Assembly (NCBI GenBank): GCA_963714015.1
Contig: OY970223.1
Coordinates: 3,488,001 to 3,552,000, forward strand
Direction: 5' to 3'
DNA: 64,000 bases
DNA from: Vulcanimicrobiota bacterium
GTDB lineage: Bacteria; Vulcanimicrobiota; Vulcanimicrobiia; Vulcanimicrobiales; Vulcanimicrobiaceae
Shown here: positions 1 to 64,000 of the stretch, in pieces
Position numbering within the stretch: the first letter of the stretch is position 1
How the letters are laid out: every line of letters begins with the position of its first letter
The notes under the pieces: generated by a model
Databases searched by the model: none
The model's input: the letters and a program-made list of their open reading frames with translations, nothing else
What the model was told of the DNA's origin: nothing
Program-made: the position numbers and the translations under genes

Positions 1-1106
1 CCGGAACCGGTAGGCTGCGGCATCGCGAACTGCAGCTGAATCGCGGCTTGCGCGTTGGAAACGTTTCCGGCGCTCGTGCCGGAATGCGAATTCAGGCACG
101 CCGTTCCGGAACGTCACGCTCAAGAAGACCGCAATGTATGCCGGATTCGACGGGGCGCTTGTCGTCCATCCGCTGCTGCCGTTCGCCGACGTCGTGTAAT
201 AGATCGTCGCGCTGACTCCGCTGGACGGGAAGCCGTTCGTGCCGGCCGTATAGGTAATGCGTCGGCGTTCCCACCAAACTCGGCGGGGTTGCACCGAACA
301 CCGGCAGCTTGTCGACGATTGCCAAGCAGCCTTTAGTCGGGAAGCCCATCGCCGTTACGGAGTTGAGCTGCTGCGAGGAGAACGCGCCGCCGTTGTTCGC
401 ATTGACGGTATAGGTGATGTTGTACGGCGACGATCCCGCCCTGAGAAGACGTCTTCTGCACGTCCATGCGGGCATCGCTTTGTACGGTATCATTGTAAGT
501 GTTCGAAATCGCTGCGGACGTTACGGCGCCGGCGGAACCTGCGGCGGCGTACGCGACGGTGGCCTTCAGCTGCGTCGTGACCGTGCCGGGGACGTTTGCC
601 GGGCTCGACGACAACGTGTACTGCACTTGAACCGTAATCGAGCTGCCGCTGGCAGTCGCGGATGCTGAAGCCAAGGCTGTATTGAGCGCCGCGACGGTCG
701 AGTACGTCGTACTGTTGTAAACGAACTGAACGCTGCTCGTATTGCCGTTGTCGTTACCGCTGCCCTCAACGCCGTTGTCCGACGCGCCGGTCGTGAGCCC
801 AAAATTGCCGGCCGCATTGCCGGTATTGGTAAGGGTGTAGGTGTCGGTTACGACCTGACCCGGAGCAATCGTTTGCGAGCCTGCCGAGGAGCCGTTGTTG
901 GTCGTAACGGTGAGCGACGGGGCATTCTGGACGATCGTCGTGACCGTGTTGGACTCCGTCGTGTAGGAGTTTCCGTTCGCGTCTTTGTACGTCGCGCTCG
1001 CGGTATTTTGAATGCTGGTGTTCGGAGGCGTCTCCGAAGCGTGCGCGTATAGCGCCGGCGATGCCAGCGCCGCAAAAAACACTATCGAGAGGAGCGCGCG
1101 CTTCAC
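1..1106 (-). CDS. Large secreted/surface beta-rich protein with DUF11-like repeats; runs off the window edge; three apparent +1 frameshifts (~440, ~259, ~111)
   Basis: Signal peptide MKRALLSIVFFAALASPALYAHA and Ser/Thr/Asn/Gly-rich strands (IQNTASATYKD, PGQVVTDTYTLTNTGN). Removing single bases rejoins MDVQKTSSQ/AGSSPYNITYTVNANNGG...GTPT/ITYTAGTNGFPSSG...AVFLSVT/SGTACLNSHSG...QLQFAMPQP in the same style. Confidence 0.7.
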
Positions 1107-1604
1107 TTGACGCGCACCTCGTAGCTGTAGCGAGTCGCGTGCTTGGGCGCGAGCGCGCGCTGCGCCGTCCAGCGTATGGCGACGTATTGTTCCGGCGGCG
1201 CCGGTTTCTCAACCGGTCCGCGGCTCGTGTTGACGACGATCGTCGGGTGCGTCGAAAAGCGCTTGCCGTCGAGCGAAAATTCCACGAGCGCTCCCTGCCC
1301 GAAGGCAGTTCCCCCGACGTATTCGGTGCGTTGCGGTACGGGGCCGACCGTGCTCAATGCTACCGCGGGCTTTGCCCCCGCGTTGGAAGCGACGATCGTA
1401 TAACGAACGAGGTCGCCTTTCTTGAGAACCGCCTTTTGCACCGGCGTGGCGACGGTTTTTCCGTCCGATATCGCCAGTAAGTCGCCGCTGAGCTGCAGTT
1501 TTACCGCAGGGCGCGGTGGTGCGCTTTGCGGAGCTTGCGAATACCGGTGAAGCAGCAGACAGCAAAAAAGCCGACGTCAATAAAAGCGGGCGTCCGAGAA
1601 CCAT
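1103..1604 (-). CDS. Secreted DUF11-domain protein (one +1 frameshift near 1520)
   Basis: Signal peptide in ORF 1209-1604 joins the frame of ORF 1103-1441 (PAVKLQLSGDLL...LKKGDLVRYTIVASNAG...VPQRTEYV...IRW...YEVRVK). SD-like AAGGA upstream; stop overlaps the next start. Confidence 0.7.
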
Positions 1605-1724
1605 ACACTATCCTTTTCATCCGACGGACAGCACACCCGGGCGTCGTTAACTCAATCTAGTATCGGATAGCGTTTCGTTCGACCAGAGCTCCATACGAAT
1701 ACTTTATACAAACACTTAACGCCG

Positions 1725-1754
1725 CCTAAACAAAAGAGCCCACATGGGCTCTTT
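1725..1754 (-). terminator. Intrinsic terminator of the nuo operon
   Basis: Stem AAAGAGCCC (1733-1741)/GGGCTCTTT (1746-1754), 4-nt loop, ending in TTTTGTTT on the minus strand, ~30 bp after the nuoN stop. Confidence 0.75.
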
Positions 1755-1781
1755 GTCTGTTTACGCTTCTTGACGTTTCCG

Positions 1782-3209
1782 CTACTTGACTAACGGCAGA
1801 ACGTTGCTCGGGGTAAACGGATAGAACGTCATCACGATAACGAAAACGAGGCAGATCCCAAGCGTAACGTAGGCCAGCGGGGCTTTCCCGTAAACGCCGG
1901 AGTGCGGCTTGGCATGCGGTTCATACATGAGTCGAATGACTTTGAAATAAGCGTAGAGCGAGATCGCCGTACCCGCTACGAGCAGCCCCGCAAGCCACGC
2001 GTAACCGGTGCCGACGTTCGTCGAGAGAATCAGGATCTTCCCGAGAAATCCGGCGGTCGGCGGAAAGCCCGCAAGCGCGAGCAAGAAAAACGTCATTGCC
2101 GCGGCAAGGAAGGGGCGACGGTGGCCGAGGCCGGTGAACGATACGATGCGCGAACCTTCTTCGTTATCGGTCGAACAAAGCGCTACGACCGCAAATGCGC
2201 CTAAATTCATGAACGTGTACGCAACGAGATAATATATCGCGTAGCGAACGCCCAGCGCACTGCTCCCGGCGAGTGCGGCGACGACGTAGCCGATCTGCGC
2301 GATGCCGGAATACGCAAGCAGACGTTTCATGTCGGTCTGCGCGAGCATGCCCAGATTACCGGCGACCATCGATATGCCGGCAACGATGAAGAACGGAATG
2401 AGCAGTCCGTGCGCCGATGCCCCCGGAACGGCATAAGCAAAACGCGCGAAGACTGCGAGCGTCCCGGCTTTCGTAACGACGCTCATGAAGGCGGTAACGG
2501 GAAGGGGCGCGCCTTCGTAGACGTCCGGCGCCCAGACGTGGAACGGAACCAAACTCAATTTGAACGCCAGCCCGATCAAAAACAAGCCGCCGCCGATCCA
2601 GAAAAGCGGATTGTAGTTCAAAGCCGGAGCGGTGAGGGCGGCCAGCGCCACGCTGCCCGTGGCGCCGAAGAGCAGCGCCATGCCGAAAAGCAAGAATCCG
2701 GAAGCGGTCGAGCTGAGAATCAAATACTTGAGCGCAGATTCCCGCGAAGCCGGACGATCGGCCAGTCCGCACAGACAGTACAGTGCTAGCGAGAGCAGCT
2801 CCAGGCCCAGGAAGATCGTCATCAAATTCGCGGCGCCGGCCATGAGCATCGCACCCGACGTGCTCCACAGCATCAGCGCGACGGCGCCGGCGACGCGATC
2901 TTCGCGCCCGATCGCACCGTAGAGGACCAGTGAAAAGATAGCCGCGATGATGATGATCTCTTCAAAGACTACCGCGAAACCGCCGAGCACGAAACCGCCG
3001 ACGAACGCGTTGTAATTTTGACCGTAACTCGTCGCGGCCCAAATGCCGGCGGCAATCAAACCGGCCACGGCAATCGAAATCGAAACGTAGCGCTTGGCGT
3101 GAGAACGCGCGATCAAATCGGCAAGCAGTACGATGAGCGCTGCCCCGCCCGCGATGAAGAGCGGCGCCACCGCGTTGAGATCGAGATTGCCGTACGGATA
3201 AGCGATCAT
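1782..3209 (-). CDS. nuoN: NADH-quinone oxidoreductase subunit N
   Basis: Motifs GLELLSLALY, ESALKY, FKLSLVPFHVWAPDVYEGAP, KRLLAYS. ATG 3209 overlaps the nuoM TGA (ATGA). Confidence 0.95.
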   Translation of the reverse strand: MIAYPYGNLDLNAVAPLFIAGGAALIVLLADLIARSHAKRYVSISIAVAGLIAAGIWAATSYGQNYNAFVGGFVLGGFAVVFEEIIIIAAIFSLVLYGAIGREDRVAGAVALMLWSTSGAMLMAGAANLMTIFLGLELLSLALYCLCGLADRPASRESALKYLILSSTASGFLLFGMALLFGATGSVALAALTAPALNYNPLFWIGGGLFLIGLAFKLSLVPFHVWAPDVYEGAPLPVTAFMSVVTKAGTLAVFARFAYAVPGASAHGLLIPFFIVAGISMVAGNLGMLAQTDMKRLLAYSGIAQIGYVVAALAGSSALGVRYAIYYLVAYTFMNLGAFAVVALCSTDNEEGSRIVSFTGLGHRRPFLAAAMTFFLLALAGFPPTAGFLGKILILSTNVGTGYAWLAGLLVAGTAISLYAYFKVIRLMYEPHAKPHSGVYGKAPLAYVTLGICLVFVIVMTFYPFTPSNVLPLVK

Positions 3210-4720
3210 TGTGAACGGCGCTCCGATCCCGGCTCCGCGCCCCCCACGCTGAGCCGTGGGGCCCCCAATGCCGCATGGCGCGCAACGATTCTGCCTAACG
3301 AATATCTCCCCGACGTCGCCGGTGAGATTTGCGCTATCGTCCTTGCCCGCGCAAGACTCGAGAGAACCGCGTGCGGATAGCACCCCAGGATGAGGAGTGC
3401 CGCCAGCAACGGCGCGATCGCCAGACCTTCGGTCCAAGTCAGGTCGGCACGCTGCGGAATGTCTTCGATGACCGGTCCGTTGATGACGTCTTGAAGCAGA
3501 CGCAGCATGTACGCCGAGGCCAAGATGATTGGTATTAGGGCGACGAGAGCCGGCCAGAACAAGCCGGCGCGAAAGACTCCGGTCAATATGATCAGCTCGC
3601 CGACGAATCCGGCGAGGCCCGGGAGTCCCAGAGCCGCAAGGGCGGCGATTGTAAAGGCTCCTGCCAGCCGCGGATTCCCAGCCCCCATGCCCCCGAGACG
3701 CTTGAGCGAACGAGTTCCTTCACGCTGCTCGATAAATCCTAATATAAGGAAGAGCGCCGCGCTGAACAGTCCATGCGCGACGATATACACCGCCACACCC
3801 GCCATCGCCGCCGGATCGAAGCTGAAGATACCCAAAAGAATCAACCCAAGATGCGAGAGCGAGGAGTACGCCACGACGCGCTTGGAGTCGCTCTGAACGA
3901 GCGCGATGTATGCGCCGTAGAACAGCGACGCGAGCGCGAGCGCGATGAAAACCCACCGCGACTCCCGCATGGCGCTCTGTAAGAACGGCAAGCAAATAAC
4001 CAAGAAACCGTACAAGCCGGCCTTGGACTGCACGGCGCTGACAACGCTCACCATCGGTGGAGGCGAGTCGGCGTACGTTGCCGGCATCCAAGTGTGCAGC
4101 GGAAAGACCGGAGTTTTCACGGCGAAGGCAAACGCGAAAGCCGCAAAGATCCAGGGAGCCCACGAACCCGCAAGTTGATGAGTGCTTCCGATGACGTCCG
4201 TCGTTCCGTAGAGAACGCCGAACGCGGCCGTCGCGAGCAGCAACAGCAAGCCGCCCGAAAAATTGTAAATCAGGTAGCGCCACGCGGTTTCGCGGTGTCC
4301 GCCCCAGCCCACGAGCGCAAAGAACGGCGGAAGCAGCATCAGGTCCCAGAAGAGCGCAAAAGCCAGAACGTCGCGGGCGAGAAATACGCCCATCATCGAT
4401 CCTTCCAGCATGAGCAGCAGCGCGATCATCGTCCTGGGGCGCGGCATGCTCGTTGCGAGAATTGCACAGAAAGTGCAAAGCGCAAGCAGGAGTGCGATCC
4501 AGAACGCCAGGCCGCTCCATGCGAAATGGAACGAAGCCGCGAAGGGTCGCGAGAGCCAGCGAACGGCGAAACTTCCATCCGAACCAGCGGCGAGCGGGAG
4601 CAAAAACGTAATTGCCGCAACGATGCACCCCGCGGCGCGGCAGATGCGCTTCTCGTCGCGCGGCAGGAAAAACAGCGCTGCGCCCGCGAGGATCGGCAAT
4701 ACGATGAGGACCAGCGACAT
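3206..4720 (-). CDS. nuoM: NADH-quinone oxidoreductase subunit M
   Basis: AFAVKTPVFPLHTWMP, KRVVAYSSLSHLG, LGLPGLAGFVGE. Start 4720 in a TGATG overlap with nuoL. Confidence 0.95.
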   Translation of the reverse strand: MSLVLIVLPILAGAALFFLPRDEKRICRAAGCIVAAITFLLPLAAGSDGSFAVRWLSRPFAASFHFAWSGLAFWIALLLALCTFCAILATSMPRPRTMIALLLMLEGSMMGVFLARDVLAFALFWDLMLLPPFFALVGWGGHRETAWRYLIYNFSGGLLLLLATAAFGVLYGTTDVIGSTHQLAGSWAPWIFAAFAFAFAVKTPVFPLHTWMPATYADSPPPMVSVVSAVQSKAGLYGFLVICLPFLQSAMRESRWVFIALALASLFYGAYIALVQSDSKRVVAYSSLSHLGLILLGIFSFDPAAMAGVAVYIVAHGLFSAALFLILGFIEQREGTRSLKRLGGMGAGNPRLAGAFTIAALAALGLPGLAGFVGELIILTGVFRAGLFWPALVALIPIILASAYMLRLLQDVINGPVIEDIPQRADLTWTEGLAIAPLLAALLILGCYPHAVLSSLARARTIAQISPATSGRYSLGRIVARHAALGAPRLSVGGAEPGSERRSQ

Positions 4721-6738
4721 CAGCGCGAACCTCCGGCAAGCGCGTAATAGACCGCAAAGCATGCAGCTCCCGCTACCACGATGAACGCGTACGCGCGCAG
4801 AAGTCCGGTTTGAAAGCTGCGGACCAGCGCCGAGAGGAAACGATTGGTGATCACGACTTCGCGCACGGCGCCGTCGACGAGATGCGGATCGAACCAATCG
4901 CCGAACCAACGTCCAACGGCCTGCGCCGGCCGGACGAACAGCACCCCGAGCAAATCGTCGAAGTAGTAAAGCCGAACCAGTATGCGAGGCAGGGTCTGGG
5001 TTTCGCGACGCAGCCGTGCAGGCGCGTCTCGGAGCGCTTCGGGCGTCATGTAACGCGCGAAAGCAACGCCTAACCCAATGAGGAGCATGACGATCGCGAT
5101 GGCGGTCGTCATGGCTTCGCTGGGCGCCATGTGCGGCAACGGTTCATTCGGAAAGGAGCGGGCGAAGAATTGCGCCCAAGGCGAGCTCGGACCGATCATA
5201 ATGTAGCCCGCCGCGAACGAGAAGAACCCCAAGATTGCAACGGGCAGGGCCATGATCCAGGCCGGCGCGTGCGCATCATCTCGGTGCTCGGGTCCGCCCG
5301 CGGCGTGCGGATCGACTCTGTGCTGCTTCGCGGCGCCGCTCGAACTCATGGCGCCCGGCGTGGCTGTTCCGGACGTAATCCCCAAGTCCGCAGGATTCAT
5401 CTCGCCGCGGTACGTTCCGTAGAACGTGACGAAGAACAGGCGGAACATGTAATACGCGGTGATGCCGGCCGTGATCAGGCCGACGGCCCACATCCACGTG
5501 TACCCGTGTTCGAGCGCGCCGTAGATGACTTGATCCTTGCTGAAGTAGCCGGCAAATCCGGGGAAACCGCTGATTGCCAGCACTGCCGCAAACATCGCCC
5601 AAAACGCAACGGGCGTGCGCTTGCGCATACCGCCCATGAGCCGGATGTCTTGCTCGTCGGCCAGCTCGTGAATGATGATGCCCGATCCGAGGAACAAGCA
5701 CGCTTTGAAGAACGCGTGCGTAAAGAAATGCGCGACGCCGGCGGTGTATGCGCCTACGCCGACGCCCATGATCATATAGCCGATCTGCGACATCGTCGAA
5801 TAGGCCAGAATCCGTTTGATGTCCCATTGCGCGGTGCCGAGAAGCGCGCCGGCGAGCGCGGTCAAGGCGCCGACCGCTCCGGCGAGCGTCTGCGCGTCGT
5901 GCGAGGCGCTCCAGAGCGGAGCGCAGCGGGCAATCAAATACACGCCGGCCGTAACCATAGTAGCCGCGTGAATCAACGCGGAAACGGGGGTCGGACCTTC
6001 CATCGCATCGGGAAGCCACGTATGGAGCGGAAGCTGCGCCGACTTGGCGGCCGCGCCGACGAAGAGGAACGCGCACGTCCAGAACAACCACGGATCCAGC
6101 GCGTGCGGATTGGCAAAAACGTCCGCGAACGAAATCGATCCGACGCGCGCGACGATGATGAAGATCGCGAACATAATGCCGACGTCGCCGACCACGTTGA
6201 TGACGAACGCCTTTCGCGCCGCCGCGACGGCCGAGGGCTTGAAGAACCAGAAGCCGATCAGAAAATACGAAGCAAGTCCAACCAGACCCCAGCCGACGAG
6301 CAGTCCGACGAAGTTGTCGGAGAGGACCAGCGTGAGCATCGCGAAGACGAAGAAATTCATGTACGCGAAGAAGCGCGCAATCGCGCTGTCGGACCACATG
6401 TAGCCGATCGAGTACGCATGGATCAAAAACCCGACGCCCGTGATGATCAGCGCCCAGATCAGCGAGAGCGGATCGAACAGCAGCCCGAAGTTGAATCCGG
6501 GCATCCAAGTGAAGAGTTGTTGATGCGCGCCAAGCTGCGAGTCGCTGCTCTGCACGGCGCTTCCCCATGCAGCCAGCGTCGCGATAAAGGACGCGCCGAG
6601 CACGGCGGTTCCGAGCCAAGCGCTCCCGCGCTTGAGCTGCGGCCCAAAGGCCCAATTTGCGATCGCTCCGGCAAGCGGCAACAGCCAGATGATGAACAGC
6701 ACCGGATACGTACCGTCGATTCCCATCTGATGAGTCAT
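4720..6738 (-). CDS. nuoL: NADH-quinone oxidoreductase subunit L
   Basis: KSAQLPLHTWLPDAMEGPTPVSALIHAATMVTAGVYL, HAFFKACLFL. Confidence 0.96.
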   Translation of the reverse strand: MTHQMGIDGTYPVLFIIWLLPLAGAIANWAFGPQLKRGSAWLGTAVLGASFIATLAAWGSAVQSSDSQLGAHQQLFTWMPGFNFGLLFDPLSLIWALIITGVGFLIHAYSIGYMWSDSAIARFFAYMNFFVFAMLTLVLSDNFVGLLVGWGLVGLASYFLIGFWFFKPSAVAAARKAFVINVVGDVGIMFAIFIIVARVGSISFADVFANPHALDPWLFWTCAFLFVGAAAKSAQLPLHTWLPDAMEGPTPVSALIHAATMVTAGVYLIARCAPLWSASHDAQTLAGAVGALTALAGALLGTAQWDIKRILAYSTMSQIGYMIMGVGVGAYTAGVAHFFTHAFFKACLFLGSGIIIHELADEQDIRLMGGMRKRTPVAFWAMFAAVLAISGFPGFAGYFSKDQVIYGALEHGYTWMWAVGLITAGITAYYMFRLFFVTFYGTYRGEMNPADLGITSGTATPGAMSSSGAAKQHRVDPHAAGGPEHRDDAHAPAWIMALPVAILGFFSFAAGYIMIGPSSPWAQFFARSFPNEPLPHMAPSEAMTTAIAIVMLLIGLGVAFARYMTPEALRDAPARLRRETQTLPRILVRLYYFDDLLGVLFVRPAQAVGRWFGDWFDPHLVDGAVREVVITNRFLSALVRSFQTGLLRAYAFIVVAGAACFAVYYALAGGSR

Positions 6739-6775
6739 CCCGTCTCACCCATTCGTTCATACCGTGGCAAGGCTT

Positions 6776-7096
6776 TCATCCTTTCAACAATGCCACTTCA
6801 TCAACATCGACATTGACGCGGTTGCGGAACACGACGACGACGATGGCAAGACCGATAGCGGCCTCCGCGGCGGCGACAGTGATCACGAGGAAAGCAAAAA
6901 TGTGGCCGGCGTTGTTCAGCCACGCGCGCGCGAACGCGAGGAAGAGCAGGTTTGCGGCATTCCACATCAGCTCGATGCTCATCAGCATGATGAGCGGATT
7001 CCGTTTGAGCAGTACGCCGGCAACGCCGATTGCGAAAATCACAAAGGAAAGGCTGATGTAGTTTAGGAGCGGCACGGGAAGCAAGGATGCATGCAT
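6776..7096 (-). CDS. nuoK: NADH-quinone oxidoreductase subunit K
   Basis: RNPLIMLMSIELM, VAAAEAAIGLAIVV. Confidence 0.95.
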   Translation of the reverse strand: MHASLLPVPLLNYISLSFVIFAIGVAGVLLKRNPLIMLMSIELMWNAANLLFLAFARAWLNNAGHIFAFLVITVAAAEAAIGLAIVVVVFRNRVNVDVDEVALLKG

Positions 7097-7099
7097 GCG

Positions 7100-7705
7100 C
7101 TACTCCTCGCCGGCCCGGAGGATTGCCTCGCGCATGTCTTGCTCGACGATTCGCGCTCGCTTTCTGGTCGGAACGTACGGCGTCGCGTCTCCGGCGAGCA
7201 GGATGACGCCGATGACGGCGACCATCAGGATGAAAGCGGTGATCTCGAATGGGAGCAAATTGGTCGTGAACAGCGCGCGGCCGAAATCGGCGACCGAACC
7301 GAAGACGTTCGCCGCACCTACGGGTCCCGCCAAAGACGCCGGCGCTGCCGCAGCCGGAACCGGTACGGGCATTCGCGCCGCGGCGTAGACCAGAAACGCC
7401 AAAATCACGGCTACGCAAAGTGCGGCGGGGATTGCAATCTTCGGCAGACGGTCGGGCCCTTGGGTGAGCGGCGCCACGCCGCTCGAGAGCAGCGCGATGA
7501 CGAACAAGAACAGCATCAAAATCGCGCCGCTGTACACGATGATTTGGATGACGGCCAAAAACTCCGCCGCAAGCGAAAAATACATGATCGCGAGCGCCGC
7601 AAAATTGATCAGCAGCCCTACGACGCTGTAAATCGGCTTTGGCGCCGTCACAACGAAAACAGCACTGAGGATCAGAATCAGGGCCAGAATTGCGAAAAGG
7701 ATCAT
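7100..7705 (-). CDS. nuoJ: NADH-quinone oxidoreductase subunit J
   Basis: [33 protein letters not shown] 7705 overlaps the nuoI stop. Confidence 0.93.
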
Positions 7706-8310
7706 TCTGCGAGGCCCTTGTTTTCCGTCTTCAGCACTTGGCCGCGCCACGTAGCGTCGTAGCCGGACTGCCACTCGGCCGTCGATTTGATTTCAGCGAC
7801 TCGTCCCAAGTCCGAAGGAATGCCGTTGGGGCGGTCGTCGGGTGCCGCGCCGACGCCCGCATCCGGCGGAACCAAGAGACGCTCCTTTGCGTAGATCAAC
7901 GATCCCCGGCGCAGATCCGACATCTCGAAGCGCGGCGTGAGCACGATGGCGTCGGTCGGACACGCCTCTTCGCACATTCCGCAAAAGATGCAGCGCAGCT
8001 CGTCGATCTCGTAGCGCTGCGCGTGGCGCTCGCCCGGTGAAATTCGCAGTTCGGGCGTGTTTTCGGCACCGATGACCGTGATGGCGTTCGCGGGACAGAC
8101 GCTCGAACAAAGTTCGCAGCCGATGCACCGCTCTTTACCGTCCGCATAGCGGCGCAGTTCGTGCAATCCGTGGAACCGCGGCGCGTGCTTCTTCTTCTCC
8201 GACGGATATTGGATCGTCGGCTTCTTATGGAACATGTACTTGAAGGTTACGCTCAGCCCCGCGATGAGCGCGCCGACATTGTAAAGTTTCTTGCGAGAGG
8301 TTTTCGCCAT
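7702..8310 (-). CDS. nuoI: NADH-quinone oxidoreductase subunit I
   Basis: Two 4Fe-4S motifs, [12 protein letters not shown] and [12 protein letters not shown]. Confidence 0.96.
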
Positions 8311-8316
8311 CGCGTC

Positions 8317-9324
8317 CTATCCTCTGACCGCGACCACGACGGCCGTTACGACGAGGTTCAACGTTGCGACCGGAAGCAGCACTTTCCAGCCGAACGCCAT
8401 GAGCCGGTCGTACCGGAAACGCGGAAAGGTCGAGCGAAGCCAAATATAAACGAACATGAACAACCCGACTTTGAGCAAGAACCAGACGATTCCGGGAATG
8501 AAGGTGAGGTGGAGCGGCGCGTTCCAGCCGCCCAGGAACAGCAGTGTTGCGATGCACGAAACGGTCAGCATGTTGATGTATTCGGCGATGAAGAACAATC
8601 CGAAACGCAGCCCCGAATACTCCGTGTTGAAGCCGCCGACGAGTTCGGCGTCCGCTTCGACGAGATCGAACGGCGCGCGGTTCGTCTCGGCGATGGCGGT
8701 AATGATGTAAATGAGGAAGCCCACGATTTGCGGCAGGATGAACCACCATTGCGCCTGCGCGTTGACGATGCCGACGAGCGAGGTCGTTCCGGCAAGGATC
8801 AGCACGCCGATCAGCGACATCGACATCGCCAGTTCGTAGCTGATCATCTGCGCCGTCGCGCGCACGCTGCCGAGGAGCGGATACTTCGAGCCCGAGGCCC
8901 ACCCGCCCAGCGAAATGCCGTAGACGCCGATCGAAGTCAGCGCCAAGATAAAAAGAATCCCGGCATTCACGTCGCCGATGGCCCAAATGTTGCCCGGCGC
9001 GGGTTCGGAAAACGGAATAACCGCGTATACCGAGAGTGCCGTCACGAGCGAGATGAACGGCGCCAGCCGGTAGATCAACGGGTCCGCCGTCTTTGGGGTG
9101 AGATCTTCTTTGAGGATCAGCTTCACCGCGTCGACGGCCGGTTGCAGCAATCCCCAAGGCCCGACGCGGTTCGGTCCCGGCCGCATCTGCATCCAACCCA
9201 TGACTTTGCGCTCCGCCAGCATCGCGTACGCAAACGTCGTAATGACGACCAGGAGCAACACCGCGCACTTGACCACGATCACCCACCATACCGTCGCGGC
9301 CGGCGTCCACCATGCGCCGCTCAT
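8317..9324 (-). CDS. nuoH: NADH-quinone oxidoreductase subunit H
   Basis: ERKVMGWMQMRPGPNRVGPWG, AETNRAPFDLVEADAELVGGFNTEYSG. Confidence 0.96.
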   Translation of the reverse strand: MSGAWWTPAATVWWVIVVKCAVLLLVVITTFAYAMLAERKVMGWMQMRPGPNRVGPWGLLQPAVDAVKLILKEDLTPKTADPLIYRLAPFISLVTALSVYAVIPFSEPAPGNIWAIGDVNAGILFILALTSIGVYGISLGGWASGSKYPLLGSVRATAQMISYELAMSMSLIGVLILAGTTSLVGIVNAQAQWWFILPQIVGFLIYIITAIAETNRAPFDLVEADAELVGGFNTEYSGLRFGLFFIAEYINMLTVSCIATLLFLGGWNAPLHLTFIPGIVWFLLKVGLFMFVYIWLRSTFPRFRYDRLMAFGWKVLLPVATLNLVVTAVVVAVRG

Positions 9325-11630
9325 CGCGCGCTTCCCACGGATTCCGGTACCTCGGCAGAGGGCCGAACATTGGCGATGCGGACGAAGCTCGCTTCGTCGA
9401 AGATGTTGGCGGGATCGTCGGATAGGCCGCCGATGAGCGCAACGATGCCGTCGGGCATTGCCGGACGCACTTCGACAAGCACGTCGCGCATCGTCTTCAC
9501 GTTTGCCGCGCCGTCTTCATCGGCTGACGCAATGTCGGCATAGTCGCCGGTCGAGACTCCCAGCACCGCCGCCGTGGACGCAGAGATCGCCGCTTGCGGA
9601 AGCGGACAAAGTTCGGTCATGCGATCGTCGTGCGCGCTGGTGCCGCCGCCGGCAAAGATGTGCGATTGAAGCGCGACGCGGAGCGCGCCTTCGGGCCGGG
9701 TAGCGGGCGCGGCGGTCGCGATGCGCGCGTAGCGATCGTCGCCGAAGGTAAACGCCGGCGTCTGCGCGAGCCGCGAGATCACCGTCGACTCCAATTCGTC
9801 CGCCATGGGGAGCGCGACGCCGAGTTTCTCGCACAAACCGATCAGCAACTCGAAGTCGCTGAGCACGCCGGACGGCGCCTCGAGTGCGTGGGCTGCGTTC
9901 ACCGGCAGCACATCGCCGGCCAGATTCGTCGTCGTACCCGTCTTTTCGAATCCGGCCTTTACGGGCAGCACGAGCGTTGCAAGTTTTGCGGTCTCCGTCA
10001 TGAAGAGCTCGGTTACGACGACGAATGGAACGTTCCGCAGCGCTTCACGCACGTACGCTGCGCCGCAGCAATGCAGTGCCGGATTCGCTCCGAAGATCGA
10101 CAGGACCGACATATTGCCGTCGTGCGCGGCGGCGAGCATTGCACTGGTATCGAGTCCACCGTCTGAGGGCAGCATGCCCATCGCTTCCGCACCGCGCGCG
10201 TTGGGCTGCTCGCCCGTGATGTAGGTGAGGATCCGGGCGTCCTTGGGAAGTTCGTCCAGCATCGCGCGGCCCAACGCCAAATCCGCGCCGTCCCAAATGA
10301 CCGCTATCCGCTTTGCGCCGGCCGGAAGCGCCGCGAGCGCGTCGCGAACGCTCTTAACGTCCGCGCAGGGAATTGGGCTCGGATACGCGCGCTCCATCGA
10401 TCCGACGCGAATCAGCTTGGCGCGTTTCTGGAAGGCCGCTTTGCGGACGCGCAGATCCATGATGGGCGCGCGCTCGGCCGGCGACTCGCCGATGATGAAG
10501 ATCGCATCGGCCGTTTCCAGATCTTCGAGCTTGCCGCCGTCGCGTCCGGGCGAGGCTTGCCGCTGCCGGCCTGCGCGCCAGTCGAGATTCTTCACGCCTT
10601 TGGCGCGGAAAATATATTGGAGCAGATACGCTTCTTCGTTCGTCAGCCGTCCGCCGCCGATCGCCCCCACGGTTTGTGGATTCGCCTTGATCGCTTCTTG
10701 GAGCGCCGTCGCCCAGATCAGCAGCGCGTCGTCCCAGTCGATCTGAATCCACGCGCCGTTCTGTTTGTAGAGCGGCTGCGTGAGACGCGCGCCGTTCTCG
10801 TAAAAGCCGACGTTGTAACGCCCCCGGTCGCACAGCCAGGTGTCGGAGATGGCGTCGTCGCTCTCCACGGACATCGTGCGCATCACTTTGCCGACGCGCA
10901 CGTCGACGTGCATCTGACATCCGACGGAGCACTGCGTGCACGTCGTCGTCGTGCGTCGCAAATCCCAAGGCCGCGACTTGAAGCGATACGTCTTGGACGT
11001 CAGTGCACCGACCGGACAAAGCTCCGTGACGTTTCCGGTAAAGTTGTGGCGGTAGGGCTCTCCCGTGGCCGTCGCGATGATGTTCCGGACGCCGCGATCC
11101 TTGAGCACGAGTTGCCGTTCGCCCACGAGCATGTCGTCAAAACGCACGCACCGCTGGCAGACGACGCATCGCTCTTCGTCGAGCACGATCGTCGGGCCCA
11201 GATCGACCGCCTTGGGTTTGGGAACTTTGGGATCGACGCTGCGCGAGTAATCCTGTCCATAGGCCATCGCGTAATCCTGAAGATCGCATTCCCCGCCCTT
11301 GTCGCAGATCGGGCAGTCCAGCGGATGATTCTTCAAATAAAACTCGAGCACCGAACGGCGTCCCTCGGCGGCGTTCGTGCTTTGAGTGTGCACGACCATG
11401 CCTTCGGCCGCAGCCGTATTGCAGCCGATCTGCAGCTTCGGCAGTCCCTCGACCTCGACCAAACAGATCCGGCACAATCCCGCCGGTCCCATCTTCGTGT
11501 GGTAGCAGTACACCGGAATCTCGCGCTTTATTTTTTTCGCGGCCTCGACCAGCAGCGTGCCTTTCGGCACGCTCAACTGGACCCCGTCGATCGTCAGAGT
11601 AACGAGTTGCGGCTGCGGACTATCCGGCAT
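9321..11630 (-). CDS. nuoG: NADH-quinone oxidoreductase subunit G
   Basis: CYH...GLCRICLVEV (N1b), HPLDCPICDKGGEC (N5), RCVVCQRCVR...CPVG (N4), CTQCSVGC...LCDRG (N7-type cluster). Confidence 0.95.
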   Translation of the reverse strand: MPDSPQPQLVTLTIDGVQLSVPKGTLLVEAAKKIKREIPVYCYHTKMGPAGLCRICLVEVEGLPKLQIGCNTAAAEGMVVHTQSTNAAEGRRSVLEFYLKNHPLDCPICDKGGECDLQDYAMAYGQDYSRSVDPKVPKPKAVDLGPTIVLDEERCVVCQRCVRFDDMLVGERQLVLKDRGVRNIIATATGEPYRHNFTGNVTELCPVGALTSKTYRFKSRPWDLRRTTTTCTQCSVGCQMHVDVRVGKVMRTMSVESDDAISDTWLCDRGRYNVGFYENGARLTQPLYKQNGAWIQIDWDDALLIWATALQEAIKANPQTVGAIGGGRLTNEEAYLLQYIFRAKGVKNLDWRAGRQRQASPGRDGGKLEDLETADAIFIIGESPAERAPIMDLRVRKAAFQKRAKLIRVGSMERAYPSPIPCADVKSVRDALAALPAGAKRIAVIWDGADLALGRAMLDELPKDARILTYITGEQPNARGAEAMGMLPSDGGLDTSAMLAAAHDGNMSVLSIFGANPALHCCGAAYVREALRNVPFVVVTELFMTETAKLATLVLPVKAGFEKTGTTTNLAGDVLPVNAAHALEAPSGVLSDFELLIGLCEKLGVALPMADELESTVISRLAQTPAFTFGDDRYARIATAAPATRPEGALRVALQSHIFAGGGTSAHDDRMTELCPLPQAAISASTAAVLGVSTGDYADIASADEDGAANVKTMRDVLVEVRPAMPDGIVALIGGLSDDPANIFDEASFVRIANVRPSAEVPESVGSAR

Positions 11631-11660
11631 GGTTCACCTTCCGGGCGTGCGGCATGAGCC

Positions 11661-12923
11661 TCATGCGGGCAAAGCCTTCTCTTGGATCGCGCGAGCTTGG
11701 AATTGCTCGGGGAAGCGCTTGAGCACCGAAAGCAAGAAAGGCTCGATGGAATCGCCGAGCGGACACAAGTTGATTCCGGTGATCTGATGCCCCACTTTGA
11801 GCAGCATATCGATGTCGGACCGAAGCGCGCGGCCCTCCACGAAACGGTGGAGCACGGTTTCGAGCCAATCGCCGCCCTCGCGGCACGGCGTGCACTGTCC
11901 GCACGATTCGTGCGCGAAGAAGCGCACCAAATTAAAGGCGGCTTTGACGAAATCGGTCGTGTCGTCCATTACGACCATCGCGCCGGAGCCGAGCATCGTG
12001 CCGGCTTTCGCGAGCGACTCGTAGTCGTACGGAAGATCGAGATGCTCCTCGAAGATGCACGCCGACGAACCGCCGCCCGGCTGAATCGCCATGAGCTTGC
12101 GTCCGTCGCGCAATCCGCCGGCGATCTCGATGAGTTCGCGCACCGGAATGCCCAGCGGCACCTCGTAGTTCCCGGGCTTTTTGACGTGCCCGCTGATGGA
12201 GATGATCTTGTAGCCCTTGCTGCGCTCGGTACCGGCGGCGGCAAACCACTCGGCGCCTTTTTCGAGAATCGGCACCAAATACGCGAGCGTTTCGACGTTG
12301 TTCACGACCGTCGGCATGCCGTACAATCCGGCTACCGCCGGAAAAGGCGGCTTCAGGCGCGGTTCGCCGCGCTTGCCTTCCAGCGAATTGAGCAGCGCGG
12401 TCTCTTCACCGCAGATGTACGCGCCCGCCCCGCGATGCACGGTGACCTCGAGATCGTAACCGGTTCCGAAAAGGTTCTTGCCGATGAATCCGGCCGCGCG
12501 CGCTTGCGCCACCGCGTCCATGAAGATTTGGTAGCCCCGTTTGAACTCGCCGCGAATATACATATATGCGTGGTGCGATCCGATGCCGTAGGCGCCCAGC
12601 AGAATCCCCTCGAGAACCAGATGCGGCGTCTCTTCGAGCAGCATGTGATCTTTGAACGTGCCGGGCTCGGCTTCGTCGCAGTTGCAGACCAAATAACGCG
12701 GCTTATCGTTACCGGGCAGGAACGACCATTTGCGCCCGGTCGGAAATCCGGCGCCGCCGCGTCCGCGAAGGCCCGATTTGTCCGCCGCCTCCAATACGTC
12801 GGCGGGCTTCAGCGTCTTGAACGCGCGCTGCAACTGTTTGTAGCCGCCCCGGTCTTTGTAGACCGCGATGTCGCGCAGATTCGCCTCGCCGATTCCTTCG
12901 GTGAGCACTTTGACCACCGGCAT
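11661..12923 (-). CDS. nuoF: NADH-quinone oxidoreductase subunit F
   Basis: GLRGRGGAGFPTGRKW, GAGAYICGEETALLNSLEG, HESCGQCTPCREG. Confidence 0.97.
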   Translation of the reverse strand: MPVVKVLTEGIGEANLRDIAVYKDRGGYKQLQRAFKTLKPADVLEAADKSGLRGRGGAGFPTGRKWSFLPGNDKPRYLVCNCDEAEPGTFKDHMLLEETPHLVLEGILLGAYGIGSHHAYMYIRGEFKRGYQIFMDAVAQARAAGFIGKNLFGTGYDLEVTVHRGAGAYICGEETALLNSLEGKRGEPRLKPPFPAVAGLYGMPTVVNNVETLAYLVPILEKGAEWFAAAGTERSKGYKIISISGHVKKPGNYEVPLGIPVRELIEIAGGLRDGRKLMAIQPGGGSSACIFEEHLDLPYDYESLAKAGTMLGSGAMVVMDDTTDFVKAAFNLVRFFAHESCGQCTPCREGGDWLETVLHRFVEGRALRSDIDMLLKVGHQITGINLCPLGDSIEPFLLSVLKRFPEQFQARAIQEKALPA

Positions 12924-13684
12924 CAGTGCGCCGCTCCGTCTTCGAGTACCGCTGCAATCGCCGGTTCCACGTTGGCTAGACGCTCTTTCGTCCGCCCCTT
13001 AAAACGCGCTTCCTGCATGATGATGCGATCGAGCATGATGATCCCGTCTTTATCCAAACCGCCGGCGTTGTCCGGATTCGGCTGGTCGATCGCGCCCGCG
13101 GACTTCTCACCGGTCGAGACCTGCGTGCCTTGATTTACCGTCCAAGTGCGTGCCGGCGCTTCGGTTTGCGCCATGGGCGCCACGGGATACGTGCCCGCGC
13201 GCATGGCCGCGATCATCTCGTCGATCATCCGCGGCTCAAGATCGTACACGAACTCGAGATTCACCTGCATGCACGTCGCGCGGTCGCAAGCCGCAAGACA
13301 CTCGACCTCTTCGTACGAAAACAACCCGTCGGCCGTCGTCTGCAGATGGCCGATGCCGAGCTTCTCCCGAAAGTACGCCATGACGTCTTCCGCGCCGTCG
13401 ATCGTGCACGCCAATCCGCGGCACACCTGAAGCACGTACTTGCCGACCGGCCTACGAAAGAACAGCGTGTAAAACGAAACCGTCGACTCCACCACGGCGA
13501 GCGAAAGGTCGAGCATCTCGCTAACCGCGCGCATCGCCTCCGGACTTGCAAATCCCTCATGTTCCTGGAACAAGTGCACCAGCGGCAGCAGCGCCGAACG
13601 CGGCTGCTCGTACTGCGCAATAATCGCCTCACACTGCGGCTTTAATCGCTCTCGCAGCGCCGCAAAATCATCGACTCTGCTCAT
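12923..13684 (-). CDS. nuoE: NADH-quinone oxidoreductase subunit E (C-terminally extended)
   Basis: SFYTLF, VCRGLAC, VECLAAC 2Fe-2S ligands. ATG 13684 has GGAG 5 nt upstream; stop in a TGATG overlap with nuoF. Confidence 0.93.
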   Translation of the reverse strand: MSRVDDFAALRERLKPQCEAIIAQYEQPRSALLPLVHLFQEHEGFASPEAMRAVSEMLDLSLAVVESTVSFYTLFFRRPVGKYVLQVCRGLACTIDGAEDVMAYFREKLGIGHLQTTADGLFSYEEVECLAACDRATCMQVNLEFVYDLEPRMIDEMIAAMRAGTYPVAPMAQTEAPARTWTVNQGTQVSTGEKSAGAIDQPNPDNAGGLDKDGIIMLDRIIMQEARFKGRTKERLANVEPAIAAVLEDGAAH

Positions 13685-13692
13685 GCCTGCTC

Positions 13693-13891
13693 CGTATTGC
13701 GCAGCGCATCGCGGCCGGCGACCGGCATCCGTGCATGTCGCCGCTAGAAAATTTCCATCCGTGGAAATTTTCTGCTCGCGCCGCATTTTTCGCAAAACAA
13801 GTTTTGAAGCTGCCATCCCGGCAGGGCGAAAAATGTCGGAGCGCGCCGTGCACGCAGCCGTGTCGCCGGCCGCGATGCGTTACGAAATTCG
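13693..13891. repeat. Structured intergenic element, copy E2: imperfect ~52-bp inverted arms around a ~94-nt multi-hairpin core
   Basis: Perfect 18-bp IR 13705-13722/13862-13879 extends imperfectly to 13693-13745/13840-13891. Inner stems 13746-13757/13762-13773, 13784-13793/13826-13835 and 13810-13814/13820-13824. Confidence 0.85.
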
Positions 13892-13945
13892 TCGTATCAA
13901 GCGTGCGTCAAGGCGCCGATTTGCGGCACGCGCTTTATTCCACAA

Positions 13946-14146
13946 GCTGATGCGAGGAATGCGTGAGGTTGGGCGGGATCACCGGTTCGGGGGACACTCT
14001 GATAATTTCGCGCAAACCCGGAGGGTTTCTTCAAAACTTCGTTCTCGCGAAATTTCAGGTAGCAGAAAATTGCCATGGAGGGCAATTTTCGAGCGTGTCC
14101 CCGGAACCGGTGATCCCGCCCAACCTCACGCATTCCTCGCATCAGC
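13946..14146. repeat. Structured intergenic element, copy E1: 52-bp inverted arms around a 97-nt multi-hairpin core, opposite orientation to E2
   Basis: Arms 13946-13997 and 14095-14146 are reverse complements at 51/52 positions. Inner stems 14004-14012/14046-14054, 14014-14019/14023-14028 and 14065-14074/14081-14090. The core is homologous to the reverse complement of the E2 core. Confidence 0.9.
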
Positions 14147-15353
14147 GATCCACCTCGCCGAAAACGGGATCCAGAGAGCCGATCATCACGACGAGGTCGG
14201 CGATCAGATTGCCGGGCGCGAGACCTTTGAGCGATTGCAGGTTGTACATCGACGGCGGCCGCGTGCGAATGCGATAAGGGCGGTTTCCTCCGTCGGAGAC
14301 CAGATAGAAGCCGAGTTCGCCGCGGGGGCCTTCGACGGCTTGGTAGACGTCGCCGGGCGGGACGCGGAAGCCTTCGGTCATGATTTTGAAGTGATGGATC
14401 AGCGCTTCCATTGAGAGCGCGATCGTTTCTTTGGGCGGAGCGACGATCTTGGCGTCGTCGATCGTTACGGGACCGGGTTGGAGCGTGCGCCGGATCTGCT
14501 CGATGATGCGCATCGACTCTTCCATCTCGTCCAGACGCACCAGGAAACGTGCGTAAGAGTCGCCTTCCTCCCGCGTAGGAATGTCGAACTGATAGTTTTC
14601 GTAGCCGCAATAAGGATAGGCTTTACGGACGTCGTATGCGACGCCGCTTGCGCGCAGGCTCGGACCGGTGACGCTCCACTGGACCGCTTCTTCCGGCGTC
14701 ATGATTCCCACGTCGATCATGCGATCTTGCAGAATGGGATTGGCCTGGAGCAGCGCCCGCAGATCGCGCATGCGTCCGGGAAACTTTTCGATGAGCGCGT
14801 CCAGGCGGTCGAGATATCCCTCCGGCAGATCGCCGTTCACGCCGCCGACGCGCATGTAATTGGGATGCATGCGCGCGCCGCCGGCGGCCTCTTGCATGTC
14901 GAGGATATTCTCGCGCAGATCGAACGTGTAGAAAAACACCGAAAGCGCGCCCAGATCGATCCCGCCCGTTCCGAGCCAGACGCAGTGCGAAGCGATGCGC
15001 GTGAGTTCGGCGCTCAGCACGCGAATCTGCTGCGCGCGCTGCGGAATGTCGTTCGTGATGCCGAGCAGTTTCTCGACTGCGAGCGCATAACACAGCGCGT
15101 TGCTGCTGGGCGCAAGATAGTCCATGCGCTCGACGTTCGTCTGTGCCGTCGACCAGAACTGATTTTCGCAATTCTTTTCGATGCCCGTGTGGAGATAACC
15201 GATCTCCGGCTCGGCTTTGACGATGTTCTCGCCTTCGATCTCCAGCATGATCTGCAGAACGCCGTGCGTCGAGGGATGCTGCGGTCCCATCGAGAGGACC
15301 ATCGAGTTCCCGTCTTTGGAGACGATCTCGGGAGTGAGCGCGGTAAACGACAT
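14142..15353 (-). CDS. nuoD: NADH-quinone oxidoreductase subunit D
   Basis: SMGPQHPSTHGVL, IGYLHTGIEK, C-terminal GSLDPVFGEVDR. Start in a TGATG overlap with nuoC. Confidence 0.97.
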   Translation of the reverse strand: MSFTALTPEIVSKDGNSMVLSMGPQHPSTHGVLQIMLEIEGENIVKAEPEIGYLHTGIEKNCENQFWSTAQTNVERMDYLAPSSNALCYALAVEKLLGITNDIPQRAQQIRVLSAELTRIASHCVWLGTGGIDLGALSVFFYTFDLRENILDMQEAAGGARMHPNYMRVGGVNGDLPEGYLDRLDALIEKFPGRMRDLRALLQANPILQDRMIDVGIMTPEEAVQWSVTGPSLRASGVAYDVRKAYPYCGYENYQFDIPTREEGDSYARFLVRLDEMEESMRIIEQIRRTLQPGPVTIDDAKIVAPPKETIALSMEALIHHFKIMTEGFRVPPGDVYQAVEGPRGELGFYLVSDGGNRPYRIRTRPPSMYNLQSLKGLAPGNLIADLVVMIGSLDPVFGEVDR

Positions 15354-15952
15354 CAGCGGCCTTCGCGAGCTTTGGCGATCTGCGCTTGCAGCGCTTCCAG
15401 CGTGCGTCCGGACGGCGGCGTGCCGGCATTCACGTTGCTCTTCAGAGCGAACGCCGGGCGCGGCGAATGCTCGCGCGCCGGGCCGCGCAGCGGGTAGTCC
15501 TTGCGCAGCGGATAGCCTTCCCAATCGTTGGGCATTTGAATGCGGCGCATATCGGGATGCCCTTCGAACGCGATCCCGAACAGATCGTAGATCTCGCGCT
15601 CAGCCCAGTCCGCAGACTTCCACAAGTCCGTTGAGGTGGGAAGTAACGGACGTTCGTCCGGAACGCCGCAAAGCAGCCGCAAGCGTTGGGGAGCACCCAC
15701 TTCGGCAACGTTCGATTTGCGCAGCGGCATCTTCAGCAGATGGTAAACGACGTCGAAGCGCGGCGCGCGCTCGGGGTAATCGGCACCGCCGATATCCAGC
15801 AAAAGCGAGTAACCCTCGGCCTTGAGCGCTTTAAGCCGCGAATGAAGCTGCTCGGGCTGGATGCGCTCGATCTGAGCGTCGTCGATAGCCGGACGCACGG
15901 CAGTCGGGTCAATCGCGCCGCCCAACAGCGGCGGTGATTGCGTGCTTGGCAT
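15353..15952 (-). CDS. nuoC: NADH-quinone oxidoreductase subunit C
   Basis: ADWAEREIYDLFGIAFEGHPDMRRI, GYPLRKDYPL. Confidence 0.96.
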   Translation of the reverse strand: MPSTQSPPLLGGAIDPTAVRPAIDDAQIERIQPEQLHSRLKALKAEGYSLLLDIGGADYPERAPRFDVVYHLLKMPLRKSNVAEVGAPQRLRLLCGVPDERPLLPTSTDLWKSADWAEREIYDLFGIAFEGHPDMRRIQMPNDWEGYPLRKDYPLRGPAREHSPRPAFALKSNVNAGTPPSGRTLEALQAQIAKAREGR

Positions 15953-15992
15953 GAACCTCTCTCGTTTCTGGCTGGTGAGCTGGTCTCGTGCA

Positions 15993-16472
15993 CTAGGCTC
16001 GGGCTAGGATACCGCCGCGGCCGCCTTCGCGGATTTGCTGCTGAATCAGATTTACCGCGTAAAGCAGACCATCGGGCGTGGGCGGACAACCGGGAACGTA
16101 GACGTCGACCGGAATGATCGTGTCGACGCCTTGGACGACCGCGTAGTTGTCGAAGACTCCGCCGGAGCTGGCGCAAGCGCCCATCGATATGACCCACTTC
16201 GGATCCGCCATTTGATCGTAGAGCCGCTTGACGACCGGCGCCATCTTCTGCGCAACGCGGCCCGAAACGATCATCAGATCCGCTTGCCGCGGCGAGGGAC
16301 GAAAGACTTCGGATCCCAACCGCGCGATGTCGTATTCCGAGGACGTTACGGACATCATCTCAATCGCGCAGCAAGCCAGGCCCATCGTGAGGGGCCACAC
16401 GCTGGAACTCTGTGCCCAACGCGCCACCTCGTCGAGCTTGGCCAGAAAAAATTGCCCCGGTCCTATCTCCAT
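15993..16472 (-). CDS. nuoB: NADH-quinone oxidoreductase subunit B
   Basis: [33 protein letters not shown]. Confidence 0.97.
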
Positions 16473-16834
16473 TCAAAGCCTCGCTTCTTCCACACATAGG
16501 CATACCCGATAGCCAAAACGAGGACGAAGATGACCATCTCGACCAAGCCGAAGACGCGCAATCCGTGCATCTCCACTGCCCACGGATAAAAGGAGGCCGC
16601 TTCGACGTCGAGGACGACGAAGAGCATGGCGATCAAATAAAATTTGACGGGAAACCGGCCGGATATGCTCGAGGTCGGTTCGACCCCGCACTCGTACGCC
16701 TGCTCCTTTTCGGGATTCGGCTTGCGCTGCGCGAGCAGCCCGGGCAACAAACTGAAACCAAGTGCGGCAGCGAACGCGACGGCCACAAAAATCGCTACTG
16801 GAGCATACGGAGTCATCGCTGTGAAATTATTCAC
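16463..16834 (-). CDS. nuoA: NADH-quinone oxidoreductase subunit A (start GTG 16834 or ATG 16816)
   Basis: [32 protein letters not shown]. Confidence 0.95.
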
Positions 16835-16836
16835 AA
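16819..16836. promoter_or_regulatory. Rex-type operator (also fits a CRP-family site) at the nuoA start
   Basis: Minus strand TTGTGAA-TAAT-TTCACAG matches 13/14 positions of the Rex consensus TTGTGAA-N4-TTCACAA and contains TGTGA-N6-TCACA. Confidence 0.7.
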
Positions 16837-16885
16837 GCGACGCTCATCCCCTACTCTGCGTTAAGAAACTATTGAGATGCTACTA

Positions 16886-16914
16886 TTGTGGCACTTGCCT
16901 CACCCTCGTATGCT
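16886..16914 (+). promoter_or_regulatory. Putative sigma70 promoter for the lipoprotein/K+ channel genes
   Basis: TTGTGG-N17-TATGCT, 36 bp upstream of ATG 16951. Confidence 0.35.
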
Positions 16915-16950
16915 GACGGGGGAACGCAGCAGCCGCAAGAAAGGAACCGC

Positions 16951-17421
16951 ATGCGCAAATTCTGGGTGCTCGGATTCGTTTTTCTTTGCTTGGGAGCCAA
17001 CGGCGGCGGGTGCAGCAATCCCAATGCGATCGGCGTTCAGCAGTACGGAACGGTCGTCGGACGAATCCTCGACGCAACGAACAACCGCCCGGTCCCGAAT
17101 GCGCTCGTTTCGGTCGGATCGATCTATACCGCGTACGCCGACGCGACGGGCGCGTTCCAGGTGCCGAACGTTCCGATCGGACCGCAGGACGTCACCGCGA
17201 CCGCACCGGGATACGAACGAAATTCGGTGCGTACCCGGATTCGGGAAAAGCAAGCAGTCAGCGTAGGATACCTGCGGATCATGCCGCTTACCGGCGGGCC
17301 GACCGCGCCGCCGCCGCCTACGCCGAGCCCGACACCAGGCATAGCGACGCCGATTCCCGCACTGACTCCGGGACCGAGCCCCCACGGATCGGGGGCGCCG
17401 GCCGCCGCTTCCACGCCGTAA
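16951..17421 (+). CDS. Lipoprotein with carboxypeptidase-regulatory-like beta-sandwich and Pro-rich tail
   Basis: SD AAGGA. Signal MRKFWVLGFVFLCLGANGGGC, then GTVVGRILDATNNRPVPNALV...ADATGAF...ATAPGY. Confidence 0.75.
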   Translation: MRKFWVLGFVFLCLGANGGGCSNPNAIGVQQYGTVVGRILDATNNRPVPNALVSVGSIYTAYADATGAFQVPNVPIGPQDVTATAPGYERNSVRTRIREKQAVSVGYLRIMPLTGGPTAPPPPTPSPTPGIATPIPALTPGPSPHGSGAPAAASTP

Positions 17422-17425
17422 CGCG

Positions 17426-18532
17426 ATGGCCGCGATAGGCGACGTCTGCGCGGTCGCCGGCGGCATCGTGATTCTCGGCGTCGCGCTGGTAGACGTCTTT
17501 CAAACGGTTATCGTCCCGCGCGCCGAGGATACGTTCTTTCGCGTCAGCCGCTACCTGACGCGCATGGTTTGGCGGCTCTGGCCGCCGCTGGGGCGCACGC
17601 TGCATCCTGCAAACGATCGCGCCCGCGAAGACTGGCTTGGGACGTTCGCGCCGTTCGCGCTCATGCTCGAACTGGGGCTCTGGGTCGCGATGCTGCTGCT
17701 CGGGTGGGGACTTCTTTTTTACGGTTTGCGCGCTCAGTTGCATCCGTCGAATCCGTCCTTCGGATCGGCGGTCTATTTTGCGGGAACTTCGCTGATGACG
17801 ATTGGGTACGGCGACATCGTTCCGACGACCACTCTGACGCGCATGCTCGCCATACTCGCGGCAGGGTCGGGTTTAGGCGTGGTCGCCATCGTCATCTCAT
17901 TTTTGTTTGCGGTCTTCGGATCGTTCCAGCGCCGTGAGACGTTCGTCGTGACGATTGGCGCTCGCGCCGGCGTCCCCCCGAGCGGCGTGGGTCTGTTGGC
18001 GGTGCACGCGCGAGCCGGAATTCTCGGCGATTTGGGGCAGGTCTTCAGGCAAGGCCAGACCTGGACCGCCGAAGTGATGGAAAGCCATCTCGCGTATCCA
18101 ATCCTGATCTATTTCCGGTCGAGTCACGATTACGAATCATGGGTCGGGACGCTCGGAACGTTGCTCGATGCAGCGGCGCTCGTCATGAGCACGTTGGACA
18201 CGCAATCGATGGAAGATGCTCAGACGCAGGGCCAAGCGCAGATTCTATACGAGCTCGGCCGCCATCTCGTGGTAGATTTTTCAACGTACTTCGGATCGTT
18301 CGATCTCGCCGCCCCCGATCGTTCGGTAGGCGTGGAACGCGGCGAATTCGATGCGGCCTGCGATCATCTCGAGCAAAAAGGCTACCGTATTTGCGCGCGA
18401 GACGCCGCTTGGACCGAGTTCGCGCGACTGCGTTCGGCGTATGCGGAACCGCTCAACGCGCTTGCCAGATGGCTCGAGATCCCGCCCGTGCAATGGGTCG
18501 GCGATCGATCGCTCATCCACGTTCACCAGTAG
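17426..18532 (+). CDS. Potassium channel family protein (Ion_trans_2)
   Basis: Pore signature AVYFAGTSLMTIGYGDIVP flanked by TM helices. Confidence 0.85.
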   Translation: MAAIGDVCAVAGGIVILGVALVDVFQTVIVPRAEDTFFRVSRYLTRMVWRLWPPLGRTLHPANDRAREDWLGTFAPFALMLELGLWVAMLLLGWGLLFYGLRAQLHPSNPSFGSAVYFAGTSLMTIGYGDIVPTTTLTRMLAILAAGSGLGVVAIVISFLFAVFGSFQRRETFVVTIGARAGVPPSGVGLLAVHARAGILGDLGQVFRQGQTWTAEVMESHLAYPILIYFRSSHDYESWVGTLGTLLDAAALVMSTLDTQSMEDAQTQGQAQILYELGRHLVVDFSTYFGSFDLAAPDRSVGVERGEFDAACDHLEQKGYRICARDAAWTEFARLRSAYAEPLNALARWLEIPPVQWVGDRSLIHVHQ

Positions 18533-18636
18533 CCTTCTGCATTGGTCCGGAGCCACTCAATCACTGATGGATTGGGGTTGTAGCGCTTCGAAGAGACCGG
18601 CTACGCAGTGGCCCCGCGGCGGATCGCCGGAATACG

Positions 18637-18786
18637 CTAGTACGAGAGGATTTGCAAGCCGGCCATGAGACGCTGGCCGATCGCCAAGAGATGAAACGAG
18701 AGCACCATGTCGGCGATCACCTGCGCGGCGCCCAGCGCAACGAACGTGGAGCCGACTACAATTACAAAGACGCCCACGACGTACAT
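18637..18786 (-). CDS. Small hydrophobic protein, 49 aa (MYVVGVFVIVVGSTFVALGAAQVIADMVLSFHLLAIGQRLMAGLQILSY)
   Basis: Below the ORF-track cutoff. The AGGAG SD overlaps the TAG of the upstream cupin gene. Confidence 0.5.
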   Translation of the reverse strand: MYVVGVFVIVVGSTFVALGAAQVIADMVLSFHLLAIGQRLMAGLQILSY

Positions 18787-18798
18787 ATCGTCAGTCTC

Positions 18799-19860
18799 CT
18801 AGCCGGCAAGAATCGGCGGAACGTTCAGCAACCCTGAAGCGCCAAGGTCTGAAAGCTCCTGCGTCCAGGCGCTCATTTTCTGCTCGGGATCGAAGCCGGG
18901 GAAGTGCGCCGCAATCAAGTGTTGCATCGCCGTTCGGCTTGGGATACTGGTCAGCATCGCGAGAAAAAACCGATGCTCCGGATTGCGGGTCTTTTTCATG
19001 GCATTTTTGATCGCGGCTCTTCGTCGTTTTCCGTCGAACGCGTCTGTGGCGACGCTCACCAAATCCGAGTGGCGCTGCCGCAAAGTCTCCATGAGGACCG
19101 CAAAGGTTTCCCAGTGTCCGGTGTCCTTGGACGCAGACTCGACGACTTTGAATGCCGTCCAAAAGTCGGCGTTTGCGACCAGATTCCCGGCGAGATCGAG
19201 AAAGAGCCGGTGATCGGCGACCTGGAGAGCTTGCACAAGCGCGAGCTGCGTTTCCAGTGGTTCGGGATGATGGAACGGATCTATCGCAAGGCCGGGGTGA
19301 TAGTACCGGTACTGCGGCGCGTAAGCCGGAAGCGAAACCGTTCGCACGACCAAACTGATCGACGGCGGCTCCAGATGGAGCAGCGAATGAATGAACCGCT
19401 CACCAGGATAAATCGTCCGGACGTCGCCGCGCTCGAGCAACTCACCCGCGAGAAAGCCGAGATTCCCGAGCAACAAGTGAGGGCACACGCGCTCGGCGCA
19501 CTCGAAACGATACTCGCTGTGAAAGCTGGAGCCTTGCAATACGCCGAAAGCTCCCGCGAAGCCGTGCTGATGGATCGACGTCGGACGGTCAATCCACAAC
19601 AGAACCTCGATGTAAAATCCGCGCCCTTCGTAGACTTTGACCGGCGGTTGGCCGAAGCCGTTGAGGCGTTGTGCCGGCAGGGCGTTCGAATACAACGTCC
19701 ATTCGGCGATTTGATCGAGCGTGGTCGTTTTCAGAATCCCGGAGTCACGCAGAGCCGCCGTCGCGATCTCGGGGAATCGGTCCGCGTCGTTCCCGCACGC
19801 TTGCCAGGCGCGCGCTACCTGCTCCCCGAGCTCTTGGAAATTCGGCATTTCCTCCAGCAT
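18799..19860 (-). CDS. Hypothetical protein with a cysteine-dioxygenase-like cupin domain
   Basis: FYIEVLLW...TSIHQHGFAGAFGVLQG...FIHSL is an HxH plus distal His pattern as in CDO-type cupins. Confidence 0.6.
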   Translation of the reverse strand: MLEEMPNFQELGEQVARAWQACGNDADRFPEIATAALRDSGILKTTTLDQIAEWTLYSNALPAQRLNGFGQPPVKVYEGRGFYIEVLLWIDRPTSIHQHGFAGAFGVLQGSSFHSEYRFECAERVCPHLLLGNLGFLAGELLERGDVRTIYPGERFIHSLLHLEPPSISLVVRTVSLPAYAPQYRYYHPGLAIDPFHHPEPLETQLALVQALQVADHRLFLDLAGNLVANADFWTAFKVVESASKDTGHWETFAVLMETLRQRHSDLVSVATDAFDGKRRRAAIKNAMKKTRNPEHRFFLAMLTSIPSRTAMQHLIAAHFPGFDPEQKMSAWTQELSDLGASGLLNVPPILAG

Positions 19861-19983
19861 ACGGAAGCAGAGCCCCGCGGCACACGTGCCTGCGTATCAC
19901 GGGGGAATGAGCCGAACAGTTCGGCTCGGCATAGGCTCAAGCGCTCAGCCGCGGACCGAGGCGGCACAAAGTCTTCGTGCGGC

Positions 19984-20679
19984 TTAGAGTCCGTGGCGCG
20001 CGTCGTACCGGTGCAGAAACTTCTTCGCGTCTTCAATCGGCAGCGCGAAGCCGATCGAGTGCTCCTCGTCAAAACGTGATTCCGCCATTCCGACGATCTC
20101 GCCGTTGTCGCTCAAAAACACGGGAGCGCCGCTCTCGCCCGGTACGATCTGCAGCGTCACCTCCATCGCATCTTCGCGCAAAGAAGAGATGCGGCCCGAA
20201 TCGAGCGAGGTGGCCAGGCCGAGCCCTTCGTCGTCGAATTGATCCGGAATCGGATACCCGAGCAGTCCAATCATTCTGCCGGGCTGCGCGTCGGCCGACG
20301 AACCCAGCGACGCCGTGGGAAGATTTCCCCGGCGCGTGCGAACGAGCGCGATGTCCAAATCCTTGTCCGCAGCTACGACGCGCGCCGGCACTTTTTGTTT
20401 GTTCCCGATCGTTGCCTGCAGGTTCCACGCCTGATCGATCGCGTGCTGAACGGTGAGAATATCAGTGCCCCACGCACCGCTTGCGACGATCGTTCCCGTT
20501 GCGTACTCGTCGTCCGGAGGAGATTTTCTCGTATCGCCCGGCACCTTCATCGACAATAACACGACGGCAGGACGCAACTTATCGGCGGAATGAACGAAGT
20601 CGTCGTCCGGGCTACGCCCGGCGCAGCCGAAAAACGCAAAAATCGCCACGGCGAAAGAAAGAATAATGGGAGAACGCAT
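19984..20679 (-). CDS. Trypsin-like (S1) serine protease, probable lipoprotein
   Basis: Triad motifs LTVQHAI, DLDIAL, PGESGAPV; lipobox-like FAFFGC; no PDZ domain. Confidence 0.85.
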   Translation of the reverse strand: MRSPIILSFAVAIFAFFGCAGRSPDDDFVHSADKLRPAVVLLSMKVPGDTRKSPPDDEYATGTIVASGAWGTDILTVQHAIDQAWNLQATIGNKQKVPARVVAADKDLDIALVRTRRGNLPTASLGSSADAQPGRMIGLLGYPIPDQFDDEGLGLATSLDSGRISSLREDAMEVTLQIVPGESGAPVFLSDNGEIVGMAESRFDEEHSIGFALPIEDAKKFLHRYDARHGL

Positions 20680-20687
20680 GGGAGCGC

Positions 20688-21779
20688 CTATGAATGCGGC
20701 ACCGCCGCCGCCAGCGCCTCTTTCAGATCATCTAAACCGCTGCCCAGGCGAGCGCTGATCTGCAGCGCGCCGCGCAGGTGCGGCAATTCCCCCGCAACGG
20801 CGTCACACTTATTCAAGACGATGACTCTCGGCTTGTGCTCGAGACCGAGACCGTGCAGCGTCGAATCGACCGCTTGCATTTGACGAGGCCAATCCGCGTT
20901 CGAAGCGTCCACGACGTGCACGAGAAGATCCGCCTCGTTCAGCTCCTCCAGCGTCGCGCGAAATGCGTTGATCAAGTCTTTCGGCAGGTCCGTGATGAAG
21001 CCGACCGTGTCGACGACCCGCACGTATCGCTCGCCCGTCAGCCAGACCCGCCGCATCGTCGGATCGAGGGTCGCAAAAGGCTGATCGGCGACGAGCGCGT
21101 TGGCGCGGGCGAGCCGGTTGAGCAGCGAACTCTTGCCCACGTTGGTGTATCCCACCAGGGCTGCCAGCGGCTCGCGATGGGGAGCTGCTCGCCGGGTGGC
21201 GCGCTGCCGGCGCACTTCCTCCAGCTGACGATTGAGCACGCTGATGCGTTGCTGAATGCGCCGCCGGTCGACCTCGAGTCTGGTTTCGCCGGGTCCGCGC
21301 GTGCCGATGCCGCCGCCGAGCCGCGAGAGATCCGCTCCCACACCGATCAAATTGGACTGCCGGTACCGCAGCTGCGCGAGTTCGACTTGAAGCTTGCCTT
21401 CGCGGCTGCGCGCATGCCGGGCAAACACGTCCAATATGAGCATTGTCCGGTCGACGATGGGCAACGGAACGATCTTCTCCAAGTTTCTGCGCTGACGGGG
21501 ACGCAAATCGTTGAGCACCAGCAGCAAATCGACGCCCAAAGCCTTTGCGACCTCGGCGATCTCCCGAGCCTTTCCCGTTCCGACGAGCGTCGCGGGATCG
21601 ACCTGCTCGCGCCGTTGCACGATCCGTTCCACGATTGCGGCTCCCGAAGCCGCTGCCAGCGCTTCGAGTTCGGCAAGCTCCGGTTCGATTGGCCGGCGTT
21701 CGTCGCGCGTGTCCACGGCGACGATCAGCGCGCGGGAGCCGGTCCCGTCTGTGCCTGCTGCAAGCGTTCGATTAGCCAT
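20688..21779 (-). CDS. hflX: GTPase HflX
   Basis: EGKLQVELAQL, GGIGTRGPGETRLEVDRR, GYTNVGKSS, FATLDPT, DTVGF, NKCD. Confidence 0.96.
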   Translation of the reverse strand: MANRTLAAGTDGTGSRALIVAVDTRDERRPIEPELAELEALAAASGAAIVERIVQRREQVDPATLVGTGKAREIAEVAKALGVDLLLVLNDLRPRQRRNLEKIVPLPIVDRTMLILDVFARHARSREGKLQVELAQLRYRQSNLIGVGADLSRLGGGIGTRGPGETRLEVDRRRIQQRISVLNRQLEEVRRQRATRRAAPHREPLAALVGYTNVGKSSLLNRLARANALVADQPFATLDPTMRRVWLTGERYVRVVDTVGFITDLPKDLINAFRATLEELNEADLLVHVVDASNADWPRQMQAVDSTLHGLGLEHKPRVIVLNKCDAVAGELPHLRGALQISARLGSGLDDLKEALAAAVPHS

Positions 21780-22576
21780 TGGAGTCCTTCATTATAACGA
21801 GGTCCGGGACGCACCAGAATCGAGTCGTCCGCAGGAAAGTAGACCCGCTTTGTCTCGACCGCTCGAAGCGAGCGCCACGGCTCGCGATCCAATGCCAGGC
21901 GCAAACCGGAGTCCGAGGGCGCAATGACGACGTCGGGCTGCAGCCGCACCAGCGCTTCGGCGCTGTACTGCGCATACGGCCGCGGCAGCGACTGCACCGC
22001 GTTGCTTCCGCCGGCCAAAGCGATCAGCTGCGCAATATAGGAGTGCGGCCCCACCGTCCAAATCGGCTGCGCCTGCACCACAACGAACACCGAGAGTCGG
22101 CGCCTAAAGTGCTCGGCGCGCCGCAAAGCGCCGGTTCGAGCTTGCAAATCGGCAACGAGGCGCGAGGCTTGCGCGCTCCGTCCGCTGAGCCTTCCCAGTC
22201 CAACGATGTCGCTGAAGATCTCGGCGTAGGTGTCGTCGGGGAAAAACCGCACCGGAATGCCGGCACGGCGCACGGGTTCCGTCAAGAGCCGCTGCGCCGG
22301 AATGCCGGCGACCGCGTCCGCGTGCAAACTGAGAATCCGTTCCGTGTCGATGCTCGAGGCGTTGCCCACCTGCGGAACGCCCTTGACGCAAGGTATGTCT
22401 TGACTGTATTCGGAGACGCCGACGATCTGCGGTCGCGCGCCGAGCGCGCAGAGGTCTTCGGTGAGGGAAGGCATCAGCGAAACGATGCGATGCGCCGGGC
22501 CCGACGCCGCACGCTGCGGCGAGCCGGCGCACGCGCAGCACGACGCGGCCAGCAAGACGGCGGCACAGGCTTTCAT
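21725..22576 (-). CDS. btuF: Cobalamin ABC transporter substrate-binding protein (helical backbone)
   Basis: RIVSLMPSLTEDLCALG, E-I-SL-AD and RPGPR motifs. Divergent from the B12 riboswitch and btuBCD. Confidence 0.8.
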   Translation of the reverse strand: MKACAAVLLAASCCACAGSPQRAASGPAHRIVSLMPSLTEDLCALGARPQIVGVSEYSQDIPCVKGVPQVGNASSIDTERILSLHADAVAGIPAQRLLTEPVRRAGIPVRFFPDDTYAEIFSDIVGLGRLSGRSAQASRLVADLQARTGALRRAEHFRRRLSVFVVVQAQPIWTVGPHSYIAQLIALAGGSNAVQSLPRPYAQYSAEALVRLQPDVVIAPSDSGLRLALDREPWRSLRAVETKRVYFPADDSILVRPGPRYNEGLQWLIERLQQAQTGPAPAR

Positions 22577-22636
22577 CGCAACGCGCCATTCCCCGACCAG
22601 GAACGCCCGCCTCCCCGCGGTATAGCAGTTCGTTCA

Positions 22637-22776
22637 CGCTTGCGCGAGGGAAGCCGGTCCAAGGCCGGCACGGTCGCGCCACTGTAGGCGGGGAGCCGCC
22701 CGAACGTCACTCCCGCACTGGGGGGAAGGCACGGGCACGGGGCTACGATCCGCGAGTCAGGATACCACCGCAAGCG
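22637..22776 (+). ncRNA. Cobalamin riboswitch
   Basis: P1 CGCTTGCG/CGCAAGCG; conserved AGGGAAGCCGGT-CCAAGG-CCGG, GCGCCACTGTA, GGGAAGG and B12-box-like GAGTCAGGATACC. TATAGC -10-like hexamer at 22621-22626. Lies 36 nt upstream of btuB. Confidence 0.9.
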
Positions 22777-22812
22777 CCGCTGACAACCGCCTCGCGCAAA
22801 GGAAAGGTTCGA

Positions 22813-24654
22813 ATGACTCATCTTTGCATACGTGCTCGGCGCGCTGCTTGCGCTTGCACCTTCGCCCTCACCATCCCCGTCACCAGCTGCGGAAATAGCG
22901 CACGTCTATACCTCCGATCGCTCCGATGAAACGCTGAACAACGCAGCGCGGAGCACCTACGTCGTCACGAGTGAAGAGATTGCCCGCAACGGTTATCGAA
23001 CCGTTGCGCAGGCGCTCCAAGACGTCCCCGGTGTCGAACTCTCCGAACTCGGACCTATCGGATCGAACGTGGAGTTCGGCGTGCGCGGAAGCGCATCGTC
23101 CGAAGTGCTCGTGCTGATCGACGGACTGCCCGCGCCGGGTATGTTTTCGAACACCGTCGAGCTCGGGAACCTGCCGACGACCGGCGTCGATCGAATCGAA
23201 GTCGTCGAAGGCGGCGGATCGACGCTCTACGGCACGGGCGCCATGGGCGGGATCATCAACGTGATCACGCAGCGCTCGGCAAACACGAGCGCGACGGCGC
23301 GTTACGGATCCTTCGGCGATCAAGAACTGTATCTCAACACCGAACACGTGCAAGTCTCACGCGTGGTCGCGGCCAACGACTTCGGTTTGCCGGGCGGATC
23401 GACGCGACCCGACAGCGACTACGCTTCTTCGTCCATTCATGGAAACGAAGCGTGGTCGATGGGCTCCTTCGATGCCGCAATACGCGCAGGAATCGAGTCG
23501 GACCGCTTGGGCGCTCCCGGAAGCGATTCGTTTCTCTCCCCAACCTCACGCGAGAGTGACCTGAACGAGAACGCCGATTTCACGCTGACGCGGCGTACGG
23601 CGCAAGCGCAAAGCGCGCTGCAGCTGGGTGTCACGCGACAGCAGATTGAGTTTCTCTGCGAGGCGGCCGTCGATCCGAACTGCGGCTTCGCCAATCCTGC
23701 ACTCGATACGGAAAACCGCTTTGACTTCGGCGCGCGCAACACGATTACGGGCGCAGACGAACAGACGCTGTACGGGATCGATCTCTCGCGCGGGGTCGTG
23801 CGCAGCGACAGCGGCGGGGAGGTTACGCCGCCCACGGCGCCGGTTTCGACGGATGCACTTGCCCAAGCCGCTGCATACGTGCAGCAGCGGTTCGATCAGT
23901 CGTGGGGAGACGCGTACGCCGGAATTCGGGGCGAACGCGACGGCGGTTTGGGCGGCGAGTTCTCCCCGTCCGCCGGCTTCGTGTACCGGCTTTCGAACGA
24001 AGCGGCGATCAAGGGCAACGCGGCGACGGCATTCCGGGCGCCGAACGCAGGCGAACTTTACTTTCCCGGCTTCGGCAATCCCGCGCTTCAACCGGAGCGC
24101 GCCAAAGTGTTGGATCTCGCGGTGAGCGATTCGCATTTTGCCGGCGGCGCATCGCTGGGCTGGTTCTCCAACCGCACGAACGATCTCATTGCGTACGATT
24201 TCACGACGAACACCGACGAGCAGATCGATCGTGCGTTTTTGCAAGGCCTCACGTTCGATATGCGTACACCGGTCTACAACGGTTATGCGATGTCGTTCAA
24301 TTTGACGGATCTTTACCGCGCGCAGAACGTCGATACGCAGACGCGTCTGGCAAACGATCCGGTTATCGCCTCGAATCTTCGCTTGGACTACACGGCGCAT
24401 TCCACCGGCCCTCTCGACGGCTGGGGGATTGTGCTGCGAACGAGCGGTCAACGCGGCAAGCGTCGATACGTCGCTGCCGGCGTACGATCAGCCGGTCGAA
24501 TACGCAACGCTCGAACGCGTATCTGCGAGTGCGCGCCGGAAATGCCGCGCTCGTGACGCTGCGCGGGTTCAACATCGGAAACGAGCGGTATGCGACGGTT
24601 TCCGGCTATCCGATGCCCGGGCGTTCGTTCATGGTGGAGGTTTCGGCGAAGTAG
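22813..24654 (+). CDS. btuB: TonB-dependent cobalamin receptor (three apparent +1 frameshifts at ~22816, ~24459, ~24514)
   Basis: Plug motifs VAQALQDVPGV, VLVLIDG, RIEVVEGGGSTLYGTGAMGGIINVIT; C-terminus NIGNERYATVSGYPMPGRSF in a shifted frame. Follows the riboswitch. Confidence 0.85.
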
Positions 24655-24655
24655 C

Positions 24656-25640
24656 ATGATCGCGCGCCTGGCAGGCTTGGCGGCACTGACGCTTGCGGCG
24701 TTGCTGGGCGCGTTGCTCGCCGGCGGTACATGGCTCGCGCCGGCGCAAGTCGTCCTCGCGCTCCAACACCCGCATGGCGGCGATGCCGCAATCATCGTGT
24801 GGCAACTGCGGCTTCCGCGCGTCGTCATCGGCGCGACGGTCGGCGCGTCGCTGGGAATCGCCGGCGCGCTGCTGCAGGGAATGCTGCGAAATCCGCTCGT
24901 CGATCCGTTCTTGACCGGCGTAAGCGCGGGCGCGGCGGTGGCGATCGTCGCGGGCATGGCAGCCGGCGTGGCCGCCGCTGCATTACCGGCCCTCGGATTT
25001 GCCGCGGGCATGGGGACGGCACTCTTCGTCGCCGTCCTCGCTCGCCGCGGCAGCGGCATCGATTCGGCGCGGCTCATCCTAGCCGGAGTCTCGCTCTCCT
25101 CGCTCTTCTCTGCCATGATCGCGCTGATACTGACGCGTCTGCAGAGCGCCGACTCGGCGCCGGCGATCATCGGCTGGCTCGCGGGTTCGCTTGCCGGACG
25201 CGGTTGGAGCGATCTCGCGTTCGCATTACCCTATGCCGCCTGCGGGGCGTGTCCTTGCACTCGCGTGCGTTCCGGCGCTCAATGCGATGCGCCTGGGCGA
25301 CGTGCGCGCCGCCTCCGTCGGCGTGGACGTGAATCGAGCACAATGGCTGATCCTCGCGGCGAGCGCGCTCCTCACGGCGTCCTCGGTCACGCTCGCAGGC
25401 ACGGTCGGATTCGTCGGGCTTATCGTTCCGCACATCGCCCGTCGCGCAACCGGCTCGGACACTCGCTTCGTCATTCCGGCCTCGGCGCTGCTCGGCGCTG
25501 CCCTGACAGTACTCGCGGATGCGCTCTGCCGGACAATCGCCGCTCCGACGGAGATTCCCATCGGCGTACTGCTGGCGTTCGTCGGCGTGCCTGCATTCTT
25601 GTACCTCTACCTGCACGCGGAACGCGCTCCATCGGTATGA
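24656..25640 (+). CDS. btuC: FecCD/BtuC-family ABC permease (+1 frameshift ~25250)
   Basis: IVWQLRLPR, LQGMLRNPLVDP, GTVGFVGLIVPHIAR, EIPIG. Confidence 0.85.
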
Positions 25641-26426
25641 TCGCAGCCCGCAACTTGGAACTGCGCGCCGGCACGCGCACGCTGCTCTCGGATACTTCAT
25701 TTGAAATAGCGCGCGGCGAATTCACCGCCGTCCTCGGTCCCAACGGCGCCGGAAAGACGACGCTGCTCCGCACGCTCGCCGGGGTGGTTCCTCCGGCCGC
25801 AGGCAGCGTGCTGCTGGGAACCGGACGACGTGCGGACGATGCCGCCGTCTTTGCGCGCACAAGCAATAGCATATCTCGCCAGCGAAGAGATCTTCGTCGA
25901 TCAGCTGGCCGTTCGGGACGTCGTTTCTGCCGGACGATATCCGCATCACCGCTGGTATCAATGGCGCGAGGACGAGCGGGACGATCGAACGATAGCATCT
26001 GCGCTGCAGTCCGTGGGAATGCGCGCGTTCGAAGAGCGGCGTTTTTCGACGCTCTCGAGCGGCGAACGCCAGCGCGTTTGGCTTGCGATGGCGCTCGCGC
26101 AGGAAGCTCCGCTGCTGCTGCTTGACGAGCCCACGAGTCATCTCGACGTGCGAACCGCTCAAGAGATGCTGCAGTTGCTGCGTTCGCAGGTTCGCCGAGA
26201 AAAAAGCGTCGTCTGCGTTCTGCACGACGTCAACGAGGCGGCCGAGTTCGCCGATCGAATCATCTTGCTCGACGGCCGCAGCATGCTCGCATTCGACAGC
26301 GCATCGAACGTGCTCACCTCGCCGTTGCTGGACCGTGCTTATGGAACGGCCTTGGAAAGAGTTCGCACCCCGTCCGGACGCTTACGCGTTTTTCCCGCCG
26401 CAGAAAGCAGCTCAACCGAGCCGTAG
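25637..26426 (+). CDS. btuD: ABC transporter ATP-binding protein (+1 frameshift ~25825)
   Basis: GPNGAGKTT, LSSGERQR, LLLDEPT, VLHD. ATGA overlap with the permease. Confidence 0.85.
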
Positions 26427-26471
26427 TGCGCGCGCCCTTCGTTTACAGATCGCTCGAAGGGAGTTGCTCGA

Positions 26472-27011
26472 ATGAAAACTATCGTTACGGCAATGGCGGC
26501 TCTACTCGCATTCGGTTCGGCCGTCTCAGCCGCAGGCGCTCAGCAATACGGCAATTACGGAAACCAGTACGGATCCGCTAATAACGGCGATAACGCGCAA
26601 TGCCGGTACGAAACGAGGCAGCAGCGCCGCGATCGCCGAGAACGCGGAAACTACAACAACAACGACAATGGTAACGAATACTACGGAGGCAACACGTCCT
26701 ACAACGCCGGCAATCCGTATTACAACGGGAACAATCAGTATAACAACGGCGGTCAGCCGTATTACCGAAACGGCACGGGATACTCCGGCGCAAACAATCG
26801 GTGCGCCGATTCCAACGCGACGGTAAGCGGATCGATCGTCGGGATCAACGGGACCCAGGTTACCTTGCAGACCCAAAACAGCCGCACGATAACGATCGAC
26901 GATCGGCCTGCGCTCGATCGCCGGATGTCGGGACGCGTTGCCGTCGGCCGCTTCGTTACGGCTCGCGGCTACTGGAGCAACGGCGTCTTTTACGCTACGG
27001 AACTGGACTAG
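26472..27011 (+). CDS. Secreted Asn/Gly/Tyr-rich low-complexity protein with a small C-terminal OB-like domain
   Basis: SD GGGAG, signal peptide, N/G/Y-rich middle, then VSGSIVGING...VGRFVTARGYWSNGVFYA. Confidence 0.7.
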   Translation: MKTIVTAMAALLAFGSAVSAAGAQQYGNYGNQYGSANNGDNAQCRYETRQQRRDRRERGNYNNNDNGNEYYGGNTSYNAGNPYYNGNNQYNNGGQPYYRNGTGYSGANNRCADSNATVSGSIVGINGTQVTLQTQNSRTITIDDRPALDRRMSGRVAVGRFVTARGYWSNGVFYATELD

Positions 27012-27098
27012 CTGCGCGCTTTGCGCGCTTTCTTGCGGCTCGAGGTTTTGCGATCCGCGCTCTTACGGGCGGTCGTCTTGCGGCCGCCCTTTTTGCAT
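27008..27098 (-). CDS. Putative tiny Lys/Arg-rich protein M-KKGGRKTTARKSADRKTSSRKKARKARS (needs removal of one base after ATG)
   Basis: AAGG 7 nt before ATG 27098. Its TAG overlaps the convergent gene's TAG (CTAG). Composition matches the H1-like protein at 63 kb. Confidence 0.45.
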
Positions 27099-27118
27099 TC
27101 GCTGCCTTACGGCCGCGT

Positions 27119-27526
27119 CTACCATTGCGGTTCCGGCTCCGGAATACCGGGGCCGTGAATGTCGGACGAGCTGACCCAACCGTAACGTCCTCGATCTTTG
27201 CCGCTGACGAGCTGCACACCCACCGCGTCTTCGGGCGCCATACGGAATTTGGAATGTACCGCGCCGCCGACGCAACTCTGGACCAGCGCTACCGTTCCGG
27301 GCCGCACGAGGAGCGCGTGCGGGAGCAAGAACTTGCGTGTGTCGGAGGAGCCGGAGGCAAACGAGACCAGCCGGTCGCGATTGTCCCAAACCAGCACGTC
27401 GGGATCGTCTACGCCGCCGAAGAGCGTAATCCGCATGCCGTGCGTTGCCCGGCAAGGCGAAACGGCTGCGGAACTTACGCCGCCTGCGAGTGCGGCGAGT
27501 GCGGCGATCAGCAGCAGCCTACGCAT
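27119..27526 (-). CDS. Secreted hypothetical protein
   Basis: Signal peptide MRRLLLIAALAALAGG; SH3-like C-terminal GRYGWVSSSDI; overlaps the end of the upstream gene. Confidence 0.65.
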   Translation of the reverse strand: MRRLLLIAALAALAGGVSSAAVSPCRATHGMRITLFGGVDDPDVLVWDNRDRLVSFASGSSDTRKFLLPHALLVRPGTVALVQSCVGGAVHSKFRMAPEDAVGVQLVSGKDRGRYGWVSSSDIHGPGIPEPEPQW

Positions 27527-28928
27527 CGGGCGGCTCCGGTTGAGTTTGCTCCACCGGCGTGGACAGATTGACGCGAATCACCAAGACCGCGACGTCATCG
27601 CGCATCGCCTTGCCCGAGCGCTTTCGCGCTCGTTCGATGAGCCGGTTTGCCAGGACGTCGGGCTCTCCGCTTTCCTGTCCAATCCACTCCATTGCGCCTG
27701 CCGCTTCCAGCATGACGCCGTTCGTATCGCGCGACTCTGAGAGACCGTCCGTCGAGAGCACGATCTCGTCTCCGTCCTCCAAGTACAGCGTCTTGACTTG
27801 AAACGGCTCCTCCATGACGCCGAGGACCGGACCGGTGACCGCGAGTTGCTCCACCTCATGAGAACGACGGATAAAGGCTACGTCGTGCCCTGCGCTCGCG
27901 TAGTCGAAACGCAAAGTTTCCGTATCGAGAATTCCCACGAGCATGGAGACGAACAGATACGGGTTTTCAACGGTTTGAGGAAACGCCCGGTTAAACTCCT
28001 GGAGAATGAAACCGGGGTCGCGGCGGCGCAGCGCAATTCCGCGTATGGTGAATTTGATGAATGCGGTCAGCACCGCAGCGTCGACGCCTTTTCCGCTGAC
28101 GTCCGCAATGAGTATCAGGCCTAAACGATCCGAGAGCCGATGCACGTCGAATACGTCGCCGCCGACCGCCAAGTGGCTGCTCGCCGCGCCGTACGCGCTT
28201 CCGATGGTGCAGTTCGGCAAGGGCACGTGCTCGCTGCGGAACGCGCGCTGCAGTGTTTGCGTGGTCGTGCGTTCCTCTTCCAGTTCGCTCGTCAGACGCG
28301 ACCGCAAACCGTAGAACAAGATCGTGAGCACGCCGAAAACGCCCAGCCACAGCACCCGATCGAAGAGCGAACGGCTGATCTGCGATTGGGTGGATTGACG
28401 CACGCTCACGTTCTTGTCGCTCAGCACCTTGCCCAGGTAGTGGGCGGCCTCGTCCTGCGAACCGATGAGCTCCTTGCTGCGCGCGTCGAAGTCGCGAGGC
28501 GGCGTGCCCGGATGCGCCAGAAGGACGTCGGCGATTTCCGCATGCCACTGTTCGTGATACGATTTGTAGTCTGCGAGCGCGTTCTGTGCATCGGTAAGCC
28601 CCTCGTTCTTGAGCGTACGCTGAAGGCCGTTCAGCGCGCCGTAAAACTGCGCGCTGGTGTAGTTGAACGAGTCGATGTACGACGGATCGCGAGTGATGAC
28701 GTACGCATTCAAGTAGTTCTGCTCGTCGAGTTGAAGTTCGACCGTGCGAGCCAGATCGAGTTGACCGGCTTGAATCGCTTGCTGCTGGGCAAATGAGACG
28801 TCGATCGCCGCGCCGGTGCTCCATGCGCCTTCGATGGCAACGACGAGCGCAAATACCAAGATGACCGTGGCAGCAAGCGTGCCGGCACCGCGCAAAATCC
28901 GGGCGGGGAGCCGAGGAACGCGAATCAA
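27519..28928 (-). CDS. Membrane sensor PP2C/SpoIIE (RsbU-like) phosphatase with CHASE3-like periplasmic domain
   Basis: Two TMs around a helical domain; VGGDVFD, IADVSGKG, SAGH, STDGLSE, DDVAVL. Confidence 0.88.
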   Translation of the reverse strand: MIRVPRLPARILRGAGTLAATVILVFALVVAIEGAWSTGAAIDVSFAQQQAIQAGQLDLARTVELQLDEQNYLNAYVITRDPSYIDSFNYTSAQFYGALNGLQRTLKNEGLTDAQNALADYKSYHEQWHAEIADVLLAHPGTPPRDFDARSKELIGSQDEAAHYLGKVLSDKNVSVRQSTQSQISRSLFDRVLWLGVFGVLTILFYGLRSRLTSELEEERTTTQTLQRAFRSEHVPLPNCTIGSAYGAASSHLAVGGDVFDVHRLSDRLGLILIADVSGKGVDAAVLTAFIKFTIRGIALRRRDPGFILQEFNRAFPQTVENPYLFVSMLVGILDTETLRFDYASAGHDVAFIRRSHEVEQLAVTGPVLGVMEEPFQVKTLYLEDGDEIVLSTDGLSESRDTNGVMLEAAGAMEWIGQESGEPDVLANRLIERARKRSGKAMRDDVAVLVIRVNLSTPVEQTQPEPPDA

Positions 28929-29027
28929 GCGGCAAGCGCCTTCCGCTTTGCGACATTTGGCGCATCGGCCACGGAGCGCCCCCGCTTCCTAGGTCCGGAC
29001 AACCAAACCTCCGAAGCGTGGCTCGCT

Positions 29028-30377
29028 ATGCAGACGCGGTTGAATTCGGCGATTTTCAAGAGTTACGACGTTCGAGGTATATATCCGGCCGAACTGAACG
29101 AAGAGGTCGCTTACGGCATCGGACGCTGTTTCGTTTCGATGCTCGGCGCCAAGACCGTCGTAGCCGGACGCGACATGCGTCCGTCGGGCGAACGCCTCTT
29201 TGAGGCATTCGCGCGCGGCGCGACCGACGCGGGCGCGGACGTCACGGACGTCGGCATGCTTTCGACCGACGCGCTCTACTTTGCCGTCGGAAAATTCGGT
29301 TTCGACGGCGGCGTCATGATTACGGCCTCTCACAACCCCGCACAATACAACGGCATGAAGTTCACTCGCAGCGAAGCTCAAGCAATCTCGCTCGACACCG
29401 GGCTCTCTGAGATTCGCGACCGGATCGCTTCCGGAATCCTTCCGCCCAAAGCGGAAAAGCCGGGTACGATCGTTCGGCGCAACGTTCTGGACGAATTCGC
29501 GCAGCATTGCCTCTCTTTTATCGACCCGAAAAAGATCAAGCCGTTCAAGATCGCTATCGATGCCGGAAACGGGATGGCCGGGGAAACCGTTCCCCACGTG
29601 TTCAAACACCTTCCTTGCGAAGTCGTGCCGCTGTATTTCGAACTTAACGGAACCTTTCCAAACCACCCGGCCAGCCCCATTGAGCCCGAGAACATGGTCG
29701 ACCTTCAGGCGGCTGTCCGCAAACACGGCTGCGACTTGGGCGCCGCCTTCGACGGCGACGCCGATCGCATGTTCATCGTGGACGAAAAGGGCGATCTCAT
29801 AGACGGCAGCACCGTGACGGCTCTGGTCGCGCTCAATACGCTCAAGCGTTATCCCGGAAGCAAGATTCTCTACAACTTGATCTGCAGCCGCAGCGTGCCC
29901 GAGCTGATTAGTAAAAACGGCGGGATTCCCATTCGATCGCAAGTCGGGCATTCGCTTATCAAGAAGACGATGCGCGAGCAGGACGTCGTTTTTGGCGGCG
30001 AGCACAGCGGCCATTTCTATTTTCGCGACAACTGGTATGCCGACTCGGGCATGATCGCCCTCATGGAATGTTTGGAGCTTTTCAGCGAATCGGGTAAGCG
30101 CGTGAGCGACGTAATCACTCCGATCGACACTCGCTTTCGCTCGGGCGAAATCAACAGCACCGTCAAAGACATCCCCGCAAAGCTCGAGCAGATCGAATCG
30201 CACTACAAGGACGCGAGCATCGATCATCTCGACGGCGTCACGATCGCCTATCCGGATTGGTGGATGAACATCCGGCCGTCCAACACTGAACCGCTGCTGC
30301 GCTTGAACGTCGAGGGCGACACGAAGGAACTGATGGAGCGCCACCGCGACGAGGCGCTGGAGCTGATTCAAACCTGA
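29028..30377 (+). CDS. manB: Phosphomannomutase/phosphoglucomutase
   Basis: FKSYDVRG, ITASHNP, FDGDADR, GEHSGH, RPSNTEPLLRLNVE. Confidence 0.92.
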   Translation: MQTRLNSAIFKSYDVRGIYPAELNEEVAYGIGRCFVSMLGAKTVVAGRDMRPSGERLFEAFARGATDAGADVTDVGMLSTDALYFAVGKFGFDGGVMITASHNPAQYNGMKFTRSEAQAISLDTGLSEIRDRIASGILPPKAEKPGTIVRRNVLDEFAQHCLSFIDPKKIKPFKIAIDAGNGMAGETVPHVFKHLPCEVVPLYFELNGTFPNHPASPIEPENMVDLQAAVRKHGCDLGAAFDGDADRMFIVDEKGDLIDGSTVTALVALNTLKRYPGSKILYNLICSRSVPELISKNGGIPIRSQVGHSLIKKTMREQDVVFGGEHSGHFYFRDNWYADSGMIALMECLELFSESGKRVSDVITPIDTRFRSGEINSTVKDIPAKLEQIESHYKDASIDHLDGVTIAYPDWWMNIRPSNTEPLLRLNVEGDTKELMERHRDEALELIQT

Positions 30378-30421
30378 TCGATCAGTCGGCGATCGCGCGT
30401 TACGAAGAGACGCGCGTCGCA

Positions 30422-33055
30422 GTGCTCGAGGCGGTTCGTTCCCTCGAAGGACTCCTCGCCGAAGACGACCGGCCCGCGGTCACTTCGGCGCGCGAACGGT
30501 TGGAACGCGCAACGTTCACGCTTGCGGTCGTCGGTGAATTCTCGAGCGGAAAATCCTTTCTGCTCAACGCGCTGCTGGGACAGTTTCGCTTGGAACGCGA
30601 GGGGAGCCGCGAGGAGATCGTCGGGCTGCTGGCCACGGACATCAATCCCTCGACGGCGACCATTACGGAGCTGCAATACGCGGACCAGCCGCAAGCGCAC
30701 GCCTATCACCCGGATGGTCGCGTAGAACGCGTCCCGCTCGATCGTCTTTCGCACTTCGTCGCTTCGGATGAGGGCGCTCCGACCCGCGTGGTAGTCGAAG
30801 TCGACTCGCCGTTTTTACGCCGCGGCTTCACGGTGGCGGACACGCCTGGTCTTGCGTCGATAAACCCCGCGCACCGCCGCGCGACCCTGCAGTTTCTGCC
30901 CGGCGCGGACGCCGTGCTCTACCTGATCGATACCCAGCAGCCTTTCTCGGAAGGGGACGCTTCGTTTCTGGGAATCATCCGGCAGCATCTGGACACGATC
31001 TTCATCGTTCAGACCAAGATCGATCTGTGGGAAAGCCCGACCGCGAGCGGTATTCCCCAGTGGCAGGCGGCGCGGCACCGGATCGAGCAGCTCGCGGCGA
31101 TTCACGCGCCCCAAACATACGTCTACGCCATCTCCGCCCGGCGCTATGTCGAAGGCATTCTGCGCGAGGATCGGGCCGCCGTCGAAGAATCGCGCTTTGA
31201 CAAGTTCCTCAGTGCGCTCGATGCATCGCTCGTGCGCAATACCGGTCGCGCGCGGCTGCGGCGGGCGCGCGATCAGGTAGCCCAGGCAGCATCGGACACC
31301 GTGAGCCGCTTGCAGCGCGACGTCGAAATGCTCGCGCTGGGCGTTCAGACGCTGCGCGAACGGCGGTCGCAAGCGCAAGCGGGAATCGCCGGCTTGGAGT
31401 CGTTCGTCGCGCAGGCAAAGACGCAGGCGATCGACGCCGCCGATCGCACCCTGGAGGCTTTGAAAGAACGCGGAACGCTGCTCGCAGCCGACGCCCAGCG
31501 CGCCCTTTCTCAAGCTTTCGACGTAACCGACGTGGCGCGTCTTCGCGACCGGCCTCGCCTGCATATTCTGGTCGACCGGCGACTGGGCGAATCGGTCGAG
31601 CAGTTTGCGCAAGAGGTTTCCGCCGCCGTGGCTGCAGACTATTCGCGCGCAATTTCGGAGGCCAAAGAACGGTTGCCGATTCGATTCTCGTTCGGACACG
31701 CCGCTGCTCAGGCTTTCGGAAGCAGCGGACAGAGCAACCTCTGGTCGGAAAATCCGCAGCAGGCGCTGGCGGCGACCATCGTACTGGACGCCATCGGCGG
31801 CCCGGCGATATCGCTGGTCGAGCTCGTTTCCGCCGGATTTGCCGGAAAAGCGCAAGGCGCGTACATGAAGCGCGAGCTCGTGGCGGATCTGCGCGCGACG
31901 ATCTGGCCGCGGTTTCAGACGGAGATGGAAGCGTTCGCCGAAGGGGTCGCCGGCCGCATCTGCGAGATCGCGCACGCTTACGCCGCCGCTTTGCAAAACG
32001 CGCTCGAACACGAGCGCGACAAGGCGCTGGGGAGTATCGATCGCGCTTTGGATATCCTGGAACGCGGAGGCGATTCCGCTGCTTGCACGAGTTCGTTACT
32101 CGTGCAGAAGGAAGCGATCGAACGCGCAGCCCAGCGTCTGGAAGAACGTCTCGAACCGTTCTTTTCGCGCACGGAGGAGATCGGCGTGGCCGATCCGGGA
32201 GCTGAAGCCGTGCGGCGCGCGCATGCCGCCGAAGAGTTCGACCGCGAAGCCTACCAGCGCGGGCTTCGTCCGCAACGGTGGCGCGTTACGGTGCTCGGTG
32301 CACTTCGACGCGGAAAGTCCAGCCTCATCAACGCATTCGCCGGCCGGCGCGTGCTCGCGGACGAGATCGCCGGAGAGATATCCTATCCCGTTCACGTACG
32401 CTACGGTGATGAAGAAAGCGCCTTCGCCCTAAGCCCGGACGGTGCTTGGCAAGAGATCGAGATCGAATCGGCCCTGGACGAGGCGACGCGCAACCCCGTA
32501 CTGATTCTCACGCCGTGGAAGCTGCCGCGCGAACTCGTCTTGGTGCACGCCCCGGCCTTCGACGCAGGAGACGAGACGCTCGAAGACGTCTGCGTGGTTG
32601 CGGCGCGCGCGTCGAGCGAAGTGCTCTGCCTTTTTTCACGTCAGCTCTCCGATCGAGAACTCGCACTCTATCAACGCGTAGCGGAACTCGGTAAGCCGAT
32701 GATGTTCGCGCACACCCTTGCCGACAACGAGTCGCCCGCCGAACGGCGTCACGTCGTCGACCTTGCCGGGGAGTATCTGCGAGAACGAACGATTCCGGCT
32801 CAGCGAATCTTTACGGTCTCCACCCTTGAGTATGCGCAAGCCAAGCGGGAGCACCGCGCTGCCGCCGGATGGAACGAGCTCGACGCTTTAATTTCCACCG
32901 TGACGGCTCATGCCGAAGAACACATGGTCCGCCTCGAGCGCTTGGAGCGCGCCGCGGCGCAGTCCGAGCCGTCCGCCTCGACTCCGGCGGAACAAGCGGC
33001 CGCCTCCAAACCGCGCGGACTCTTGGCACGGCTGTCGAATTTCGGTAAACGCTAA
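30422..33055 (+). CDS. Bacterial dynamin-like protein with two tandem GTPase domains (possible earlier CTG start at 30374)
   Basis: Domain 1: GEFSSGKS, PSTATIT, DTPG, TKID. Helical stalk. Domain 2: GALRRGKS with degenerate G3 (HAPA) and G4 (TLAD). Confidence 0.85.
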   Translation: MLEAVRSLEGLLAEDDRPAVTSARERLERATFTLAVVGEFSSGKSFLLNALLGQFRLEREGSREEIVGLLATDINPSTATITELQYADQPQAHAYHPDGRVERVPLDRLSHFVASDEGAPTRVVVEVDSPFLRRGFTVADTPGLASINPAHRRATLQFLPGADAVLYLIDTQQPFSEGDASFLGIIRQHLDTIFIVQTKIDLWESPTASGIPQWQAARHRIEQLAAIHAPQTYVYAISARRYVEGILREDRAAVEESRFDKFLSALDASLVRNTGRARLRRARDQVAQAASDTVSRLQRDVEMLALGVQTLRERRSQAQAGIAGLESFVAQAKTQAIDAADRTLEALKERGTLLAADAQRALSQAFDVTDVARLRDRPRLHILVDRRLGESVEQFAQEVSAAVAADYSRAISEAKERLPIRFSFGHAAAQAFGSSGQSNLWSENPQQALAATIVLDAIGGPAISLVELVSAGFAGKAQGAYMKRELVADLRATIWPRFQTEMEAFAEGVAGRICEIAHAYAAALQNALEHERDKALGSIDRALDILERGGDSAACTSSLLVQKEAIERAAQRLEERLEPFFSRTEEIGVADPGAEAVRRAHAAEEFDREAYQRGLRPQRWRVTVLGALRRGKSSLINAFAGRRVLADEIAGEISYPVHVRYGDEESAFALSPDGAWQEIEIESALDEATRNPVLILTPWKLPRELVLVHAPAFDAGDETLEDVCVVAARASSEVLCLFSRQLSDRELALYQRVAELGKPMMFAHTLADNESPAERRHVVDLAGEYLRERTIPAQRIFTVSTLEYAQAKREHRAAAGWNELDALISTVTAHAEEHMVRLERLERAAAQSEPSASTPAEQAAASKPRGLLARLSNFGKR

Positions 33056-33056
33056 G

Positions 33057-34223
33057 ATGGAGTCTCGTCCCGCACTCGACCGTTTTATACTCGGCCCAGC
33101 CGCGATTGCGCTTGGCGACGGCCAGTCCACATACGGTCGGGTTGCCGTCGAGCGCGGGCGCATCCGCGAGATCTTACCGGGTGACGGAGCCGGAGACTTT
33201 CCGCTCCCGGCCGGAACGCACATTGCACCAGGCCTCATCGACGTGCATACGAACGGCGCCGGCGAGTTTTTGTTCAACCGCGATCAGGGATACGCCGTTC
33301 CGGTCGCCGCAACGGAATACGCGCGTCAGGGAACGACCGGTTTCGTCGCCGGCATCATGACCGCGCCGTGGGAATCGATGCTGCACGCGGCGGCGGAAGT
33401 CGCCGAAGCGGCGCATCAACTCGAAGAGAACACGCCCATGGGCGCGCGCTGCTTGGGAATCCATTTCGAGGGGCCGTTCCTCAATCCAAAGTTCCGGCGA
33501 GTTCACCAGCAAGCATGGATCATTCCGGCGAGCACCGGGCACGCGAAGGCGCTGCTCGAGGCGTGCAAAGGCGCTTGCGTCATGGTAACGTTAGCGCCCG
33601 AGATCGAGGGCGCGACGGACGCCGCCCGCGTATTTCTTGAAAACGGCATCGTGTGCTCTGCGGGTCACACCGGCGCGCGCTATCGCGAAGGAATGCTCGC
33701 CATCGGTTTGGGATTCCGCTCGCTCACGCACGCGTTCAACGCGATGCCGCCGCTCGATCATCGCGACCCGTCGATTTTAGCAGCGTTCATTCAAGACACG
33801 CGCACGAGCGTTCAACTGATCTGCGACGGCCATCACGTAGCGCCGGTCATGGTCGACATTCTGCATCGCACGCTGCACGATCGCATCGTGCTGACGACCG
33901 ACAACATGCCGCCCGCGGGACCGGGATACCACATCGAGGGCGGCGTCATGCGTTCCGAGGACGGGACGATCGCGGGCAGCGCGCTGCGCATGGATGAGGG
34001 CCTGCGCAACTTCATGGCCTACACCGAGCTTCCGTTCGCGCGAGCGGTGCAAGCCGCGACATACGCACCGGCCAAGTTAATCGGCCTCGAGCGCGAGATC
34101 GGGCGTATCGCCCCGGGACTGCGCGCCGATTTGTCGTTTTGGGACAATGAATTCTCGGTCATCGGAACCATGGTCGGCGGCTTGAGCGTTTACGGCGCCA
34201 TCGGCTCCCGCGCCGCCGCATAG
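33057..34223 (+). CDS. nagA: N-acetylglucosamine-6-phosphate deacetylase
   Basis: PGLIDVHTNG, GIHFEGPFL, TLAPE, THAFNAM, ICDGHH, IAGS. Confidence 0.92.
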   Translation: MESRPALDRFILGPAAIALGDGQSTYGRVAVERGRIREILPGDGAGDFPLPAGTHIAPGLIDVHTNGAGEFLFNRDQGYAVPVAATEYARQGTTGFVAGIMTAPWESMLHAAAEVAEAAHQLEENTPMGARCLGIHFEGPFLNPKFRRVHQQAWIIPASTGHAKALLEACKGACVMVTLAPEIEGATDAARVFLENGIVCSAGHTGARYREGMLAIGLGFRSLTHAFNAMPPLDHRDPSILAAFIQDTRTSVQLICDGHHVAPVMVDILHRTLHDRIVLTTDNMPPAGPGYHIEGGVMRSEDGTIAGSALRMDEGLRNFMAYTELPFARAVQAATYAPAKLIGLEREIGRIAPGLRADLSFWDNEFSVIGTMVGGLSVYGAIGSRAAA

Positions 34224-34364
34224 GAACCTCTTTCCCGCAACCCAGGACACCTCGAAAAAGGCCGCTCCTGCCGCCGGCATAATGTATCGTTAATCGTGTT
34301 TCAGTAAAGTAGTGCTGCTGATGCTTTATCTTCGCATCGATGACGACGAGCTTTAGGAGTGTAC

Positions 34365-35415
34365 GTGCGCAAGTTCACCGCAGTAGTATTGACGGGCCTG
34401 ATTTCGGCTTGCGGCGCTTCGGCGTTTGCCGCCACTAAATTGGTAGAGACCGGGTCCACACTGCTTTATCCGCTGACGAATCTGTGGGTCTCGGCCTACC
34501 AGCAGCACCACGCCGGCGTACAGATCACGACGCAAGGCACGGGCAGTGGGGCGGGCATCTCCCAGGCGATCTCCGGCGTTGCGCAGATTGGGGCTTCGGA
34601 CGCCTACATGTCCGACTCGCAAGAGAGACAGTTGAAAATGCTCAACATTCCGCTTGCAATCAGCGCGCAGCAGATCAACTACAATATCCCCGGCCTCAAT
34701 AACGTTCATTTAAACTTTTCCGGCCCGGTACTGGCCGGAATCTATAACGGCGGCATCCAGTATTGGGACGATTCCAAGATCGAAGCGATCAATCGGCAGT
34801 ACGCGTCTAAATTGCCCCACCAGCACATCATTCCGATTCACCGCGCGGACGGTTCGGGCGACACGTTTATCTTTACGCAGTATCTCTCGTTTTCGACACC
34901 CTCATGGAACAGGGGGCCCGGCTACGGCACGACGGTCAGCTGGCCTTCGGTTTCCGGCGGGGTGGGCGCTACGGGAAACCCCGGCATGGTGCAAGCCTGT
35001 CAGGGCACGCAGTACTCCATCGCTTACATCGGTGTAAGTTTTCTCAACCAGACCAACGCGGCGCATCTGGGCTACGCTCAGCTTCAAAATCGTTCCGGTA
35101 AGTTCGTGCTGCCGGCGCCGAGCAATATCTCCTCTGCGGCCAACGCGCTCAGCAGTAAGACGCCCGGCGACGAACGTATCTCGCTCGTCTTTGCCCCGGG
35201 CCCAAGTTCGTATCCGATCGTCAATTACGAATACGCTATCGTGAACCCGCGTCAAAGCGACGGCGCGACGAAAGCGGCGCTCCAAGCCTTCCTCCGATGG
35301 GCGGTCAGTTCCGGGGGCGGCAACAGCATGCACTTCCTCAATAGCGTGCACTTCCTGCCGCTGCCCGGCGCCATTCGCAAGACTGAGTTTGAACCAAATC
35401 TCGCAGATTCAATAG
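34365..35415 (+). CDS. pstS: Phosphate ABC transporter substrate-binding protein (+1 frameshift ~35382 gives a false fusion to pstC)
   Basis: ETGSTLLYPL, GTGSGAG, HRADGSGDTFIFTQYL, YPIVNYEY. Removing one base gives the natural end AIRKLSLNQISQIQ-TAG at 35413-35415. Confidence 0.9.
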
Positions 35416-35439
35416 CATTGCAAGCAGTGAATGCGCGCA

Positions 35440-35459
35440 AGGGGCGGCCCTTCGCCCCT
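35440..35459 (+). promoter_or_regulatory. Intercistronic hairpin between pstS and pstC
   Basis: AGGGGCGG-CCCT-TCGCCCCT directly after the restored pstS stop; supports separate genes. Confidence 0.45.
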
Positions 35460-35480
35460 CCTCGCGACCCGGTTTTCTCC

Positions 35481-36422
35481 GTGCAATCCGAACGCAGCCA
35501 GGGCCTGCTTCGATTTGCGTTCGGCTCGATGGCGGCGATCAGCGTGGCGATCGTCGCACTGATTCTGATATTTCTCATCCACTTTTCGTTCCAAGCAATC
35601 AAGTTCAACGGCCTGGGGATCATTACGTCGGGTACGTGGAATATCGGAAACCAATACGCCTCGGGAACCATCACGCACAACGGGGTAACGGCCGAACCCG
35701 GTGCCCAGTTCGGCGGACTTGTCTTTATCCTCGGAACGATCGCGTCGTCCGCGCTTGCTCTTGCCGGCGCCGTTCCGCTTGCAATTTTGGTCGCTCTCGC
35801 CCTCGTCTACCGGATTCCGCGCAAGATCCGTCCTGCAGCGAACTCGCTGGTCGAATTGATGGCGGGAGTTCCCAGCGTCGTGTACGGGCTTTGGGGTGTC
35901 GTCGTGCTGGTCCCCTGGATCGCGAAAACCTTCGCGCCTTCCGCCGGAAGCGGATACGGTTTGCTCGCTGCCGCAGTCGTGCTGCTGCTCATGATCCTTC
36001 CGATTATGGCCGCCACGATGCGCGACGTCATCACCGCGCAGACGCCGGCGATCTTTGAAGCCAGCATGGCGCTGGGAAGTTCCTCGTGGCAGGCCGTCAC
36101 GCGCGCGGTCATTCCGAGCGTAAGGACCGGCATGGTTGCTTCGGTACTCGTCGCGCTCGGGCGCGCGCTGGGCGAAACCATGGCGGTGCTGATGGTTTGC
36201 GGCGCCGCAATAAACACGTTTCCCTCGAACGTCTTTCAGCCCGTTAACACGATCGCCGCGGTAATCGTCTCCCAACTGGACTCGGCGCTTACCGACTCCA
36301 GCGGCATCGCGCAAAAGTCACTAGCCGAATTGGCGCTGCTGCTGTTCATCATCACGCTTACCGTCAACATGATCGCGCGCGCTGCGCTGCGCGGCGGCGA
36401 TCGGGGGGCCGCAGAGGGATGA
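35481..36422 (+). CDS. pstC: Phosphate ABC transporter permease PstC (start approximate)
   Basis: ELMAGVPSVVYGLWG, EASMALG, LGRALGETMAVLMV. Confidence 0.9.
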   Translation: MQSERSQGLLRFAFGSMAAISVAIVALILIFLIHFSFQAIKFNGLGIITSGTWNIGNQYASGTITHNGVTAEPGAQFGGLVFILGTIASSALALAGAVPLAILVALALVYRIPRKIRPAANSLVELMAGVPSVVYGLWGVVVLVPWIAKTFAPSAGSGYGLLAAAVVLLLMILPIMAATMRDVITAQTPAIFEASMALGSSSWQAVTRAVIPSVRTGMVASVLVALGRALGETMAVLMVCGAAINTFPSNVFQPVNTIAAVIVSQLDSALTDSSGIAQKSLAELALLLFIITLTVNMIARAALRGGDRGAAEG

Positions 36423-37285
36423 TGCGTGCCGGCGCTCTGAGCAGTTGGAACGTGCGCCGCTTCGTGTCCACGTCGATGTGGGGACTGAGCTTGGCCGCAC
36501 TGGCAGGCGCCATCGGCGCGCTGCTCTTCATCTTCTTCTTCGTGCTCGTACGGGGTGTCCCGGCGTTGCGCCCGCAGACGTTCGTTACAATCACGAACGG
36601 CGTCGCCGGCGGTTTGGCGAACGCGATCAGCGGAACGCTGCTGCTGGTTGCGATCAGCGTTGTGCTGGCTACGGTAATCGGTGTCGGCACTGCCGTGTGG
36701 ATCGTCGAATTCGGCGGAGTCCGAGCGAAGTGGTTCGTCCGTTTTTGGATCGACGTGCTCGCCGGCGTCCCCTCAATCGTAGTCGGATATTTTCTCTACG
36801 TGGCGCTCGTCGAAGATCTCGGCTGGGGATTCTCGCTGATCGCAGGCGCATTCGCACTGGCCATCATCATGCTGCCGTACATCATCCGCAGCGCCGACTT
36901 GGCGCTTTCTGCGGTGCCGCCGGATTTGCGGGAAGGGGCCGTCGCACTGGGTGCGCGGCGCGGCATGGTTTTGTTCAGCATCACGATGCCTTGGGCGCTG
37001 CCCGGCGTGCTGACCGGCGTGCTCGTGGCAATGGGCATCGCGCTCGGAGAGACCGCTCCGCTGATCTATACCGCCGGCTGGTCGAACTATATGCCGTCGC
37101 TTGCGCCGACGCACTCGCCGGTCGGTTATCTCACGTACGTCGTCTGGACATTCATCAGTCAGCCGTTTGCGGAATCGCACGCGCTTGCGTATGCCGCCGC
37201 GGCGCTGCTGATGCTCTTCGTATTCGTGACGAACTTGCTCTCACGCGTCGCGCTGGAATACTGGGCGGCCCGGCGCTCGCGATAG
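36419..37285 (+). CDS. pstA: Phosphate ABC transporter permease PstA
   Basis: GGLANAISGT, LAGVPSIVVG, LREGAVALGA, GETAPLIYT. Confidence 0.92.
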   Translation: MMRAGALSSWNVRRFVSTSMWGLSLAALAGAIGALLFIFFFVLVRGVPALRPQTFVTITNGVAGGLANAISGTLLLVAISVVLATVIGVGTAVWIVEFGGVRAKWFVRFWIDVLAGVPSIVVGYFLYVALVEDLGWGFSLIAGAFALAIIMLPYIIRSADLALSAVPPDLREGAVALGARRGMVLFSITMPWALPGVLTGVLVAMGIALGETAPLIYTAGWSNYMPSLAPTHSPVGYLTYVVWTFISQPFAESHALAYAAAALLMLFVFVTNLLSRVALEYWAARRSR

Positions 37286-37286
37286 A

Positions 37287-38174
37287 CTACTCTCGAACGA
37301 TCGCTCCGCCTCCCACCGCGGCTTGGAGGCGTCTTTCCAAAAACGCCGATCGGAGCATCATCACCGCTGCGTAAATTACGACGACGACGACGAGCCAGCG
37401 AACCCACGTGAGGTCAAGGCTTTTCACGATGAACGCGGCGGCCAGCACGCCGGGAATACCGCCGACAGCAAGCCCCAGAGCGGCTTTAAGAGAGTATGCA
37501 TCGAAGCGGATGAAACGCGCGCTCGCGACCGGCATCAAAAACGCGCAGGAACCCATCATGATGGGAAACGCCGCTTTGGGATTCATGCCGAGCAGACTGA
37601 GCATGATCATGCACGGCGCATAAAGCCCGATCCCAAGCGTCATGAGCGCGCCGAGAACGAAATTTCCCAAGATAGCGATCCAGAAGAGCGTGCCGTGCAA
37701 TCCAAGAACGGCGCCGTTCGCGGGATGAAAGTTGACGATGAACAATCCAGCCGCCGCAAGCAACGCTGCACCCATGCCCACTTGAATGTATCGTCGCGGC
37801 CAGCGGGCGACGACGCCGGCGCCAAGCCACGATCCCGCGATCGCCGATGCGATCAGCGAGACGAGCGTCAACGGATCGACTCTCACGATTCCGATGTAAA
37901 TGAGCGCTTCGGCAATCGTCGGAAGCGTGTGTCCGACGTTCAACGTTCCGGGAATACTTTCGTCTGGAACCAGTTTCCAGAATTTGAACATCGACGTCGT
38001 GACCGCGAACGAGCCGATTCCCAACGTATCGAGGAAGTCCGTGATGAATCCGACGAGAAGCTGCAGCGGAGCCGGCGTCTTCAGACCCGATCGCGCTATC
38101 TCTACGCCCCAAAAGACCACGAACGAGATCGCTATGAGGCCAAGAAGAACGAGGAGAACGGAGATCACGCTCAT
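37287..38174 (-). CDS. TauE/SafE-family sulfite exporter-like membrane protein
   Basis: GFITDFLDTLGIGSFA, IPGTLNVG, AFPIMMGSCAFLMP; multiple TMs. Confidence 0.75.
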   Translation of the reverse strand: MSVISVLLVLLGLIAISFVVFWGVEIARSGLKTPAPLQLLVGFITDFLDTLGIGSFAVTTSMFKFWKLVPDESIPGTLNVGHTLPTIAEALIYIGIVRVDPLTLVSLIASAIAGSWLGAGVVARWPRRYIQVGMGAALLAAAGLFIVNFHPANGAVLGLHGTLFWIAILGNFVLGALMTLGIGLYAPCMIMLSLLGMNPKAAFPIMMGSCAFLMPVASARFIRFDAYSLKAALGLAVGGIPGVLAAAFIVKSLDLTWVRWLVVVVVIYAAVMMLRSAFLERRLQAAVGGGAIVRE

Positions 38175-38284
38175 CGGCGATTAGTCCACCGGCTCGGCCG
38201 CTTAACCCTGCGCCCGTCACCCGCCCCGCGCGCAAGCCGAGGCCAACAGCCTAACCAGGCTGAGCGTAAAGGCTCAGGATGACG

Positions 38285-41200
38285 TTAGGATACGGCATCC
38301 AGTTCGCGAGCGGCGGCTGCGTTGAAGTATGACGCGCGGGGATGATGCATCACAATCGCTGCCGTCGATTGTTCCGGAACCATCTGATACGCCTGCGTGA
38401 GCGTGACGCCTATCGCATTCGTGGCGTCCAGCAAGGCGAACGCAGTCTCGTGCTGGGAGAGATCCGGGCATGCGCCATAGCCCCAGGAGTACCGCTTGCC
38501 GCGCTGATCGTCCAGATCCAATTCCCGGCGAATCAGGCGGTGCGCGTACTCCGCCAGCGCCTCGGCGCTCTGTACGGAAAAACCATGCAGAAAATACGAC
38601 TCGCTGTATTCGCCCGCGTGATGCAGCTCTTCCGTACGCTGCGCGGCAGCAGTTCCAACGGTCACGACTTGCAGCGCAACGACGTCCACGGCCTTACCGT
38701 CGCGGAGCCCAGCGACGTAATCCGCGAGTGAGAGGTGTTCTCCGCCGGCTTGCCGCGCAAATGGGAAGCGCGCGATCTCGCGCGAACGATCCTCCGGATC
38801 GTAAATGACGACGTCATTGCCGCTGCCCGCTGCGGGAAAGTATCCGTACACGAAACGCGGAGCGAGCAGATTTTCTTCGATTGCCAGCCGCTCGTACCGG
38901 TGCAGGCGCGGCTCGAATTCCTCGCGCAGGAGCCGGTCGAACGCCTCGCCTTTCGTATTGGAAGCTCCCCAGGAAAGCCGGTACAAGCTGCGCAGATCGA
39001 AGCATTGCCAAAGCTCGGCCGGATCGATGACGTCGACCACGCGAGTGCCCCAAAACGGCGGCAAAGGAATCGGCGCCGGCTCGCTGCGCACTTGCGAGTA
39101 CACGATCTCGCCGTTCGTCGAAGCGGGTCTGCGGCGTTGGCTCTCGCGCAAATTGAAAGCCTCCGCCTTGGCTCGCGCGACGAGCGATTCTCGCCCCTGC
39201 CGTTCGCCGGTCAGCGCTTCCATGATCTGCAGCCCTTCGAACGCGTCCTTCGCGTAGAAGAGTCCCGGTTCGAAGTAACGCGCGCCTTCGTCGAGCAGCG
39301 AGATTCGGCGCCCGAAGTCCCGGTTAATTGCCGCGCCTCCTACGAGCACCGGAAATTGGAGGCCGCGGGAATCTTGCTCCTGCACGCAGATCGGCATCTG
39401 TTTGCTGGTCGAAACGAGAAGCGCCGAAAGACCGATCGCATCGGCCTTGACTTCCACGGCTTTCTCGAGGATCGTGTTCATCGGGACTTGTTTGCCGAGA
39501 TCGAACACGGTGTAGCCGTTATTCGTAAGGATCGTGTTCACCAGGTTCTTGCCGATGTCGTGAACGTCGCCGAAGACGGTGGCGAGCACGACCTTACCTT
39601 TGCTCGAGCCTTCTTTCTTTTCCAAGAACTGCTCGAGGTGCGCGACGGCCTTCTTCATCACTTCCGCCGACTGCAGCACGAAGGGCAGAATCAATTCGCC
39701 GGCGCCGAATTTGTCACCGACCTCCTTCATTGCAGGCAGCAGAATGTCGTTCAGCACGCCGACTGCATCGCGAGTAAGGAGCGCCCGATCGAGTTTCTCC
39801 TCGATGCCGTCCTTTCGGCGCCGCAGGATCGCGTTGTGGATGCGTATCTCGGGCGGCGCATCGGCGTCGTCGTCTTTCGTTTGCTCCATCTTGGCCGAAA
39901 CGGAGACCGATTCGTAGCGATCGATCAGCCGCGCAAGCGCATCAGACCGGCGGTTGAAGACCAGATCGTCGCAGAGCGCGCGCTCAGTTGCGTCCAGTTC
40001 GGCATACGGCGTGATCTCCTTCGGGTGCACGAGCGCCATGTCGAGCCCGGCTTCGACGCAATGATGCAGAAAGACGGAGTTGAGAGCCGCGCGAGCATGA
40101 GCTTTGAGGCCGAAGGAAACGTTACTCACCCCCAGCGAGGTCAGAACGCCCGGCAGCGATTTCTTGATTGCGCGAATACCTTCGATCGTCTCAAGGGCGG
40201 AGTTGACGTACTCCTCGTCACCGGTGGCCAGCGTAAACGTCAGCGCGTCGAAAATCAGCGCCCCCGGCGGCAAGCCGTAGTCGCCCACGACGATATCATG
40301 AATGCGCTGCGCAACTTCGAGTTTGCGCGGGGCGGTTTTCGCCATGCCGCTCTCGTCGATTGTCAGCGCAACGACGGCGGCGCCGTGTTCGATGGCAAGC
40401 GGCAGAACGGCGTCGATCTTGGATCTTCCGCTCTCCAAGTGCACGGAGTTCACGATTGCGCGGCCGGGGTAATTTTCGAGGGCGGCTTGGATAACGCGCG
40501 GCTCGGTCGAATCGATCATCAGCGGCGCTTCAACCGACTGGGCGAGTTTTCGCACGACCGCGCGCATCTGCTCGTCTTCGTCGGTGCGCTCCGTCAGGGC
40601 GCAGCAAATGTCGAGCGTGTGAGCGCCGACCTCGACCTGCTCGCGAGCGACGATCGCAATGTCGTCGTAGCGTTCCTCGAGCAGTAAACGCTTGAGCTTG
40701 CGAGATCCCTGGGCGTTGATTCGTTCGCCGACCAGCAGCGGACGAGGCTCTTGTTCGAGCGATACCGCCGTCATTGCCGAAGCCGCGTATTGAACCGGCT
40801 TGGGTTGCGGCTTGCGCACGCCCGCGCCGCGCTCGCGGCGCAACGCTTCGAGCCCGCTCTGAATCGCCGCGATATGCGCCGGCGTCGTCCCACAGCAGCC
40901 CCCGACGGCGTTCACGCCGAATTCCCGGACGAAGTCCACCAGTTCGCCCGCAAGTTCGTCCGGAGTCTCGGGATAAATGGTTTCGCCTTGCGGCCCCATG
41001 ATCGGCAAGCCGGCGTTGGGGATCACGCTCACGTACCGATCGGACGTTTCGCAGAGATAGCGAACGGAGTCGCGCATCTGCGCAGGGCCCGTCGAGCAGT
41101 TCAACCCAATGACGTCGACCGGCAAAGCGCCAAGCGTCGCACAAATTGCGCGAATGTCCGTCCCGAGCAGCATGCGGCCTTCGGTGATCAGCGTGGGTTG

Positions 41201-41782
41201 CGCTTGAATGGGAACGCGCCGCAGCCCCCGCGTGAACTCGCGCGTAATTCCGGCAATCGCGGCCTTGAGTTCGAGCAGATCTTGCATCGTTTCGAGCAGC
41301 AGCAGATCCGCGCCGCCCTCGACCAGGAATCGTGCTTGCTCTGCGTAGATGTCCGCCAATTCGCTGAAGCTGATCTTCGAGAGCGCCGGGTCCGACGACG
41401 AGATCAGCATTCCGGTCGGTCCCATCGAACCAGCCACAAAACGCGGACGCGCAGCGGTCGAATATTTCGCGCATGCTTGCCGCGCGAGTTTTGCGGCGTC
41501 GCGATTGATCTCGGCGACGCGATCGCCGAGGCCGTATTCGGACAGCTTCAAACGGGAAGCGGTGAACGTATCGGTTTCTACGACGTCGGCTCCGGCTTCC
41601 AGATAGGACTCGTGAATGCTGCGAACGACGTCGGGACGGGTCAGCACGAGCCCTTCGTTGCAGCCGTGATAACGCTCTCCGCCGAAGTCTTCGTTCGTCA
41701 ACTCCAGAGCCATGAGTTGCGTGCCCATGGCGCCGTCAAAGACCAGGACGCGCTCGTCCAGCAGGCGCAAATAATCAGACAA
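38285..41782 (-). CDS. metH: Cobalamin-dependent methionine synthase
   Basis: DGAMGT, GLNC, GGCCGT (Zn), pterin domain GERIN, B12 motif DVHDIGKN, RYSWGYGACPD. Confidence 0.97.
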   Translation of the reverse strand: MSDYLRLLDERVLVFDGAMGTQLMALELTNEDFGGERYHGCNEGLVLTRPDVVRSIHESYLEAGADVVETDTFTASRLKLSEYGLGDRVAEINRDAAKLARQACAKYSTAARPRFVAGSMGPTGMLISSSDPALSKISFSELADIYAEQARFLVEGGADLLLLETMQDLLELKAAIAGITREFTRGLRRVPIQAQPTLITEGRMLLGTDIRAICATLGALPVDVIGLNCSTGPAQMRDSVRYLCETSDRYVSVIPNAGLPIMGPQGETIYPETPDELAGELVDFVREFGVNAVGGCCGTTPAHIAAIQSGLEALRRERGAGVRKPQPKPVQYAASAMTAVSLEQEPRPLLVGERINAQGSRKLKRLLLEERYDDIAIVAREQVEVGAHTLDICCALTERTDEDEQMRAVVRKLAQSVEAPLMIDSTEPRVIQAALENYPGRAIVNSVHLESGRSKIDAVLPLAIEHGAAVVALTIDESGMAKTAPRKLEVAQRIHDIVVGDYGLPPGALIFDALTFTLATGDEEYVNSALETIEGIRAIKKSLPGVLTSLGVSNVSFGLKAHARAALNSVFLHHCVEAGLDMALVHPKEITPYAELDATERALCDDLVFNRRSDALARLIDRYESVSVSAKMEQTKDDDADAPPEIRIHNAILRRRKDGIEEKLDRALLTRDAVGVLNDILLPAMKEVGDKFGAGELILPFVLQSAEVMKKAVAHLEQFLEKKEGSSKGKVVLATVFGDVHDIGKNLVNTILTNNGYTVFDLGKQVPMNTILEKAVEVKADAIGLSALLVSTSKQMPICVQEQDSRGLQFPVLVGGAAINRDFGRRISLLDEGARYFEPGLFYAKDAFEGLQIMEALTGERQGRESLVARAKAEAFNLRESQRRRPASTNGEIVYSQVRSEPAPIPLPPFWGTRVVDVIDPAELWQCFDLRSLYRLSWGASNTKGEAFDRLLREEFEPRLHRYERLAIEENLLAPRFVYGYFPAAGSGNDVVIYDPEDRSREIARFPFARQAGGEHLSLADYVAGLRDGKAVDVVALQVVTVGTAAAQRTEELHHAGEYSESYFLHGFSVQSAEALAEYAHRLIRRELDLDDQRGKRYSWGYGACPDLSQHETAFALLDATNAIGVTLTQAYQMVPEQSTAAIVMHHPRASYFNAAAARELDAVS

Positions 41783-41785
41783 TTT

Positions 41786-42856
41786 TTATTTCGTACTCGC
41801 TTTTTCGATGGCGACGGTACTTGGCAAATCGGCGCTCGCCCGGACTTCTCCGACCGCGCGTCCGGCTCGATTATACACGACCGGGCGTTCCAGGTCGGCG
41901 AGTTCGGTCAGCGCCGCTTGGGGAAGGAGACCCAATCGGCGTAAGATTCCCAGAACCGACGGCCCGCGGCCGCGTGAGGAGCCGTCCAGAACCTTCACCG
42001 TCAGGCCCACGCCCGAACCGATAGCCGAGCTTGCATGAACGCCTTCGGCGCCGCCTTTGCAGACGAGGCTTCCGCCTGCGGCCTGCATGAGGCGCGTATC
42101 GAATTCGCCGGTACCCGAGACGTAATCGGGATGGGCGATCATCGCGTCTCGGACGATTCGCAGTGCTCGCCCGTCTGCCGGAGGGATGCCTTCCAGCGTC
42201 GCAAAGCGCATGAACGACAGTGCCGCGGTCCGCAGCGGCGTGGCATACACCGGAATTCCGCATCCGTCCACACCTAGCGGGAGATCGGCGGCCTTTTCGT
42301 CCGACATGCGCGCGCAAAATGCTAAGATCTCGCGCTCGGCGGGATTCTGCGGGTCCATGTACGTCGCCGGATCGCATCCCAAAATCTTGCACAGCGCCAG
42401 AATGCCCGCGTGCTTACCCGAGCAGTTGTTGCAGATTGCGGAAGGCTCGGTGCCCGCGCGCTGCATCTGGGCAGCCGACGCGGCATTGTAGGGTGCATGC
42501 GCGCCGCATTGCAGCGCGCTTTCGTCCATGCCGATCTTGCGCAGAATCGATCGCACGGCATCGACGTGAAATTGCTGTCCGGTGTGCGAAGCCGCCATCA
42601 CGGCGATCTCTCGCATCTCCAAGCCGAAACGTTCCCGAGCGCCTGCGGCGATTGCCGCCGCTGCAATGAACGGCTTCGCGCTCGAACGCAAATAGACCGG
42701 AACGTCGATCGCGCCGAGCGCGAAGATCACTTCCCCCGAAGCGTCCATCGCGCACGCGGCGACGTGGTGAACGGACTCCACCAACCCGCCGCGCGTAATT
42801 TCTACAAAAGGCTCTCCGGACGGGATGCGTTGCTCATGCGAGAGCGGGTTCGACAA
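41786..42856 (-). CDS. L-asparaginase II (Rhizobium AnsA type)
   Basis: [35 protein letters not shown] 42856 with AGGAAG upstream. Confidence 0.88.
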
Positions 42857-43796
42857 TATTTGCTTCCTGTTCGGCAAAGACCGGATTGGAGAGATACCGT
42901 TCTCCGGTATCGCAACCCACGGTAACGATCAACTTGCCCTTCGACTCCGGACGCGCCGCGACTTGCAGCGCGGCCCAGATGTTGGCTCCGGAGGAGATTC
43001 CGACGAGCATGCCCTCCTCACGCGCAGCCCGCCGCGCGGTTGCAACGGCATCTGCGTCGGTGACCCGGATGACTTCGTCGTATATGCTCGTGTTGAGAAC
43101 CTTCGGAATGAACCCCGTGCCGGTTCCTTGGATCTTGTGCGGGCCCGGCTGCCCTCCGGAAAGGACCGCAGAGGCGTCGGGCTCGACCGCAATCATTCGC
43201 ACGCCGGGTTTGCGCTGCTTCAAAACTTCACCGACGCCCGTCATCGTGCCGCCGGTACCTATGGCGGCTACGAAAACGTCGATCGTTCCGTCCGTGTCGC
43301 GCCAAATCTCTTCGGCCGTGGTGCGCCGGTGAATCTCCGGGTTTGCCGGATTTTCGAACTGCTGAGGCATGAAGTATTTCGAAGGATCGGTCTGCACGAT
43401 CTCGTCGGCTTTGGCAATCGCGCTTCTCATGCCCTCGCTGCCGGGTGTGAGAATCACTTGAGCGCCATAGGCCTTGAGCAAGTTGCGCCGCTCTATCGTC
43501 ATCGTGTCCGGCATGATCAGCACGGCGGAATACCCTTTTGCAGCGGCAACGAATGCCAGCGCAATGCCGGTGTTGCCGCTGGTCGGTTCGACGATGACCA
43601 TGCCGGGGCGAAGGCGCCCATCCCGTTCGGCTGCCTCGATCATCGAAACGCCGATGCGATCCTTGACGGAACCGGCGGGATTGAAAGACTCCATCTTCAC
43701 GGCGACCGTGCCCGGAAGACTTTTGCTCAAGCGGGGGATTTTGACGAGCGGCGTATTGCCGAAGGTGTCCGCCAAATTTTCATAGATCCGCGCCAT
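42834..43796 (-). CDS. cysK: Cysteine synthase A
   Basis: [16 protein letters not shown] (PLP Lys), [21 protein letters not shown]. Confidence 0.96.
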
Positions 43797-43899
43797 GATG
43801 CTCCTTTGCCGCTGCGGTGATTCACCGGTATCGCCAAAAACCAGGGTTGCCCTCAAAAGTTGCAATCCTCAGAAACGATGGCGGACGACCGCGGCTGCG

Positions 43900-45466
43900 T
43901 CAAGGAACCGGCGTCGCCCCCGGAACCGACGGCTTGGGAAGCGCCGGCAACGTCCGCGCAGATCCGGGCTGAATGATGTGCGGCGTGATCAAGATGTAGA
44001 GATTCGTGTGCGATTCCGTGTCGTGCCGAACCCGGAAGAGTGCGCCGATCAGCGGCAGATCGCCGATTCCCGGGATTTTCGCCAGATTCACGATCTCTTC
44101 GTCTTGCAAAAGGCCGCCGATGACGAACGGCTGACCGTCCGCAACCGTCGCCATCGTCGTAGCTTGGCGCAAGCTGATCTGCGGCACGTTGCCCTGCTGC
44201 GTCGGAACGAACGCCGTCACGCTGGAGACTTCGGCAAAAATGTGCGATGTAATGAAACGATCGCTCGTAATGCGCGGTGAAATCTGCAAGTTGACGCCGA
44301 CGGCGATATAGTTGACGGTTTGCTGGGTGATCGTGGGCGGCCCGGGATAGATCGTCGTCGAGACGATCGGCAGCGCGTCGCCGGTAAGGATCTGCGCCGG
44401 AGTTCCATTCAGCGCCAGTATCCGCGGAGTGGCGAGAATCCGTCCTTCCCCTTTTGAGATCGTCGCGAAGAGATTTGCTTGGAAACCGGCGTGAAACGCC
44501 GGCAACGAGCCGGACGTGAGCGTCCCACCCGCGCTGCCGACGGGCGTTCCCGCTCCGCCGGTAAAGTCCAGACCCAAATCGTGCGCCGCCGTTTGACTCA
44601 GTTCGACGACCTGGCACGAGAGCATCACGCTCGCGAGGGGAACGTCGATCTTTGCAATCTCTGCTTTCAGCGCCGCGATCTCTTGCGGCGTGCCTGAGAG
44701 AACGATCGCGTTCAGACGCCGATCGACGGCGATGTTCTCGTTGATGCGCTCGCCGACGCTCTGCGGTTCGCCTGATTCGCCTTGCGGCGGTTGATACGGT
44801 TCGGGTTGATTGACCCCGGGCGAGGTGGGCAGGCTGAAGATGGATCCCGCCGGCTGAAACGTGTCGTTCGGCGCTATGGACTGTCCGGGAACGAGGATGC
44901 CCACGACCTCGCTGACGTCCGCGTACTTGAGCGGAACCACTTCGATGCGGCTTCCGGAAATCGCCGGGGGCGCCTTCGCCGGCGATCCTTGTTGCGGCCC
45001 CTGCTGCCAAATCGGCGTTCCGGCGACGATCGATATGGTGTCCGAAGCGCTGGAAGAGAACACCGGAGTCGCCGGCGAGGGAACGACTACGACGACTTCG
45101 ACCGCGTTCGGCACCGGTCGAACCGTAACGGACTGGACCGCGTTCACGCCGCGATACGTCAGGCGCCCAACCGTCGCGGCGAGCGATCGTACCGGGCAGC
45201 ACGATAACGACGTTGCGGCTTCCGATGCCCTCCAAATGCCATCCGGCAGGAATGCCGCCGGCGAATGTGAGCGATACAATCGTGTTGCCCGCACCCGAGG
45301 CTTCGACTCGAACGGCGGAAAGCTCCGAGGCGGCCAGCGCGCCTGCCGGAGCAGAAAGCAGCATGGCCACGGAAATCATAATAATTCCAAGCGCTTTATG
45401 TGAAACGCGCCGCAACGCCGAAGCCACGTGAAGCACTTCCGCGACGTTCGTATTTGCGGCCTGCAT
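43900..45466 (-). CDS. Secretin (type II/IV pilus secretin family) with AMIN-like and NolW/N3 domains; +1 frameshift ~45180; start uncertain
   Basis: Signal peptide plus AMIN-like region in ORF 43853-45475 joins ORF 43900-45294: VVPLKYADVSEV, VDRRLNAIVLSG, ILATPRI, GVNLQISP, VIGGLL, KIPGIGDLPLIGALFR, ILITPHI. Confidence 0.88.
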
Positions 45467-45561
45467 ACGCCGCACTGGAGGATACGTTCGGCGGGAGACG
45501 CGCCTGCGGCGCCTAAGTAAGGGCGGCTACAAAAGCAACGATCCGGCGGAGGGGTTTATCC

Positions 45562-47568
45562 ATGCGCTTCGTGTTGATTTTTCTCGGGGCGCTCATCGGC
45601 GTCGGGGCTGTTGCTGCGGGGTGGACCCACAACGGCTTTGGAGCGGCGCCGGCTAGAGCGATGAACAACCCCGGACCCTGCACGCTTCCGCCGTCGAGCA
45701 GCGAGATCGTCGATCCCCCGAACATCTACGCGTTGAACGGCGTGCTGAATTTGCGCCTCACGCTTACGCAACAATACTTTCCTGGTCCAACGTTGGCCCT
45801 CTGCTGGACGTATGCAACGCTGGTAAACGGCAAGATGACGCAGCTGAGCGTGCCGCCCACGTTGAACGTCAAGCAAGGCGAACGCATGTCGATCACGCTA
45901 GTCAACACGCTTCCGCCGCCGAACGGGAACCTTCAGACTCCCCCGCCGCTCAAAGTCGATCGCGAGCCGGACGCAATGGGAATGGCCGGCGGCACGGGCG
46001 GCGGTTCCGGCGGTGCCAATCCCTGGCAGCTGATGTGCAAGCAGCCGCAACTCGCGCCCACGCCGACACCGGATCCGGTTACCGGGCGCATCTACGGCTA
46101 TCATCGATCGCCTTGGAACGAAGCCAACCTGCACTTCCACGGCCTCAATACCTCGCCCAATCAGCCCTCGGACGACGTCGTGAACGTACTGCTCTGTCCG
46201 GTGATGCAAGGCAGCGCGCTGAACACGTACCATTACGTCGTGGACATTCCGCGCAACGAACCGCCGGGGTTGTACTGGTATCACCCGCATGCGCACGGCG
46301 AGAGTCAGTACCAAGTCTTCATGGGACTGACGGGGGCGATCGTCGTGCACACGATCCGGCCCTCGATTCCGGACGAACTGCCCGGACACCTCATCGTCGT
46401 GCGCGACACGCCCGCGCTGCAAGGCATCTCCAAATACCACCGCTTACGCTCTGCAAATCCGCTGCAGCGGCAGACGAAAACGCTGCCGGCTCGGGCGGGG
46501 AATACCACTGCCGTACGAGCCCTGACGCTGGGACCCATGACGATGCGTCCGGCCGCAGCAGCCGCGCGCATCACGCGCCGTCGCGGCCTGGATCCTTTCC
46601 AAATCCCCGATCGCTGTCCGGGACCGAAAATACCTTATAACAGTACGAATCTGACCGTGAATCGCATTCCGCTGCCGGTGGGACCGAATCAGATAACTGG
46701 TCTGCCTCTCGCGCATATCGGACTTGGTGAAACGCAATATTACCGTCTGGCCAACACCGACGCGCAGACGACGCTGGATCTGATTTTGACGGTAGACGGC
46801 AAACGCGAACCGTTCATGGTTACCGCCCGCGACGGCGTACCGCTCATCCTCAAGAACGGCAAACCGACGTACCAGCCGGTCGCGATGAACGATCTATTCA
46901 TTCCCCCCGCGGGACGCGTCGAGTTTTACATGACCGGCAAAGTTCCCGGCGCAAACATGGTCGTGCGCACCCTCGCCATAGCCACGGGCTGCGTCGGCGA
47001 CACGGACATGGCGCGCAACCTCTTCGACGTCAAGGTCGGCACCAAGCAGGTGGTGCAAAACGTCGTCGTTCCGCCGCAGACCGATCCGGTTCCGGAGCGT
47101 TTCTCCGGCTTGGCCGCTCGAGCGCCCATGCGCCGGCGCACGTTCATCTTTACCGAGTACATTCGCAACGACGAGTCCGAGCCGGATTTCTATCTGACCG
47201 AGACGTCGAACCCTAACGCGATCGAACATCCGTATCGCATGACCGGTCCGCCCGACACGATCGTCAAGGACGGCACCGTTGAAGAATGGACGTTCTACAA
47301 CTTCACCAACGAGATGCACGCGTTCCACATTCACCAGATCCACTTCATGCCGGTCTCCGGGGTGACCAAGGGCCAAGGCTTGGGTCAGATGGTCGATACG
47401 GTTCCCATACCGGTGGGCGGCTGGAGCGGCGGACAGTTCATTCCCACCAAAGTCGTGGTGCTCATGGATTTCCGCGAAAAGAACATCGTGGGCACGTTCG
47501 TCTATCACTGCCACTTCCTGGAGCACGAAGACAACGGAATGATGGCACGCATCCAAGTCGTACCATGA
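45562..47568 (+). CDS. Secreted multicopper oxidase
   Basis: All four Cu motifs: LHFHG, YWYHPH, HAFHIH, YHCHFLEHEDNGMM. N-terminal signal sequence. Confidence 0.92.
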   Translation: MRFVLIFLGALIGVGAVAAGWTHNGFGAAPARAMNNPGPCTLPPSSSEIVDPPNIYALNGVLNLRLTLTQQYFPGPTLALCWTYATLVNGKMTQLSVPPTLNVKQGERMSITLVNTLPPPNGNLQTPPPLKVDREPDAMGMAGGTGGGSGGANPWQLMCKQPQLAPTPTPDPVTGRIYGYHRSPWNEANLHFHGLNTSPNQPSDDVVNVLLCPVMQGSALNTYHYVVDIPRNEPPGLYWYHPHAHGESQYQVFMGLTGAIVVHTIRPSIPDELPGHLIVVRDTPALQGISKYHRLRSANPLQRQTKTLPARAGNTTAVRALTLGPMTMRPAAAAARITRRRGLDPFQIPDRCPGPKIPYNSTNLTVNRIPLPVGPNQITGLPLAHIGLGETQYYRLANTDAQTTLDLILTVDGKREPFMVTARDGVPLILKNGKPTYQPVAMNDLFIPPAGRVEFYMTGKVPGANMVVRTLAIATGCVGDTDMARNLFDVKVGTKQVVQNVVVPPQTDPVPERFSGLAARAPMRRRTFIFTEYIRNDESEPDFYLTETSNPNAIEHPYRMTGPPDTIVKDGTVEEWTFYNFTNEMHAFHIHQIHFMPVSGVTKGQGLGQMVDTVPIPVGGWSGGQFIPTKVVVLMDFREKNIVGTFVYHCHFLEHEDNGMMARIQVVP

Positions 47569-47574
47569 CGCCGC

Positions 47575-48552
47575 ATGTTCTCTCTGAGCGATAGATCGCT
47601 CTACGTAGAAGCGCTCGGTCTATGGATCGACTCGATGCGGTCACGCCACCGTTGCTACGTCTCGCACGGACATAGCGATCATGCGCGCGAGCATGCGAGG
47701 ATCGTCGCCACGCCCAATACCGCGCGCATCTGCCGGGAGCGGTTCCGCAAAGACGTACAGCCCGTTCCCTCGTTCGAAGAGCACCGGTTCAATGAACCGT
47801 GGGACGACGGCAGCCACCGGTTGACGCTCTTCTCCGCGGGCCACGTGCTGGGCAGCTCGCAGCTGTTGATCGAGGGGGAAAAGGGGCGTTTCGTGTACAC
47901 GGGCGACTTCAAACTCGGCGAGTCGTTAACGGCCGAGTCTCCCGAGGTGAAACGCTGCGACGTTTTGTTGATGGAGTGCACGTACGGCCGCCCGCACTAC
48001 GCGTTTCCGCCGCGGGAACACATCGAAATGGAAATGGTCGCTTTTGCCCGCGAAGCGATCGAATCCGGCGCTGTGCCGGTATTCCTAGCTTACTCGCTGG
48101 GTAAAGCGCAGGAAGCTTTGGCGATTCTCGGGCGCAGCGGCCTGCGGATTACCGTTCACGGCGCGATTCATCGGATGTGCAGAGTCTACGAAGAGTGCGG
48201 CGTCGCGCTGCCCCGCTATGAACGGTACGATGCGGCCGGGTTTCAGGAAGGCGTCCTGATTTGGCCTCCTTCCCGTCGCCGTCTTCCCGAGGCGCCTTTC
48301 GGTAAGAAGTTGCGCACTGCGGTGCTGACCGGCTGGATGCTCGATCCGGGCGTGGCCGTCCGTTACGGCGCGGAACACGGCTTCGCGCTGAGCGATCACG
48401 CCGACTACCCGTCTTTGCTGCGTTACGTCGAGCTCGCGCAGCCGCGTAAAGTGCTGCTCAACCACGGCCGACGTGACTTCGTCTATCGTCTCCGAGCGCT
48501 TGGCGTTGACGCTGAATACCTGGAGGAGTACGAACAACTGGCGCTGTTCTAG
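47575..48552 (+). CDS. Metallo-beta-lactamase/beta-CASP nuclease (ligase-associated DNA damage response exonuclease type)
   Basis: SHGHSDH, AGHVLGS, YTGDF, MECTYG, YSLGKAQE, LSDHAD. Lies near the ATP-dependent ligase. Confidence 0.85.
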   Translation: MFSLSDRSLYVEALGLWIDSMRSRHRCYVSHGHSDHAREHARIVATPNTARICRERFRKDVQPVPSFEEHRFNEPWDDGSHRLTLFSAGHVLGSSQLLIEGEKGRFVYTGDFKLGESLTAESPEVKRCDVLLMECTYGRPHYAFPPREHIEMEMVAFAREAIESGAVPVFLAYSLGKAQEALAILGRSGLRITVHGAIHRMCRVYEECGVALPRYERYDAAGFQEGVLIWPPSRRRLPEAPFGKKLRTAVLTGWMLDPGVAVRYGAEHGFALSDHADYPSLLRYVELAQPRKVLLNHGRRDFVYRLRALGVDAEYLEEYEQLALF

Positions 48553-48558
48553 TTTGAC

Positions 48559-48837
48559 TTAATCGACGCCGATGTCCCAAAGCATGCCGAGATCCTTTTT
48601 GGCAAACGAGCGGAATGCGATGAGCGTTTCCGTATGACGGATACCTTCGAGGCCGCCGATACCTTCGGTTACGAGATCGCTGAGCTGTTCGTGCTGCTTG
48701 ACGCGCGCGACCGCGACGATGTCGTAAGGACCGGCGACGCTGTACACTTCCGCGATTCCCTCGATCGCAAGCAGATCGTCCGCAATGCTGCGCAGCCGGG
48801 GGCGCTCCACGTTGATAAGGATAAAGGCGGTGACCAT
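48559..48837 (-). CDS. Stand-alone Lrp/AsnC ligand-binding (RAM) domain protein
   Basis: MVTAFILINVE...EVYSVAGPYDIVA...IRHTETLIAF; no HTH. Confidence 0.85.
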   Translation of the reverse strand: MVTAFILINVERPRLRSIADDLLAIEGIAEVYSVAGPYDIVAVARVKQHEQLSDLVTEGIGGLEGIRHTETLIAFRSFAKKDLGMLWDIGVD

Positions 48838-48852
48838 GGGTAATCCCATTCC

Positions 48853-50520
48853 ATGGTCCGGTTCGGCCAAACCTGCGCCGCGATCGCCGCGCGGGCCGGC
48901 AAGCTCGAGAAGGTCGCTATTGTAGCGGAGTATCTTCGTTCGCTGGGCAACGCCGATCTGCAATGCGCGGCGCGGTTCTTCACCGGGAACCCGTTTGCGG
49001 GCCGTGACGAGCGCAGCCTCGGCATCGGATGGCGGACGATCGTCTCGGCTGCAAAGAACGTTTGGGACGTGCCTGAGACGCAGCTCGGCGCGGCCTATCG
49101 CGAGCACGGCGACTTGGGCGCGGCGCTTGGACCGTTCGTGCGCGCGCCGATGCATTTGGCGCTGTTCGAAGAGGTGCTTACGCCTTCCAGGCTCTACGCA
49201 ATCTTCGAAGAGATCGCCTCAGCCTCGGGCAAGGCGGCGGGGAAAAAACGGGAAGCGCTCTGCGAGCATATTTTCCGGGCGTGCACCGATCCGGTCGAAG
49301 CCACCTACGTCATCAAGATTGTGACGGGCGACCTGCGCATCGGACTGCGCGAAGGGCTGGTCGCCGATGCGATCGCCGCAGCCTTTGGAGCGGACGCACA
49401 TGAAGTGCGGCGCGCAGTCATGGCGGCCGGGGACATCGGCGTAGTCGCATCGGCAGCGCGCGCCGGCACGCTGGAAGATCTGCGCGTCACGTACGGTTCC
49501 GCTATCGGATTCATGCTTGCCTCGCCGATGACGTACGGAACCGGCTACAAAGATCTCAACGGTGAAACGTGGATAGTTGAGGAGAAATTCGACGGGATTC
49601 GAGCGCAGGTGCATAAGTCCGGCGATAACGTGCGCATCTTTTCACGAACTTTGAACGATGTAACGCGCACTTATCCGGAAGTGGAAGCGGCGATCGCCGC
49701 CGTGCCGGGTGACTTCATGCTCGACGGGGAGCTCGTTGCGATGCGCGAGGATCGGGTACTGCCGTTTCGCTATCTTCAGGCGCGCCTGCAGCGGAAAATA
49801 GTGGAGGCGGCACTCATCGAAGAGGTGCCGGTTGCCTACGTCGCGTTCGACATGCTGGCCGACGGCGAAGAGTTCCTGATCGACGAGCCGCTGCTCGTTC
49901 GGCGCGAACGATTGGCGCAGCACATTCTTCCATCACGGCAATTGCGCATCGCTTCGTTCGTGCCGCTCGGCGAACCGCCGTACGCTCGCGATTTGCACGA
50001 CCGCTTTGAGGCTGCGCGTGAGGCGGGGCACGAAGGCGTGATGATCAAGCGCACGGATTCTTCGTACCATCCGGGGCGGCGCGGAAAGTGGTGGCTCAAG
50101 CTCAAGCGCGAGCTCTCGACCCTCGACGTCGTCGTCGTGGCGGTGGAATGGGGCCACGGAAAACGCGCGAAGGTCCTCTCCGATTATACGTTCGCGGTGC
50201 GCGGCGAGGACGGCGAGTTGCTGACGATCGGGAAGGCGTATTCGGGCCTGACCGACGCGGAAATCGCCCAGCTCACGCAGTGGTTCCTGGACCATCAAAT
50301 CGGAACTCGGGGCTATGCCATCGCCGTCGAACCCAAAATCGTACTGGAAGTGGCCTTCGATATCATTCAGCCGAGCGATCTTCATGAAAGCGGCTTCGCG
50401 CTGCGCTTTCCGCGCATCGTGCGCATTCGCGACGATAAACCCGCCGCTGAAATCGATACCATTGGACGCGTCCGCGAGATCTATCGTGAAATGCTCGCGC
50501 GCGAAGGCGTTCATAAGTGA
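48853..50520 (+). CDS. ATP-dependent DNA ligase (LigB-like)
   Basis: EEKFDGIR (motif I), LDGE, AFDML, EGVMIK, WLKLK, ALRFPR. Confidence 0.93.
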   Translation: MVRFGQTCAAIAARAGKLEKVAIVAEYLRSLGNADLQCAARFFTGNPFAGRDERSLGIGWRTIVSAAKNVWDVPETQLGAAYREHGDLGAALGPFVRAPMHLALFEEVLTPSRLYAIFEEIASASGKAAGKKREALCEHIFRACTDPVEATYVIKIVTGDLRIGLREGLVADAIAAAFGADAHEVRRAVMAAGDIGVVASAARAGTLEDLRVTYGSAIGFMLASPMTYGTGYKDLNGETWIVEEKFDGIRAQVHKSGDNVRIFSRTLNDVTRTYPEVEAAIAAVPGDFMLDGELVAMREDRVLPFRYLQARLQRKIVEAALIEEVPVAYVAFDMLADGEEFLIDEPLLVRRERLAQHILPSRQLRIASFVPLGEPPYARDLHDRFEAAREAGHEGVMIKRTDSSYHPGRRGKWWLKLKRELSTLDVVVVAVEWGHGKRAKVLSDYTFAVRGEDGELLTIGKAYSGLTDAEIAQLTQWFLDHQIGTRGYAIAVEPKIVLEVAFDIIQPSDLHESGFALRFPRIVRIRDDKPAAEIDTIGRVREIYREMLAREGVHK

Positions 50521-50698
50521 CCGGGTTTGGCGCAAAGAGTCAAGGGAGTTTTGTAGCGGCCGGGCGTTCTGTTATTAGTTATCCAGCCAAGAAAGCGGCG
50601 CCTTTATTATTGCGACCGGACGCACTATACTAAAGCCGTACGGTATTCTGCCGTACGTTGTACGGATTTTTCCTTACAAGTTGTTAGGAAGCTGGGCG

Positions 50699-52591
50699 AT
50701 GGCAAATCTCACAATCGGCGATCTGCGAAAGCTGCTCGCAGACAGCCACTCTACTTGGCGCATAGACGCGCGTCTCCGGGACGACCAAGTTCTGCCCACA
50801 CACCCTACGGGCGGGGTCATCGAAAATCTCAAACCTGCTAAAGAAGTCGGTCCCATCGACCTCCAAAAAGTTCTGACTACCGTGCCTGCAAATCCGCAGC
50901 TCGCGCAGCGTCGCGTTCAGCGCGGCTTCCTGCAGGCCAAAGAATTGTCAAATCTTCTCCCGATTGCGCCGCCGATGGCGCAGCCGCCCGCAGCCGGCGT
51001 ACGTTCGGCCGTGGTCGACTGGCGCAACCGGTTCGGGTGGACCTGGATCACGACCATTCAAGATCAAGGTCCTTGTGAGTCGTGCTGGGCATTTGCCGCG
51101 ACGGCACTCGTGTCGTCCATGACGCGTATCGAACACGCCGTTTGGAGCAAACGATCCGAAGGCGACGTGCACGACGGCATGGGCTCCAAGTGCTCGAACA
51201 CCGGCAACGTGCCCGCAGCACTGGACTGGATCGTCACCAACGGCATCTGCGATCCCGCCTGTTATCCATACAAGACGAACGATTCGGCTTATACACCGAC
51301 TGCCGATCGCGACGGACGCACGGTCAAGATCGAAGGCTATCAGCAGATCGGTGACATCAATCAACAGAAAGACTGGATCGATCAGGTCGGTCCGCTCGCC
51401 GTCTGCTTTGCCGTGTACAATGATTTCTTCGCGTACAGCAGCGGCGTTTACCACCGGCTCAACGACCCCAGCAACACCCTCGCAGGCTATCACTGCGTGC
51501 TGATCGTCGGCTATGACGACACGCAGAACGCGTGGATCATCAAGAACAGCTGGGGAACCGGCTGGGGCGAAAATGGCTTCGGCTATATCGGTTACGGTGA
51601 AGCCGACATCGACACGTGGGCGAAAGTCGGCATCAACGACACCAATCCCGATCCGTGGACGAAACGGCGCATTCACAGCGGCTCGATGTACGAGAGCGGC
51701 GACGGCGCCGGAAACCGCAATTTCGAATTGGTCACGTCGACGGCCGGCGGGCAACTCGCTCACCGATGGCGCGACAACGGAACCGGCGGTTTCCCTTGGG
51801 CCCTCGCGGAGACGTTCGGTGCGGGCGATTCACTGGGAATGCCGACGCTTACCGGAACCACTTACAACCGCAACTTCGAACTGATCTATCGCACGAAGTC
51901 CAACACGTTGCACCACTTCTTCTTCGATCAAAATTCGAAGAAGTGGAATGACGGGGGTACGTTCGGTTCAAACATGCTGGACGAACCGGGATTCTTCCAA
52001 GGCGACTACGGCGCGCCCGGTAATTTCGAAGTCGTCGTTTTGACGGCCGGACAGCAGCTGACGCATTGGTGGAGAACGAACGGACCGCCCTGGACGTGGA
52101 GTCAAAGCGCCACCTTCGGCAGCAACATCATCTGCAGCGGTCCCACGCTCGTCCAGACGACGTACGGCATGCAGGGCAATTTGGAACTGGTAGCCGTCAA
52201 CTCAAGCGGACAGATGCAGCACTTCTGGCGCGACGACGACCACGGACTGGTATGGCGCGCCGGCCCGACGTTCGGGTCCGGCTACGACAGCAATCCGTAC
52301 ATGATCCAAGGGCAATACGGAATGCCGACCGAGCTCGGGAACGGCAACTTCGAACTGATCATCGCCAAGGGCGGCCGAGTCGACCACTGGTGGCGCGACA
52401 ACGGCGGCGGCGGAATGAACTGGAACTACAGCACGAGCTTCGGCCAGAACGTTCAGCGCGTCGTCTCGCTCGTCGAGAGCAGTTTCGGATTCAATCTCGA
52501 GGCCGTCGTTCTGCTCGCCGACGGATCGCTGCAGCACTTCTGGCGCGACGGCGCCGGATGGCACGACGGCGTCGTTATCGGAAAGCCTTGA
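50699..52591 (+). CDS. Papain-family (C1A) cysteine protease with C-terminal six-repeat beta-propeller
   Basis: QDQGPCESCWAF, GYHCVLIVGY, IKNSWG; six repeats of N(F/L)E...H-(W/F)...W...(T/S)FG; no signal peptide. Confidence 0.88.
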   Translation: MANLTIGDLRKLLADSHSTWRIDARLRDDQVLPTHPTGGVIENLKPAKEVGPIDLQKVLTTVPANPQLAQRRVQRGFLQAKELSNLLPIAPPMAQPPAAGVRSAVVDWRNRFGWTWITTIQDQGPCESCWAFAATALVSSMTRIEHAVWSKRSEGDVHDGMGSKCSNTGNVPAALDWIVTNGICDPACYPYKTNDSAYTPTADRDGRTVKIEGYQQIGDINQQKDWIDQVGPLAVCFAVYNDFFAYSSGVYHRLNDPSNTLAGYHCVLIVGYDDTQNAWIIKNSWGTGWGENGFGYIGYGEADIDTWAKVGINDTNPDPWTKRRIHSGSMYESGDGAGNRNFELVTSTAGGQLAHRWRDNGTGGFPWALAETFGAGDSLGMPTLTGTTYNRNFELIYRTKSNTLHHFFFDQNSKKWNDGGTFGSNMLDEPGFFQGDYGAPGNFEVVVLTAGQQLTHWWRTNGPPWTWSQSATFGSNIICSGPTLVQTTYGMQGNLELVAVNSSGQMQHFWRDDDHGLVWRAGPTFGSGYDSNPYMIQGQYGMPTELGNGNFELIIAKGGRVDHWWRDNGGGGMNWNYSTSFGQNVQRVVSLVESSFGFNLEAVVLLADGSLQHFWRDGAGWHDGVVIGKP

Positions 52592-52597
52592 GCAGTC

Positions 52598-52933
52598 TCA
52601 GGCGCTGATTGCGATGTCGATGATCTCTTCCCGCAGCGGCGGACGCCCCACTTCCCAAATGCGCCGCTGAGCGCAGCGTAAGCGGGCCCGTCCGGGTGCA
52701 AGCGATTGGATGCGCACGAGCTCGTCCACGCTTGCACTTCCGGGCGGCAAAGAGCCCGGTTGGGGCAAGTCAATGGTCTCGGCCGTCATACCGGGGCCGC
52801 GGGAAATTTCGACGACTGCAGGCGAGCCTTCGAGGGTGTACTCCCAGGAGTACCCCGCGGAGCCTCGTCCCTGCAGACGATGGGTGTAGAGTTGTCCGAC
52901 CTTCAGGTCGATTCGATGTTCCTTGAATTCCAT
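52598..52933 (-). CDS. Chagasin-family (I42) cysteine protease inhibitor
   Basis: 111 aa with chagasin loop equivalents GSAGYSW, PPGS and QRRIWE (cf. NPTTGYxW, GxGG, RPWE). Confidence 0.75.
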   Translation of the reverse strand: MEFKEHRIDLKVGQLYTHRLQGRGSAGYSWEYTLEGSPAVVEISRGPGMTAETIDLPQPGSLPPGSASVDELVRIQSLAPGRARLRCAQRRIWEVGRPPLREEIIDIAISA

Positions 52934-52991
52934 GGTGCTTACAGCGTTCTTCCCTGAATCGGCACTGCTCAGGTTGCCGCCGCCCGCTTAC

Positions 52992-53231
52992 TTAGCGAAG
53001 GTACCGGCGATCGCGTTCTTCCTGAATGCGCAGCGCCCGTTCGTAAGCATCGGGCAGCTCCCGTCCCGTTTTTCGAAAAATCCGAGCGCGCAACCGTGCA
53101 TAGCAAACGAGCACTAAGATCCCGACGGCAGCGAACGCCAAAACGGGCCGCGGCCGTCCGCCGAGATCGATGGTGGAAAGACTCGCCAGCACGACTGCAG
53201 CGAGCGAAGCGTAAGTCTCCCAGCGTCTCAT
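52992..53231 (-). CDS. Small two-TM hypothetical protein
   Basis: 79 aa with two hydrophobic segments and a basic tail; AAGGA upstream. Confidence 0.6.
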   Translation of the reverse strand: MRRWETYASLAAVVLASLSTIDLGGRPRPVLAFAAVGILVLVCYARLRARIFRKTGRELPDAYERALRIQEERDRRYLR

Positions 53232-53249
53232 GCCGGGATAATCCTTCCG

Positions 53250-54125
53250 TTACTTGTACTTGAACTTGGCCATGCGCTTTTCGTTGTACGCGGCGATGCC
53301 TTCTTTAGCATCCTCGCTCTTGAAAAGCAGCGATTGCAGCTCGCGTTCCAGCGCCAATGCGTCGTTCAGCGGCAACTCCATGCCGGTCTGAACGCTGCGC
53401 TTGATGTGTCCGACCGCCATCGGCGCCTTGTTCGGCGTCGTGAACTGCTTGGCGTAGGTGAGGATCTGATTGCGGAATTCTTGAGCGTCGCCCTCATAGA
53501 TGTCGTTGACGATGCCCCACTCCAGCGCTTGTTCGAAGCTGAAAGTCCGGCCCATGCACATCAATTCGATCGCGCGCGATTTGCCGACCAAACGCGCCAG
53601 CCGCTGAGTGCCGCCCGTTCCGGGAAGCACGCCGAGAGCAACCTCGGGCAATCCGATCTTTCCGGCGTCCTGACGCGCGATGCGAATATCCGCCGCCATC
53701 GCAATCTCCAGTCCGCCGCCCACGCAGTGCCCGTTCAATGCCGCGATCACGAGCTTCGGCGTTTGCTCCAGACGACAGAGCGTCTCGTTGGCGTGCAGGC
53801 AGAAGTTGTACTTGAACTCCGGCGTGACGCTGTTGAGCATCCCGATGTTGGCACCGGCCGAAAAAAACTTTTCGCCCTTTCCGGTGATGAGGATGACTTC
53901 CACGTCCTGGTCGAAGCGCGCGTCCAAAATCGCTTCGTCGAGCTGACGCATCATCTCGTGCGTGTACGTGTTCGCCGGAGGATCGTCGATCTCGATGACG
54001 CCGACATGCGCTTCCTTTGAATAATTGATGACCCGTTTGCCGTCGAATGCACGCTGCTCGCGTCCGAACGGCGTCTGCGCGTTGTCATGCCCGGCCTGCG
54101 GAAGGGCGTTCACTGTAGTGCTCAT
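53250..54125 (-). CDS. Enoyl-CoA hydratase/isomerase (single crotonase domain)
   Basis: FFSAGANI, NGHCVGGGLEIAMAADIR, GLPEVALGVLPGTGGTQRL. Confidence 0.92.
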   Translation of the reverse strand: MSTTVNALPQAGHDNAQTPFGREQRAFDGKRVINYSKEAHVGVIEIDDPPANTYTHEMMRQLDEAILDARFDQDVEVILITGKGEKFFSAGANIGMLNSVTPEFKYNFCLHANETLCRLEQTPKLVIAALNGHCVGGGLEIAMAADIRIARQDAGKIGLPEVALGVLPGTGGTQRLARLVGKSRAIELMCMGRTFSFEQALEWGIVNDIYEGDAQEFRNQILTYAKQFTTPNKAPMAVGHIKRSVQTGMELPLNDALALERELQSLLFKSEDAKEGIAAYNEKRMAKFKYK

Positions 54126-55256
54126 CTATGCTGCCTCGCTCTTGCCTTTCGGTGCGATCCAAGACGGATCTTTGAAGTAATCTTTCAGCCGCTCCTCGTC
54201 CTGCGCCGACGGTAGAACGGTTGGCGCATACGCTTCCCATTCTTCGCGCGTCATCTGCCGCCCGTCAACGCTCCAATATTCGCCCGCGTGCTTCCCGATG
54301 CTGCGGTTGAAGCGCATATCGGGCATGTACATCTTCGTTTCCGAAGGATTGACGGCGTTGACGCGTTCGATCGTCTTGAGGCACTCTTCGTAAAACTGAT
54401 CGCGCGAACGCTCGTTCAGGCGTTCTTTGTCTACGCTTTCGCTGGCCAGCTTTTCTTCGTCGACGCGGCCCTTGATGCCCCAGGTAAAGGCCCATTGCGC
54501 CGAGCCGGAGTGATCGGTCCCGAAGAGATCGAGCGATCCGGATATCCATTTATTGTAGTACTTCTGCTGCAGCTCCACCGGGATGACGTTCGCTTGCGCG
54601 ATGCGCCGCAGCCCCGATATGCCGGTTCCCATATGGTACGACTCTTCGCGCAGCATCGGTCCCATCGACTGCGCGAGCGGCGCGAACCCCGAGTGCGAGA
54701 GCATGGTCAACTGAAATTTTCCGTCGCGATCCATGAAATTGGTGTACGCAAAGAAGTCCATCCAATGAGTCACGTCGTTGTTGAACGCATTGAGCAAGCG
54801 GTTCTTCTTGCCGAAGGCGCGGCGCTCGAGCATTTTTTGCGCCTCGATTTTGCCGTCGTGTCCGAAATGACTGACGAGCAGGTGGCACATTTGATAGCCG
54901 TGGCGCGTCTCTTCGACCATGATCCGCACGAGCGAGGCGAGGTCGTACTCGGACGGCGCATTGTTTACGAGGAACCGCTGCTGCTCGTTGGAGGCGAATT
55001 CCGTATCTCCCTGATACACGATCATGTTCAGCACGGCGTCCCGCATGCGCTGGTCGGGGATTTCCATCACCTTGCTCCAGCGGCGCTCGCCCTTGAAGTC
55101 GCCGAAATAGATTTCCGGAGTCGACAGCTCGCCGTACTTGGCCTCGAACTCGTATCCCGGCATGTACCGGTCGATCAGCTCTTGGTTGAGACCGATGTCC
55201 TCCTGCCATTGTTTGAGGAGGTCGATCCAGTCGTCGAAGGTGGAAATGCGCGCCAT
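54126..55256 (-). CDS. boxB: BoxB-like di-iron aryl-CoA epoxidase (PaaA/PaaC ferritin-like family)
   Basis: QGDTEFAS-EQQR, APSEYDL, EETRH, DRDGKFQL, SGFAPLA, EESYH parallel the BoxB motifs QGDTEPASVEQQR, EEGRH, DRDGK and EEAHH. Confidence 0.8.
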   Translation of the reverse strand: MARISTFDDWIDLLKQWQEDIGLNQELIDRYMPGYEFEAKYGELSTPEIYFGDFKGERRWSKVMEIPDQRMRDAVLNMIVYQGDTEFASNEQQRFLVNNAPSEYDLASLVRIMVEETRHGYQMCHLLVSHFGHDGKIEAQKMLERRAFGKKNRLLNAFNNDVTHWMDFFAYTNFMDRDGKFQLTMLSHSGFAPLAQSMGPMLREESYHMGTGISGLRRIAQANVIPVELQQKYYNKWISGSLDLFGTDHSGSAQWAFTWGIKGRVDEEKLASESVDKERLNERSRDQFYEECLKTIERVNAVNPSETKMYMPDMRFNRSIGKHAGEYWSVDGRQMTREEWEAYAPTVLPSAQDEERLKDYFKDPSWIAPKGKSEAA

Positions 55257-55262
55257 GATGCC

Positions 55263-55307
55263 TCGTATGACGGATTTTTGCGTTACCGTGAGAATAGTGT
55301 CATACGA
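55263..55307. promoter_or_regulatory. Putative PaaX operator: TCGTATGAC-N27-GTCATACGA
   Basis: Perfect 9-bp inverted repeat (55263-55271/55299-55307) in the 74-bp divergent boxB-paaX gap. Confidence 0.7.
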
Positions 55308-55330
55308 CCACCCCACTGTCAAGGAGGGCC

Positions 55331-56158
55331 ATGCGCCCGGTAACCCGGCCGACATCCTTTATCTATACGCTGTTCGGTGATTTCGTGCACCGCGACGGCT
55401 CCGCGCGCCGCGACCTGTGGGTCGGCAGCCTGATCGTCCTGATGAGCGAATTCGGGCTTTCCGATGCTGCGATCAGGCAGGCGGTTTCCCGGATGTCCCG
55501 GCAAGGATGGCTGGCCGCGAGCAGGCGCCGCGCCCGATCGTACTACGCGCTCACTGAGCGGGGACGCGCTCGAGTCGAGGCCCTGAGCCCGCGCATCTAT
55601 GGCCCGGTCGTCGAGTGGGACGGACGCTGGCGGATGTTGACCTATTCGGTGGCCGAGATCAAGCGCGAGGGACGGGACGGCTTGCGTAAGGATTTGACGG
55701 TTTTGGGATGGGCACCGCTCTCGGCGTCGACTTGGATTTCGCCCCATGACGCGCTGGCAGCAGCGCGCGCTGCGGCCGATGCAAACGGCGTCATCGAAAA
55801 CGTGGATTTGTTCGCCGGCGAGTATGCGGGGCCGCAGACCGATCGGGACTTGCTCGAGAAGTGTTGGAATCTGCCGGCTATCGCTGCGCAATACAAGGCG
55901 TTCGTCGCTGCGTACGAACCCAAGCTGCGGGCCGAACGCCTGCGCGGGTCGCTGCCGGACGATCGGGCGTTCGTCGAGCGCATGTGGCTGGTCCACGATT
56001 ACCGGAAATTCACCTACGTCGATCCCGGTCTCCCGAGCACGCTGCTTCCGGCGCATTGGCCGGGGACGGCGGCAGCAGCGGTGTTTCGCGAGTACTACAC
56101 ACTCATTTCAACGAAAGCCGAGCGCTTTTTCCACGCCTCGCTCGAACCCAAAGATTGA
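55331..56158 (+). CDS. paaX: PaaX-family transcriptional repressor
   Basis: SFIYTLFGD, AIRQAVSRMSRQGWL, WDGRW, DPGLPSTLLPAHWPG. SD AAGGAGG. Confidence 0.92.
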   Translation: MRPVTRPTSFIYTLFGDFVHRDGSARRDLWVGSLIVLMSEFGLSDAAIRQAVSRMSRQGWLAASRRRARSYYALTERGRARVEALSPRIYGPVVEWDGRWRMLTYSVAEIKREGRDGLRKDLTVLGWAPLSASTWISPHDALAAARAAADANGVIENVDLFAGEYAGPQTDRDLLEKCWNLPAIAAQYKAFVAAYEPKLRAERLRGSLPDDRAFVERMWLVHDYRKFTYVDPGLPSTLLPAHWPGTAAAAVFREYYTLISTKAERFFHASLEPKD

Positions 56159-56295
56159 GGCCCGCAGAACTCTGCGGGCCTCCGGCTGATCTCCTCGTCT
56201 TCGTCGTCTTCGTCGTCGTCCTCGTCGTCCTCGAGTTCGTCCGGATCTTCTTCCGGATTGATCTCGGCGACTACCGTGTGTGTCTCTCGATACAT
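56095..56295 (-). CDS. Small acidic (Asp/Glu-tract) hypothetical protein
   Basis: SD GAGAGG; MYRETHTVVAEINPEEDPDELEDDEDDDEDDEDEE. The 3' end overlaps paaX convergently. Confidence 0.45.
   Translation of the reverse strand: MYRETHTVVAEINPEEDPDELEDDEDDDEDDEDEEISRRPAEFCGPQSLGSSEAWKKRSAFVEMSV
56157..56182. terminator. GC-rich hairpin at the paaX stop (possible terminator, no U-tract)
   Basis: GAGGCCCGCAG-AACT-CTGCGGGCCTC, perfect 11-bp stem. Confidence 0.4.
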
Positions 56296-56389
56296 CGCAG
56301 CTACCTCTCTTACGGCGCCGCCGGTGCGGCGGCGATAACATGGTTTCCCAGATAGGAACCGGACCTATCGACGGCCGTCAAACCGGCCG

Positions 56390-56701
56390 CTAATCTTCAC
56401 CTTCGTGGAGGTGCAGATGGCAGCCGTCTTCGGCATCGCGTAAGACCTCTCGCGCTTCAGCCAGCATGGCTTGGGAAAGCGGCGCGGCTGAATCGATGCT
56501 GCCGTCCTCTGCAAGAAAGTCCGATTCGCTCCAGTCTTCCCACGTCTCCAGCGGCTCGCCGTCCGCCTGCGCCGGAAAACGAACGCAGAAGCCTTCTTCC
56601 AAATGCAGCCCGACCACACCGACCCGGGTTCCGCGCGGAAAATAGGTTCCGTCCTTCCACAGCGTACCGTATGTCGTCTGATAGAACTCGCCGATCTTCA
56701 A
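56390..56701 (-). CDS. Hypothetical protein
   Basis: 103-aa ORF 11 bp after the ALDH stop, on the same strand. Confidence 0.6.
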   Translation of the reverse strand: MKIGEFYQTTYGTLWKDGTYFPRGTRVGVVGLHLEEGFCVRFPAQADGEPLETWEDWSESDFLAEDGSIDSAAPLSQAMLAEAREVLRDAEDGCHLHLHEGED

Positions 56702-56712
56702 TTGCTCGATGT

Positions 56713-58204
56713 CTACACTCCAAACGGATCGATAGCCCGCTCTCCGGCGTACGTCAGCACACTCTTCGTCTCCGAATAGAGCGCCAACGTTTCAAACCCT
56801 AATTCGCGCCCGTAACCGGATTGCTTGTAACCCCCGAACGGGACGCCGGGGAATACCGCATACGGCGTGTTGATCGCCACGGTCCCCGAACGCAGAGCTC
56901 GTGCGACGCGATTCACGCGGCCGACGTTCTGCGACCAGACGCTCGCCGAAAGCCCGTAGTCGGAATCGTTGGCAAGCGCAATCGCGTGCGCTTCATCGGT
57001 GAAGCGCAAGAACGTCACGACCGGCCCGAAGATCTCTTCACGGGCAATGCGGTGTTCGGGACGCGCTTCGAATGCCGTCGCCGGCCAAAACCAGCCCGGT
57101 GCCGGTTCGGCCGCCGGCGGAGCCGACCCGCCGAAGAGTTTTGAGGCTCCCTCGGCCTCACCGATTTCGCAATAGGCACGAATCTTCTCGAGTTGCTCGC
57201 GCATCGTGATTGCCCCGACCTGCGTCTGCGGATCCTCCGGATTGCCGACTCGCAGTCTTTCGGCCTTCTCGCTGAAGAGCTCGATGAAGCGATCGGCAAC
57301 ACTCTCGTGCAGCAGTACGCGCGAGCGCGCCTCGCAGGTTTGTCCGGCATTGTAAAAGATGCCGTACAACGCGCCATTGACCGCCGCGGGAAGGTCGGCG
57401 TCGTCGAAAACGACGGACGGCGACTTTCCGCCCAGTTCGAGCGTGACGCGTTTGAGCGTCTGTGCGGCTGTCGCTGCAACGCGCTTTCCCGTTGCGGTGC
57501 TTCCGGTAAACGCAATCTTGTCGATGCCCGGGTGCTCGACGAGCGCTTGCCCCAGATCCGTTCCCGGGCCGGTAACGACATTTAAAACACCTTCCGGCAA
57601 ACCGGCTTCCAGCGCAATTTTACCGAGTTCTATTGCGGTAAGCGGAGTAGAAGGCGCCGGTTTGAGCACGACGGTGCAGCCGGCGGCCAGCGCCGGCGCA
57701 ACTTTCCAGGACGCAAGCAGGAGCGGGAAATTCCACGGAACGATTGCGCCTACGACACCCACCGGCTCGCGAACGGTATACGCAACGTAACCGCTCATCG
57801 GTGCCGGCAGCGTGCTGCCGTAGTTCTTCGTCGCAGCCCCTGCGTAGAATTCGAAGCAATCCACGATCGCGCTCATTTCGCCTTTCGCGGTGCCGATTGT
57901 TTTGCCGTTGTCCCGCACTTCGAGCAGCGCCAATTCGTTTGCGCGCTCAGCGACGAGCTGCGCAATCTTGTAAACGATCTTCGCCCGCCGGGAGGCGGGC
58001 ATGGTAGCCCATTTGCCGTTCTCGAAAGCGCCGCGTGCCGCTTTTACCGCGCGGTCGACGTCGGCAGCGGAAGCACTGGCCACCTGCGCCAGCTCTTGAC
58101 CCGTCGCAGGATTGACGTCCGAATACGACGTTCCGTTCTGTGCGTCGACCCATTCCTTACCGATCAGCAGACTGCGTTTTCGCCGGCGAAGCGGTTGCCG
58201 TCAT
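56713..58204 (-). CDS. Aldehyde dehydrogenase (+1 frameshift in the A-run at ~58178)
   Basis: IVPWNFP, FTGSTATG, LELGGKSP, NAGQTC, EEIFGPV, PFGGYKQSG. ATG 58204 overlaps the thiolase TGA; N-terminus KRSLLIGKEWVDA restored by removing one base. Confidence 0.92.
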
Positions 58205-59412
58205 TGAGACTCTATCCTTTCGAAGATCGTCGTGATGCCTTGCCCGACGCCGATGCACATCGTCGCCACTGCATACCGGCCGCCGCGCCGGCGAAGCTCG
58301 TGCAGCAGCGTGGTCGCGATTCGAGCGCCGCTGGCGCCCAGCGGATGCCCGAGAGCAATCGCACCGCCGTTGACGTTCGCCTTCTCCGGCGGAATCTCCA
58401 GGTCACGAAGACACGCAATCGCTTGAGCCGCAAAAGCTTCGTTGATCTCGAACAGATCGATGTCGCTTACGCTCAGACCGGCTCGTTGCAGCGCCTTGCG
58501 CGTCGACGGGATCGGACCAAGGCCCATCACGTCCGGATGCACGCCCGCGCTTGCCGAAGCGACGACGCGGGCAATCGGTTTGAGGCCGAGCTTGCCGGCT
58601 GCTCCGCGCTCGGCCAGCAAGATCGCAGAAGCGCCGTCGTTGATGCCGGAAGAGTTGCCGGCCGTTACCGTTCCGCCCGGTCTGAAGGCCGGTTTGAGGC
58701 AGCCCAAACTCTCGAGACTCGTATCGGGACGCGGATGCTCGTCCGCCTTCACCTGGACGATTTCTTTGCCGCGCCGTACGTTCACGGCGACGATTTCCTC
58801 ATCGAAAGCGCCCCGCTCGAGCGCAGCTTTTGCGCGCATCTGCGATTCGTAAGCAAAACGGTCTTGCTGTTCGCGCGTAATACCGTAATCGCCGGCAACT
58901 TTTTCGGCAGTCTCGCCCAGCGATATCGGCGGATAGAGCTTCTGCATTCGCGGATTGATCATCCGCCATCCGATCGTCGTATCGAAAATCTCCGGCGCCC
59001 GATCGAACGCCTTCTCCGCCTTCAGCTGAACGAACGGCGCGCGCGTCATCGACTCGACGCCTCCGGCAATTACCACGTCGGACTCGCCCCACGCGATCGC
59101 GTGCGTTGCGGAGTTTACTGCCTGCAGGCTGCTGCCGCACAGGCGATTCATCGTAGCGCCCGGCACTTCTACCGGAAAACCGGCAAGCAGCGCCGCCATT
59201 CGGGCGACGTTGCGGTTATCCTCACCGCTTTGGTTGGCTGCGCCTAAAAAAACGTCGTCGATTCGCGCCGGATCGATTTCGTTGCGGTCGACGAGCGCGC
59301 GCAGGACCAGTGCAGCCAGATCGTCGGGACGCACGGATGCGAGCGCACCGCCGTAACGCCCGATAGGCGTGCGAACGGCGTCGACTACGACCACATCGCG
59401 ATCAACCGCCAA
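58201..59412 (-). CDS. paaJ: Thiolase (PaaJ/PcaF 3-oxoadipyl-CoA thiolase type)
   Basis: RTPIGRYGGAL, ANQSGEDNRNVARM, NRLCGS, NEAFA, GHPLGASG, MCIGVGQG. Confidence 0.85.
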   Translation of the reverse strand: MAVDRDVVVVDAVRTPIGRYGGALASVRPDDLAALVLRALVDRNEIDPARIDDVFLGAANQSGEDNRNVARMAALLAGFPVEVPGATMNRLCGSSLQAVNSATHAIAWGESDVVIAGGVESMTRAPFVQLKAEKAFDRAPEIFDTTIGWRMINPRMQKLYPPISLGETAEKVAGDYGITREQQDRFAYESQMRAKAALERGAFDEEIVAVNVRRGKEIVQVKADEHPRPDTSLESLGCLKPAFRPGGTVTAGNSSGINDGASAILLAERGAAGKLGLKPIARVVASASAGVHPDVMGLGPIPSTRKALQRAGLSVSDIDLFEINEAFAAQAIACLRDLEIPPEKANVNGGAIALGHPLGASGARIATTLLHELRRRGGRYAVATMCIGVGQGITTIFERIESQ

Positions 59413-61060
59413 ACAGGCCTCCCAGGATATGACGGTTTCCGCTCATCGGCTTTCCCGTAACGGCGCCTTCTTGCTCCGCCGTCTGCTCTGCATCTTCCGG
59501 CTCTTCCACATCCAAAACCCAAAGCGCCCGATGCGGCGCAAATTCGGCGCCCTCGGCCAAAGCGACCCGCTGCAGAATCCGCCGCACGCGGTCGCCGCCG
59601 ATTTCACGTCCCCATGCGATTGGACCCAGCGGATAGTTCGTTCCGAGGCGCATCGCGAGGTCGACGTCGTCCGCAGTCGCGATCCGGTCGTCGACCACGT
59701 ACATTGCTTCGTTGACCATCGAACCGATCGTCCGTCCGAGAAAGAGCCCCGGGCGATCTTCGACCAGCGCCACACGTTTGCCGATGGACTCGAAGACCTC
59801 CTGACCGAGCTCGAGGGTATCGTCGCTCACCTCGTCCGAATCGACGATCTCCACGACGTTCTGGCGTTCGAGAGAACTGAGGATTCCGTACCCGAGCAGG
59901 CGCTGCGGCGCACTCAAACGTTTTGCGGCAGCATGGAGATCGGTTGCATAAGCGTCGGCAAAGATTGCGCTCTCGGGCGGCAGCACGGAATCCAGTATTT
60001 CTAATAACGACGAGCGATCCGTAGCGCCGTCACCGACGTCGATCGCGATCGTCGAGTCGAGCGGAATCTGGTCGATTGTCTCTTCGTTCTCCCAAATCTG
60101 CACGTTCGCGAATGCCCGCGAGAGCATCTGCGCAAGATCCTGCGCCAAGCCGCCGAATCCGATGACTACGATACGCTCTTGCGCATTGCGCTGGGCGGAG
60201 GGCTCGGGCAATTCGTCGTCATGGACGGGCGGCCCGCCGGAATAATCGTAGAATCCCGCTTGCGTCTTGCGGCCCAGGCGCCCCTGCGCTACCAACTCTC
60301 GCTGCAGCTGCAGCGGCCGCAAGCGTTCCGCCTCCAGCCGTTCGAATACCGATTCAGAGGTAGCGAGATTGACGTCGAGCCCGATCAGATCCACGAGCTC
60401 GAACGGCCCCATGCGAAAGCCTGCGCCGCGAGCCAGCCGATCGAGATCTTCGATTGGGGCGACGCCGTCTTCGTAAGCGCGCATTGCCTGAAGGTAGTAC
60501 GGGCGCGCAATTCGATTCACGATAAATCCCGGCGTGTCGGCGGCAAGTACGGCAGTCTTTTGCAGTCGCGCTACGAACGATCGCGCCCTATCGAGAACGC
60601 CATCGCTCGTTTCGTCCGTATAGATGATTTCGACCAGCTTCATCAACTCGGGCGGATTGAAGAAATGCAGTCCGAGCACGCGCGAAGGGTCTTCGACGGA
60701 TTGCGCAATCGCCGCCACCGAGAGCGAGGAGGTATTCGTTGCCAGCAACGCTTCCTTGTCGAGTGAAGCCGCGAACGCGCGCAATGTCTGCTGCTTGAGA
60801 TCCATTCGCTCGGGTACCGCTTCGATCGCTAAGAATGCGGTCGTCGCCTGTATCGTCGAGTAATAGTTGACGCGTCCGGGAGCGTCGGGCTCATCGGCTC
60901 GCTGCGCCGCGCGCGCGATTCTTTGCTTGGCCCGATCCTGGGCCGCCGGATCGGGCTCGATCAAATCGACTTCGAAGCCCGCCTTCGCCGCGACGAATGC
61001 GATGCCGGCACCCATCGTTCCACCGCCGGCCACGACGACTCTGTCCATCGCGCCCATCAT
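59402..61060 (-). CDS. paaH: 3-hydroxyacyl-CoA dehydrogenase (PaaH-like, duplicated C-terminal domain)
   Basis: GGGTMGAGIA, EAVPE, ATNTSSLS, GLHFFNP, DTPGFIVNR, second domain AMRLGTNYPLGP. Confidence 0.85.
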   Translation of the reverse strand: MMGAMDRVVVAGGGTMGAGIAFVAAKAGFEVDLIEPDPAAQDRAKQRIARAAQRADEPDAPGRVNYYSTIQATTAFLAIEAVPERMDLKQQTLRAFAASLDKEALLATNTSSLSVAAIAQSVEDPSRVLGLHFFNPPELMKLVEIIYTDETSDGVLDRARSFVARLQKTAVLAADTPGFIVNRIARPYYLQAMRAYEDGVAPIEDLDRLARGAGFRMGPFELVDLIGLDVNLATSESVFERLEAERLRPLQLQRELVAQGRLGRKTQAGFYDYSGGPPVHDDELPEPSAQRNAQERIVVIGFGGLAQDLAQMLSRAFANVQIWENEETIDQIPLDSTIAIDVGDGATDRSSLLEILDSVLPPESAIFADAYATDLHAAAKRLSAPQRLLGYGILSSLERQNVVEIVDSDEVSDDTLELGQEVFESIGKRVALVEDRPGLFLGRTIGSMVNEAMYVVDDRIATADDVDLAMRLGTNYPLGPIAWGREIGGDRVRRILQRVALAEGAEFAPHRALWVLDVEEPEDAEQTAEQEGAVTGKPMSGNRHILGGLFGG

Positions 61061-61114
61061 TCGCTCGGCATCACCGGGGACCCGCCGCTCCGCGCGGGGA
61101 AACGGTCGCCCCGC

Positions 61115-61664
61115 ATGGACACGCCGCGGTGGCGAGTGATCGCCTCCTCCTACGTCATCGACACGCGCTTCCTTCGTCTACGCAAGGACACGATCGAGCT
61201 TCCCGACGGAACCATCATTGACGATTACTTCGTGCGCGAGAGCCGCGGCTTCGTCGTGGTGTTTGCTCTCACGCATGACGATCGCGTGATATTGGTTCGT
61301 CAGTACAAACATGGTGCGGGGCGCAGCCTGCTCGAATTGCCGGCCGGCGCCGTAGATCCCGGTGAAGAGCCGCTGCAGACTGCAACTCGCGAACTCGCCG
61401 AAGAGACCGGGTACCAAACTGAGTCGATGGAGTTCGTGCGTTCGTTCATTACCGATCCTACGAACTCCGATTCGGTCGCACACCTCTATCTCAGCTCGCA
61501 ACGCGCATCCCGCCGGTCCGCAGGATTTGGACGTTACCGAGGACATCACTGTGGAGCTCGTAACGCTGGACGGACTGCGCTCGCTCTTGAAGGACGGCAG
61601 CATCGAGGTGATGCCCCAGGTTGCCGCCATCTACGTCGCTCTCGACGCGATCGACGCGCGCTAA
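61115..61664 (+). CDS. Nudix hydrolase (ADP-ribose pyrophosphatase-like; +1 frameshift ~61492)
   Basis: Nudix box GAVDPGEEPLQTATRELAEETG; LVRQYK; C-terminus QDLDVTEDITVELV in a shifted frame. Confidence 0.88.
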
Positions 61665-61759
61665 GGGCGCGGCAAGGCGAACGAACGTTCGAAAAAACCA
61701 AAGACGCCCATTTGAGGCGTCTTTGGCTCGCTGCTGCAATCGTGAAGGGTTAGGTTATG

Positions 61760-61918
61760 CTAGGCGTAGGCGTCTACGCTCTTCCCTACGCCTATGGAGC
61801 CGAAGAGTTCGCCTGCGAGCGCACCTTCCAGGTTCTGCAGCGATTTGAGCACGCTGATGTTCACCTGGTCTGCAGTCGCCGTTTGTTCTAGTCCGGTACT
61901 TATGGAACCGACGTCCAC
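61760..61918 (-). CDS. YjfB-like putative motility protein, 52 aa
   Basis: Not in the ORF track. AAGGAG-N6-GTG; MDVGSISTGLEQTATADQVNISVLKSLQNLEGALAGELFGSIGVGKSVDAYA fits the YjfB pattern (MD..., VLK, G..vD.YA). Confidence 0.75.
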   Translation of the reverse strand: MDVGSISTGLEQTATADQVNISVLKSLQNLEGALAGELFGSIGVGKSVDAYA

Positions 61919-61959
61919 TCGGGTCTCCTTCGTGACTCCGGCCGAAACCGGTACTGAAT

Positions 61960-61987
61960 ATATCGGTACTACGGGGTAGAAACTTTA
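61960..61987 (-). promoter_or_regulatory. Sigma28 (FliA/SigD) promoter
   Basis: TAAAGTTT-N12-ACCGATAT upstream of the YjfB-like gene; consensus is TAAA-N15/16-GCCGATA(A/T). Confidence 0.7.
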
Positions 61988-62009
61988 CACGCCGAGGAGC
62001 CCCTATATA

Positions 62010-62186
62010 ATGATGAACACCTACCTTCGCCTGGTCGTCCTGGTCGTCGTCGTGCTGGTCGCACTCGCGGTCCTGCACTTCGTTCTGCCGCTGCTGATCA
62101 CGGCCGCGATCGTCGCCGCAATCATCGTCGGCGGGATCTTTGTGGTCAACCTGTTCCGGAAACAAACCCCTTCAGCAGGTCCGTAA
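62010..62186 (+). CDS. Small two-TM membrane protein, 58 aa
   Basis: GAGGAG SD; MMNTYLRLVVLVVVVLVALAVLHFVLPLLITAAIVAAIIVGGIFVVNLFRKQTPSAGP. Confidence 0.65.
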   Translation: MMNTYLRLVVLVVVVLVALAVLHFVLPLLITAAIVAAIIVGGIFVVNLFRKQTPSAGP

Positions 62187-62940
62187 GCGCGGCGGGCTCT
62201 TCCAACATGGGCAGGTGTCCACTGCCGCTCAGCAACTCCAGGCGGCCGCGCGGGAACGCGCGGCGCACCGCTTGCGCTTCTGCCGGCGGAACGATCTGAT
62301 CCGAGCCGCCGGCGGCGATCAGCACCGGCGTGAAGATATCCTCGGCTATGTCGTAGGACGCGGCGCGCTGCGCCATCCCGCGCAGCATCGCAGCCGCTCC
62401 TCGCGGGTCGTTCGCAGCGGCGATCTCTCGCGCGCGAGTGACGATCGGCGATCTCGCTTCGAGCGTTTCGGCTGAAAAAAGGCGCGGCACGTACGCATCG
62501 ACGATAGGCTCCATGCTATTGTCGCGTTCGGTTCGATCGGCCAGAATTTCGCGAGAACGTGCAATTTCCGGCGTGTCGGCGGCTAATCTGCTGCACACGA
62601 GGGCCAGCCGGTGCACGCGTTCGACGTACATCCGCGCGAACGCCATGGCGACGTATCCGCCCAGTGAATGACCGACGATGGTCGCGCCCTGGATCTGCAG
62701 CGCATCGAGAAGCGCCGCGATATCGGCGGCCAGCGTCTCCATCAGATACGGCCCCTCGGGAACACTCGATCGTCCCATACCGCGCAAATCCGGACGGATT
62801 ACTAGCGCGGATCGCGCGAGCTCGGCGGCTTGCGATTCCCAAATGTCCCGCGCGAGCGGGAAGCCGTGAATCAGCACAACCGCTTCGCCTTTTCCGTCGA
62901 TCTCGGCGTCAATCACCGCATCGTCAATCGTTACGCGCAT
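62146..62940 (-). CDS. Alpha/beta-fold hydrolase
   Basis: LIHGFP, DLRGMG, GHSLGG nucleophile elbow, GSDQI, SGHLP. Confidence 0.9.
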   Translation of the reverse strand: MRVTIDDAVIDAEIDGKGEAVVLIHGFPLARDIWESQAAELARSALVIRPDLRGMGRSSVPEGPYLMETLAADIAALLDALQIQGATIVGHSLGGYVAMAFARMYVERVHRLALVCSRLAADTPEIARSREILADRTERDNSMEPIVDAYVPRLFSAETLEARSPIVTRAREIAAANDPRGAAAMLRGMAQRAASYDIAEDIFTPVLIAAGGSDQIVPPAEAQAVRRAFPRGRLELLSGSGHLPMLEEPAALTDLLKGFVSGTG

Positions 62941-62970
62941 GTCCTCGAATCGCTCCGCGAGCTCCAAAAT

Positions 62971-62999
62971 TTGCGTTGCCGCCCGTAATTGTGTATAAC
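62971..62999 (+). promoter_or_regulatory. Putative sigma70 promoter of the histone-like gene
   Basis: TTGCGT-N17-TATAAC. Confidence 0.45.
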
Positions 63000-63054
63000 A
63001 TAGGCAACAACCCTGGTCGCCTTGCCGGCCAGAGAAAGGATGACTACGTCACAG

Positions 63055-63387
63055 ATGGCAGTCAAACGTGCTAGAAAAAAGGCAGCTGCTCGTAAAGGCA
63101 CTGCAAAGAAAACGGGAGCGCGCAAGCGCACCGCTCGCAAAGCATCGGCGTCAACCCGCAAGAAGAGCGGCGGACGCAAGAAGAGCAGCGGACGTAAGAA
63201 GACCGGCGGCCGTAAAAAGGCCGGCGGACGCAAAAAGACCGGCGGACGTAAAAAAACCGCAGGACGCAAAAAGACCGCAGGACGCAAAAAGACCGGTGGA
63301 CGCAAGAAAGCCGCTCGCAAGACCGCCCGCAAAGCTACGACCCGTCGTCGCAAGACCACTCGCCGGAAGAAGGCTGCAGCAGCCTAA
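63055..63387 (+). CDS. Histone H1-like Lys/Arg-rich protein
   Basis: MAVKRARKKAAARKG...; no acidic or aromatic residues; has its own promoter candidate and terminator. Confidence 0.8.
   Translation: MAVKRARKKAAARKGTAKKTGARKRTARKASASTRKKSGGRKKSSGRKKTGGRKKAGGRKKTGGRKKTAGRKKTAGRKKTGGRKKAARKTARKATTRRRKTTRRKKAAAA
63157..63300 (+). repeat. Eight tandem 18-bp coding repeats, RKK(S/T/A)(G/S/A)G
   Basis: Units such as CGCAAGAAGAGCGGCGGA and CGCAAAAAGACCGCAGGA with synonymous variation. Confidence 0.9.
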
Positions 63388-63408
63388 CATTCGTTCCGGT
63401 TTTTTTAT

Positions 63409-63439
63409 GCGCGTCGCCGCGGGCGGCGCGCTTTTTTTT
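63409..63439 (+). terminator. Intrinsic terminator
   Basis: GCGCGTCGCC-GCG-GGCGGCGCGC followed by T8. Confidence 0.85.
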
Positions 63440-63472
63440 GAAAGCGGCCGGGCAACTGTGAGCCTCGAGCGT

Positions 63473-64000
63473 TCAAACGGTTCGTAATATCGGACGCGCG
63501 AACCAAACGCAGATCGTCGCCAAAGCGCAAGCCGCGCCGGCGCCAAGGTACGCCGTGTGCAGGCCGGTTACGGAGGCGATGCTGCCCAGGATGAGTGCAC
63601 CGCCGGGGACGACGCCCAGCGCGACCATCGAGTAGACCGAGATCGCTCGGCCGCGAACGTCGTCGGGCGAAAGCGTTTGAATGAGCGTGTTCGACGCTCC
63701 CATGAACGTCATCGTGCCCATGCCGATGGTGAAGAGCAGCGGAAGCGCGAGCCAAAGGTTCCAGACGAAACCCAGCAGGCAGACTCCCACGGCCATCAGC
63801 AGTGAGGAGCCCACCCAAATCACGCCGCGCCGTTCGCGCGAGCCCAAATACGCGGTTACCAGCGCTCCGGCAAACCCGCCGACTCCGGTCGCGGCGATCG
63901 CAAGGCCGAGATCCTGCGCGTTGTAATGCAGCGTGTTCACGATGAATGCCGGAAGCAGCGTGCTGTACGGGCGGACCAAAATTGCGGTGACGACGTAAAT
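63473..64000 (-). CDS. MFS transporter, C-terminal part (start outside the window)
   Basis: TM helices with NTLIQTLSPDDVRGRAISVY. Confidence 0.85.
   Translation of the reverse strand: MYVVTAILVRPYSTLLPAFIVNTLHYNAQDLGLAIAATGVGGFAGALVTAYLGSRERRGVIWVGSSLLMAVGVCLLGFVWNLWLALPLLFTIGMGTMTFMGASNTLIQTLSPDDVRGRAISVYSMVALGVVPGGALILGSIASVTGLHTAYLGAGAACALATICVWFARPILRTV

Follow-up and report, generated by a model that had tools for sequence, protein, structure and literature searches.

Why are nuoD and nuoE separated by 457 nt in this genome, and what are the two long inverted repeats, E1 and E2, that lie between them? Positions given without further qualification are those of the window, the whole 64,000-nt stretch of DNA that was analyzed. 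Both genes are read from the minus strand, nuoD (Complex1_49kDa; PF00346, E = 3e-111) at 14142 to 15524 and nuoE (2Fe-2S_thioredx; PF01257, E = 9e-44) at 12923 to 13684, and the distance between the nuoD stop codon (14142 to 14144) and the nuoE ATG (13684 to 13682) agreed with that given in an earlier note on this DNA. In 27 of 30 relatives, including both genomes of the same genus, nuoD and nuoE overlap or are at most 50 nt apart (a gap of 43 nt in G001, overlapping genes in G002; the short-gap rows take in the unpublished genomes G010 and G021), and E1 and E2 were therefore taken to be insertions.

E1 (13946 to 14146) carries its core in what is here called the forward orientation on the minus strand and begins in the last 5 nt of nuoD (GC plus TGA), and E2 (13693 to 13891) carries its core forward on the plus strand; a 54-nt spacer (13892 to 13945) lies between them, outside both folds. 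An inverted-repeat search of the window returned arms of 55 nt for E1 (13946 to 14000 and 14092 to 14146; 96% complementary) and of 49 nt for E2 (13693 to 13741 and 13843 to 13891; 78% complementary). Upon stem extension, the E1 arms, claimed to pair at 51 of 52 positions, indeed reached 52 nt with one mismatch: the low-coordinate arm (13946 to 13997), which is copy-specific and has no other match in the genome, pairs with the high-coordinate arm (14095 to 14146), the outer end of which contains the nuoD stop codon. The perfect 18-bp run ascribed to the E2 arms was present as an exact 18-nt stretch; the well-paired arms of E2 comprised 13705 to 13745 and 13840 to 13879, and the outer part paired weakly. 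The tetramer GGAG could be read by eye at 13695 to 13692, at the base of this weak outer stem and ahead of nuoE.

Between the arms, the cores of the two elements were homologous in opposite orientation (13742 to 13776 versus 14061 to 14095; 35 nt, 86%), as had been noted, and matched the covariance model R1 (see below) at 13989 to 14098 on the minus strand in E1 (110.4 bits) and at 13739 to 13849 on the plus strand in E2 (112.9 bits). Hairpin 1 of E1 (14065 to 14090, minus strand) has an AT-rich, fully complementary (100%) 10-bp stem with covarying pairs and the loop CTCCAT on the minus strand, and its counterpart in E2 (13746 to 13773, plus strand) has a 12-bp stem, likewise 100% complementary, and the loop TCCG. 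Stem B of E1 (14004 to 14054, minus strand; 14004 to 14017 with 14041 to 14054, 86% complementary) encloses the 11-mer CTTCAAAACTT (14029 to 14039) and hairpin 3 (14014 to 14028), and stem B of E2 (13784 to 13835, plus strand; 13784 to 13793 with 13826 to 13835, 100% complementary) encloses the 11-mer AAGTTTTGAAG (13799 to 13809) and hairpin 3 (13811 to 13825, plus strand; CTGCCATCCCGGCAG). The sequences of the 15-nt hairpins and of the 11-mers matched those described, and no direct repeat was visible in the flanks of E1 or E2, in line with the reported absence of a target-site duplication. This first observation on E1 and E2 was confirmed in all its details and positions. When folded as single-stranded DNA, E1 reached −95.3 kcal/mol (z = −17.1) and E2 −77 kcal/mol (z = −10.0), and in either case none of 200 shuffled sequences folded as well.

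This genome (G000; a single contig of 3.56 Mb, 60.9% G+C) contains 17 copies, E1 and E2 among them. The same 17 full-length cores were recovered by BLAST, by an nhmmer profile, and by R1, a covariance model built on alignment A2, which bore out the idea of an element family, and the copies were set off from noise by a clean gap: nhmmer E values of the copies ranged from 6e-26 to 7e-14, and that of the next match was 0.49. The elements are non-coding and about 130 to 280 bp long. Their AT-rich core of about 105 nt folds into three helices: hairpin 1, with an AT-rich stem and the loop (A/C)TCC(A/G)T; stem B; and hairpin 3, the loop of which is ATCC. The sequence (A/C)TCC is common to the two hairpin loops, and AAGTTTTGAAG forms the junction. 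Two copies are present at each of three loci, inverted in the case of E2/E1 and of a pair near 3358 kb and in tandem in the case of a pair near 3386 kb.

Covariation in this core, claimed on the basis of the two copies in the window, was strong in the larger alignments. RNAalifold found compensatory changes at 19 of 23 pairs among the 17 copies. In the 65-copy alignment A3, 96.4% of 1,439 cells were paired, compared with 69.9% after shuffling (0 of 500 shuffles reached 96.4%) and 35 to 64% in slid controls; A3 was aligned to R1, and these pairing figures therefore lean towards the model. Both sides changed in 21 of 23 pairs, with 359 double-change cells versus 96.5 expected, and G-U pairs occupied 12 of the 1,439 cells. 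A scan of Rfam 15 (E ≤ 10) yielded no family near its threshold, in line with the earlier note, which could not assign the element to a known family: the best match, the generic long hairpin MIR918, scored 53.6 bits against a gathering threshold of 268, and Mcr7 (19.4 against 380) and TD-2 (19.4 against 48.7) also fell below theirs. Neither Rfam nor the literature on Eremiobacterota repeats and on repeats with a conserved center and variable arms, as judged by the titles and abstracts of the papers listed, yielded a description of this family. E1 and E2 are members of an undescribed bacterial DNA repeat family in which a conserved folded center is mounted on a long copy-specific stem, and with its multiple copies, intergenic position, lack of coding capacity, and covarying fold the family belongs to the broad kind of structured intergenic repeats.

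A core that is conserved and arms that are self-complementary but unrelated between copies, the combination first seen in E1 and E2, proved general across the family. Folding and stem extension gave nearly perfect Watson-Crick arms of 26 to 55 nt in 13 of the 17 copies, and in the other 4 the arms were short or decayed. Apart from the partner arm and a tandem sister copy, arms had no match elsewhere in the genome, and 10 of the 14 inverted repeats found genome-wide with arms of at least 20 nt and a spacing of at most 260 nt were these elements, the remaining 4 being unrelated. When 61 copies from five sources were combined, the arms contained 2,433 Watson-Crick pairs, 146 mismatches (17 of them G.T, over about 2,580 arm positions), and 52 gap positions; these 61 copies had no shared terminal motif and, by inspection of the flanks, no visible target-site duplication. 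TGATGCG ends three arms in this genome, and TGCGTT occurs in L187 and L190; neither is general. In the 5′ arm, G exceeded C in 46 of 56 copies and C exceeded G in 8, an excess that applies to both strands because the arms are palindromic.

Several sources of the arms were considered. An origin elsewhere in the genome, in donor flanks, or in the closest paralogue was rejected in view of the lack of matches, and so was copying from adjacent coding DNA, which matched only through the outermost 1 to 10 nt that overlap gene ends. Insertion into preexisting long palindromes was rejected for this genome, in which only 4 other inverted repeats with arms of at least 20 nt exist, none of them related; such insertion is possible for 5 of 16 copies in G001, the outer arms of which are another palindromic repeat.

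How core and arms evolve could be followed at an orthologous site in genus g49. The cores of G099 and G141 at this site were 90% identical, the flanking coding DNA was 72 to 79% identical, and the core orientation relative to the flanks was opposite in the two genomes. At the same site, G114 retained only the left arm (identical to that of G099 at 17 of 26 aligned positions) and the first ~11 nt of the core, and G131 had no element. Arms at this site are thus inherited and drift while staying complementary, and the core, which is strongly constrained, can invert between its arms. In seven within-genome pairs of copies, the cores were 98 to 100% identical (100% for L157/L158) and only 18 to 28 nt of inner arm were common to both; beyond 15 nt the outer arms scored 4 to 7, which is the null level (mean 5.0, 95th percentile 7.0). 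In 74 pairs of G011 copies that had a core identity of at least 90%, the identity of the arms was 0.90 at 0 to 10 nt and 0.56 to 0.60 beyond 30 nt, with a shuffled baseline of 0.47 to 0.56. Near-identical cores on unrelated outer arms show that the core moves or is homogenized among loci independently of the outer stem, and the identical cores on different arms could reflect gene conversion between old elements rather than new insertion. Paralogues that do share arms (L144/L147, L161/L168, L171/L172, and the tandem pair near 3386 kb) had all their differences compensated. Partial copies consisting of the left arm and a stub of the 5′ core were found in tandem in G181, G002, and L187 and alone in G114; our guess is that they arose by stalling and slippage at hairpin 1.

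Mismatches in the arms had a polarity. With the inner 12 nt excluded, 78 mismatches were of types with a mild effect on the complement of the forward strand, and 27 were of the mirror types; read on the forward strand, the 78 comprised 46 A.C/C.A, 13 C.C, and 19 T.C/C.T. A.C/C.A also accounted for 27 of 32 arm mismatches in G011, where G.T occurred once and where 9 of 20 copies had an A.C at 12 to 13 nt from the core. This polarity follows the core and not the direction of the flanking genes, transcription, or replication. Because mismatched arm positions occur only in folded DNA, selection or mutation acts on some folded single strand that has a defined polarity.

Occupied and empty junctions were compared, and some sites proved to have been targeted more than once. 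G014 had a single element of its own, with different arms, directly after the nuoD stop codon, and the nuoD-nuoE gaps of G005 (135 nt) and G011 (93 nt) held a different palindromic repeat. In 72 metagenome loci containing nuoD and nuoE, the gap was at most 55 nt in 37 and 70 to 457 nt in 35; the nhmmer core profile matched 4 of the 72 (L183, L189, L190, and L210), and R1 also matched L200, L208, and L243, more weakly. The closest metagenome NuoD was 88% identical, and there were no close strains. Several other metagenome gaps contained elements of similar appearance, with unique long arms and hairpins of the form GCCATCC(N)GGC, and related cores could be seen in L179, L200, L219, L230, and L248. 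The nuoK|nuoL junction was without an element in this genome (window positions about 6708 to 6767) and in G001, held a forward and a reverse copy in G181, and held one or more elements in G002. Downstream of dnaE, an element was present in G000 and G001 and the site was empty in G002. Near 776 kb, G000 and G002 were both occupied, with differing arms, a remnant in opposite orientation was present in G001, and G007 and G009 were empty. Two insertions in G104 were missing from each of 5 congeneric species, and a search of G104 with the arms of the second returned no further match. The elements have been inserted into short spacers beside gene ends.

Matches to R1 were found in 24 of 61 relatives including G000 (22 of 36 in family f1, 1 of 5 in f2, and 0 of 19 in f3; the tally takes in the unpublished genomes G021 and G030), with 1 to 37 copies per matching relative. 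In an even sample of the phylum, R1 at E ≤ 1e-5 matched 48 of 71 f1 genomes and none of 79 genomes from 20 other Eremiobacterota families. A strict hairpin-1 pattern matched 15 stretches in a collection of species genomes. Seven of them scored above 80 bits with R1 and were titled Baltobacteraceae, Rubrimentiphilum, Vulcanimicrobiota, or Eremiobacteraeota. A Treponema stretch scored at most 31.6 bits, three others scored about 23 to 24 bits (two titled Pseudomonadota or Acidiferrobacterales and one only "bacterium"), and the other Pseudomonadota, Salinimonas, and Gammaproteobacteria stretches had no R1 match at E ≤ 0.01; these low scores are explained by the hairpin itself. Viral contigs, plasmids, and phages gave no match. 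Among the genomes searched, the repeat family is confined to one Eremiobacterota family.

All 17 copies in this genome were intergenic. By our own crude gene caller, on which these context counts rest, the flanking genes at 14 loci were convergent in 5, codirectional in 9, and divergent in none, so that each copy has one or more genes upstream of it and is probably transcribed; an arm ended within 10 nt of a stop codon at 9 of the 14 loci. Neighbors were housekeeping genes, including pheS, polA, dnaE, fliP|fliQ, flagellin, infB, serS, and carB, and copies lay within operons at nuoD|nuoE and fliP|fliQ. Core orientation relative to the flanking genes was mixed (7 forward, 3 reverse), and there was no replication-strand bias (9 leading, 8 lagging, with the origin near 0.64 Mb and the terminus near 2.38 Mb). 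An ORF-end test on 100-nt flanks (left 32, right 30, of 58) was uninformative, and four regions of G011 dense in elements contained ordinary genes only.

No transposase, integrase, or reverse transcriptase domain was present among 57 proteins encoded next to the copies, and no transposase was present among a further 39. The elements carry no genes of their own and have no linked genes. The family, its covarying fold, its absence from Rfam, and its arm/core pattern stood as first described, and the suggested links to RAYT, IS110, and reverse transcriptases were not supported. Y1_Tnp (PF01797) was not found in G000 and occurred in 1 of 36 f1 genomes, G016, which has no element (this tally takes in the unpublished genome G059; control genomes scored). 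RVT_1, found in 2 of 24 family genomes searched, as well as the IS110 DEDD domain and the TnpB zinc ribbon, was not found in G000, G001, G002, or G006, which hold 17 to 24 copies each.

These results bear on the kinds of mobile repeat that the elements might represent. A REPIN-like doublet mobilized by a RAYT (HUH Y1) transposase would account for long intergenic hairpins and for recurring inverted pairs such as E1/E2, the two copies near 3358 kb, and the nuoK-nuoL pair of G181, but the distribution of PF01797 just described and the variability of the arms, which in REPINs are the conserved part, make this explanation very improbable. An ordinary MITE, that is, a deletion derivative of a DDE-type insertion sequence mobilized in trans and with diverged terminal repeats, agrees with the small non-coding format, with a copy number that varies from 1 to 37 among related genomes, and with the lineage specificity of some insertions. 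Against it, 61 copies were without conserved termini or target-site duplication, it is the center that is conserved, the ends are unrelated even between copies with identical cores, and no transposase lay beside the copies examined; we consider it unlikely, though less so than the REPIN-like doublet. A more serious contender is a structured RNA module in mRNAs, the stem of which would be a site of RNase III processing or 3′-end protection that uncouples or stabilizes cistrons, and the core of which would bind a protein, or the ribosome via CCUCC/GGAGG-like loops. The intergenic placement of all copies downstream of genes, the proximity of arm ends to stop codons, the presence of copies inside two operons, the strong covariation, and a core that is more conserved than neighboring coding DNA all fit such a module, and the 5 convergent loci, where both strands may be transcribed, could explain pairing that is Watson-Crick only. 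Yet stems that evolve as RNA are not usually as poor in G-U as this core, the elements lie in either orientation relative to the mRNA and can flip, mismatch polarity tracks the core and not the direction of flanking genes, and Rfam has no matching family. In addition, neither a sigma-70-like promoter or terminator-like consensus nor the short GC-rich hairpin and T run of an intrinsic terminator was found in 13500 to 14350. We judge the RNA module possible, and the less probable account when set beside action at the DNA level.

The explanation that we put forward, with confidence that is evenly divided, is a non-autonomous hairpin element that acts as folded single-stranded DNA and the stem of which is kept perfect by arm-to-arm template switching. 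Its active form would be folded single-stranded DNA of one polarity (the strand with GGAT/GGAG loops) or a cruciform, and a putative trans-acting protein would recognize the folded form. Intramolecular template switching, in which snap-back synthesis copies one arm from the other, would hold the stem perfectly Watson-Crick, rather than slow compensation at the RNA level. In the nuo operon, both copies would be cotranscribed as passengers, and the weak outer stem of E2 would end where the ribosome-binding site of nuoE lies. We lean towards DNA over RNA because wobble pairs are almost absent from core and arms, because the elements are placed without regard to orientation and can flip, and because mismatches are strand biased, with a polarity that follows the core and not transcription or replication. 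Two reports (PMC13100816, PMC8604942) describe template switching that homogenizes and expands inverted-repeat arms and inverts the spacer. Such switching, as at quasipalindromes, accounts for the perfect, drifting arms, for arm expansion, and for the inversion of the core, which here takes the place of the spacer; as a general mutational process, it leaves the conserved core and its spread unexplained.

Several points run counter to the single-stranded DNA reading. A nonpalindromic center of about 100 bp makes cruciform extrusion kinetically hard, and long perfect stems are good RNase III substrates too. Convergent or flipping elements may need both RNA strands folded, which would also exclude G-U, and the strand bias of the mismatches could be a mutational asymmetry and not the outcome of selection. 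That E1 and E2 were inserted independently of each other is a proposal that we hold jointly with the folded-DNA explanation and with the same, middling confidence. Rather doubtful, and below the RNA module in our estimate, is a transposase-independent, self-palindromizing DNA element, in which the core and about 18 to 28 bp of inner stem would be copied via a strand-specific single-stranded intermediate and the outer stem would be built anew by snap-back synthesis and kept by template switching. If this were true, the repeats would move and create sequence in a way so far undescribed among bacterial repeats, and no trans factor would be involved other than a host protein recognizing the two ATCC/GGAT loops.

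REP/BIME, ERIC, Correia, BOX/RUP, and the bcr repeats of Bacillus cereus are structured intergenic repeats that conserve their arms or termini. Like them, the present elements are short, non-coding, intergenic downstream of genes and in operons, present in many copies per genome, folded into hairpins, and lineage limited. Unlike them, they conserve only the hairpin tip, and each copy has a stem of its own in which mismatches and G-U pairs are almost absent; nor was RAYT found in G000 or a transposase found beside the copies examined. Integron attC sites and the ends of IS200/IS605 are recognized as folded single-stranded DNA of one strand, and the elements resemble these in conserving structure over sequence, in strand polarity, in a recurrent unpaired or mismatched stem position, and in lying just after stop codons. 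However, attC sites have conserved R and L boxes at the stem base and a variable tip, the reverse of the arrangement here, and belong to a cassette array with intI, whereas the copies here are dispersed among housekeeping genes; a Y1 HUH transposase was not found in G000. Intercistronic RNase III sites of phage T7 and rRNA processing stems likewise form long stems from sequences that flank a structured center between cistrons, but they occur in one orientation only, tolerate G-U, and are not dispersed repeats; the present elements are dispersed, occur in both orientations, and nearly lack G-U.

What is new here within structured intergenic repeats is the inverted conservation pattern, with no known partner enzyme found. 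The anatomy is the reverse of that of MITEs and REPINs, a constrained center on a long, perfectly paired stem that differs in each copy. Together with the inversion of the core, the strand-biased mismatches, and the fact that no known mobilizing enzyme was found, it makes the family a natural system for asking what gives rise to long palindromes in bacterial chromosomes and keeps them perfect and whether a repeat can spread by host replication or recombination alone. For the barely studied phylum Eremiobacterota/WPS-2, this is also the first repeat family to be defined, and a covariance model for it is at hand; the family marks recurrent insertion sites in essential operons, at the nuoD|nuoE and nuoK|nuoL junctions. 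The elements break assemblies, several copies being located at contig ends.

The nuoK|nuoL junction was compared in loci L266, L281 and L284 and in the window. In the source genome, G000, the junction (window about 6708-6767, about 37 to 58 nt) holds no element, and it is likewise free of the element in the relative G001. In the relative G181 (L266), two copies of the E1/E2-type element, one in the forward and one in the reverse orientation of the core, occupy this junction, and in G002 (L284) one or more elements are located there at a contig break. The nuoK|nuoL junction is a second site of recurrent element insertion within the nuo operon.

Partial copies, consisting of the left arm and the initial ~11 to 16 nt of the core, were found in L266, L284, L187 and L274 (G114). 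In the first three of these loci each full element is preceded on its upstream side by such a partial copy, arranged in tandem with it, and in L274 the partial copy is solitary. The breakpoint falls within the 5' strand of hairpin 1.

In eight metagenome nuoD-nuoE gaps (L179, L180, L200, L219, L223, L230, L243, and L248), the architecture matches that of the E1/E2 family, but stem B differs: the arms are long and unique, one hairpin has an AT stem and the loop CATCG/CATCC, and another reads GCCATCC(N)GGC. These elements matched the covariance model of the core weakly or not at all; together with the E1/E2 family they probably belong to a wider superfamily.

By eye, a GGAG can be read on the minus strand 5' of the nuoE start (13695-13692, in the region 13692-13705). 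It lies at the base of the weakly paired outer stem of E2; if E2 folds within the mRNA, nuoE translation initiation could be affected.

A distinct palindromic repeat family, with units of the GTCATCC[C/T]GAG...TCGAAGG type, is present at the nuoD-nuoE junction of G005 (L085) and G011 (L089) and also in L216, and in G001 it makes up the outer arms of 5/16 element copies (L143-L147), where these arms reach about 96 nt.

Other repeats lie outside the window. The perfect 35-bp arms of an inverted repeat at G000:C1:1393355-1393638 surround 214 nt containing several GC-rich hairpins, and this repeat is unrelated to the core family. In G104, a further short dispersed repeat (L289:201-333; 84 to 88% identity to copies in G179 and G120) lies about 900 nt from the element. 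A 21-bp inverted repeat at G000:C1:2550426-2550506 carries, inside one arm, a look-alike of a tRNA T-arm plus 3' end (GGGAGTTCGAATCTCCC).
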